Both the position numbers and the translations under genes were made by a program. From the NCBI GenBank assembly GCA_951406725.2, contig OX597824.1, positions 91,326,001 to 91,390,000 of the forward strand: a DNA stretch of 64,000 bases, in the 5' to 3' direction. This DNA is from Octopus vulgaris. Lineage: Eukaryota. Of this stretch, positions 1 through 64,000 are shown piece after piece (within the stretch, counting starts at the first letter, position 1; each line of letters opens with the position of its first letter). The notes under the pieces are model-generated. The model had not been told where the DNA came from. It worked only from the letters and a program-made list of their open reading frames with translations, and did no database searches.

Positions 1-332
1 CTATAAGGGCGTTATGAACGTACATGTTAAACACAGTATCAAAACCTTATTTCAGGCTAAGTCCCAGGTCGTGTGTCCGCGCAGCATGTTCACCACTTAT
101 GGTTGCCAGGCATCATCATCGATATTTAGCAAACACCGTTGTTAAAATTTCTCAATACTGTGAAACTCTAACGTAAATCTCCCACCTTGACCCCAGTACA
201 CAACAGGTACTTAATCTTATCAATCTCTGACAGATGAAAGGCAAAATAAAGAAAAGCCACTAAATATTGTCCGACGTGTTACCGACTCTGCTAGTTTGTC
301 AACTTATTTTGAAAAAAAAAAATATATATATT

Positions 333-510
333 TCTACTCTTGGCACAACGCATGAAATTTCGGTAGAGGGATTTTGTCGATCGACCCCAGTTATTAACTG
401 GTACTTATTTTATCGACCCTGGAAAGTTCAAAGCCAACGTCGACCTCGGCAGATTAACGGCTCAAAAGAAATGCCGCAAAGCATTTTGTTCGACGCGCTA
501 ATGATTCTTC
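333..510 (-). mobile_element. tRNA-derived SINE family B (Nin/Deu-like central domain), degenerate copy
   Basis: Reverse complement contains GAGGTCGACGTTGGCTTT...GGGTCGATAAAATAAGTACCAG, the same core seen in the copies at 5594, 16500 and 50636-51220. Confidence 0.7.
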
Positions 511-944
511 CTGGGAAGCTACTTAAATAAAAAAAACCTGTTAGAATATAGAAAAGCTTCGAATTGATAACAGTGAGTTTATTACGCATCTTTTGGTCCA
601 TAGATGTTGAAACGTTTATTTATTTTCAAGACTAGAAACCAGTGAAATAAAATAGTTTTTTTTGTTTCGTACAAATATTAATAAAATATCTTTTTTAGAA
701 AGATTTATTTTTTGCCAAAATGTCCGCCAATATCGATTTCTGATGGAAAAATCGCTTTCAATAATTTTTCTATTCCTATTTTTCTCTAATAATAACTTTA
801 CAAAACCGAAAATATTGGTAAGTTTTTTTTTTTCCCCTGCTTTCCTGGTTAGACGCAAACAGTTTGTTTATAATACTCACTGTTTTTTAGGGTTAATCTT
901 TCTTTTCTGTTTATCTTCCTTTTCTTTTTTATTTTTATTTGTTT

Positions 945-1115
945 CATTCATTGCACCGCGGTCATGCTGGAGCACTGCTGTCAAGGATTTTAGCCACCAA
1001 ATCGGACTCAGTACTTACTTTTTAAAGCCTGTTATTTATTCTATCGCACTTTTTTTTTTGCCAAACCACAAGGTTATGGCAATATAAACAAATCAACATC
1101 GGTTGTCAACTGGTG
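945..1115 (-). mobile_element. SINE family A, 3' portion
   Basis: GCGGTCATGCTGGAGCAC...CATCGGTTGTCAA matches the 3' half of the full family A copy at 30186-30592. Confidence 0.7.
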
Positions 1116-1132
1116 CCGAGATAATCACTGAT

Positions 1133-1380
1133 ATTGTTGGCATCCTTTTGTCTCGGAAGACAATCGAGTTACGCATAAACTAATCCAATCTGGTTTCTAC
1201 GCTTCATGTCCTCTCCAGTTTCCTCTCCAGTTTTGCGCAGACCTGGGCTAGATGTAAGAAAATCCTGGGTAGCCCAATCGTCAGGATTCCTCTCTCGACC
1301 TTGCTGACGTAGTCTAAAGGAGTGCAGAGCATTATGTCTGGCCCCAGCTTGGTTGCAGGAGCTGCCGGAGTAGTACCACA
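1133..1380 (-). mobile_element. Probable RTE-derived non-autonomous element remnant
   Basis: Minus strand ends ...TTGTCTTCCGAGACAAAAGGATGCCAAC and carries GATTCCTCTCTCGAC/GCAGGAGCTGCC blocks that resemble RTE/BovB-type 3' tail and 5' UTR. Recognition from memory, no alignment run. Confidence 0.45.
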
Positions 1381-2094
1381 CCGGACAAAATCATTTAAGG
1401 CATTTCTTCAGATCCATAAAAGTCAGTTCAAACGCCACTTAGGTTGACTTGACCTTTCCTCACTTTGGGGTCAATGAAATAAGTACCAATAATAAATCTT
1501 TTCCCTTTGCAAACACTGATAGGGCACAGAAAGTGTGTCTATAGCCAGCTGGAGGAGGTGTCGTCCTGGGGCTACAAACTACAGTAGCATCCACCCTTAG
1601 GGGTTAGCCATATTTAAATGGCAAATATACGTCACGAAATAAGTACCATTTGACCATTAGGGTCGATACTAGTTTTGTGCCAAGATTTTTAAAGAATTAT
1701 CTCATATTAACGACCTTTTATGCTTTGATGTCTTATCTATTAAGAAGAGGAAGGACCGAGGAGGTACAATTGTTGTACCGAGGCCGTCACCTTCATTGAG
1801 ATTACTGCCACCACAAGCACATACTGCGACCTCGGCTATCAGAAGAGATCTCAGCCCTTCATGTTGCACCACTGTTTATCTTCACCAAGACCAATGCTGC
1901 CATCAATACTGACACTGAGTCTAAAACATTCACGGATTCCACACCACCAGAGGACCTGCAAATTCAAACTCCCCCACCACCACCACCACTACCACCACAA
2001 GAATGCCACGCCTACACAACAACCAGATATCTTACTCCACCTTGTAACATTGCTACCCCAAATCTACCCTAGTCTGTCAAACGTCTTGCTTAAG

Positions 2095-2961
<867 letters not shown>

Positions 2962-3560
2962 CAGTCAGACAAACAGACAGAGATACAAATATTCACAAGC
3001 ATATATGCGTGTTTATGCAAGTATATTTCTCTGTGAGTGTGTATATATAAATATATGAAGATGCAATAGAGATAGAGAAACAACAGACAGACAGACAGAC
3101 ACAGGTCGGCTGTAACAATTACGCACATAACATACATAAATCTATGCATGCGTACATACAAACAAACACATACATACACACATATATACACACATATATA
3201 CACAGATATATACACACATATATACACACATATATACACACATATATACACACATATATACACACATATATACACACATATATACACACATATATACGTT
3301 ACATAAATGCCTATGTAGATACATGTCAATATTTATATAACATTTCAACAGAGAAATACGACCCTTATAAACATGCAGGAGAAGTTTATTCTACACCAAG
3401 TATTTCTCAAGGGTGACGAGAACGTGGGAGGATGTGAATGGGTGAGAGAGAATGGCGGGTGGTGTGAAAGGGATTGTATCATCTCGTCCCCTTCCCTCCC
3501 TCTCTCTCTCTCTCTCTTGCGTTAGGGGTCGTAAAATAGGGTGAGATGAAGGAAATGTAA

Positions 3561-3884
<324 letters not shown>

Positions 3885-4441
3885 AATGCCCTGATGCAGT
3901 ACCAGGCAGTGGCTCTCATGGCTTCTGATCTTAACTGATTGGAAGTGTTATCATGTACATTGTTTTGTCTTAGTATAAAAGATGGGCTACAGCAAATATT
4001 CTGCTCAATACCACAGATTTGCTTGTCAGTTGTTTGACCATAACAAGTTGAGCATTTCCCTTAGTGGCTGACGATATGTGCATCTCTGATCACGAGCAGA
4101 AGTAGTGGGGGAGCATCATAGCCATGTGTTGAGAGGGATTCTATGGAGTTTGAATAATTCACCTCTGGAAACATGGGTGGTTCTTTCAACATCCTTAAAC
4201 AACCCTTATTCAAGGACCTTTTGAGCAGGATGGGTTACTCGACCAGAAGAAAATACTAACTGGTCCCCACCTGCAAGGTCATGTGCTGTTTATCTTCATA
4301 TGAGATCACCATGTCGCGCACATATGGTTGTGATGCATGTGCCTGGTGTACCTTTATCAGACGGGTAGTCATGATGGGTATACTGGGCTTCGTATATTTT
4401 ACCCCAGTGTCACTTTGATGGCATGCACTGCTCTCTCACTC
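3885..4441. mobile_element. About 560-bp dispersed repeat bounded by (AAT)n tracts
   Basis: A closely similar reverse-complement copy of 4030-4441 lies at 47460-47875, also abutting (TTA)n. No ORF recognised; orientation uncertain. Confidence 0.8.
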
Positions 4442-4505
<64 letters not shown>

Positions 4506-4533
4506 GCCCTGATGCAGTACCAGAGAATGCCCT

Positions 4534-4618
4534 GAGGGGCTTTTGTCCGCTTTTACACTTTAACTAAGGGGCTTTTGTTTGAGTGGCCTTTGTCCTATGG
4601 GGCTTTTGTCCGGATCCC
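4534..4618 (-). mobile_element. Probable terminal repeat of a foldback/MULE-like DNA element
   Basis: Minus strand starts GGATCCGGACAAAAGCCCC with several internal copies of (GG)ACAAAAGCCCC. Confidence 0.35.
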
Positions 4619-5593
4619 CTTCAGTCCTTTTAACGGCTCACACCACATTACCTCTTTTGCCATAACCACCAGACAGAGGAAAACGGAATCGGATAAAATA
4701 AAGAATAAAGTCTTGAGTAAACAAGATTATTGGGTGATGAGATAAGATCAGTAAATAAAATGATGTCAATATTATGTACAATCAATGTCGGATATAGAAT
4801 TACTATTTTCATATTTTCCGTCCAATAATCGTATTGTTTAAAAATAAAGGCTGCGTTTTTAAGTTCATTAAATCATAATGAACAGTGGTGTAAAGGAATG
4901 AAAAACGGAACGACTAAACTTGTATTCTTGTAACAAAAATGATTATTTTTCGTTTGTTTGCCAGCCGAAGCTCTGCGGTGCTGTCTATGTATTACAAGAC
5001 CGCCCTGCTTGGCGTACCAACAGATGTGCCACCTCATACGAACAGAACAGGGTTGCAGGGACTCAAAGGGAATTCAAACTGTGCAAGTCCAGGGTCAACT
5101 CCTTGCCTTCAATCTCAGCAGACGACCAGTGACCGAGCTGCGGCAGAGCCTTCCGTGAACGCATCGAACTGATCAGCCACAGCCGGACTCACCGTCACCC
5201 GTGTTCTTCTCTCATCAGATATCCGTAGTCATCGTCGACAACGACGGACGAGCTAATACCAAAAAGTTTAAGTTTAGTAACTTCTCAAGTTATTATGTAA
5301 TTCATTTTTAATTCACTTTGGTTCTCTTGTCCATCTTAAACGTACGGATTATCGGACCGAATAGTGAGAAACCTATTCTAAATTTAATGTGTCTTTTGTC
5401 TTTCGCGTCTGGTTCCATTATTCCACAAGAAGACATATATTCTCCAGATGGTGATGCCTTTGTTGGTTTATTAATGTCCTCGATTGAAACACTTAATCAA
5501 TATCGCTCATACACAAGTGTATTAAATATTTAAATAACCCAAGTGTTATAATTGTTCAATGCTTATAATACCCTATCATGCTGCAAGTATGAA

Positions 5594-6045
5594 GGCCGCG
5601 AGCTGGTTGAATGGTTAACGCGCCGCGTGAGATGCTGAAAGTTCTGAGTTCAAATTCAGCCAAGGTCGACCTTGCTTTTCATTCCTTTCGGGGACGATAA
5701 AATGAGTACCAGTTGGAAGCTTGGGTCGATGTAATTGAGACATGCGTTCTCCCTCGAAATTGCAGGCCTCCTGCCAAAATTTCAAACAAATATTACGCTG
5801 AAATATTTTCCTTCTTTTCTTATAGCTAGAATATGGCAGCGAGCTGGCATAATTCTTAGAGCATCAGAAAACAATGCTTAGCGGCATTTTTTCCGACATA
5901 TTATGATCTATTTTCAAATCCCACCGAAGTCAACTTTGCTTTTCACCCCTCCAGGGTCGATAAAATAAAGTGCTACTGAAGTACTGGGTCAAAGAAATTG
6001 GCGAGTCACTTCTCCTCGAAATTATTGACTTTGAATCCTGCCACG
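5594..6045 (+). mobile_element. Two adjacent SINE family B copies
   Basis: GGC(C/A)GCGAGCTGG heads; first copy has B-box-like GAGTTCAAATTC; both have GTC(G/A)AC...TTGCTTTTCA...GATAAAAT core. Confidence 0.75.
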
Positions 6046-6087
6046 GGCCGACGATCTGTTGAAGGCAAATGGGATCCCAGTCGCTTA

Positions 6088-6356
6088 TCTCTCTCTTTAT
6101 ATAAAGCTGAAGTTGTCTGTGTGTGGCAGGTTTGGTAGCCTTCAACTAACACTATATCTTCCGAGACCCTGCGGCGCAAATTGACCAAAATTGAGAGTAT
6201 GATAGAAGAAGGCTTGTTCTTTCTTCCGTAGAAGAAAAAATTCAAATCAGATCATATTAAGACCAAAAATTATTTACATCAAAAAGGTGCTTTTTTTTCT
6301 ATGAAAATCCTTATTTTTTACGATTTTTTGACTGCTGTGTCGCCATTTTTCGGTGT
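6088..6356 (+). mobile_element. Non-autonomous Helitron, 5' part
   Basis: Near-identical to the first ~270 bp of the complete copy at 34326-34723; starts TC after an A. Confidence 0.75.
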
Positions 6357-6524
6357 GTGTGTGTGTGTATGTGTGCATGTGTGTGCGTGCGAATGAATGT
6401 GTCTATATACATTTGTGTGTATGTGTGTGCATGTGTGTATAGGAATGTATGTGTGTATGTGCATGCGCCTGCGAATGAGTGTGTGTATATACGTGTATGT
6501 ATGCGTGTGTATGTGTGTGTATAT

Positions 6525-6563
<39 letters not shown>

Positions 6564-7039
6564 TGTGTGTGTGTATGAGATCTACGTTCAACAAGGTGAG
6601 GATGCGAAAGCATGTTATCCTCTGTATGGTAGTCGTTGGTGATTTACAAGTGATGACAAGAAACTGCTAAAATACGAAAGAGAAAGGAGGAAACAGGAAT
6701 TGAGCCCTGAGTCGATTAAGATTAGATAAGAAGCTATCGACACGTGATAGATCGAACCGTTAAGATCTTACAAGACAGGTGACGAATGATGGGCTGCGAT
6801 TACAGGCAAGAACATGCTTCAGAAGAATCTTACGCTAAACGAGGAAGCTTTGCTGATGAAGGTATTTGCTTTTTGTTTGTCAGTTTTTTTTCCCCTTTTG
6901 GTACTTAGGGATTTTTGTTTTTTTAACAGATAAGAGATCCTTCTTGTTGTGTGAGGAATACTTTCGGTGGATTTCGTTTTCAAAAGCCATGCTGATGGCT
7001 ATTGATAAAAGCAAGTGAACATTGTACTTTTCTTTTTAG

Positions 7040-7176
7040 TATTTCGCCCCCTTAGGGAGCACAGGCCGTCGACGACTTGCCCCCGCTAATCTTCACTTTG
7101 GGCTGCCTTATCTGATTTTCTCCAGTTGGATCCCTAGTTTTTCAGCCCTGCTTCAGTATCCAGCCTCCTATACTAT

Positions 7177-7207
<31 letters not shown>

Positions 7208-7560
7208 TCTATTTATTTATTTATTTATTGCGTCCTCTCTTCCACCTTTCGTGTATGTTTCCCTGAACGAAGCCCTTCGTCTCCCAGATTTTGTTGGCTT
7301 TGAATTGTCATTGATGTTTCTCTAACCTTGATATTTTTTCTAGGTCGGTGTATTGGCCCTAGGTAAACCCATTTTTACATCTGAAAAAAAAAAGGTGGCC
7401 TGTATTAGTCTGGCGTCTATCCTTTGACCTGTTCAGCAAAGGAGACCTTCCTAGGAGTTTCTGCTCCGCTGCTAGAGCTCTGACGGCTATTGTGTCATAC
7501 AAGCCACCACATTGCAACAAAGAGTGAACTTTATGGTGGGGAGGTTACAAGACAAACAGG
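7040..7560 (-). mobile_element. Bipartite RTE-derived element (5' UTR-like part joined to ORF C-terminus), interrupted by (TTTA)n
   Basis: Minus strand 7167-7042 translates RLDTEAGLKN*GSNWRKSDKAAQSED*RGQVVDGLCSLRGE, resembling the RTE ORF end (W...AQDR..WR..VDGLCS). 7400-7520 resembles RTE 5' UTRs. Confidence 0.6.
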
Positions 7561-7594
7561 TGATTATAATCACCAACATTATTTGCGCGTTGGC

Positions 7595-7805
7595 ACGTGG
7601 CTTAGTGGTTAATGGTGCTGGATTCATGATCGTAAGATTATGGTTTCGATTCCTGGATCGGACGATGTATTGGATTCTTGAGCAAAAAACTTCATTTTAC
7701 GTTGCTCCAGTCCAATCAGCTGGCAAAAATGAGTAACCCTGCGACTGACCAGAGTCCTGTCCAGTGAGGAATATACAGTTCAGAGAAACCGGGGAATCGG
7801 CCCTA
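7595..7805 (+). mobile_element. tRNA-derived SINE with Meta/V-like body
   Basis: A box TGGCTTAGTGG, B-box-like GGTTTCGATTCC, followed by GCTCCAGTCC...GTAACCCTGCGA...TGTCCAG...AGAAACCGGG. Confidence 0.6.
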
Positions 7806-8467
7806 TGCTCCTTAAGGAGTAATAATGGACTGACCACATTCACTTATAAAATGCTGGGAGGGGAAAACAATACGCTGGTATTTGCTCTCATCAGAGGAAC
7901 TACATTTCAGAGGTAAGGCAGTTAAGAGTTTTATTTGTGATGGTAATTAACCTCTATGGGTGGAATCTCTCATGGTCACATGGTTACAAAGTAATAATCA
8001 CCATGGGTTCCAAAACCACATAGAAGAAACCATTCCTTCAGAAAAATAATCCCCACCCCTCACACACACACACACACATCATATTGAAGGAATGATCCTG
8101 AAGACAACCTAGAGTCGAGAACAGTGGAGAAAAACATTCGACGGTATGTGTTCCAAAACGGGCGAAAATCGCAAATAAGTAAGGAAATACGATGAGATGT
8201 AACAACGCGATATCTTTTCCGAATAATGACCGATGAAATGTAATCCCGTTTTGAAATGTGAACATGAAGCGGATAGCGAAACTCAGGATATTGAAAGAGA
8301 TGAGTGTATAAAAAATATTATAAAAATATATATTTTATATTAACCTGGCGTTCGATAATGGTGCTTAGTTCTGGACTTCGAAAACCACTCTGAGAAATTA
8401 TTCAATAGAGAAAATTTCTAGAAATAGAAATCACGCCCACTCGGTATCTAGTGTACGATTTATTTAA

Positions 8468-9059
8468 GCATGTGGCTGCGTGGTAAGAATTTTGCTTCCC
8501 ACCCACATGGTTCTGGGTTCAATCCCACTGTGTGGCACCTTGGGCAAGTGTCTTCCGCTATAGCGTCGGACAGAACAGATCATTGAGTGGATTTGGTGGA
8601 CAAGGGCTAGGGAGACTGTTGTATATAGGCGCAGGCGTAGCTGTGTGGTAAGAAGCTTGCTTACGAACCACATGGTTCCGGGTTCAGTTCCACTGCATGG
8701 CACCTTCGGCAAGTGTCTTCTGTTATAGCAGAATAAAGGCCGACCAAAGCCTTGTGAGTGGATTTGGTAGATGGAAACTGAAAGAAGCCCATCGTATATA
8801 CTTAAGTGTGTGTATATGCGTGCGTGTCTTTGTATCTGTTTGCAACCCCCACCCCAACCCCTACTACTGCTTGAGGACCGGTGTTGGTGTGTTTACATTC
8901 CCGTAACCAAGCCGTTTAACAAAAAGGGCCGATAGAATAAGTACCAGACTGTATATAAACAATAAGTCCTGAGGTCGACTCGTCCAATGAACATTTTTCA
9001 AGGTGGTGCCCCAGCATGGCCGTAGTCTAACGACTAAAACAAGTAAAAGAGTAAAAGTA
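8468..9059 (+). mobile_element. SINE family A (tRNA head plus CORE-like segment): partial copy then near-full copy from 8628
   Basis: A box TGGCTGCGTGG/TAGCTGTGTGG, B box GGTTCA(A/G)T(C/T)CC, CORE-like CACCTTGGGCAAGTG, tail AAGTAAAAGAGTAAAAG. Confidence 0.85.
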
Positions 9060-9519
9060 AAAAAAAAGATGAATGAAGATATAGTTTCTTATGTTTCAAC
9101 CGATAAAAATCGATGCAGCTGCAAGACATAAAAGATAAAAGGAATTATTCTTTTTGAAAATTTACCGAGAAAAACATCATCGTTGTAAATTCTACACTTT
9201 TTGACCATATCATATTTGAAAGACAGATCTCCGACGAGTATTTAAGTCACCGTTTGGGAGCGGGTTACATCCGGTGTTCATAGTCATACTACTCCAAAGT
9301 AGGCCAGTGTCTCATGTTGACGTCACCGTAATCCAATATGGTTTAATCTAGCGCTGCAAGGACCATTATCGTCAACGGAATATCTGTCATTCTATCTCTA
9401 TCAATCAGTCAACAAATCTATCTATCTATCTATCTAGCTAGCTAGCTAACTATCTAAGAATCTATCTATTTGTTTGTCTTTCTATATATCTATCTCAATA
9501 CGTATATGTGTGCGCAATA

Positions 9520-9597
<78 letters not shown>

Positions 9598-9824
9598 TGT
9601 ATGTATGTATGTATGTATGTATGCATTTCTATACACAAACATATAGATACATATGTATAGAAATATCTATACCCATATGTGTGTGTGTATTTACACACAC
9701 ATACATATATACAATGCATATTGACACATATATATGTATATATATATATATATATAAAAAAACTAGCTTAGAGAAGGAGAAACGAAACGAAACGAATCGA
9801 ATCGAATCGACGCTCAGTCATACA

Positions 9825-10260
9825 ATAGTGTAATAAATAAAATATATGCATACATACATACATATATGTACATACCTACATCTACATGTATATATACATG
9901 CATATATAAATATATATACGTGAGTACAGGACACCACAATTAGACGTAGAACTAAACGAGAAACGAAAAACGAAAACGAAAAAGTAATAACAAGCAGGGA
10001 ACGGACCATTTTTTAACAACGAAAAAACAGAGTACAAGACAACTACACAGGAAAAATCCCCTTCATTAGCTGTCCCTAGTTCAACTCTAGCGTGTTTCGA
10101 AGGTGAGGACAGTACACGTCTCGAAGAACGAATCCTTCCTGCGAAGGAATTAAATAAAATTCCTTCGCAGAGGGGCAAAAACAAGGAAAAAAATGTGACA
10201 AAAACAGGACTTAAAAACGATACAATTAAAACTAATACAAAATAAAAATACAATTACAAA
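9825..10260 (-). mobile_element. Dispersed repeat with permuted HHR-like motif (related copies 31090-31510 + and 36172-36600 -)
   Basis: Three copies share the CATATATGTAC(A/G)TACC(T/G)ACATCTA...GTACAGGACACCACAA block and the CCTTCGAAACACG...CAGCT(G/A)A(T/A)GAAGGGG block. Probably Penelope-like (inference). Confidence 0.65.
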
Positions 10261-10408
10261 AAAATACCAGAAGGAATAAAAACAGGACAGGAAAACAAGC
10301 AATAAGGGCCTAAAGGCCTAGACGAGGGAAAATTTCACGAGCGTAGAAGAAACATGTTTACTTGAAGAGGGCCGCCAACGAAAGGAAGTTTATCGACCCG
10401 GATGTGAG

Positions 10409-10464
<56 letters not shown>

Positions 10465-10514
10465 TTTATTTAAAGCAGTAGAAAATTCAGCAAAAACAGT
10501 TTTTGCTAGCAAAA

Positions 10515-10552
10515 CTGTCCGACGAACGGCAACGGGAAACTCTGAGTAACAG
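10515..10552 (+). ncRNA. Minimal hammerhead ribozyme-like motif inside inverted repeat 10464-10585
   Basis: CTGT-CCGACGA-A-CG GCAA CG-G-GAAAC-TCTGA-GTA-ACAG: stem I CTGT/ACAG, near-palindromic stem III, U4 changed to C. Confidence 0.5.
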
Positions 10553-10654
10553 GTTTTGTTGAATTTTCTGCTGCTTTAAATAAAGCATATTACTCTACCA
10601 CTGGTATTTGAGTACTCTTTTTTCCACCTTGTTTCACATTCATGTGTTTAATCC

Positions 10655-10718
<64 letters not shown>

Positions 10719-10901
10719 TATATGTACATGCATATAATTATACACACATGCACATATAAAAAAAACCTATGTATATATTTGCATACATACGCACACACAC
10801 GCCGCCATGTATATATACGCACACACACACGTACATACATACATACATACATACATACATACATACATACATACATACATACGCACTCGCACACGCACAA
10901 C

Positions 10902-11084
10902 ACATCTGTCAAGTGTAAGCATCTCAGGTTGGATATTGTTGTTTGGGTCAGACAAGAAAAAGTATGTTTTGTCATAGAGGCCAGCTGTCCTGCTGACGTA
11001 AATATCTCTGTGGTAATCAAAGAGAAAAAGGTGGGGAGACAATTGCTTCGAAACCTCCTGCGTTTATATTCATATTATAAATTC
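10902..11084 (+). pseudogene. Fragment of restriction-like endonuclease (RLE) domain, R4/Dong-type non-LTR retrotransposon
   Basis: TSVKCKHLRLDIVVWVRQEKVCFVIEASCPADVNISVVIKEK...QLLRNLLRLYSYYKF, clearly homologous to 32745-32935. Confidence 0.8.
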
Positions 11085-11185
11085 AACGGGAAGCTTTATG
11101 AAAATAAACAAAAGACGAAGGCAGGTGGAATACAAACAAACAATTGTATTAGTATGGCGCTCAGGAATATAAATAAAAAAAAAGT

Positions 11186-11221
11186 ATTTTACGTTTCGAG
11201 CCTACGCTCTTCAACAGAAAG
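11186..11221 (-). ncRNA. Minimal HHR-like motif, GAGC-GTAG-GCTC family
   Basis: CTTT-CTGTTGA-A-GAGC GTAG GCTC-GAAAC-GTA-AAAT, within dispersed repeat of about 11085-11300. Confidence 0.55.
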
Positions 11222-11437
11222 ATACACAGAAAAAAAAAAACACGGAGAGAAACAAGGAGAGAAAAAAAAATGCGTGCAGAAGCTAGCGATTCAACATGGC
11301 GATTCTACCAATGATAATTAGTTTTGTGAGTAAATACCTACGTGACAATCTGGATGGGTTTTCAAAAGAAAAAAAAATTGAAAAAACAAAAGAAAATCAA
11401 ACAGCTAGCTCTCATATTACGACAATGTCTGTAAGGA

Positions 11438-11756
11438 GGCGTAGGAGTGGCTGTGTGGTAAGTAGCTTGTTTACGAACCACGTGGTTCCGGGTTCAGTCC
11501 CACTTCGTGGTAAATTGGGCAAGGGTCTTCTACTATAGCCCCAGGCCGACCAATGCCTTGTGAGTGGATTTGGCGGATGGAAACTGAAAGAAGCCCGTCG
11601 TATATATGTATATATATGCATGTGTGTGTATATGTTTGTGTGTCTGTGTTTGTCTCCTCAACATGGCTTGACAACCGATGCTGGTGTTTTTACGTCCCCG
11701 TAACTTAGCGGTTCGGCAAAAGAGACCGATAGAATAAGTACTAGGCCTACAAAGAA
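11438..11756 (+). mobile_element. SINE family A, 3'-truncated
   Basis: Aligns by eye with 29193-29515. Confidence 0.9.
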
Positions 11757-11775
11757 CATGATGATGACAACGCTA

Positions 11776-11816
<41 letters not shown>

Positions 11817-12291
11817 GATAATGATGACGACGACGACGGCGGCAAGAAGAAGAAGAAGAAGAAGAAGAAGAAGAAGAAGAAGAAGAAGAAGAGGAGGAGG
11901 AGGAGGAGGAGGAGCACCAGCAGCAGGAGGAGTTACTTCCCTCCAATGAATTCCCTCCTAACCGAGGCTGATTTAGCTTCTCACCCCTTCCCGCCCCCAC
12001 CCCGTCTGTGAATCAAGGAAAACGAATTTCCATTAGAGTATCGATTTCGATTCGATGGACTATGATAATTTTTCGTATTAACCTATGAGCCAGGTATCGA
12101 ATAAACAAAAATCGATATTATTTTGATTATATCTAATTCCACATTTCGATATTTCAGCAACATCAGAGGAAACGTTTTAGAGAAGCCAATGGTGAGACGA
12201 GGAGTCCATCCATCCACAACGCCATGTTTCAGAATGCTGGTTCTAGTTGTTTGATTCCATCCACACAATTTATATGCACAACAAAGTGTCA

Positions 12292-12692
<401 letters not shown>

Positions 12693-12731
12693 GCTGAATA
12701 ATAATTATTAACCTGAATAATAATGATGATG

Positions 12732-13390
<659 letters not shown>

Positions 13391-13441
13391 TTAATAATAA
13401 TAATAATAATGATAATAACAATAACAATAATAATAATAATG

Positions 13442-13472
<31 letters not shown>

Positions 13473-13971
13473 CAACAACATCGAAAAATACTTTAGGAAT
13501 GAGAACCTATGTGTGTGTGTGTGTGTGTGTGTGTAATTTGGTTTTCCCTTGAAGTTCCTTTTCTAGGTTATTTGCATAACAGCATCTATATTTTGATTTT
13601 CATATTCCACTGATTCTTTCCCGAAGAAATGACTAATTCATCATTAATCATCAAATATTTTAATTATGCATTAATTAAACATTAAATATTTAACAATTAA
13701 ATGGTTGTTGATGTTTGCACTTAAGCCACAGAAACAGCTGCAGAAAAAAAGAAATTAAATCGACAAATGCTATTTTGAATTGAAATCTTTGTTTTCCATT
13801 CTTCAAAAAATATTTTGCTTTTTTTATGTCAATGTTAATAATTTGAGCTCTTAACATTCTTTCGACGTATTTTTCAAGTACTTAAGTACTTGTTCAGTGT
13901 GTATATCTATATATGTGCCTGCCTATCCGTCTCTCTGTTTCTCTCTGTTCTACACATATGTATATACATAC

Positions 13972-14080
<109 letters not shown>

Positions 14081-14140
14081 GTGCATACATATATTTAAAT
14101 ATATATGCACATAATGACATACATAGATGTACGTATGTAT

Positions 14141-14223
<83 letters not shown>

Positions 14224-14336
14224 CAGACAGATAGAAACAAAGACAGATAGATAGATAGATTGATAGACGGACAGACAGATAGAAAGACAGACAGGCAGGC
14301 AGACAGACACACAGACACACACTCACACACACACAT

Positions 14337-14399
<63 letters not shown>

Positions 14400-14674
14400 C
14401 ATAGATACATAGATATGTGTGTGTGCGCGGGCATGTATGTTGGTATGTGTTTTATATATGTGTATGTGCGTGTGTGTGTCGATAGATATACATGACCGGA
14501 CCTATAACTTGTCACGCGCACACATTTACGCACTCACACACACACACACACACGCACAAACATACAATGCATGCGCATACACATCCTTACAATTGACCTA
14601 TTACTAAAGCAGTGTATATATACATGATTTATAGTTGAACGCATGACAAACCTGGAATATATACTGTACTTGTG

Positions 14675-14724
<50 letters not shown>

Positions 14725-14886
14725 ATACATGTATATATATATATATATGTTTATATATATATGTATATATTTATATATATGTATATATATATATATATAT
14801 ATATACGTGTGTATATATGTATATATATGTATATATGTATATATATATATATATGTATATATGTATATATATGTATATATGTATAT

Positions 14887-14944
<58 letters not shown>

Positions 14945-15397
14945 TTGTGTTGTATGTATGTGTTTAGGTATATATGAATGTAAACGCATGCGCATGCGTG
15001 TATTTATCCAAAAGACATGCACGAATGTAGAGAGAACTCTAAACAAATCTGCGTATGTAAACTCACCGCACGCATACACACACACGCAGAGGCACATACA
15101 CACACAAACACACTTTACACACACACACACTCGCCATCCCCATAACACTTAATCTAGTAACAGCAACAACCACAACAACATCACTGTAAAGCCACAACAA
15201 TACTTGCTCTGTTAATCATATCAAAATGGCGTAATTGTTAATTCTCTGTTACACACTGAACACGTGACAAACTCTGCGATTAGATAAGGTCCTGTGCTCA
15301 AGATTGGTAACAGGTGGTTGCTTTTCTTCTTCTTCTTCTTCTTCTTCTTCTTCTTCTTCTTCTTCTTCTTCTTCTTCTTCTTCTTCTTCTTCTTCTT

Positions 15398-15428
<31 letters not shown>

Positions 15429-15434
15429 GGATTA

Positions 15435-15484
<50 letters not shown>

Positions 15485-15974
15485 GATGGGTGCTGGAAGA
15501 ATCGTTAGCACATCAGATAAAACGCTTAGCAACATTAAGTTCTGATTTCAAATTCCACCAAGTTCGACTTTGCTTTTTTCCCCACTCCCTTAAAAAAATT
15601 GCTGGCCCCGTGCTAGTTTTGGAGCGTGGGTGTTTTCTTCGTGCTAGTTTTGGAGCGTGGGTGTTTTCTTCAAGAGCGACTTCTTTATGCTTAAGTACTC
15701 CATCCTTGTCATACGCGACAAAGGTTCACTCTCTACCCAACGTATTGAGGAAGAAGGGCTTGGTCAAGATGCTATTTTGTGTGGTAGGACAGTCCGCTTC
15801 TAGTCTTTATGTCATCGACCAAATATGGGAGAGAAAGGAGCCAACCACCACCACCACCACCACCACTACCACCACCAACAACAACAACACTATCACCACC
15901 ACTACCACCACCACCACCACTACTATCACAATCCCTACCACCACCATATATATATTAATCTGTTATATATGTGC

Positions 15975-16010
<36 letters not shown>

Positions 16011-16499
16011 GAATACAAAAAATGGGACAAGAATGCAAAACATCTAGACAGATGATACAAAAAAGGGATAAGAAAAAACAAGGACAGGTTATTCAGAGTT
16101 TTCTTTCCTCAGTCGAGTTCCAGATTATCTTTGCAATTTCGGCTGGTTATACTCGAGATTACTCCAATGCGGCCAGCCCCAAGGAAAAACTAAGCTAAGA
16201 GAACTAGAAAGCAGCGAATGTATACGAAAACAAGGACGGAAAATAAAACGGAGAAATGGTACACAAATGCACATGCAAATAACAGGACATTAACAACAGG
16301 TGACTTTCGACTAAGGATGAATTAAATTAAGCTGGCGGGTGGGGAAGTGAAGTTTTACGTAAGGGGCATGAGATGACTATCTCTCAATGGAGAAAAATTC
16401 GAGTTCGTATTCTGTGTCGAGGGTTCGAGGGCCTAGAAATTAACAGAAACAATGTTTTGTTTTCGTTAAAATCCCGAAACACAGAAACACACTTTGAAT

Positions 16500-16695
16500 G
16501 ACAGAATCGTTAGCACGACGAAGAAAATGCTGAGAGGCATTTCGTCTGTCTTTACGTTGTGAGATCAAATTTCGCCGAAGTCGACGTTGCCCCTCATTCC
16601 TTCCGGGCTCGATGAAATAAATACCAGTTGAGGACTGTGTCCGATTTAATCGACTTACCTGCTTTCCTGAAATTACTGGCCTTGTGCCAAAATTA
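16500..16695 (+). mobile_element. SINE family B copy (another degenerate copy at about 15490-15615)
   Basis: CAGAATCGTTAGCAC...AATGCT...GTCGAC...GATGAAATAAATACCAG. Confidence 0.75.
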
Positions 16696-16751
16696 TAATT
16701 ATCTATTTATCTATACAAACACACACACATGTATTTATGTATGTATGTATG

Positions 16752-16852
<101 letters not shown>

Positions 16853-16901
16853 GATAGATAGATAGATAGATAGATATATAGATATACACACATATATATA
16901 T

Positions 16902-17028
<127 letters not shown>

Positions 17029-18164
17029 TTTGTACACATTTATTTATACGTGCATGAAGGTGTGTGTACGTACTCGTGTATGTTTATATATGTTTATATA
17101 TGTGCATGGTGGAAAGAGCCCCAGCGTGGCCACACAATACTCAAGCTAAGTAGTTGGCTAAACATAACACTATTTATATATTTACACGTCTGAAGATCAA
17201 CAACACCGAAAGCCGAGTCAAAGGGGCCACCAGGTCAGTGAGTGGAGTGCAAGCGAGGCGGTGATATCACGTGACATGTACATTTCCAAAATTACGATTT
17301 TTTTTGTCAGCCTTCCTTTCATCTTTCTTTCCTTTTTATTTGTTTTCATTGTTCTTCTACATCATCATGAACATCACCATCATCATCATATTCTTCTTCG
17401 TCTTCTTCCTTCTTTCTTTCTTTCTCTTTCTTTTATTCTTTCCTATTTCTTTGTTTCCTTTCTCTGTTTCTTTTTCTATTATTTTCTTTCTTTCATTCAT
17501 TTTTTCCCCTTTCTTTCCTTTTTTTTACTTTCTTTTTCTCTTTCCTTAAATCTTGAACGGTGGGAAATTTGCAATAAAGCGAGAAACCAGTTGAAATATT
17601 AAACAAAAATAACATCAATGTTATCAACAACAACAGCAACAACAACAACTACAACAACCACAGCAACAACAACAATACAAAAAAAAAACATTTACCAAAA
17701 GCACAAGCAAAATCAATAAGATAACTTCCATAAAACCAAAGTAAAATATAAAAAAAAAGTAGTACGGCTAACAACAACAACAACATCAAGGATAATACGA
17801 ACAGCAGCGACATCACCAACAACCGCAATAACAAACACACAATAACAACATCGACGACTACAACAAACAAACACAACAATAATAAGCAGAACAGTAGCAG
17901 CAACAACAACAATAACAACGATAGGTGTACACATATAGAACTCCTATTTCATTTTGCCTGTAACCGTTTAATGATACTTATTAGTGAATCAGATTTTCAG
18001 AGATGCATCATGGTTATACCGATATAATGTGGGGAAAATATAATATTGACAATAATGATAATAATAACAATAAAATCAATAACAATAATAAATCATCTGT
18101 TACGTGGAAACGTACGTAGCGATGTATTAAATATTTATAAATACCATCCTGGTATCATTGTTAT

Positions 18165-18244
<80 letters not shown>

Positions 18245-18246
18245 CA

Positions 18247-18575
18247 GGCGCAGGCGTGGCTGTGTGGCAAAAAGTTTGCTTCCCAACTAAATGGTTCGGG
18301 GTTCAGTCCCACTGCGTGGCACCATGGTCAAGTGTCTTCTACTACAGCCACGGATCGACTAAAGCTTTGTGAGTGGATTTACTTTCAGTTTCCGTTTACC
18401 AGCTCTATTCACAAAGCTTTGGCTGGCTATAGTAGAAGACACTTGCGCAAGGTGCCACGCAGTGGGACTGAATCCGAAACCATTTGGTTAGAAACCAAAT
18501 TTCTTACCATACACACAACTTTATCTTCTACTTGTCTCAGTCATTGGACTGCAGCCATGCTGGAGCAACGTCTTG
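18247..18575. mobile_element. Rearranged SINE family A fragments in opposite orientations
   Basis: Plus-strand head 18247-18380 followed by a minus-strand head about 18383-18512 and a minus-strand tail piece about 18528-18570. Confidence 0.75.
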
Positions 18576-18740
18576 AAGTGTTTAATCATTGTGCACAAAC
18601 TGTGACCCGTGGGACTTTCTGAATGTTCGATTATATTGAAATCCTGTGATTGTGGAACCCAGTCCAAGTGGCTTACTTCACTTTTGTGCTCTTCGCATTA
18701 ATCTTGAAATGGCCGTGTGAATCGGCACATTATTGTCCGG

Positions 18741-19018
18741 GAAGATTGTATACCCTGCGTGTATGCTGTCGTTGTTTTTCTTCCTCATGTGAGACATGAA
18801 CCCATCATATCAAGGTTCTTGAACGCTTCTGTCAAAGGCGCCTGGGACATTCTGAAAGTTGTCTGATCCTTGCAGACTCCATGCACAAAGGTTTTTAGGA
18901 GAACTGATGTCCTGGGCATTGAGGCAATGGTGCACAAGCGCCGTTTATGTTTGACTGAACACCTTGTTCGGATAAAGGATCAGAGGATCCCCTAAGGAGA
19001 GGCTACATGGTGAAGCTG
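18741..19018 (+). pseudogene. RTE-clade LINE reverse transcriptase C-terminal remnant
   Basis: Frameshifted translation KIVYPACMLS.../CET*THHIKVLERFCQRRL.../VFRRTDVLGIEAMVHKRRLCLTEHLVRIKDQRIP.../ERLHGEL matches the RTE motifs CETW...LERF.QRCL and LRW.GHV.RM.D.RIPK..LYGEL. Confidence 0.8.
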
Positions 19019-19335
19019 TTTGTGGCATGCATGTATGTATGTATGTATGTATGTATGTATGTATGTGTGTGTGTGTGTGTGTGTGCATGTATGTATGTGT
19101 GTGGGTGTGTGTCTGTGTGTATGTCATTATTCAGTTTTATTTCAAGATTATTTGTCAATGGAGAAAGGGCCGGTTTATAACCCTAGATCCAAGACACCTT
19201 CATTTGAATTTCAACATCAACAACAGGGTATTATGCATGTATGTATTTATGTAGGTTGGTAGGTAGGTATGTATGTAGGTAGATAGGTAGATATGTATGC
19301 ATGTATCTATTTATGTATGTATGTGTGTGTGTATG

Positions 19336-19369
<34 letters not shown>

Positions 19370-19577
19370 TGTATGTATGTATGTATGTAGGTAGGTAGGT
19401 AGGTAGGAAGGTAGGTAGGTAGGCAGGTAGGTAGGTAGGTAGTTATGAATATAACATTTAATAAACACAGGATTTATAGGTGAACTACAATCAGATTCTA
19501 GCTCATATAATACAACAGGTCGGGTTTTATAGCGATCAATCGTTCAGCTATACACACACACACACACACACACAAAG

Positions 19578-19620
<43 letters not shown>

Positions 19621-19621
19621 G

Positions 19622-19664
<43 letters not shown>

Positions 19665-19985
19665 ACCCGATCGGCGACATATGAGTACTTATTAACATAA
19701 CTTATTCAAAAGTTAAAACCAAGAAAAACTTAGAAAAAAAAAACAAAAACGCTAAATAAAAAAAAAAAAGGTTAAAAATACTCAGCTTCTATAATTATTG
19801 AATCAGAAGGTGAATGTTTGTTTTGTTTGGTCTTGGTTTTTTTTCTTTTTAGTGTTTTTTTTTTTACAACATAATAATCAAAGTAACACCAGAACGCTAA
19901 AAGCTCGAACAAAAACAGTCTGAAGCTATAATTACCGTGAAAAACAAAACAACAAAATTGTGTCCACAACAAACATGGCGGATTG

Positions 19986-20018
<33 letters not shown>

Positions 20019-20062
20019 TTGTGTGTGTGTATGTATATATATATGTATGTATATATATATGT

Positions 20063-20177
<115 letters not shown>

Positions 20178-20234
20178 TAGATAGATAGATAGATTGATAG
20201 ATAGATAGACAGACAGACAGAGATAGACAGACAG

Positions 20235-20266
<32 letters not shown>

Positions 20267-20324
20267 TGGCAGGTAGGTAGGTAGGTAGGTAGGTAGGTAA
20301 GTAGGTAGGTAGAAAGATAGATAA

Positions 20325-20424
<100 letters not shown>

Positions 20425-20785
20425 TTCGACAGATAGATATTTGAAGCCGTCCGTTTCTATAACAAGGACTAGGTATGGCGGAAGTATGTTGGTAATGGCG
20501 GTTAGCAGGGTATTATGTGGTGTTCGTTGGTGACAGGCCCTGCTAGGAGATGATATAGTATTATCAATCAGTCGATGTAATTAGGGTAAAAAAGTGAAGG
20601 TCGTTTTCGATGTAACTTGGTACTCGGTTAAGATGGCTGCCGTTTAGCAGGATTTAATTGAAAATATAGGGAAAGCACTCGTATGGCGATATAAATGAGT
20701 TTATATCATATGTGTTCGTGTGTATGTGTGTGTAAGTGGGTGCGTGTGTATATACGTATATTTGTATACTCTTATATGTGTATGT

Positions 20786-20823
<38 letters not shown>

Positions 20824-20996
20824 CTTATTGTGTGTATCTGTGTAAGTGGGCGCACGTATATATATATGTATATTTGTATACGCTTATATGTGTGTGTGTT
20901 CGTGTTTGTGTGTGTGTGGTATGTGTTGTGCTCGCGTTTGTTTGTGTGCATATGTATACGTGAATATACGTATATGTGTGTGTACCCTTATATCTA

Positions 20997-21039
<43 letters not shown>

Positions 21040-21050
21040 GTATATGTATG

Positions 21051-21103
<53 letters not shown>

Positions 21104-21107
<4 letters not shown>

Positions 21108-21387
21108 CGCAATGGCCTAGTGGTTAGGGCAGCGGACTCGCGGTCGTAGGATCGCGGTTTCGATTCCCAGACCGGGCGTTGTGAGTGTTTATTGAGCGAA
21201 AACACCTAAAAAAGCTGCACGAAGCTCCGGCAGGGGGTGGGGTGAGCCCTGCTGTACTCTTTCATCACACTTTCTCCCACTCTTAGCCAGCGGGGTGGCG
21301 TCATTCGAAGGGTAAAACAATGCGAAGGCATTGTGACCAGCGATGTGTAACAACATCTGATGGTCTGGTCGGTCACGTGATCACGTG

Positions 21388-21390
<3 letters not shown>
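21104..21390 (+). mobile_element. tRNA-derived SINE family C, near full length
   Basis: A box TGGCCTAGTGG, B-box-like GGTTTCGATTCC, tail GGTCACGTGATCACGTGATA; second copy on minus strand at 54854-55018. Confidence 0.85.
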
Positions 21391-21421
<31 letters not shown>

Positions 21422-21881
21422 ATGCATATATATGTATATATGTATATGTGTGTGTGTGTGTGTGTGTGTATGCAAAATTGTTAAACAGGACAGCAAACAT
21501 TAATGCAAGGCAAACATTTCAAGCCATATGCCCATATGCAATCCTTACCTAGCGTACCTAACCGTTTAGATCACCTGTGATCAGGTTAAAGAATTCTACC
21601 AGTATTTTCGTCAATTTTAAAAGCAATTTATTAAAATAGGTGCAGGAGTAACTGTGTGGCAAGAATCTTGTTTTCCAACCTCATGGTTCTACTCGTACGT
21701 TACATCGTGCCGGCGTACACTTGCCATACATTTGTATATACACGCAGTACACCCGCGCGATGTTACGTAAAAGTAGAAAAAATGGCTCCCAAAAATTTAA
21801 ACCATTCACGGTTGTGAATGTGACTCCCGCTTGCCTAGATTTCTACACGAAGCAGCAACAGCAGCACTCACAGAATTTCTC

Positions 21882-21883
21882 TG

Positions 21884-21944
<61 letters not shown>

Positions 21945-21945
21945 T

Positions 21946-22038
<93 letters not shown>

Positions 22039-22088
22039 TCTTTCTCTCTCTCTCTCTCTCTCTCTCCTCTATCTCTCTCTCTCTCTTT
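21882..22088. repeat. (CT)n microsatellite
   Basis: Directly visible. Confidence 0.95.
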
Positions 22089-22419
22089 CCCTGTCGCTCT
22101 CCATCCAGTTCTCTTCTCTCGATGTGCCGCAGGATCAAGTGTGTCGGGGCCGAGAAGGTACCTCTATTTGCTCGCCACTGTATGAGTACCAAAAGCAATA
22201 AGAGAGACCATGGTATGACACCAACACTCACTCTCGCTCGTCTGCGATGATTGTTTGTACCTCTTAAAAATTGCAATTTGCCCGCCCTCTTCCACCCTCC
22301 ACAGTCACTCCACCTACTGTGCAAAAACTAAACTAAACTAAAGACGGGTTATCTGAGGGCGAATTGTTTACCATATCTCAATGTGTACGTAAAGGTTCCG
22401 TGTTTGGCTCGTAACAAAC

Positions 22420-23508
22420 GTTGTTGATAGTGGTAGTGGTGGTGCTGGTGCTGGTGGTGGTGATGCTGGTGGTGGTGGTGATGCTGGTGGTGGTGCTGGT
22501 GCTAGTGGTGGAGGTGGTGGTGACGCTGGTGATGCTGGTGATGCTGGTGGTGGTGCTGGTGCTAGTGGTGGTGGTGGTGGTGATGATGGTGGTGGTGGTG
22601 GCGGTGGCGGCGGTGGCGGCGGTAGTGGTGGGAATGCTGGTGCTGGTGGTGTTGGTGGTGGAGCTGGTGCTAGTGGTGATGGTGGTGATGGTGGTGGTGG
22701 TGGCGGTGGCGGCGGTGGTGGTGGGAATGCTGGTGCTGGTGGTGCTGGTGGTGATGGTGGTGGAGCTGGTGCTGGGGCTGGTGCTAGTGGTGATGGTGTT
22801 GTTGTTGTCGTTGGTGGTGGTGCTGGTGGCGGCGGCGGCGGTGAAATCGAAATAGCGGTGGCGGTGATGGTGGTTGTGGTGATGGTAGCTATGGTTATAG
22901 TGACGGCGGTAATGGTGGTGTTGCTAGTGGTGGCGGTGGTGCTGACGTAAATGCTGACGGTGGTGGTAGTGATGGTAGTGGTGGTGGTGATAATGATAAT
23001 GCCGATTCTAGTAGTGGCAGTAGTGTTCGTGGTGACTCTGTGCGTGTGCGTGTGTGTGTGATGGTGAGGTGGTAGTGTGGTGGCGGAGATTCGAACGTCA
23101 GAGCTGCAGTTCTTCCAAGTGTTGTTTATTTTCTGTCATGTTCCAACTTTGCTTGGCTTTAATTCGCCGCCAGACGGCGTGCTGTGACATAATTGCTGGT
23201 TCAAGAAAGACGGACAGGCAATTAGCCAGGCTAATTAGTTTTAGGGTTGCGGTTGCGGTGGTGATGGTGGTGGTGGTGGTGGTGGTGGTGGTGGTGGTGG
23301 TGGTAGTGGTGGTGGTGGTAGTGGTGGTGGTGGTGGTGGTGGTGGTGGTGGTGGTGGTGGTGGTGGTGGTGGTGGTGGTGGTGGTGGTGGTGGTGGTAGT
23401 GGTGATGGTGGTGGTGGTGGTGATGGTGGTGGTGGTGGTGGTGGTGGTGGTGGTGGTGGTGGTGGTGGTGGTGGTGGTGGTGGTGGTGGTGGTGGTGGTG
23501 GTGGTGGC
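22420..23508. repeat. Degenerate and pure (GGT)n tracts around a short unique island (about 23085-23245)
   Basis: Directly visible. Confidence 0.9.
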
Positions 23509-23664
23509 GACAAGGTTGTGTCATATTGTCTTGGCAGAGATTTCAGAATTAAGATAGTGTTGTTGTGGTTGACGTCGTTGTTGTTATGGTTGTTGTTGAT
23601 ATTGACTCCAGTGGTGTAGTGGCGGCGGTGATGGTGTTTGGGGTTGTAGCCGTGGTGATGAGAA

Positions 23665-25220
23665 TGCCGGACAGAATGTCACGGAAAAAAATACCGCATT
23701 AAAAATTTCCTGGAGAAAATTCCACAGAAAAAAGTGCCGCAGAAACAATGTATCACTGCAAAAATATTCCACAGAAAAAAATGTCACAGTAAAAATTCTA
23801 CAGTAAAATATTACAGGGAATTCCAAAGGAAAAGGTACCACAGGAAAAAAATTATACAAGATAAATTCCACAGCAAAAATGTCACAGGAAAACGTGCAAC
23901 AGGAAAAAAATCCACAGGAAAAATGCCACCATAAAAATCCACAGTAAAATGTCCACAGGAAAAAGTGCAACAGAAAAAATTCCACAGGAAAAAATTCTAT
24001 AGGAAAAATTCCATCATAAAAAATCCTCAGTAAAATGTTCACAGGAAAAAGTGCAACAGGAAAAATTCCACAGGAAAAAATTCTATAGGAAAAATTCCAT
24101 CATAAAAAATCCTCAGTAAAATGTTCACAGGAAAAAGTGCAACAGGAAAAATTCCACAGGAAAAAATTCTATAGGAAAAATTCCATCATAAAAAATCCTC
24201 AGTAAAATGTTCACAGGAAAAAGTGCAACAGAAAAAATTCCACAGGAAAAAATTCTATAGGAAAAATTCCATCATAAAAAATCCTCAGTAAAATGTTCAC
24301 AGGAAAAAGTGCAACAGGAAAAATTCTACAGGAAAATATTCTATAGGAAAAATTCCATCATAAAAAATCCACAGTAAAAAGCCCACAGGAAAAAGTGCAA
24401 CAGGAAAAATTCTACAGGAAAATATTCTATAGGAAAAATTCCATCATAAAAAATCCTCAGTAAAATGTTCACAGGAAAAAGTGCAACAGGAAAAATTCCA
24501 CATAGTAAAAATTCATCATAAAAATCCCAGTAAAATGTTCACAGGAAAAGTGCAACAGGAAAAATTCTACACTATAGGAAAAATTCATCATCCACATAAA
24601 ATGAAGGAAAAAGTGCACCACAGGAAAAATTCTATGCCATCATAAAAATCCTCAGTAAAATGTTCACAGGAAAAAGTGCAACAGGAAAAATTCTACAGGA
24701 AAAAATTCTATAGGAAAAATTCCATCATAAAAAATCCACAGTAAAAAGCCCACAGGATACAGCGCTACAGGAAAAATTCCACCATAACAATTCCACAGTA
24801 AAAAGCCCACAGGATACAGCGCAACAGGAAAACATTCCACATGAAAAACACCACAGGAAAGTGCCGCAGGAAAAAGTGCAATAGGAAAAAATTCCACTGG
24901 AAAAATGCCACAATACAGGAAAAAGTACCGCAGAAAAATGTGCCACAGGAAAAAAATTCCTCAGAAAAAAACGTCAGTAAAAATTCCACGGTAGAAATGT
25001 CAAAGGAAAAATCCCTCAGGAAAAAGTGCAACAGGAAAAAATTCCACAGGAAAAATTCCACAGGAAAAAGTACCGCAGAAAAATGTGCCACAGGAAAAGA
25101 TTCCTCAGAAAAAATGTTTGTAAAAATTCCACTGTAGAACTGTCAAAGGAAAAATCCCGCAGGAAAAAATTCCACAGGAAAAATCCCACCAGAAAATGTA
25201 CAACAGGAAAAAATTCCGCA
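23665..25220. repeat. Minisatellite of 14-15 bp units with an 86-bp higher-order repeat
   Basis: TAAAATGT recurs at 23945, 24031, 24117, 24203 and 24289 (86-bp period); subunit consensus about AAAAATTCCACAGG; related fragment at 27450-27540. Confidence 0.92.
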
Positions 25221-25277
25221 GATGAGGATGCTGGTGGTGGCGGTGGTGGTGCTGGTGCTGGTAAATGTGATAGGTCT

Positions 25278-25435
25278 GGTGGCTGTGTGGTACGAAGTTT
25301 GCTTAGCAACTGCATGATTCCGGGTTCAGTCCCACTGTGCGACTCTCCTTGTCAAGTGTCTTCTACTATAGTCTCGGACCAACTACAGCCTTGTTATGGA
25401 TTCGGTAGACGGAAACTGAAAGAAGCACGTCGCAT
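25278..25435 (+). mobile_element. SINE family A, 5' half
   Basis: TGGCTGTGTGG...GGGTTCAGTCCCACTG...GGAAACTGAAAGAAG. Confidence 0.8.
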
Positions 25436-25444
25436 ATGTGTGTG

Positions 25445-25760
25445 GGGGCGAGTGAAGAGGGGGTGAAGATAGATTGAAGGTGTAGATGAAGATGGGTGTG
25501 AAGGTGGGGGGGTAAAGACGGGGTGAAGTTGGGGGTGAAGATGGAGTGAAGGGGTGGATGAAGATGGGAGTGAAGGCGGGGTGTGAAGATGAGGATGAAT
25601 ATGGGGGTGAAGATGGGGTGAAGGTGGGGGTGAAGATGGGGAGAAGGTGGGGGTGAAGGTGATGTGTTAAGAGTGAGATGAAGATGGATATGAAGATGGG
25701 GGTCAAAGTGGGGGTTGAAAGTGGGGATGAAGATGGGAGTGAAGGTGGAAGTGAGGATGA
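25445..25760. repeat. G-rich minisatellite of about 12 bp, (GGGGTGAAGATG)n-like
   Basis: Directly visible; G-quadruplex potential is inference. Confidence 0.8.
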
Positions 25761-26324
25761 GGAATAAAACGGTGGTAATTGCGGTGGTGGTGGTGGTGGT
25801 GGTGGTGGTGATTGTTGTTGTGGTGGTGGAGATGGTGATGATGATTATTGTGATAGTGTTTGTTAGCGACTGCAGCGCTGGTGCTGGTGGTAGTCGTCGT
25901 CGTGATAGTGTTAACGGGTTTGGATGGGTGGGTGGGTGGTGTCGTGTGACGACAAGAATGGTGAGAGAGGCGAAGTGGCGGAGGGGGGGGTGGTTTATAT
26001 AAAAAAATGCTCAAGAATTCTTTCAACTGCTGTCATAATATTTTATTTATATATTTGTAAACGTGTAAATGTGTGTGTATACAAACATGCGGAGGTAGTT
26101 GGGTATGTATGTGTGTCTATACATATACATACATACATACATACACATATATGCATATATATATATATATATATTCATGTATGTGTATGTATACATGTAT
26201 ATATATATATATATGCGCATGTATGTGTATGTATGTATGTATGTATATATATGAATATAAATATATATATATATGTATGTGCGCATAATTAGGTGTATAT
26301 ATGTGCACATACATATATATATGA

Positions 26325-26355
<31 letters not shown>

Positions 26356-26367
26356 TATGTCTTATAT

Positions 26368-26427
<60 letters not shown>

Positions 26428-26564
26428 TATATCAATATACAAACATATATATATATATGTATGTCTGTGTCTGTGTTCCAGTTGTTTGTGAAAAAAACAA
26501 CTTCTAATTTCCCATGTATCTGTGAGTATCCACAACAAGCTCTCTCTCTCCCTCCCTCTCCCCC

Positions 26565-26647
<83 letters not shown>

Positions 26648-26765
26648 ATCTGTCATCTCTTTAATTGACCTGTCGCCTATAAATCTCTGCAATTTGACAT
26701 TTTTTGGCATATATTTACGGTTTCCTCTACTTTGCTTCTGATTGTTGTGCGCACATATACTACTG

Positions 26766-26810
<45 letters not shown>

Positions 26811-26972
26811 TGTGTGTGTATTTGTGTGTGTGTATGTGTGTGTGTGTGTTTGTGTACGTGTGCGCATGCGTATGCGTGCATCGATGTATAAAGATTTATG
26901 CATGTGTGCGTGCAGAGATTTATTCGAGTGTATGTGTATGTGCGCACGTCTTTGTATGTTCATATATGTATA

Positions 26973-27016
<44 letters not shown>

Positions 27017-27902
27017 TGTGTGTGTTTGTGTGTGTGTTGTGTGTATGTATGTGTGTGTGTGTATTAAACATAATTGGGGTAAGAATAATAACTCAGTGAC
27101 CAGTGGGGTATGTGTTCGATCATGTAACATATACAGGTATATCAAATATCATACAACATAATTTATTGATTTATTAAAATTATCTCCGCCTCTAGAAGAT
27201 GTGTCATAATTACGCAACGGTAATTAAGAGCAGAAGGTGAGATAATCCAAAGTTGACATGCTATTAACGAAAAGGACAAGTTTATTATCTGGAGAAACGA
27301 AGACAGGTGTTGAGACATGTTTCTGGACAGGTGTTCTGTATATTAAGCGATAAGCTACAGAAATCCGTGTTTTCTACCAGAGAAGTAGGAAATAATGATG
27401 GGGTATTCCGTGCTGAGAACGGAAGGTGATAGAGAACAGAGAGAGCGTGGGAAAGTGCAACAGGAAAATTCCACAGGAAAAATGCCACCATAAAAATTCC
27501 ACAGTAAAAAGCGCAGAGGAAAAAGTGCAGCAGGAAAAAATTAGAGATAGAGGGTAGGAGGAGAAAGTGAGTAATTCAGTGATCACAGCTATTTAAACAA
27601 AAAACTACAACTAAGAACACAATAGTTCTGTATGCATTGGTATTATAAAAGGAAGAAAATATAAGCGCAATGTGCCACGTCTTTGTCGAAATTTATATGG
27701 TTCTTGCGAGAGTCGATTTTCTCACGAATTCAAAATTACTTGACAAATTCTGGATAAGGCACAAGCTTACAAGAGTGTGAGACTTTTCAGCACAGCCATT
27801 TTGGCACTGCTTATTTAGCACCGCTTATTCGACGCGGGTTTTTTGTCATCAGACATTTTTATTTTCCTCTCGTTCTCCCTCCAGCGTTTGTCGCTCACTC
27901 CG

Positions 27903-27947
<45 letters not shown>

Positions 27948-28022
27948 TATATTTCTCTTTTTATGCACGAAAAGAAGTAAAGTGTAATAAATTATGTTAT
28001 CTTATGTTAATAAATTGTAATA

Positions 28023-28060
<38 letters not shown>

Positions 28061-28324
28061 GCATACATATACACAAATACTCACAAACACACACATAGAT
28101 AGATATATACGACGGGCTTCTTTCAGTTTCCGCCTACCAAATCCACTCACAAAGTTTTGGTCGGCCTGGGACTGTTGTAGCAGACATTTACTGCAGCGGT
28201 CCTTCAGTTCTTCTGGCAGAGTGCTTTACCATTAAGCTAAACTGCTCGTAAAACAACTCGGAAGGTTTGGCTCCCAACCAGGCTTTTCGCGATGCCTTTA
28301 AAGCCAGGAACTTTTCAGCACTCC

Positions 28325-28381
<57 letters not shown>

Positions 28382-28382
28382 A

Positions 28383-28449
28383 ATATGGCATAGTGGTTAC
28401 AAGTGCAGGCTACTAACCGCAAGATTCTGAGTTCGATTCCAAGCAGTGA

Positions 28450-28518
<69 letters not shown>

Positions 28519-28708
28519 CATCGAAAAATACCTTAAGTATGAGAACCTAGGTTCGAAATTTCCCCAAGACACCTGATGAAGGCTGGAGGTTATATCAGCC
28601 GAAACGTGTTAACAACAAACAAGATGAGGACAAATATCTGTCAAATGTAAATAACGTAAATAATGTAAATAATGTAAATAATTCCTCATCTCTTAAATAG
28701 AGAACTGT
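28383..28708 (+). mobile_element. tRNA-head/(AAT)n/HHR element, copy 2
   Basis: A box TGGCATAGTGG 28386-28396, B box GAGTTCGATTCC 28429-28440, (AAT)n, then GACAC-CTGATGA-A-GGCTG...CAGCC-GAAAC-GTGTT 28568-28610, (TGTAAATAA)n tail. Confidence 0.82.
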
Positions 28709-29012
28709 ACTGTCAACTGGTTTATGTTTCATATCTAACTCCATTATGTTTATTCAGCTTAATTATTTGATATTTGATTTGGTTTCAATGTATTTTTGTA
28801 GACATTAAAACCCTAGGCTTTGATCATATATAATTGTTGCTGAATATTCCGTTAGAAACGCAAATGGGGGCGGAACACAACGTATTGAAGTACGCAATAC
28901 GTCAAGATAAAGAGGTATATTAATTAGTTTTTATCAGTGACGCCTACACGGCTGGGAGACTCATCAGAGAGTCACTTATCGTTAAATGATTGTGTGTGGT
29001 GGGGGAAGCTCA

Positions 29013-29051
<39 letters not shown>

Positions 29052-29192
29052 TGTGTGGGGGAGCGTGTATGTGTGTGTGTGTGTGTGGATGACTGTGATA
29101 GGTAAGATAAAGAGAGAGCGGTGGCAGGGAAGGGAACTGGCCGAAATATGTATTTGATTCGACGTCACAGATACGAAATTTTAACCCAGATA

Positions 29193-29604
29193 GGCGCAGG
29201 AGTGGCTGTATGGTAAGTAGCTTGCTAACCAACCACATGGTCCTGGGTTCAGTCCCACTGCGTGGCATCTTGGGCAAGTGTCTTCTGCTATAGCCCCAGG
29301 CCGACCAATGCCTTGTGAGTGGATTTGGTAGACGGAAACTGAAAGAAGCCCGTCGTATATATGTATATATATATATGTGTGTGTGGGGGCGGTTGTGTGT
29401 CTGTGTTTGTCCCCCTAGCATTGCTTGACAGCCGATGCTGGTGTGTTTACGTCCCCGTCACTTAGCGGTTCGGCAAAAGAGAATCCGATAGAATAAGTAC
29501 TGGGCTTACAAAGAATAAGTCCCGGGGTCGATTTGCTCGACTAAAGGCGGTGCTCCAGCATGGCCGCAGTCAAATGACTGAAACAAGTAAAAGAGTAAAG
29601 AGTA
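29193..29604 (+). mobile_element. SINE family A, full length
   Basis: GGCGCAGGAGTGGCTG head with A/B boxes, CORE-like CTTGGGCAAGTG, internal (TA)/(TG) microsatellite, tail AAGTAAAAGAGTAAAGAGTA. Confidence 0.92.
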
Positions 29605-30112
29605 TAGTCTCACACACACACACACGCGCGCGCACACACACAACGAAGGATGAAAGACAAATTGACCTTCGGTTAATAAGTAGGATTGTCGGGTTCTGAG
29701 AATGTTCGAGCGTGGGTGACAGTCACCGACCGACAGACATTACGTCGTCATCATATCTGTCTGTGTGGATCTCTCTCTCTCTCTCTCTCTCTTCCTCTCT
29801 TTCTCTCTCTCTCTATCTCTATATATCTATTTATCTATATCTCTGTCCTCACATTTTAAACAATCGATGTCACCCTAGTCTTCAATGAACCGAGAATTGA
29901 TACGTTTAATTAATGGTGGTGGTGGTGCTGGTGCTGGTGGTGATGTTGCCGTTGCGGTGGTGGTGATGGTGGTATTGATGGTAGCGGTGCTGGTGGTAGT
30001 GGTGCTGCTATTGTAGTGCTGTTAATGGGTGTAGTTGTGTTCATAATGGCGATGGTGCTGATGGTGGTGGTGGTGGTGAAAAGATGGCAGTGGTGGCGGT
30101 AGTAATAGTAGT

Positions 30113-30164
<52 letters not shown>

Positions 30165-30185
30165 TTCCTTGTGTTGTATGTCTTG

Positions 30186-30592
30186 TACTCTTTTACTCTT
30201 TTACTTGTTTCAGTCATTTGACTGCGGCCATGCTGGAGCACCGCCTTTAATCTAGCAAATCGACTCCGGGACTTATTCTTTGTAAGTCCAATACTTATTC
30301 TATCGGTCTCTTTTGCCGAACCGCTAAGTGACGGGGACGTAAACACACCAGCATCGGTTGTCAAGCAATGCTAGGGGGACAAACACAGACACACAAAAAC
30401 ACACACACACATATATATATACATATATACGACAAGCTTCTTTCAGTTTCCGTCTACCAAATCCACTCACAAGGCATTGATCGGCCCGGGGCTATAGCAG
30501 AAGACACTTGCCCAAGATGCCACGCAGTGGGACTGAACCCGGAACCATGTGGTTTGTAAGCAAACTACTTACCACACAGCCACTCCTGCGCC
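30186..30592 (-). mobile_element. SINE family A, full length
   Basis: Reverse complement nearly identical to 29193-29604. Confidence 0.92.
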
Positions 30593-30692
30593 TGTTTTTT
30601 TCGTTGTTAAAAAAAGTCTGTTTAACCACATGGTTCCGGGTTCAGTCCCACTGCGTGGTACATTCGACAGACCATAGCCATCTATCTATTCA

Positions 30693-30739
<47 letters not shown>

Positions 30740-30820
30740 GTATATATATATATATGTAGGTATGTACATATATGTATGTATGCATATATTTTATATATTA
30801 ATATATTATATATGATGCAG

Positions 30821-30958
30821 CACGAAGTTTTTTCAGTGAACAGGTCGCGGTCTGAAAGTGACGAAAATATTTTGATAAATTAAATTTAAATGTTGAAGTG
30901 AATCTAACGGTTTTTGTCTTTCTTAAATGGCTTATAAACACCTTCCACGCTGCAATTG
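30821..30958. repeat. Dispersed repeat, unclassified (second copy 60711-60852)
   Basis: CAGTGAACAGGTCGCGGT...GTGAATCTAACGGTTT...AAATGGCTTATAA...CACCTTCCACGCTGCAATTG present twice. Confidence 0.8.
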
Positions 30959-32449
30959 CTTTCGTTCAAGCACACGATCTCAGATCAGGTCACTTGCTAT
31001 GCAAGTACATCTCCGTAATATACATAATCCGTTTTTCTCAATGAATTTTTCCATCGTCTAGGCTTAAAAAGCCCTTATCGTTTGTTTCTCCTTGTCCTGT
31101 CTTTTACTGTTTTTATCTTTATTTGTATTGCTTTTACTGTCTTATTTTGTTTTTACTGTCCTGTTCTTGTCACCATTTTTACCCCTCCGCAAAAATCCCA
31201 AATTTTATTTAATTTGCTTTGCGGGAAGGATTGTTTCAACGAAGTCGTGTCTTGTCCTTACCTTCGAAACACGGAATAAGTCGAAGCAGGGGCAGCTGAA
31301 GAAGGGGAATATTCCTTGTGTTGTATGTCTTGTTTTTTCGTTGTTTAAAAAAATCCGTTTCTTTGTTTTGTTTTTATGTTTTCGTTTCTCGTTGTGTTCT
31401 ACGTTTTTTTTTGTGGTGTCCTGTACCCATATATGCATGTATATATACATATAGATGTAGGTATGTACATATATGTATGTATGTATGCATATGTTTTATT
31501 TATTAAATTGTTATTCTATGATCGAACGCTGCGCGTCCTCTTCCAAGTAAGTTTTATATATATATATAATTTTTTTTTTCAGAATGATATAAAAAACCAA
31601 GGCTGTGAAGATTTTAGAACATTTATAAAACCTTCTATTTATAAATCTTCACAGCTTTGGTTTTTTATATCATTCTGAAAATTTTTTTTTATATATACAC
31701 ACGCTGATATATGACCTATGTTGGACTCCTTATTTGCATAATCACCGAACCTGGAGCTTAACTCTGGTCTATCGATCTCATTTGGCGATGTGTGTACGTA
31801 TGTGCATATGTATGTGTGTGTGCGAAGGGTTGTGTGTTGGAGGTATACGTGCGTTCCTATGTATGTATGTATGTATGTATGCATGTATGTATGTTGTGTG
31901 TCTTTGCGTCCATGTTGGTGCCTCACCAGCGCTTGACAACGGGTGTTGGTGCATTTACGCCTCCGTAACTTAAAGTTCGGCAAGAGAGAATGACAGAATA
32001 AAAGTACCAGGCTTGGTGGGGAAAAAAGAACAAGAATCGATTCATTCAGCAAAAAAATTCTGCAAAGCGGTGCCCCAACATGGCTGCTGTGAATTGATTG
32101 AAACAAGAAATAGATAAAAATAAAAGATGTATTAAATTAGGCAGAACATTTCCCAGAAAACACAAATTATATATATTTAGAGAAAATTCATATAGAATTT
32201 CCTTAAAAATTCGGAGATCGATCATGGAAGGTTTATTAATAGAAAATTACAAGTCAAAAGTTAACAGACAGATAACGTACTTACTCACAAATTAGGTCGA
32301 GTTCCCGTTAGGTGAAATAATCCCAAAGCTGAAAGGGAAAATGCTTCATATCTGGCTGTGATGATGAGATCATTAAGAATAGAGCGTCGTTCCACTGGTT
32401 TTTTGCTTACGACAAAACATCGATAACAGAACTCCATTAATAACCACAT

Positions 32450-32481
<32 letters not shown>

Positions 32482-32550
32482 CATACATACATACATACAT
32501 ACATACATGCATCCATACATACATACATACATGCGGTATGTCATGATTAG

Positions 32551-33190
32551 CAGCATGTGATTAGCAGCTGTCTTAAAATGTCATCACGGTACTACCTCCC
32601 TATGCGGCACGATGTTGTCGCTAGAACAATTTACAATGCCATCCGCAAAAAAAGACTCTCCTGAAATAAACTTAGAAAATCCCTCTGCTATGGAATACAT
32701 TCATAAACACCAACTCAAGGAATACTGGTGGAATATTCCCATCAAAACTTCTGTCAAATGTAAACATAACATGCCGGATATTGTTGTTTGGGACAGAAGG
32801 GCAGAGATATGCTCCATCATAGAGGTTAGCTGCCCAGCAGATATAACTATGTCTTTGAAAATCAAAGAAAAAGAGGATCTCTATGGTCAACTGCTTCGAA
32901 ACTTCCAGCTTCTATATCCAGACTATGAATTCATATTTCTTACCAATAATAATTGGAGCACTAGGTTTTATTAGCAAACGCTTAAAGAAGAATCTGGATA
33001 GACTACGATTTTTAGAAAAAGAAATCGACTGGCTGATTCGTACATTACAAGTGCAATTTGTGAGTGGAACAGTACAAATATGCAAGACTTTTCTCAAGTT
33101 CTGAATATGAATTTGTCTGTTAACTAAAAACCAAAGATGGAGCCTTGTATTTTTGTTGGAAACCGGCTCCCTCGTCAGTGGAAGATATAT
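32551..33190 (+). mobile_element. 5'-truncated RLE-bearing LINE (R4/Dong-type), coding remnant 32551-33104 with two frameshifts
   Basis: QHVISSCLKMSSRYYLPMRHDVVARTIYNAIRKK/DSPE...EYWWNIPIKTSVKCKHNMPDIVVWD...IIEVSCPAD...KEKEDLYGQL.../LPIIIGALGFISK...GTVQICKTFLKF*: end of CCHC knuckle, RHD, PD-(D/E) motifs. Confidence 0.9.
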
Positions 33191-33547
33191 AATAATTAAA
33201 AAATAGAAGGGATATACATACATGCATGCATGCCTGCATACATGCATATATGAGCACATACAAACACATACACAAACATATGTATGTATATACATATATA
33301 CATACACGCATACACACAAGCATATTTTTGACTTTTTTATTTCTTAAAAATAGTAGTACATAACATAATAATGTTCTGCGTGTGTGTGTACACACACAAT
33401 AGCATCAGGCTTAACCAGTGATGAGGAATATATAAACTTTGGGTTAAAATGTTTGTGACATTTTAAATGGCCTTACAAATATGTTTGTAAGTATGCGTGT
33501 GTGCATATATGTGTGTGTGTGTGTCTGCGTGCGTGTATACATATTAA

Positions 33548-33945
33548 GGCGCAGGAGTGGCTATATGCGCAAGAGTGGCTGTGTGGTAAGTAGCTTGCTT
33601 ACCAACCACATGGTTCCATCTTCAGTCCCACTGCGTGGCATCTTGGGCAAATGTATCTACAATAGCCTCAGGCCGACCAAACCCTTGTGTGTAGATCTGG
33701 TAGATGGAAACTGAAAGAAGCCCGCTATATGTGTGTGTGTGTGTGTGTGTGTGTTTGTGTATGTTTGTGTGTCCCCCCCACCATCGCCTGACAACCGATG
33801 CTAGTGTGTTTATGTCCCGTAACTTAACGGTTCGGCAAAAGAGTCCGATAAAATAAGTACTAGGCTTACAAAGAATAAGTTCCGGGTACGATTTATTCGA
33901 CTAAAGGCGGTGCCGCAGTCAAATGACTGAAAGAAATAAAAGAAT
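33548..33945 (+). mobile_element. SINE family A with duplicated 5' end
   Basis: GCGCA(G/A)GAGTGGCT occurs twice at the head; remainder matches family A. Confidence 0.88.
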
Positions 33946-34325
33946 ATATATTTACACACACACGCACACACATACACTTCTCTCCCAGACATCACAAACT
34001 TAGGGTTATAAATTTTCTTTGCCAACCGTAAATTTAGAAAACTTTAAAAGACACAACCTAAAAATAAGCTACAACTGCTTAAATATATCGCAGACAACTT
34101 TCAATAAAACTGAAGCATTATGTTCATGTAGGAACATGTATATATGTCCCCTAAACAGAGCCTGTAATGATAAAGCCATAATTTATTGAAGCAGAAGTCA
34201 CACTTATAAATCTATAAATCTATAAGTGATAGATAAAAGTTACATTGGTACGTTACTATCCGACTATATCAGGTCATTAAAAGAACACTCATTTTGACTA
34301 CAGTAGTGAATGGAAAATCTTCTAA

Positions 34326-34723
34326 TCTCTCTATATATATAAAGCTGAAGTTGTCTGTGTATGGCAGGTTTGGCAGCCTTCAACTAACACTATCTCCTCC
34401 GAAACCCTGCGGCGCAAGTTGACCAAAATTGAGAGAATGATAGAAGAATGCTTGCTCTTCCTTCCGTAGAAGAAAAAAATTCAAATCGGACCATGTTAAC
34501 ACCAAAAATTATTTACATGAAAAAGATGCTTTTTTTGTATGAAAATCCCTATTTTTTTTTACGATTTTTTGACTGCTGTGTCGCCATTTTTCGGTGTATT
34601 TCAACCAGAAAAATGTTCACTTAAAGAGAATAACAAGCTACATAATGCAAAATTTTTACTTTTCAAAAATTCCAATTCTAAAGGGTCGAAACAAACCCGA
34701 GCAATGCCGGGCGATACTGCTAG
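34326..34723 (+). mobile_element. Complete non-autonomous Helitron (398 bp)
   Basis: 5' TC start, 3' hairpin CCCGAGCAATGCCGGG 34696-34711, CTAG end, inserted between host A and T with no TSD; partial second copy at 6088. Confidence 0.85.
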
Positions 34724-35093
34724 TCCTTACAAAAGCACTAAAAGATGTGATACGTGTGCAACTGAGAACGAAAATTTTTCAAAAAGGGTCCACAATCAGG
34801 TCATCTATTCAAACGCCAAATTCGGCAAATGCAGACACTTCATAACAACACATGCCTCAAAGAAGTGGTTCAACGGACTAAAACCACACAAAGGCACGGA
34901 ATTCTGAATTTGCTTCAATTTTTCTTTCCTGGCTTCCTTAATTTTTCCTTCAATATCAATCCTCTGCTGTTTCCTCTGCGATAATGTTCTTCCAGCCTTG
35001 ACGATGCATTAATTCTTTTAATCCTACTTAAGAGATTTGTTATTCTTCGATTATTAATACAATACACACACACAAACAAACATACGTCTGTAC

Positions 35094-35240
<147 letters not shown>

Positions 35241-35459
35241 AGTGTGTGTGCGTGTGATACTTGTGTGGGAGTTTATAAATGCGAAAGTGAAAGCCGAAAA
35301 TTTCGCTTATTAGGTTTGACAGTTCACTCCACTACTTCTTCAAGCAGTACCGCCGCCACCACCACCACCACTACCAACAATAACAACAACAGCAACAACA
35401 CCAAAACCACCACCACTAACAACAACAACAACAACAGTACCAACACTAAAAACATCACC

Positions 35460-35492
<33 letters not shown>

Positions 35493-35632
35493 TACATACA
35501 CACATACACGCACAGAGCTATAGAAGGTTATATACAGAATTTAAATTTTCTCTGACTAATTCATAGGTATATCTATACATACCCACACACGCACACACTC
35601 ATACATACCCCCTCTGTTTATTTCATCTTGTT

Positions 35633-35668
35633 CCTTCTGTTGAAGAGCTTAGGCTTGAAACGTAAAAG
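35633..35668 (+). ncRNA. Minimal HHR-like motif, GAGC family, degenerate
   Basis: CCTT-CTGTTGA-A-GAGC TTAG GCTT-GAAAC-GTA-AAAG. Confidence 0.45.
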
Positions 35669-35844
35669 ACTTTCTCACCCTCCCGAGCGTCAAGCTAATA
35701 CACCTGTCTTCGACTTTTATTTTTCTGTAAATTTCAAGCATACATACATACATACATATATTATATATATATATATAACTGTAGAGGGTTATATACAGAA
35801 CTTACTGACAATAACACACATATATACATATAAAGAATATATAT

Positions 35845-35876
35845 ATTAGCTTAAGGTGACCCGCTCTACGCGCGGG
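35845..35876 (-). mobile_element. Possible Helitron 3' end
   Basis: Minus strand CCCGCGCGTAGAGCGGG hairpin followed 10 nt later by CTAAT; 5' end not identified. Confidence 0.35.
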
Positions 35877-36123
35877 TGAGGGTGTGGTTGTTACTTTCTG
35901 TTGCTTCCTTTCTGTTTCTTATTGTCACATTATCCCTCTTTGAGTCTATCTCCTTTCTCTCTCACTTTCCCACTATCTTACGCTTCCTTTCTCTCGGACT
36001 CTCCCTCGCTTTCTCTTACTCTCTATCTTTCTCTCTCTCCCTACCACTTATAAAATAAGCTAGCGGTTCACCGATGGAGATCGATAAAATAACATATATA
36101 TGTATATATATATACATATATAT

Positions 36124-36177
<54 letters not shown>

Positions 36178-36996
36178 TAATAAATAAAATATATGCATAC
36201 ATACAAACATATATGTACGTACCGACATCTACATGTATATATACATGCATATATAAATATATATACGTACAGGACACCACAAGAAGACGTAAAAATCAAC
36301 AGAAACGAAAACGGAAAAGCCATTTTGTTACAACGGAAGGACAGAGACGTGGAACAAGACGAAAACGAAAACGGGAAAAACAATTAGGTACAGCAGAAAA
36401 ACGAAGTACAGGACATGCTGCACAAAGAAAATTCCCCTTCATCAGCTGTCGCTAGCAGACATAGCGTGTTTCGAAGGCAAGACAGGACACGTCTGGCCAT
36501 GCTAGGCCTTCCTACGAGAGAATTAACATAAAATAACGTCGTAGAGGGGTAAAACGAGCAAGAAAAAATGTAACACAAAAAGGGACGTAACAAAGAACTG
36601 CACAAAAAAAAAATATATATATATGTATGTATATATATATTTGTCTTCACCTTTCTCGTAATTGTCGTTTTAGAATTCTTTTGGAAGGAAACTTTCACTG
36701 CAATCCATTGTAAAGCAGTTGTTTTCGATTTCCTCGTTGTTGTTATTGTCGTCTCTGGGAGTCGGCTTCGTCGTTTTTGCCGTCTTTCTTGTCATCTTCT
36801 CGTTCGCCATTATGTTGTTGTTGTTGTTGTCGTTGTTGCTGTTGTTCGCATGTTAACGAATGATGAAACGTTTGTGATTAACAAAGCGTTATCTGATAAT
36901 CATTGGTTTGATATTGTTTGGATAGCAAACTTAGGAGGAGGTGGCAGACGTTGTTGCTGTGGTGACGATGGTTGTGGATGGGATAACGATATTGGC

Positions 36997-37133
36997 GTGA
37001 TGGTGATGATGACGACGATGATGATGATGATGATGACGATGATCATGATCATGATGATGACGATGATGATGATGATGACGAGGATGATGATGATGACGAT
37101 GATGATGATGATGATGACGATGATGATTATGAC

Positions 37134-37165
<32 letters not shown>

Positions 37166-37166
37166 C

Positions 37167-37201
<35 letters not shown>

Positions 37202-37345
37202 CGATGACGATGATGATGATGATGATGATGACGATGATGATGATGATGATGACGAGGATGATGATAACGACGACGACGACGACGATGATGATGATGATGA
37301 GGATGATGATGATGATGATGACGATGATGATGACGATGATGATGA
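36997..37345. repeat. (GAT/GAC)n microsatellite
   Basis: Directly visible. Confidence 0.95.
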
Positions 37346-37843
37346 AGGTCATGATGACGAGAACGAAGCTGATGTTGTTGTTAGTGGTGATGTGGTAGTG
37401 GTGGTGCTAGTGCTGGTGGTGGTAGTGGTGGTTGTGATGATAAAAATTCAATCTGGTCACAGAGAATATTACTGCAGGGCAATTTTCAGAGATCAAAGAG
37501 AAATTATGTTCTTGCATAAACACACAAACACAAACACTAAGAGGCGCACGCACGCACACACACGCACACATACACACACACACACACACACACATACTCG
37601 AGCGTATGTGTGTGAGTATGTATGTTTAAGAGAGAATTTTTACTTTATACACATGTACACACACACACACACATGTGCACACACGTGTGTACATATAATG
37701 TGTGTATGTCTGTATGCGCATGACTACTTTTAATTTACATACACGTATATATATACACATACATACTATATATATAATTTATATTTATATGTATATATAT
37801 GAATATATATATATACATATATATATGTATGCATACATATAAA

Positions 37844-37897
<54 letters not shown>

Positions 37898-37999
37898 ACA
37901 TATATATACATACTTATGCACATAAGTCTATATATATACTTATGCTCATAAATCTATTTATATACTCACATATACATATATATATATATATATATATTG

Positions 38000-38068
<69 letters not shown>

Positions 38069-38684
38069 CAAATATATATATATACCTATATATACATACG
38101 TAATATATATTCATGTGTGTATGCATAATTGTATGTATAAGTGAGTGAATGCGTGTATATATGCATGTTTATACGTGGAAGTTCGCGCTTGTGTACAAAG
38201 GTGCAACCCGGTGCGTCGAACTGCAACTATTTATGTCAAAAAAGGTGACTTAGCTGTTCGATAGGTATATAACGATAACATTACGATGGGACAGAGAGGA
38301 ATATTAATTGGCATGAGAATCTTTGAAGTCAGAGCCCCAGCATGGGCGAGGTCAGACGAGTGAAACGAATAAAAATGTACACTCTGTATGTGTTTGCATG
38401 AAACCTTACATGTGTATGCGTAGTTTTGTATGTATATACACGCATTTATGTATGTGTGCGTTTGTAAGTAGACATATGCATATATAATATACACACACAC
38501 ACACATGTGTATGTATACATACACACAGATAGATATACATACGTGCGTGTGTATGTATATGTATATATATATATATGTAATACTCACATATATATGTGTG
38601 TGCACATATATATATACATATATATAAATACATATGCATGCATATATGTATATGTGTTTATGTATATATAATTTATATATATAA

Positions 38685-38894
<210 letters not shown>

Positions 38895-39008
38895 ATGTTG
38901 AAATCAAACACTGCAAAACACATTGATAAACCAATTGAGGCACAGACACACACACGCGCGCACTCACACATACACACTCACACACACTCACAGACACACA
39001 CACACACG

Positions 39009-39055
<47 letters not shown>

Positions 39056-39348
39056 AGACAGCTCCGATAGATAACCTCAATTCTTGCGAGATATTATCAG
39101 TAGATAGTAATACAACATCCCATATATATACATCCACTCGCCTCTCTTCCCACGCCCTCCCCACCGCCGTATTCCATCAATCTGTGGAATTCAATCAAAT
39201 TGTTTGATGTTTCAAATAACAGCTCTTCAAATGTCTATCCAATATGTCTTCCCTCGCCGATCGACGGATCTACCTGTCAACCGTTACATCCGGCAAAAGG
39301 AATCGTGGGATGTAACCGATGCCATGGAAACAACATTCAACACATCGA

Positions 39349-39395
<47 letters not shown>

Positions 39396-39443
39396 TTGTT
39401 ACTGTTGTTGTTGTTGCTCTTCTTCTTCTTCTTCTTCTTCTTC

Positions 39444-39511
<68 letters not shown>

Positions 39512-39648
39512 GCTACTGTTGTTGTTGTTATTATTATTACTATTATTGTTGTTGTTGTTATTATTATTATTATTATTACTATTATTATTATTGTTGTTGC
39601 TGTTGTTGTTTTTCTTCTTCTTCTTCTTCTTCTTCTTCTTCTTCTTCG

Positions 39649-39705
<57 letters not shown>

Positions 39706-39706
39706 C

Positions 39707-39757
<51 letters not shown>

Positions 39758-39931
39758 GCTGTTGTTGTTATTATTATTACTATTACTATTATTGTTGTTG
39801 TTATTATTATTATTATTGTTGTTGTTATTATTATTATTATTATTATTATTGTTGTTGTTGTTGTTGTTATTATTATTATTATTATTATTGTTGTTGTTGT
39901 TATTATTATTATTATCCTTTCATTATTATTA

Positions 39932-39990
<59 letters not shown>
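39349..39990. repeat. Compound (TTA)n/(TTG)n/(TTC)n microsatellite
   Basis: Directly visible. Confidence 0.95.
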
Positions 39991-40239
39991 GAAATACATC
40001 AACGTAGATAATAAAAACATGGGGGGAAAACGGGGAGCAAATGGCGAACAAAATTAAGAATGCGAGAGAAGCTGTGTTCCTGTGTGTATGTCTGTTGCTG
40101 AGAGTGTGTGTGTGTGTGTTTATGTGAATGCATGTGTATGTATGCGTGTGCTTATGTATACGTGTAAGAATTCTTGTGTGTGTGTATATATATAAATACA
40201 TACATATATACATATTTATATGCACATGTGTATATATAC

Positions 40240-40301
<62 letters not shown>

Positions 40302-40457
40302 TACATATGTATATATATATTTATATACACACACATATCTATATATATGTATGTATGCGTGTATGTATATAGTGTGTATAGTGTGAAGAAAAGAATGAGA
40401 TTTAGAGATTCAAGAAGAGATAGAGAAAAGAAAGCCAGATCTTTTCACGCACAAACA

Positions 40458-40520
<63 letters not shown>

Positions 40521-40989
40521 ACATGTATATATATGTATAGACGTATACAGTGTCCATTGTGTGCCGTTAATGTGTAAGATATCAGACACATCCCCGGCCG
40601 TTGTCCAAAAATATCTCTTTCAAAATGCTTTCTTATCTTGAGATGAGATATTATCAGTAAAAGCATCCATGATCCTATCCGCAGGAAGGACGCACCTGAT
40701 GGGCATAACAAAAGCATACCGAAACTGGAATATGTGTATCCACACCTTTAAAGATAAAGAATATTGATGGAACGTTCCAATAACGATATTTAATCTGATG
40801 TAAGCACAAATGGAACATGGAGTCATGCAGAGTTTGAGAGAACGGAAATAGGAATATGGAAAGAATGAATTTGAAATGGAAATATTGAAAGAAAAGTGAT
40901 TGAGGAATGAAATATGATAGTCGGAAAGAAAAAAAAAGGAAGGAAGACGAGAGAAAGGATAGGATAAAATGCAGATGAGCGGATACAAG

Positions 40990-41806
40990 AGAGAGAGAGG
41001 GAGGAGTGAGAGAGGGAGAAGAAGAAGAAGAAGAAGAAGAAGAAGAAGAAGATGAAGAAGAAGATGATGGTGATGATGATGTGGAGGATAAAGAAGGAGG
41101 GGAGGAGGGGGAGGAGGAGGAGGGGGAGGAGGAGGAGGAAGAAGAAGAAGAAGATGAAGAAGAAGATGATGTGGAGGAAGAAGAGGAGGGGGAGGAAGAA
41201 GAAGAGGAGGAGGAGGAAGAAGAAGAAGAAGATGAAGAAGAAGATGATGTGGAGGAAGAAGAAGGAGGAGGAAGAAGAAGAGGAGGAGGAGGAAGAAGAA
41301 GTTGAAGAAGAAGATGATGTGGAGGAAGAAGAAGGAGGGGAGGAGGGGAGGAGGAGGATGCAGAAGAAGAAAAAGAAGAAGAAGAAGTGGAGGAAGAGGA
41401 AGAGGAAGAAGAGGAGGAGGAAGAAGAAGAAGAAGAGGAGGAAGAAGATGAAGAAGAAGATGATGTGGAGGAAGAAGAAGGATGGGAGGAGGGGAGGAGG
41501 AGGAGGCAGAAGAAGAAAAGAAGAAGAAGAAGAGGAGGAAGAGGGGGAAGAGGAAGAGGAAGGAGAATAGGAGGAGGAGGAAGAAGATGAAGAAGAAGAT
41601 GATGTGGAGGAAGAAGAAGGAGGGGAGGAGGAGGCAGAAGAAGAAGAAGAAGAAGAGGAGGAGAAGGAAGAATAAGAAGAAGAAGAAGAAGAAGAGGAGG
41701 AGGAGGAGAAGGAAGAAGAAGAAGAAGAAGAAGAAGAAGAGGAGAAGGAAGAAGAAGAAGAAGAAGAAGAAGAAGAGAGGAGGAGAAGGAAGAAGAAGAA
41801 GACGAG

Positions 41807-41844
<38 letters not shown>

Positions 41845-41948
41845 GGTGGAGGAGGAGGAGGAGGAGGAAGAAGAAGAAGACGAGGAGGAGGAGGAGGAGG
41901 AGGAGGAGGAAGAAGAAGAAGAAGAAGAAGAAGAAGAAGAAGAAGAAG

Positions 41949-41977
<29 letters not shown>
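40990..41977. repeat. About 1-kb (GAA/GGA)n purine tract with a recurring GATGAAGAAGAAGATGATGTGGAGG block
   Basis: Directly visible. Confidence 0.93.
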
Positions 41978-41979
<2 letters not shown>

Positions 41980-42113
41980 GAGACGGCAGTGGATGTACGA
42001 TTGAAGTGGGAAGGACAGAAAAGAATTAGTGAAAAATAACCAGAAACGAAAAGCGGGAAAAGAAAGAAAGAACAAATATGAGAATGCAATGTTTCTGTGT
42101 ATCAGTTTGCTTG

Positions 42114-42166
<53 letters not shown>

Positions 42167-42632
42167 ACACACACACACGCACATATATATACTACACATG
42201 TGTGTATACATACATAAATACATACATAATACATACACGTTGATCTTCATTTGTTTATCGCCATCTAAACTTAGGTGTTCCATTAAAAACAGACGATACT
42301 ATTTCAAACCCAAGAAAATGTTTCCTCCAGCTGGTTATTCAGTGCACTTCGCGCTTGATATATATCGCAAGCGGGGAGAGAACTCCCTACTGTCCTAACT
42401 ACCTACAATCCAAAATACCAATCTTTAGAGATCAGGCTTCTCAAACCCAGAAAGGAGAAAGCTAATTTGAAGGCTACAGATCCAATCCATCACCGGAACT
42501 GTAGAAATCTGTAAAGTTTATCTAATTAGGCTTGGACAATGCTTCGATTTTGGTCTCTAGTTTTGGGGAATTTCAGTGGCATAAACACAAACACACACAC
42601 ACACACATCACCCGGGGCACAATTTTTTTATA

Positions 42633-42781
42633 GGCGCAGGAGTGGCTGTGTGGTAAGTAGCTTGCTAACCAACCACATAGTTCCGTGTTCAGTCCCACTG
42701 CGTGGCATCTTGGGCAAGTGTCTTCAGTGCTCCAGCATGGCCGCAGTCAAATGACTGAAACAAGTAAAAGAAATAAAAGAA
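42633..42781 (+). mobile_element. SINE family A with large internal deletion
   Basis: Head through CAAGTGTCTTC joined directly to GTGCTCCAGCATGG tail. Confidence 0.85.
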
Positions 42782-43327
42782 ATATATATATATATATGTG
42801 TGTATTATAGATATATGTATGTGTATGTGTGTATAAACATTCTGATGCACCCTAAGAAAATATTCTACCAATACAGGCTGTGACCTGCTTGTGACCTGTC
42901 TGTCACACAAATGTTTATACAAGCCTACATTCTGACACCCAGCTTTACATAATGCTTTGCTAAACCCGATCAATAGGACATTGGCAATTTACAATCCCTC
43001 TCATTTAAACAATGGCAGCTGTTTCCTTAGAACAAAAACATTCTTGGTCAAACCTGAAAAAATCTCTCTGACACATTTCCTCGTTACCGAAATCTTATAC
43101 ATATTCATCTTGTCCTTCCCTTATACACCCACTTCCGTGTCCCTATAAAATCATGATACCACGCCCGGTTTCAATATATACAGCTACAATCTCCAAATGG
43201 GCGTACCTATAAAAAATCTGTGTATAAGGCTTGAAGGAGCAAATTAAACTACAGTCTGATGACGGCAGTTAACCGAAACTTCTCTTTCACTGTCAATTAA
43301 TATGGAACCGTACTTACTGAGTGATCA

Positions 43328-43806
43328 TGCAGGACACCGAGATGGTGTCAGCTCTTCTGGTGACGTTGATGTTCGCCTGGGGCTAAATGCATCAGTAACA
43401 CCCCCACCACCCCGCCCTGACCCTAGCCACATTCAGATGGCTTATGTTATAGAGCAGTTACTGTTTATATCTCGCTCAGAGATTTATTATTGTTATCGAA
43501 CGGATTTTCTACGCCAGTGACTGTGGTTACTGTGAAAATCTATATATCCAGCCTGTAGAGGAAGTCCCTCAACGAAGAGCGGTGCTTACCATACGTTGAC
43601 AAGAGGCAATAACCTCGAAACCGGTCCGTGTGTAGTATCCGTATCTTCGGGGAGGCTGATCTCCCTTTGCAGGCTGGCAAGGACACCGAGATGGTGTCAG
43701 CTCTTCTGGTGACGTTGATGTTCGCCTGGGGCTAAATGCATCAGTAACACCCCCACCACCCCGCCCTGACCCTAGCCACATTCAGATGGCTGATCCCCCT
43801 TATGTT
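43328..43806 (+). mobile_element. Retrozyme-like / Penelope pseudo-LTR-like element: 1.3 units of a 349-bp monomer
   Basis: Exact 112-bp direct repeat 43331-43442 = 43680-43791, enclosing one type I HHR in a long rod. Confidence 0.75.
43590..43632 (+). ncRNA. Type I hammerhead ribozyme (U3-A8 variant)
   Basis: CATACG-TTGACAA-GAGG CAATAA CCTC-GAAAC-CG-GTC-CGTGTG: stem I 6 bp, stem II 4 bp, palindromic stem III ACCGGT, GUC triplet ending at 43626. Confidence 0.75.
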
Positions 43807-44228
43807 GTTCTAGGGTTGCTTTATATAAAAACAAATATATATATATATATATATATATAAAGAGAGAGGGAGAGAGTGAAAGACAGACAGACAGTCCTCT
43901 AGTCATAGATCTAGTGGTTGATGAAACGACAAATAAATTAGAAATGAACGAAAATCCTTTACAAGCTATGACCCCAGTAAGCTTCATGCCTTTCTTGGAA
44001 GTGTAAGTATATTCTTAGCTACAATAGCGGCAACATGGATTTCTTCCGTCTTCTTGCACTGTTAAAGTATTTGAGTATAATTATATTAATGTGTCCGACT
44101 GATTAAGATTCTATTTATTTGTGCAGCTGATGATAGCTCTGCATTTAAATTGATGTAATGATTGCATTGTTCAGTTAAATGGAGCCGCTTGAAACGGTCG
44201 TACTGCATCACTTCTTGATATCTTGTTG

Positions 44229-44283
<55 letters not shown>

Positions 44284-44351
44284 GCATTCTCCATGATAGG
44301 TCGCTAGCCGCTAAACCTTTCTGTTTTCTCTCTCTGGTTATTTCTGTGTTC

Positions 44352-44556
44352 CTTTTTGTCGAAGAGCGTAAGCTCGAAACGTAAAATACTTTCTCACTTC
44401 TCGAGCGTTATACTAATACATCTGTTTGTTGATCACATACCCGTCTTGGTCTTTTGTTTTTTGGAAATTCTCACTATATATATATATTCTTGTTTCTCTC
44501 CGTGTTTCTTTTCTGTGTATCTTTCTGTTGAAGAGCGTAGGCTCGAAACGTAAAAG
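44352..44556 (+). ncRNA. Two tandem minimal HHR-like motifs (44352-44387, 44521-44556) in related repeat units spanning about 44283-44655
   Basis: CTTT-TTGTCGA-A-GAGC GTAA GCTC-GAAAC-GTA-AAAT and CTTT-CTGTTGA-A-GAGC GTAG GCTC-GAAAC-GTA-AAAG, 169 bp apart. Confidence 0.55.
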
Positions 44557-44747
44557 ACTTGCTTTATTTATATTCCTGAGCGCCATACTAATACAATTGT
44601 TTGTTTGTATTCCACCTGCCTTCGTCTTTTGTTTATTTTCATAAAGCTTCCCGTTATATATATATATAATGTTTCGGTGTACATATATTTATATTGGTTT
44701 TATAATTGAATTTATGTGTACATGTATATATATATGTATATGCATGC

Positions 44748-44807
<60 letters not shown>

Positions 44808-44885
44808 GCGGAGAGAAAGACAGAGAGAGAGTGGGAGAGAGAAAGAGATAGATAGATAGAGAGATAGATAATGATATAGATATAG

Positions 44886-44924
<39 letters not shown>

Positions 44925-45079
44925 TGTGAGCATGTAGGTGTGCATATATGTGAGTGCGCGTGCTTGAATGTGAATCTATACGAGTGCATATGTATGTATA
45001 AAATATGATGATAATCGATATGATTCTATTAAAGCTCGTTCTAAATATAGCGATAATCGATAGCAATAAACAATATTCA

Positions 45080-45247
45080 CAGCAACAACAGCAACAAACA
45101 CCACTGAAAACACAGCAACAGAAACAACAACAACAACCATTACTATCACTACTACAACTACAGCTGCAGCAATAACAATAACAATGACAACGACAACTAC
45201 TACTAGTACTACTACTACTACCACCACCACAACCACTACTACTACTG

Positions 45248-45291
<44 letters not shown>

Positions 45292-45309
45292 GCAACTACT
45301 ACTACCACA

Positions 45310-45343
<34 letters not shown>

Positions 45344-45567
45344 ATTCTAATACTACTACTACCGCTGCTGCTGCTCTTATTACTACTACTGCAACTACTA
45401 CTAGCACAACTACTACCACCACCACCACCACCACCACCACCACAACCAATACGACCACCACCACCACTATTTCTACTACTGCTCCTGGTGCATCTACTAC
45501 TACTACTACTAAGACCAAAACTACTACTCCTACTACTACTACAAATACTACAAATACTTCTACTGCA

Positions 45568-45617
<50 letters not shown>

Positions 45618-45877
45618 AGCAAACAAAAAGAATAATAATAGCAACAGCATGAACGAAACTATCCATAATAACAACAACTACAACAACAACACCTTCAAAA
45701 GCAACATCAACAACCACAACAATAATAAATACAAACATAACGACTACAACTGCAGCAACACATATGACAATAACAACAGCAACAGCAACAGAGAGCGATA
45801 ATAAAGGTGTTTCCTTTGATGGGGCCCACGGCCGATCTGATAAAGATTTCAACGTTCATAAAAATAGTCTCAACATT

Positions 45878-45949
<72 letters not shown>

Positions 45950-45950
45950 G
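45080..45950. repeat. Compound (ACT)n/(ACC)n/(AAC)n/(AAT)n tracts
   Basis: Directly visible. Confidence 0.9.
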
Positions 45951-46397
45951 TAACAATGGCAAGTCAGCTAAAGGTCAAATTAAGAAGCCGGTTCTTAAAC
46001 CTAACACATGTGTGTATGTGTATGTGTGTTTCTGAATGTGTATGTATGTGTGCGTGTGTGTGTGTGGGGGGGGGGCGTGCGTGCGCCTAGCATCTTATTG
46101 TGTCGGTGTATCTAAACGTTGGCGGTAGCTTATCACATACTCGGTAACAAAAACAAAAGCGATGTGTGTATATCGGAAATGGAATATGAGACAATGACAA
46201 TGACGACGACGATGAAGATGATGATGAGCAGGAGGAGGAGGAGGAAGGGGAGGAGGGGAGGTGTGAAGAGGGGTATAGGAGGAGAAGGAGGAAAGGTGCA
46301 AAAAAAAATGGAAATGAGAACCATTTCAAATGATAACTGTTGTTGCTATTGTTGCTGTTACAGTCGCTGCTCTCTCTCTGTCGCTCTCTCTCACTTC

Positions 46398-46657
<260 letters not shown>

Positions 46658-47237
46658 CAATATAATAAATATATACATACATAAATATATATATCTGTAT
46701 CTATGTATACATATATACATATATACATATAGATGTATGTATGTATGTATATGCCTATATATATGTTTCACTCTCATATATGTATTCTCCGTATCGCCTT
46801 TATCATACATCTTATATTGTTCGTATTTTATTGTTTATAATGTTTCTTCAAATATATATTTACGCACACACGCAAACACACACATACACATTGATATAAA
46901 CGCATATATATATATACACACGCACATAACTTTATTTCAGCTGTTATGTAACACAATAAGCCGTGGAGTTTATTGTACGCCGTGGCTCTGATGTAATCTT
47001 TCTCTATCGTGTCATACGGGTTCAATCCGGTGTAAACCGGAATCGAGATCCACGTCAGCGCGTGAATGATATCCTTTAATTTTTTTTTTTAAAAGCATTA
47101 TATCTAAGTTCGTTGCATATCTTATTATCAATTTTAGTGACTTTTTTTTAATCGCGGCCATTTTTAAAAGTTATTTCTTTTCCGAAATTTTTTTTATTTT
47201 TTATTTCATGTTATCATCCTCATCGCCTTCATCATCA

Positions 47238-47268
<31 letters not shown>

Positions 47269-47295
47269 CATCACCACCACCATCATCACCACCAC

Positions 47296-47377
<82 letters not shown>

Positions 47378-47381
47378 GTCG

Positions 47382-47445
<64 letters not shown>

Positions 47446-47459
47446 TATTATTATTATCA

Positions 47460-47875
47460 TTGAGTAAGAGAGCAGTGCATGCCATCAAAGTGACACTGGG
47501 GTAAAATATACGAAACCCAGTATACCCATCATGACTACCCGTCTGATAAGAGTACACCAGGCACATGCATCAGAATCATATGTGCACAACATGGTGATCT
47601 CATATCAAGATAAACAGCGCATGTTCTTGCAGGTGAGGCCCAATTAGAATTTTCTTCTGCTCGAGTAGCCCATCCCGCTCAAAAGGTCCCTGAATAAGGA
47701 TTGTTTAAGGATGTTGAACGAACCACCCATGTTTCCAAATGTGAATTATCCAAACCTCGAAGAATTCCTTTCAACACATGGCCATGATGCTCTCCCACTA
47801 CTTCTGCTCGTGATCAGAGATGCACATATCGTCAGCCACTTAGGGACATGGTCAATTGGTTAAGGTCAAACAACT
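47460..47875. mobile_element. Inverted partial copy of the 3885-4441 repeat
   Basis: Reverse complement matches 4030-4441; adjoins (CAT)n/(TTA)n. Confidence 0.85.
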
Positions 47876-47883
47876 TAACCACA

Positions 47884-48010
47884 ACGCTCTTAACCACTTC
47901 GCCATATGCCCACAGGCATATGGCGTTGTGTTAACTACAAACAAGACGAAGACAAATATCCGTCAAATGTAAATAGTGTACATAATTCCTCATCTCTTAA
48001 ATATAGACCT
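47884..48010. mobile_element. Rearranged remnant of the tRNA-head/HHR element
   Basis: Inverted head CGCCATATGCC-CACA-GGCATATGGCG fused to the post-HHR tail CGTTGTGTTAAC...CAAATATCCGTCAAATGTAAATA...CCTCATCTCTTAAATA. Confidence 0.7.
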
Positions 48011-48534
48011 GCATTCTTTTAGTCAATATTGTATTCTTAAAGATTATCTTAGCTCTTGCGATCAAATTACTCAAATAATATCCGTGGGCTTAGTTGGTCG
48101 CGCTTGGAAACCTAGAAAGTGCAATGGCATTTGCTTCTGATAGACCCAGGAATTGTGGGCGGAGATGGATGGATGGATGGATGGTCTATGCCAATTCTAC
48201 TGCTGGACGAATATAATTCCATAGAACCGAATTGAAAAACTAATTCCTTAGCTTTTTAATTCGTTTCTAAATATTGTAATCGGCCATTTGTCATGTTCGG
48301 TCACTACGGAAATTGTCTGTTGTCTTTTTTGTCCCGAAAAATAAATGGTAAAAAAAAAAATGTTGTCTCATTTTTTATTGTGTGCCATAAATGGTTTGTT
48401 AGTGTGCTAGAAATAGTAACCAAATTTTTATTACTATTTTTTATCAAACTAGATTTTCTGCGAAATTAGAAAGAAAAATTGGATAATATAGTTTATGGGT
48501 ATGGGTGTACACGACACCTGATGGTAAAGGTAAT

Positions 48535-49160
48535 GGTAATGATGATGATGATGATGACGACGACGATGTTGCCATTGATGATGATCAGTATGACGACGAT
48601 GACGATAACGATGACAACGACAATGATGATGATAATGACGATGATGATGATGATGACGACGACGGGGACGATGCGGCTGTTGATGATAATTAGCATGATG
48701 ACGACGACGATGACGACGACAACGATAATGATGATGATGATGACGATGATGACGATGATAATGATGATGATGACGAAGACAATGATGATGATGATGACGA
48801 TGATGACGATGACGATGATGACGATGATGATGCTGATGACGAAGACGATGATGATGATAATGACGATGATGACGATGACTATGATAATGATGATGACGAT
48901 GATGATGATGCCGATGATGATGATGGATGATGATGATGATGATGACGAAGACGATGATGATGATGACTATGATAATGATGATGACGATGATGATGATGCC
49001 GATGATGATGATGATGATGACGATGATGACGATGATGATGATGATGATGATGATGACGAAGATGATGATGATGATGATGACGATGATGATGATGATGATG
49101 ATGACGATGATGACGATGATGACGATGCTGCTGCTGCTAACCAAGACGACGACGACGATG
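48535..49160. repeat. (GAT/GAC)n microsatellite
   Basis: Directly visible. Confidence 0.93.
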
Positions 49161-49683
49161 ACTGGTGACGATTAAAATGGCGGTAGTGGTGCTGATGAGG
49201 ATAATGGAGAAGACTGTGGGGGTGGAGATAGTGATGGTGGTGGTGTTGGTGGTTACTGTTGTTGTTGCTGTTGTTGTCGTTGTCGATAGTGATGGTGGTG
49301 GCGGTGGCGGTGGTGATGTTCGTTATCGCGATGAGTGAGTTGCAGTGAGAAAGAAGACGATGTATTTTGTTTTTGGTATCAAAATGAACAAAGGGGAAAT
49401 AACTGAAATAGAACAATAGTAAGAATTTAGATAAATAAATTCAACAGTTATGTACTCAATGCCGTGCGTAAGAAGTAAGAAAAAAAAAACAGAAAAGAAA
49501 ACAGAATGAAAATATTAATTAAAATTGGAATTTCCCTTATAATTGAAGAATGGTGGCAGCTTGGGGCGATGTGTGTTAGTCACGAAATGGTAGTTGGAAA
49601 AGAAAACGGAGGAAGAAGAGGGAAGGGAGGAAGGAAGGAAGGAAGGAAGGAAGACAGATAGACAGACAAATTAATAGATAGAG

Positions 49684-49724
<41 letters not shown>

Positions 49725-49725
49725 C

Positions 49726-49811
<86 letters not shown>

Positions 49812-49856
49812 GCAGGCAGGCAGGCAGGTACACAGACAGACAGACAGATGGGTAGG

Positions 49857-49889
<33 letters not shown>

Positions 49890-49912
49890 ATAGAGAGAGA
49901 GAAAGAGAAAAC

Positions 49913-49986
<74 letters not shown>

Positions 49987-50029
49987 ACAAATCAACATGT
50001 AGGTAGATAGGTAGATAGATAAGAAGAAA

Positions 50030-50452
<423 letters not shown>

Positions 50453-50635
50453 GAATAGTAAATAGAAAGAAAGAGAGCGAACCCAAATGTCAACCTGTTC
50501 TTCTGATATGAGTATCTCTATCCTATTTTTTATTCTGTTTTTGTTTTGTTGTTGTGTTTACTGTTTCCATGTTGTATCATCAACTGAGTGGCATCTCTTG
50601 TTACCTGTGTGTACCGTTATCACCACCAAACCCTT

Positions 50636-51220
50636 GTGAGCTGGCAGAAACGTTAGCACGCTGGGCGAAATGCTTAGCGGTATTTCGTCTGCCGCTACGT
50701 TCTGAGTTCGAATTCCACCGAGGTCGACTTTGCCTTTCATCCTTTCGGAGTCGATAAATTAAGTACCAGTTACACACTGGAGTCGATCTAATCGACTTAA
50801 TCCCTTTGTCTGTCCTTGTTTGTCCCCTCTATGTTTAGCCCCTTGTGGACAATAAAGAAATAAGAAATGTTAGAATACCGGGCGAAATGCTTTGTGGTAT
50901 TTCGTCTACCGCTACGTTCTGAGTTCAAATTCCGCCGAGGTCGACTTTGCTTTTCATCCGTTCGAGGTCGATAAATTAAGTACCAGCTGAGTACTGGGGT
51001 CGATACAATCGACTGGCCCCCTCCCAAAAAATTTCGGGCCGTGTGTCTAAATTAGAAAAGAGTATATTCATTCACGGTTCAAATTCCGCCAAGACTGACT
51101 TTGCCTTTCATCCTTTAAGGGTCAATAAAATAAGTACCAGTTGTGTACTGGGGTCGATGTAATCAACTTACCCGCCCCTAAACCCCAAAATTGCTGACCT
51201 TGAGCAAAAATTTGAAGGCA
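50636..51220 (+). mobile_element. Three head-to-tail SINE family B units
   Basis: GTTC(G/A)AATTCC...GACTTTGC(C/T)TTTCATCC...GGTC(G/A)ATAAA..AAGTACCAG three times; the core resembles the Nin/Deu SINE domain. Confidence 0.88.
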
Positions 51221-51668
51221 ATATATTCATTCACGGTCAAATTTTAATAACGGACACCAGATGAAGAATGAATAAAAATGAGATATGAGATCACAGAACT
51301 CTTTCTTATTTTCTTCTTGTTTGTTTTATTTCTATTCCATCTACATTTGTGTAAAATAATGCATTTATTTCTTTGGCCCATGTTTGACCTGTAAAATATT
51401 CAGTTTGTTTGTGTCTGAGTAACACCAATCTCGTGACTCCGAGCAGAAAGAAGACTTTAAAATATTACGGCCATTGCCACTCCTTACTTATAAAAATAAA
51501 ATATTTTAACTCGCTGAATTACTCATATATCTTCTTACGTCATCATTTATTGTTTACACTTGTGATTAATACAAAGGAAGGTGACAGCGTGAGGCCGTTT
51601 AGAAATTTGAATTTATAATCAAGGAATACGAAAAATATACAAAGCGTTAACACATATAAATATACATA

Positions 51669-51830
51669 GTGGCTGTGTGGTAAGTAGCTTGCTAACCAAC
51701 CACATGGATCCGGGTTCAGTCCCACTGCGTGGCATCTTGGGCAAGAGTCTTCTGCTATAGCCCCGGGCCGACCAATGCCTTGTGAGTGGATTTGGTAGAC
51801 GGAAACTGAAAGAAGCCTGTCGTATATATG

Positions 51831-51861
<31 letters not shown>

Positions 51862-52086
51862 ATGTGTTTGTGTGTCTGTGTTTGTCCCCCTAGCATTGCT
51901 TGACAACCGATGCTGGTGTGTTTACGTACCCGTCACTTAGCGGTTCGGCAAAAGACACCGATAGAATAAGTACTGGGTTTACAAAGAATAAGTCCCGGGG
52001 TCGATTTGCTCGACTAAAGGCGGTACTCCAGCATGGCCGCAGTCAAATGACTGAAACAAGTAAAAAAGTAAAAAAAGTAAAGAGTA
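51669..52086 (+). mobile_element. SINE family A, near full length (followed by a minus-strand family B copy 52091-52275)
   Basis: Nearly identical to 29202-29604. Confidence 0.92.
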
Positions 52087-52281
52087 TCCTTTTCTATTCT
52101 AGGCACAAGGCCCGAAATCTTTCGGGAGGGGGCCCAGTCGATTATGTCAACCTCAGTACGCAACTGGTACTTAATTTATCGACCCCGAAAGGATGAAAGG
52201 CAAAGTTGACCTCGGCCAAATTTGAACTCAGAACATAAAGACAAACGGAATACCTATTTCTTTACTACCCACAAGGGGGTA

Positions 52282-52752
52282 GTAAAGACACTTTTAATTT
52301 TCAAAGTCTTTTATTTGATATTAATTGGTTAATATCAAACTTCTAGTTGTTTTACAATGTCAGAAGCCTTCGAACGGGGTTCGTTTTCCACAATTCTCTT
52401 CAAACAGCGAAGCTTCCTTTCTGAGGGCCCAGGTCGGCCGGGACGAGAATCTGTTGATTCTTTTCCTTGGCTTTTGAATTGCACTATAATTCTATTAACA
52501 GTAGCAAGAGGAATTTGAAGATTTTCGGCAATTTTTCTCTGGTAAAGACCAGCCTCACATTGCCCAACAATACAACCTCTTTGAAAATCTGACAGTTGTG
52601 CTGAATTTTTTGTGCAGGGCATGGTTACTCTTCGCAAATGTTTAATATAATGGCACCTGGAATGAAAAATTCTACAACACTGAAAACATATTAAGACACT
52701 TAGATCAGAAATTTTGAAAATTAAAGGTGTCTATTTACTTTCTGCATCTGTG
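52282..52752 (-). mobile_element. Internally deleted Tc1-like transposon retaining the N-terminal HTH region (52335-52622)
   Basis: MPCTKNSAQLSDFQRGCIVGQCEAG...IAENLQIPLATVNRII...SRPGRP is the Tc1 paired-like HTH plus GRP motif; inverted repeats 52286-52305 and 52713-52732 match 19/20. Confidence 0.85.
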
Positions 52753-52806
<54 letters not shown>

Positions 52807-52821
52807 ATTCGCACCGAAAGC

Positions 52822-52853
<32 letters not shown>

Positions 52854-53465
52854 TTTTAATGTTTATTGTTGTAACACTTTCTAGTTTGGGGTAATCATAT
52901 GGTACTATTTCATCCTTTTGAGAAATTTTCAGCATGAGACTAAACTGGTAAACTTGTTAATTAGATATGAATTATGAAGAAAGACATTACAGTATAAAAT
53001 TGAAGATGAAGTTAATTAAAGTCTGGAATGTTAAATAAAGCCCAGAAATTCATGGAATGTATTTTTTTCCTCCATTAAAAAAACACTTTTAATAGTATCT
53101 TACCCCTCCTCCACTAAGATTTTTTTTATATAATAAACTAATAATCTGATGTCGCTTCGAACTAATTCTCTTCCCTTAATTTCTTCTACAGACTCTCTGG
53201 TTTCTCGTGTTACATATTAAAAGATTGCATCAACTAAGCGATCGCCTTTTACATCTGAAGATGTTAAACATTTCATAAGCTGTATCAGATAAGTTTTTAT
53301 CTCTTTTGATCTCCACACTACGGTCTTCTTCTTTTTATACTTGTTCATTCCCTGACGTGGAAAGTGGGAAGTTGTAACTGCCAGACCATTTCGAACAGAT
53401 ATCAATCGTGCAAGCGATGGAGAACTTCGTTTTTTTTTCCAAAGTATTATTTTTGTATGGCTCAA

Positions 53466-54115
53466 GGCGCTCAGCTGGTAGAATCGTTAACACACCACAC
53501 AAAATACTCAACAACGTTTCTTCCGGTTCTTTACATTCTGAGTTCAAATACCTATTTTTTTTATTGCTCACAAGGGGCTAAACACAGAGAGGACAAACAA
53601 GGACAGACAAACGGATTAAGTCGATTAGATCGACCCTAGTGCGTAATTGGTTCTTAGTTTAATCAACCCCGAAAGGATGAAAGGCAAAGTCGACCTCGGC
53701 GGAATTTGAACTCAGAACGTAAAGACAGACAAAATATCTATTTCTTTACTACCCACAAGGGGATAAACACAGAGAGAACAAATAAGGACAGACAAACGGA
53801 TTAAGTTGATTATATCGACCCTAGTGCGTAACTGGTACTTATTTAATCGACCCCGAAAGGATGAAAGACAAAGTGAACCTCGGTGGAATTTGAACTCAGA
53901 ACGTAACGGCAGACGAAATTCGGCTACACATTTCGCCCGGCGTCCTAAAGATTCTGCCAGCTCGCCGCCCTAGTTTCAAATACCACCGAGGTCGATTTTG
54001 CCTTTCATCTTTTCGGAGTCGACGAAATAAGCATCGAACAATTACAAACATCGATGTCATCGAACAAACACCTTCCGCTAAAATTTCGGGCCTTGTGCCT
54101 GTGGCAGAAAGGATT
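53466..54115. mobile_element. Cluster of SINE family B units in mixed orientation (tandem minus-strand units 53551-53968)
   Basis: Repeated CCCCGAAAGGATGAAAG(G/A)CAAAGT..ACCTCGG.GGAATTTGAACTCAGAACGTAA blocks. Confidence 0.85.
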
Positions 54116-54230
54116 ATTTTTTGCAAGCTAGTACTTATTCGATCGGTCTCTTTCGCCAAACTGCCAAGTTACTGGGACGTAAACCCACCACTATCGGTTG
54201 TCAAGTGATGTTTGGGGGATACATACTTAA

Positions 54231-54536
54231 TATTTCTGATTACGGTAACCAGTGAATAGATTTCACTGTAAATAGATATATTTGTGAAGGCTGGACGGGC
54301 ACCTCAGTCAGCAGATCTCACTATCCTGGGCTGATGACGGGTTAAGACCCAGAAACATGCATGTCCTCAGAAGTGAATCTTGGCTGTTGGGGGTGCTTGC
54401 CTCCCCTTCACAAATATAAGGACACAGGAAATGTGTCAAAGCTGACAGGAAGCGTTCGATGCTTCCTAGGGCTAAACAGCGGTGGTGTAATTCCCATACG
54501 GGACTGTCACGTTAAGTTGACAGTATACAACCACTC
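54231..54536 (+). mobile_element. Highly structured retrozyme-like element of about 300 nt
   Basis: Rod 54277-54418 closed by a perfect 14-bp pair TATATTTGTGAAGG/CCTTCACAAATATA with an HHR at its tip, plus several flanking hairpins. Confidence 0.72.
54326..54370 (+). ncRNA. Type I hammerhead ribozyme
   Basis: CTGGG-CTGATGA-C-GGGT TAAG ACCC-A-GAAAC-ATGCAT-GTC-CTCAG: canonical core, palindromic stem III ACATGCATGT, GUC triplet ending at 54365; C-A mismatch at the base of stem II. Confidence 0.8.
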
Positions 54537-54725
54537 TCTCTCTATATATATATACGTATATACGACGGGCTTCTTTCAGATTCCGTCTGCCAAATCCATT
54601 CACAAGGCTTTGGTCAGCCCGATGCTATAGTAGAAGACACTTGCCCAAGATGCCACGCAGTGGGATTGATCCCGGAACCATGTGGTTGGTAAGCAAGATA
54701 CTTACCTCACAGCCACTCCTAAAGC

Positions 54726-54794
<69 letters not shown>

Positions 54795-54853
54795 TTTTTT
54801 TGTACTTGTTTCAGTCATTTGACTGCGGCCATGCTGGAGCACCGCCTTTTAGA

Positions 54854-55018
54854 GTGGTGAAAGAGTACAGCAGGGATCACCACCATCCCCTGCCGGAGCC
54901 TCGTGGAGCTTTTAGGTGTTTTCGCTCAATAAACACACACAACGCCCGGTCTGGGAATCGAAACCGCGATCCTCCGACCGCAAGTCCGCTGCCCTAACCA
55001 CTGGGCCATTGCGCCTCC
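54854..55018 (-). mobile_element. SINE family C, 5' half
   Basis: Reverse complement matches 21104-21270. Confidence 0.88.
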
Positions 55019-55183
55019 ACAATATATATATATATTTATTTTTATTTTACTTTTAGCCCGTGATATTTGAAGAATGAGGGAGTTTGATGTTGCTGCCCCG
55101 CATCTGTGTTTCCTGCAGCGAAAGCGCGCATGTATGCGTGTGTGCACAATATTCGGTATATATATGTAAAAACAAATCTCTCC

Positions 55184-55224
<41 letters not shown>

Positions 55225-55363
55225 TTTCTCTCTCTCTCTCTCTCTTTCCATATATATATTATATACATATATATATATTACTAAATTACTTGGTGAAATT
55301 CATGCCGAATTCTATTCGGTGAAATTACTGATTACTTCTTAATTAATTAATTTCACCCTTTGT

Positions 55364-55444
<81 letters not shown>

Positions 55445-55471
55445 TAGATAGATAGATAGATAGATACATAT

Positions 55472-55569
<98 letters not shown>

Positions 55570-55577
55570 TAGATATA

Positions 55578-55629
<52 letters not shown>

Positions 55630-55930
55630 AAGAGAGACAGAGAGAAAGAGAGACAGAGAGACGCATATATATATACATACATACATACATGCATACATAT
55701 ATATATACATACATACATGCATACATATATATATACACATATATATATACACATACATATATATTTTTATATATACGCACGCGCATGCACTCATACACAC
55801 ACACACACACACATATATATTTATATGTATGCCTGTGTATGTAATTAAAGGGGCGTGTACGTCTGTCTTCGTGTTCGCGGGGTGTGCATGGCAACGGCGG
55901 CGAATTCGTCTCAGACTATTTTCGTCTGCA

Positions 55931-56008
<78 letters not shown>

Positions 56009-56520
56009 TGTGGAGCACGCCCTGACGATGATTAACACAATGAAACTGGGTTAAGATGTACAGGTATTTCGGGTGTAATTCGATCCCTTGACAGCAAGCA
56101 TCAAGTGTAGATTTATCGATGGCAATGTCATGGAAACAGGTAAAAATCTAGTCTAGGTGTGTGAGTGAGTGAGTGAGTGTGTGTGTGTGTGTATGTTTGT
56201 GTGTACGTATGTATGCGTATATAATATTTTTATGTGTGCTGCATCTGTATGTGTGCGTGTGTGTGTGTGTGTGTGTGTTTGTATACAATGTGTGTATGAG
56301 TGTATGTCTTATATAATGTGTGCGCGTGTTCGTATATGTGTGTTTGCGCGGTTTATACGTAAAGTGAGTATATATAAGTGTTAGCATTTGACGGCTGTGC
56401 GTTGACGGACAAACACACACACACACACACACATACGCACACACACACGCACACACACACACACACACACACATACGCACACACATATAGTCATACATCT
56501 GTATAAATTTATACATGTGA

Positions 56521-56657
56521 ATGGCTGTGTGGTAAGACGCTTGCTTCCCAACCACATGGTTCCGGGTTCAGTCTCACTGTGTGTCTTCTACCATAGCCTC
56601 GGGCCGACAAATGCCTTGTGAGTGGATTTGGTAGACGGAAACTGAAAGAAGCCCGTC

Positions 56658-56715
<58 letters not shown>

Positions 56716-56905
56716 GTATGTATGTATCTCTGCTTGACAACCGATACTGGTATGTTTACGTCTGCGTAACTGAGCGGTTCAGCCTAAGACACCGATGGAA
56801 TAAGTACTAGGCTTACAAATAATAAGTCCTGGAGACGATTTGTCCGACAAAAGGCGGTGCTCCGGCATGGCCGCAGTCAAATAACTGAAACAAATAAAAG
56901 AATAC
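56521..56905 (+). mobile_element. SINE family A
   Basis: Head, internal (TA)n and tail all match family A. Confidence 0.88.
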
Positions 56906-56956
56906 AAGAATATATACACACACTTATACATAGACGTACTTAGGTTCCTGTTTGTG

Positions 56957-57007
<51 letters not shown>

Positions 57008-57144
57008 GTGTGTATGTGTGTGTGTGTGTTTCTGTGTGTCTATACTAAACAACCTTGAACTATTTATTAATAAATACGCAAAATGGAAAGTAATTAAAAG
57101 ATCAAGTTACATTATCTTTATGTACATATAAATACATACATATA

Positions 57145-57193
<49 letters not shown>

Positions 57194-57284
57194 CACACAC
57201 ATTTACACACACACACACACATACACACACTCATACACACACACACAAATATATGCATCTATCCATTTCTCTCTCTCTCTCTCC

Positions 57285-57326
<42 letters not shown>

Positions 57327-57377
57327 GCATATATATATCCATAAACATATACATACACACATGTATGTGTGTGTGTG

Positions 57378-58206
<829 letters not shown>

Positions 58207-58212
58207 TATATA

Positions 58213-58512
58213 GATCTCGTGATCACGTGATCGACTTGACTATCGAGTGTTGTTATACATCGCTGGTCACGATGTGCTTCGTATAGTCTTTAGCTTTCGA
58301 CTGATGCCATCCCGTTAGCCAGGCAACTAGGCCAACATTCCCCTCTAAACTGGACGCCAGCCCGTCCCGAGGTGTGTAGGGGGTACCCATTTACAGCCGA
58401 ATGGACTGGAGCTATGTGAAATGGTGTGTTCTACCCAATAACATAATGCACCGCTCGTTTCAGCAATCGAACCCATGATTTGGTGATTGTGAGTGAAACT
58501 AGGATACGCGCC
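58213..58512 (-). mobile_element. tRNA-derived SINE with Meta-like body and family C-like 3' tail
   Basis: Minus strand GGTTCGATTGC B box, GCTCCAGTCCATTCGGCTGTAAATGGGTACC body, tail GTGACCAGCGATGT.TAACAACA...GATCACGTGATCACG. Confidence 0.65.
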
Positions 58513-58523
58513 TTCACACACAG

Positions 58524-58583
<60 letters not shown>

Positions 58584-58679
58584 ACACACACACACACATA
58601 CACATACACACTAGTTTCTATATCCTCTCATATATACATTGCAACACACACACATACATACACACACATACACATACAC

Positions 58680-58718
<39 letters not shown>

Positions 58719-58963
58719 TACACATACACATACACAAGTTTATATAGCCTCTCATATACACATTGCAGCATATACACATTGCAGCACACACAAACACACA
58801 CACACACGCACACACACACACACACGCATACACATACACACTAGTTTATATATCCTCTCATATACACATTGCAACACACACACATACACACACAAATATA
58901 GATGTTTAAATTTATATATTTATGTATTTATATATGTGTCTGTATGTGCGTGCTTGCGTGTGG

Positions 58964-59034
<71 letters not shown>

Positions 59035-59459
59035 GATGGTGACCTTATTTGTCATCCCATCTGCTGACATGAAAGTCCTATGGCGATAGAAGAGTGATGA
59101 CGTGTGCAGACCTAATCAATTGGAAGCGCACAGCGGGTTACAACTTTCGTCTGTCACCTAGGTTTCAAACTATGCTGATATGCAAAGGGACCGAATAGTC
59201 ATCTGAAGGGTCATGGACGGAAAGTCAAAAATTCCATTGACAACGAGGAGTGTACGCATATATATACATATATATACGTATGTATGTATGTATGTATGTA
59301 TGTATGTATGTATGTATGTATGTATGTATGTATGTATGTGTGTATATATGTATGTATGTATGTATGTATGTACATTTGCATGCATGTATGCATGTGTGTG
59401 TGTACATATATATGTGTGTGTTTGCATATATATGTGTGTGTGTGTTTCTGCTTATATTA

Positions 59460-59856
59460 GTGGCTCTGTGGTAAGTAGCTTGCTTACAAACCACATGGTT
59501 CCGGGTTCAGTTCCACTACGTGGCACCTTGTGCAAATGTCTTCTACTATAGACTCAGACCGACCAAAGCTTTGTGAATGGATTTGGCAGACGGAAACTGA
59601 AAGAAGCTCGTCGTATGTATGTATATATATGCATATGTGTGTATATGTTTGTGTGTCTGTTTGTTCCCCCAACATCGCTTGACAACCGATGCTGGTATGT
59701 TTACGTCCCCGTAACTTAGCGGTTCGGCAAAAGAAACCGATAGAATAAGTACTAGGCTTACTAACAATAAGTCCTAGGGGCGATTTGCTCGACTAAGGGA
59801 GGTGCTCCAGCATGCCCACAGTCAAATGACTGAAACAAGTAAAAGAGTAAAAAGAG
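59460..59856 (+). mobile_element. SINE family A
   Basis: Matches 29202-29604. Confidence 0.9.
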
Positions 59857-59875
59857 CATATATACACACATACAC

Positions 59876-59918
<43 letters not shown>

Positions 59919-60263
59919 TACATCCATATATATATATACACGCATATATATTTACATACATACATATATACATGCGTGTATGTGTGTGTGTGACATATGC
60001 ATCTACAAATACATACACACATACACATACACACACAGCACAACACATCATTAGATATATAAGCAGGCGAAACGCACATATAGACGCTCTCACATACAAA
60101 CGAAACAGTGAACGTCCTTTAGGACAAAAGAAACCACAAATTCATTGAATGAGATGAACTCAATGTGATTTTATAATGGGAAAATGTAAAAATATAACGT
60201 ACTGAAGCTAAGCTACAACTTGCTTGCAGTTGCTACTCTATAGAACACTGCCTGCTGTGGAGA

Positions 60264-60309
<46 letters not shown>

Positions 60310-60412
60310 CTATAGAGAGAATTTACAAACAAAAAACAAAGAGCAAAAGACGAAGTCGGGTGTGTAAACAACAAACAGATGCATGAGTTTAACGCTCGGG
60401 AAGTGAAAAAGA

Positions 60413-60448
60413 CTTTTACGTTTCGAGCCTACGCTCTTCAGCAGAAAG
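60413..60448 (-). ncRNA. Minimal HHR-like motif, GAGC family
   Basis: CTTT-CTGCTGA-A-GAGC GTAG GCTC-GAAAC-GTA-AAAG, within repeat of about 60313-60520. Confidence 0.55.
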
Positions 60449-60876
60449 GAACACAGAAATAAACAGGGAGAGAAAATAAAAAAACAAAGGTTTAGTGGCT
60501 GGCGATCTCTCATGGCGAATGCCGGACAGAGTGGGTCACAGGCAAAGCTAAAGTATATATATATTTATATTTGGGACAGCTGATGATGGAGGTGTGTTGT
60601 ATGGCTGATATGGCTGTTATTGTATGTGCGGAATAGTTTTATAAGACATCCATTTGATATATATATATATATATATATATATCAGTGTATATGTATGTAT
60701 ATATACATACCACGAAATTTTGTCAGTGAACAGGTCGCGGTTTCAAAGCGACGAAAATATTTTGACACAAATTAAATTTTTATGTTGAGGTGAATCTAAC
60801 GGTTTGTGTGTATTTTTAAATGGCTTATAATACACCTTCCACGCTGCAATTGTATATGTGTGTGTGTGTGTGAGTC

Positions 60877-60919
<43 letters not shown>

Positions 60920-61054
60920 ATGTGTGTATGGATGTATGTATGTATATATATATATATAGTTAATCCCAAACATGAACAAAGAGAAAACACAACGCGAGGA
61001 CGTGGAACAAGTATAGTGTTATTGGACGCTCAGGAAAGGAAAGAAAGAAGGAGG

Positions 61055-61089
61055 ATTTAACGTTTCGAGCGGAGCTCTTCGTCAGAAAC
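61055..61089 (-). ncRNA. Minimal type I HHR with canonical core
   Basis: GTTT-CTGACGA-A-GAGC TCC GCTC-GAAAC-GTT-AAAT. Confidence 0.7.
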
Positions 61090-61168
61090 ATAGAAAAAAG
61101 GAAAGGTCCAAGGAAGGGAAGACGGAGGAAAAAAAATCGCTAACGATACACAACGGTCACATATTGAA

Positions 61169-61278
<110 letters not shown>

Positions 61279-61521
61279 TTAAACACATGCATATTACTAC
61301 CTGAAAGAGGCTGGTGCATGACGTCACACCTTTTCGCTCCTTCCATTCTTGTTCTTTCTCCAAACATTTTTGTATATCTCTTTACTTCACTCTCTCTTCA
61401 CCTTTTTTTCATTTCCTCCCACTCTTTCCTTCTTACATCTTCGCTCTGCACTCCCTCCCACCTCTTTCTCTCTCTCTCTCTCTCTTTCGTTAAATCTCCT
61501 TCTCTCCCTTTCTTCTTTGTA

Positions 61522-61553
<32 letters not shown>

Positions 61554-61990
61554 GCACGCACGCTGTGAAAAGCAGTGATAAAATAATGTTTAAAAGGCAA
61601 TGCGCTGTTATCTAATCATTTCGTGTTTCCTGAAATAAAATATATTTAATGATAGTTCATTATGTTGCTACCGTTCGTACGCATGTGGATGCTGCCTACG
61701 TACGTCTGTGTGTGCACGCGAGAGAGTATGTGTGGTGTGTGTTTGGAGTTGGTGAGTATGTATCCTTGAAGGTGAGGACTGGCGTAATATGTGTATACAG
61801 GTGTAAATGCATACATATACATGTAGATGCAGATCTACATACACACATATATATAGGGATACGCAAACGCACACATACATATATGTATATTCGTATAAAT
61901 ACAAACATGCGTTCTGCATACATATTATGTATATGTGAATACACACACACATAAATATGATATATATATATATATATGCATATATATATA

Positions 61991-62195
<205 letters not shown>

Positions 62196-62426
62196 CCATA
62201 AATAAATAGATAGATCGATAGATAGATAGATAGATAGATAGATAGACAGACAAACAAATAGACACAACACACACATATAGATAGACAGACAAACATGGAG
62301 GTTAAATAAGGAATTGGTTATAGGAAAGCGTGATTTTAATGAAAAGAAACTCGGCGGAAAGTCTGGGAAAATATTCGAAGAATAAAGAAACATGAGGATA
62401 GAAAAAGAGAATCAATAAATAGATAA

Positions 62427-62773
62427 ACAAGAGCACTCAGAAGGCGCAAACCTCCACCAAAGCAACACCAATGTCCTCTCAACGATTAGCCAAAGATGAT
62501 TTTTAAAATGAGAATATCTGAAATAAATTCGACAGCTCTCACAAACGAGAATATTAAAAATGAACCCGACCGCCATAAAAAATTAAGTAAAAAAATTGGA
62601 AAAATAATCCAGAATCTTTGTCCGGTACCGGATCGATCCCAAAATCTAATCAGTTCGTGCCTGTTATTAGGCCAAACATCTCTGAAAGTCTCATCCGAAT
62701 ATATCCAGCGGTTCTTAAGATATCTTGTCCATGGGTAAACAAACAAACAGTCGCTGAGACTGAGGTAATAAAT
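62427..62773 (+). mobile_element. Probable Helentron-associated (DINE-1-like) non-autonomous element
   Basis: AACAAGAG start, ACCTCCACCAA subterminal motif, AGATATCTTG...(ACAA)n, GAGGTAATAA end; 3' hairpin appears deleted. Recognition from memory. Confidence 0.5.
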
Positions 62774-62808
62774 AAACAAAATGGCAGTAAGGAAAATTGA
62801 AATACGTA

Positions 62809-62869
<61 letters not shown>

Positions 62870-62882
62870 ATGTATGCAGGCA

Positions 62883-63052
62883 TACTCTTTACTCTTTTAC
62901 TTGTTTCAGTCATTTGACTGCGGCCATGCTGGAGCACCGCCTTTAGTCGAGCAAATCGACCCCAGGACTTATTCTTTGTAAGCCCAGTACTTATTCTATC
63001 GGTTTCTTTTGCGGAACCGCTAAGTGACGGGGTCAAACACAGACACGCAAAC

Positions 63053-63141
<89 letters not shown>

Positions 63142-63312
63142 CATATATACGACGAGCTTCTTTCAGTTTTTGTCTACCAAATCCACTCACAAGACTTTGG
63201 TCGGCCCGAGGCTATAGTAGAAGACACTTGCCCAAGGTGCCACGCAGTGGGACTGAACCCGGAACCATGTGGTTGGTAAACAAGCTACTTACCACACAGC
63301 CACTCCTGCGCC
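62883..63312 (-). mobile_element. SINE family A with internal deletion
   Basis: Reverse complement of family A head and tail with expanded (CA)/(TA). Confidence 0.9.
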
Positions 63313-63748
63313 TATACATGGATACATTTATGCATATAAGTAGTTACAAACATTCACATACCACACACACACTCATATTTATATACTCACACACAGAGGG
63401 AAAACCAGAAAGAGTACAAGAAAGAGGCGGGAGAGAGGGAAAGAGGGAGAAGGGTATTGGACTGGAATGTACCTGTCGGCACCAAACTTGGTAAAATACG
63501 AAGACCCAAAACGTAGCCAGGAGGACAAACTGATAAAAGCGGAAGTGAAAAGCGTTACGCAGTCGATAAAGCGATGATAAACTTCCGGTTATCTGTTAAC
63601 GTTATCTTAGTGAGATTATGTCGTGTTACAATAACGAAATAATCGAGATATTTAGGAGGTTGGTAGATGATTTCACATTCACGTAACCGAAAGCATCCAC
63701 AGAAGTCGGACATTAATACACACACACAGGCACGCATATATACACATG

Positions 63749-63791
<43 letters not shown>

Positions 63792-63967
63792 CCATTCATA
63801 TATATATATATGTATGTATATATATATATATACACTTATATATATATACTCATATATACTCATATATATATATATATATATATATGCTTATATACATGTG
63901 TGTATATATAAGTGAATATAACTATATGCATATGTGTGTGTGTGCATGCGCGCACATACCACACACG

Positions 63968-64000
<33 letters not shown>

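Follow-up and report, generated by a model that had tools for sequence, protein, structure and literature searches.

A window of 64 kb, the whole stretch of octopus DNA that was analyzed, contains at positions 54227-54538 of the plus strand a sequence that we interpret, with fair confidence, as a 5'-truncated copy of a non-LTR retrozyme, pasted into the chromosome by the reverse transcriptase (RT) and GIY-YIG endonuclease of a Penelope-like element (PLE) from a predicted circular RNA. The element is most likely an additional member of the known class of retrozymes and not a captured viroid. An earlier note, made from the sequence alone, had placed an element of about 300 nt at 54231-54536 and proposed a viroid-like or retrozyme RNA. 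The limits are now 54227-54538, the full unit is 353 nt, and it is the retrozyme half of the proposal that is supported, by dispersed and partly tandem 353-nt units with a type I hammerhead, a covarying structure and insertions of more than one unit. The other half, an integrated copy of a viroid-like RNA, is not supported, since the family resides in the genome, has a number of diverged sister families and is inserted with junctions of PLE type.

The copy and its hammerhead

The single copy corresponds to unit positions 44-353 of the 353-nt family A unit, lacks the first 43 nt and is 94% identical to the unit of locus L016. Its 5' break falls in the loop of a tail hairpin, a remnant of which (54227-54243, plus strand, as for all parts of the copy) holds S2 (unit 53-60), a 3'-end site to which 48 of 121 terminal arm ends map. 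A CAGTG...CACTG hairpin followed by a TA-rich box occupies 54250-54283 and is a possible snRNA-type promoter, a weak and post hoc assignment. The imperfect rod of 142 nt that bears the hammerhead at its tip, as described in the earlier note, is recovered by folding at 54277-54418 and is supported by compensatory changes between families A and B. It is followed by a multi-hairpin 3' domain (54420-54520; z -4.28), which is the most conserved part between subfamilies in the alignment and is likely the region that a PLE protein would recognize. The copy ends in an A/C-rich 3'-end site, S1 (54523-54538), to which the other large group of terminal arm ends maps (69 of 121) and at which reverse transcription of this copy would have started; (CT)n(AT)n lies directly 3' of it.

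The copy sits in the CA/TA linker of a SINE-like host repeat (54172-54720, outer limits approximate, no strand assigned). This linker is 47-110 nt long in uninterrupted copies of the host repeat compared with 350 nt here, and about 30 nt of it are absent at the copy. No target duplication is visible. The claim that the element has no ORF, terminal inverted repeat or tail holds for the last two features at this copy, but the family has a PLE-type tail, and one 89-aa ATG frame, which begins within the ribozyme and extends into the flank, is present and looks incidental.

The type I hammerhead (54326-54370) is identified by its sequence, by constrained folding and by a type I descriptor that only 2 sites in the 64-kb window pass. 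Stem I is CTGGG/CTCAG (54326-30/54366-70), the core is CUGAUGA (54331-37, with C3 at 54331) and GAAA (54352-55), stem II is GGGT/ACCC (54339-50), and stem III is the palindrome ACAUGCAUGU (54355-64), in which ACA pairs with UGU around a UGCA loop. Cleavage is predicted after C54365 of a GUC triplet. The palindromic stem III can pair with itself (self-duplex of -13.3 kcal/mol) and therefore fits cleavage as a dimer. The description of the hammerhead as canonical is apt insofar as CUGANGA, GAAA, NUH and stems I-III are all present in type I order. It is not apt for positions 10.1 and 11.1 (54338/54351) at the base of stem II, which are C and A, so that the G10.1-C11.1 (purine-pyrimidine) closing pair is absent, nor for Rfam, scans of which with the window and two sub-regions gave no hammerhead or other credible match, either at the gathering cut-off or with the limit relaxed to E <= 10. 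G10.1-C11.1 is called highly conserved in one account (PMC4209133), and our literature search found no paper on a mismatch at G10.1/C11.1 in hammerheads. The core is on one strand only, with no minus-strand hammerhead core in the copy.

All of the pairings listed in the earlier note are found in the sequence and in its minimum-energy fold (-116.3 kcal/mol). Comparison of the folding energy with shuffled sequences, a check named in advance, gives a z-score of -5.43 with 0 of 100 shuffles as good; the rod alone has a z-score of -5.5 and the minus strand also scores -5.06. Because 25 of the 106 tiled 306-nt tiles of the window have z < -4, the z-score alone is weak and was rejected as sole proof. 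Simple repeat makes up 21-89% of 10 of the 14 top-ranked tiles checked and 0% of the hammerhead tile. The active core is not part of the minimum-energy fold and lies 3.8 kcal/mol higher (-59.2 vs -63.0).

The copy differs from the family majority at nine positions, two of which adjoin stem I, where the deviation at 54371-72 causes loss of the sixth pair. Since it has one ribozyme only, the copy is likely unable to release a monomer, and it is likely an ordinary dead-end insertion.

The family and its conserved fold

The family A unit of 353 nt was defined by alignment of 29 copies, and copies run head-to-tail across the unit boundary. A search of the 2.8-Gb genome gave 71 matches from 40 scored candidates. 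A 20-nt core of the family has 57 exact matches in the genome (control 0) and is kept in 16 of the 29 aligned copies, from which about 100 hammerhead-bearing copies are estimated; the genomic copy number, another of the checks proposed earlier, is thus that of a dispersed family. The copies differ pairwise by 5.9% on average, and the core is intact in 26 of 29. A superfamily motif has 738 exact matches (control 0), which puts the superfamily at 738 or more. Sister groups B, C (360 nt), D and E have the same layout as A. A literature search on this octopus family (hammerhead, retrozyme, cephalopod), with Repbase and paper supplements outside its scope, found no paper.

The base of stem II differs among the families. 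C-A is found at 10.1/11.1 in 32 of 34 family-A cores and again in family D, a sister family with different stems; the mismatch is a family trait and not, as had been supposed, a lesion to be repaired. Family B has U-U at these positions in 28 of 29 cores, together with U4C in 27 of 29, and in family C the pair is A-U or G-C. Families C and E also have U3-A8 in place of C3-G8, a covariation described for PLE hammerheads (PMC4209133). Direct multimers of 2-5 units are found at L013, L163, L165 and L166-170, with two hammerheads in L013 (one of them mutated), three in L163 and three in L165. Family-A direct tandems with two exact cores number 0 in the genome.

Family E is represented in the window itself by 1.3 tandem copies of a 349-nt unit with rod-plus-hairpin layout (43330-43793, plus strand), which has a U3-A8 core, the canonical G10.1-C11.1 pair, an ACCGGU stem III and a predicted cut after C43626. 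Just upstream of it is a lone CTGATGA...GAAA (43256-43278, plus strand) that fails the type I descriptor. A diverged piece of retrozyme 3' domain is found at 1500-1621 (plus strand; nhmmer E 4e-5).

The structure of the element is under selection. One A copy and one B copy share 80 pairs, among which are 10 double compensatory and 6 wobble changes. In 19 sequences, 91% of cells are paired compared with 34-44% in slid controls, and three of the six pairs of stem I are changed on both sides. This covariation, which is better evidence for the fold than the z-score, reflects one subfamily split with few events, and its shuffle control ignores relatedness. The natural cut-to-cut monomer of L013, folded as a closed circle, has a z-score of -8.4 and is 67% paired. 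A precedent for an imperfect base of stem II is the axolotl retrozyme hammerhead HHR_Amex2, which has U-U at the same place and is described as cleaving to 22% in monomeric form, as cleaving more efficiently when dimeric and as forming circles (PMC7229834).

Insertion junctions, template and rival explanations

The insertion junctions were compared at 80 independent A/B loci (90 examined, 10 duplicates merged). Terminal arm ends lie at S1 or S2, sites about 57 nt apart, in 117 of 121 cases, and 16 more arms read through, all of them into another unit. Head-to-head insertions number 37 independent cases (46 rows, 9 duplicates dropped), of which 33 have one S1 end and one S2 end (P about 3e-8 vs independent use). 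Target duplications in these inverted insertions are 11-14 nt in 15 and 6-9 nt in 6, lengths that may include 1-3 nt common to the element end; the remaining 16 are in microsatellites or have no duplication. There are no LTRs, and the duplications, where present, exceed 4 bp as in non-LTR retrozymes. Purified PLE protein in vitro uses two neighbouring internal positions to begin reverse transcription, which results in the tail (PMC11167929), and PLE insertions are described as typically having inverted arms, a one-sided tail and 8-10-bp duplications (PMC8557442, PMC3846280). Since the S1/S2 ends, inverted arms and duplications match these published marks, the element is likely a non-LTR retrozyme pasted by a PLE.

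(CT)n(AT)n commonly comes after an S1 end (L001, L006, L015, L022, L023, L025, L027, L042, L048), as if the last bases of the element seed a new microsatellite. Two loci 167 kb apart (L149 and L150, G000:C9) have a private inversion junction and private variants in common, yet their target duplications are different and their S1 and S2 ends are swapped; apparently, the head-to-head composite was mobilised again in one piece.

The 5' ends bear on the template. Of 67 partial 5' ends, 23 extend beyond the cut site and not one maps to within 3 nt of it, which indicates that a ligated circle or an uncut multimer, and not a cut linear monomer, served as template. Uncleaved linear precursors would account just as well for the lack of 5' ends at the cut. 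At or just 3' of the rod base (unit 215-260) there are 27 of the 67 ends, a count biased by the choice of loci (L001-L060), as expected if RT stalls there. The five units of a family-C array are 0-0.9% apart and about 10% from other copies, a pattern compatible with rolling-circle copying and also with tandem duplication at a later time; among the three units of L137/L163 there are differences. A comparison of arm differences within and between loci (5.1% vs 6.2%, 20 of 28 pairs, which are not independent) was set aside as too weak. Contigs of 4 presumed-RNA runs cover the L013 unit in short pieces and are uninformative on ends, strand and circles.

In the mechanism that we propose, source loci with two or more units would be transcribed, possibly from an internal snRNA-type promoter. 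Successive hammerheads, probably dimerized via the palindromic stem III, are predicted to cleave 3' of GUC, and the freed 353-nt monomer would be closed into a circle by a host ligase. A PLE enzyme, whose footprint is seen at the junctions, would then make nicks in AT-rich DNA that are staggered by about 11-14 nt, and would begin reverse transcription at S1 and S2, two fixed sites within the unit with a spacing of about 57 nt. That synthesis crosses the ribozyme junction and unit boundaries is seen in the insertions, which are 5'-truncated, partial-tandem or head-to-head, the last with one S1 and one S2 end. The copy at 54227-54538, for which synthesis presumably started at S1, stops at unit position 44 and landed in the microsatellite linker of another repeat.

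The genome contains intact 781-aa RT+GIY-YIG frames. They belong to a young PLE family (L092:1745-4087, G000:C16) with many near-identical copies, a second open frame (359 aa) upstream and a terminal repeat with a U3-A8 hammerhead-like motif. The U3-A8 core and an ACAUGU stem III are common to this PLE and family C, and no end sequence is common to the two. Comparison of families A and B with 42 PLE loci (blastn and nhmmer; the loci are dominated by one family) found no homologous terminus, and the A/B matches within these loci are separate retrozyme insertions only.

Among the rival explanations, one retains the element and its insertion by a PLE but dispenses with the circle: the template would be an uncleaved linear read-through of partial tandems, with a hammerhead that is slow, protein-dependent or vestigial. 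It would account for insertions that cross the cut site intact, for an active fold 3.8 kcal/mol above the minimum and for the weak 10.1/11.1 pairs of A, B and D along with the U4C of family B (27 of 29 cores). In PMC11167929, ribozyme mutants were without effect on insertion in vitro and uncleaved RNA was the dominant PLE substrate, and in a preprint on retrozymes one of nine tested dimers cleaved (bioRxiv 10.64898/2026.07.22.740005). We consider this explanation unlikely, although it deserves weight, since the core and three stems are kept, with compensatory changes that include U3-A8, across otherwise different families, and since the axolotl retrozyme with U-U both cleaves and forms circles (PMC7229834). 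A solo pLTR, left when reverse transcription of an autonomous PLE stopped short of its ORF and copied only a truncated 3' end, would share with PLEs the tail, the inversions and the duplications, and PLE fragments do occur within 1.5 kb of 7 of the 80 A/B loci. These fragments are delimited by ends of their own, located downstream or in inverted orientation; none is found in the 64-kb window, and 7 of 80 against none there is no clear enrichment. The sequence past the unit is another unit (the 16 read-through arms and the multimers) and never an RT frame: no RT and GIY-YIG frame is joined to the units, and tblastn matches are separate neighbours. Three loci that leave the unit at 131-140 were considered as partner candidates and contain a zinc-knuckle LINE-like insert instead. 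The solo pLTR is on these grounds improbable.

The remaining rivals are still less likely. Hammerhead viroids and satellite RNAs have a small, highly paired unit and replicate from RNA to RNA, usually with ribozymes on both strands. The octopus family is genome-encoded, has a ribozyme on one strand and is inserted with retroelement marks. An endogenised RNA of this type, captured by accidental reverse transcription, would explain the small size of the unit, its extensive pairing, its hammerhead and its favourable fold as a circle, but it is very unlikely in light of the one-stranded core, the hundreds of copies in several genome-resident sister families with common insertion sites, and the fixed S1/S2 ends, which speak for programmed and not accidental capture. 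The possibility that the inverted arms are terminal inverted repeats of a MITE-like fold-back DNA element can be practically dismissed: although 37 of 80 loci have inverted arms and L149 and L150 have one inversion junction with different target duplications, neither arm lengths nor junctions are constant, the ends are of two kinds (S1 vs S2), inverted arms are absent from 43 of 80 loci, and copies are as a rule truncated at the 5' end.

Known systems and a LINE-like insert

On sequence grounds, the family has the testable features of an animal non-LTR retrozyme, except for G10.1-C11.1 and an Rfam match. Its 353-nt non-coding unit with a type I hammerhead fits the 150-450 bp range of these elements, and two or more tandem hammerheads are present in the family and absent from the copy at 54227-54538. 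Cervera and de la Pena (2020, PMC7229834) describe animal units of 350-390 bp in mussel and 353 bp in axolotl. The octopus family resembles the elements in that paper in unit size, type I hammerhead, short palindromic stem III, lack of LTR, PBS and PPT, self-paired monomer, duplications > 4 bp and coexisting PLEs, and its C-A in family A has a parallel in the mismatch (U-U) at the base of stem II of HHR_Amex2. It differs from them in that they form long arrays, whereas family A is mostly dispersed, truncated or head-to-head and is known here from DNA.

A link of retrozymes to PLEs has been proposed (PMC7229834) and has been argued from homology by Li, Clavereau and Pollet (bioRxiv 10.64898/2026.07.22.740005). 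The latter concluded that retrozymes are non-autonomous PLEs that use the same mobilising machinery, with monomers dispersed over chromosomes as in the octopus. They rely on co-occurrence and on pLTR homology, for the most part in vertebrates, in contrast to the insertion junctions used here, and no homologous pLTR was found for the octopus family among the 42 PLE loci. Endonuclease-bearing PLEs, as described (PMC11167929, PMC8557442, PMC3846280, PMC4209133), are like the octopus family in having two adjacent RT start sites of which the first is A/C-rich, a one-end tail, an inverted 5'-truncated arm, partial tandems, AT or microsatellite targets and a type I hammerhead. The octopus family differs in having no ORF, a tail of about 57 nt instead of 30-40, duplications of 11-14 instead of 8-10 nt, and full-size stems I and III instead of a minimal hammerhead.

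The retrozyme insertion route and PLE copying of circles are so far proposals in print. To these proposals the family adds counted junction evidence, namely fixed S1 and S2 sites, one of each per inverted insertion, 11-14-nt duplications and no stops at the cut. Its short copies can also serve as natural substrates when PLEs are assayed in vitro, and the natural series C-A, U-U, A-U and G-C at 10.1/11.1 is a ready test of the tolerance of that pair.

Two further leads concern transcription of the element and its use as a target. TCAGT is found at -55 to -62 in 17 of 20 U2 loci, and all five families checked have (C/A)AGTG at -81 to -88 relative to hammerhead position 3, which weakly suggests an internal snRNA-type promoter with a putative start near 54307; the lead is weak because the match is of five bases and post hoc, and because an RNA hairpin alone could explain the conservation. 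The LINE-like insert (L196, G000:C1:12589627-12591263, minus strand; also L208-L232) is 1.64 kb long with a 311-aa zinc-knuckle frame and no RT frame, and has a 9-nt duplication in L196. Its 3' end followed by a hammerhead core 14-19 nt later has 33 exact genome matches, with at least 5 spacer sequences, and 21 of 56 exact 22-nt LINE-like ends have a hammerhead core 14-19 nt on. Of the 22 LINE-like loci inspected, 19 are within retrozyme sequence, at least five subfamilies are hit, and related inserts are stacked at the same site in L233 and L235. A search for literature on LINEs targeting retrozymes found no paper.

These leads can be combined into a more specific and tentative reading, which we regard as possible but doubtful: a minimal, self-promoted circular-RNA parasite of PLEs, comprising a 353-nt circle with an snRNA-type promoter of its own, an active hammerhead in which C-A has become fixed instead of G10.1-C11.1, two coupled priming sites that would each be used once per insertion by one enzyme complex, and a specific LINE landing site 14-19 nt before the core in at least five subfamilies. 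If this reading is true, the element would be a compact natural substrate for rolling-circle reverse transcription by PLEs.

Elsewhere in the window, a repeat that has a tRNA-like head and an (AAT)n tract occurs twice, each time with a minimal hammerhead-like motif near the 3' end (12377-12408, minus strand, and 28573-28604, plus strand). Both motifs fail the type I descriptor, and the repeat is possibly a SINE with a PLE-derived end.
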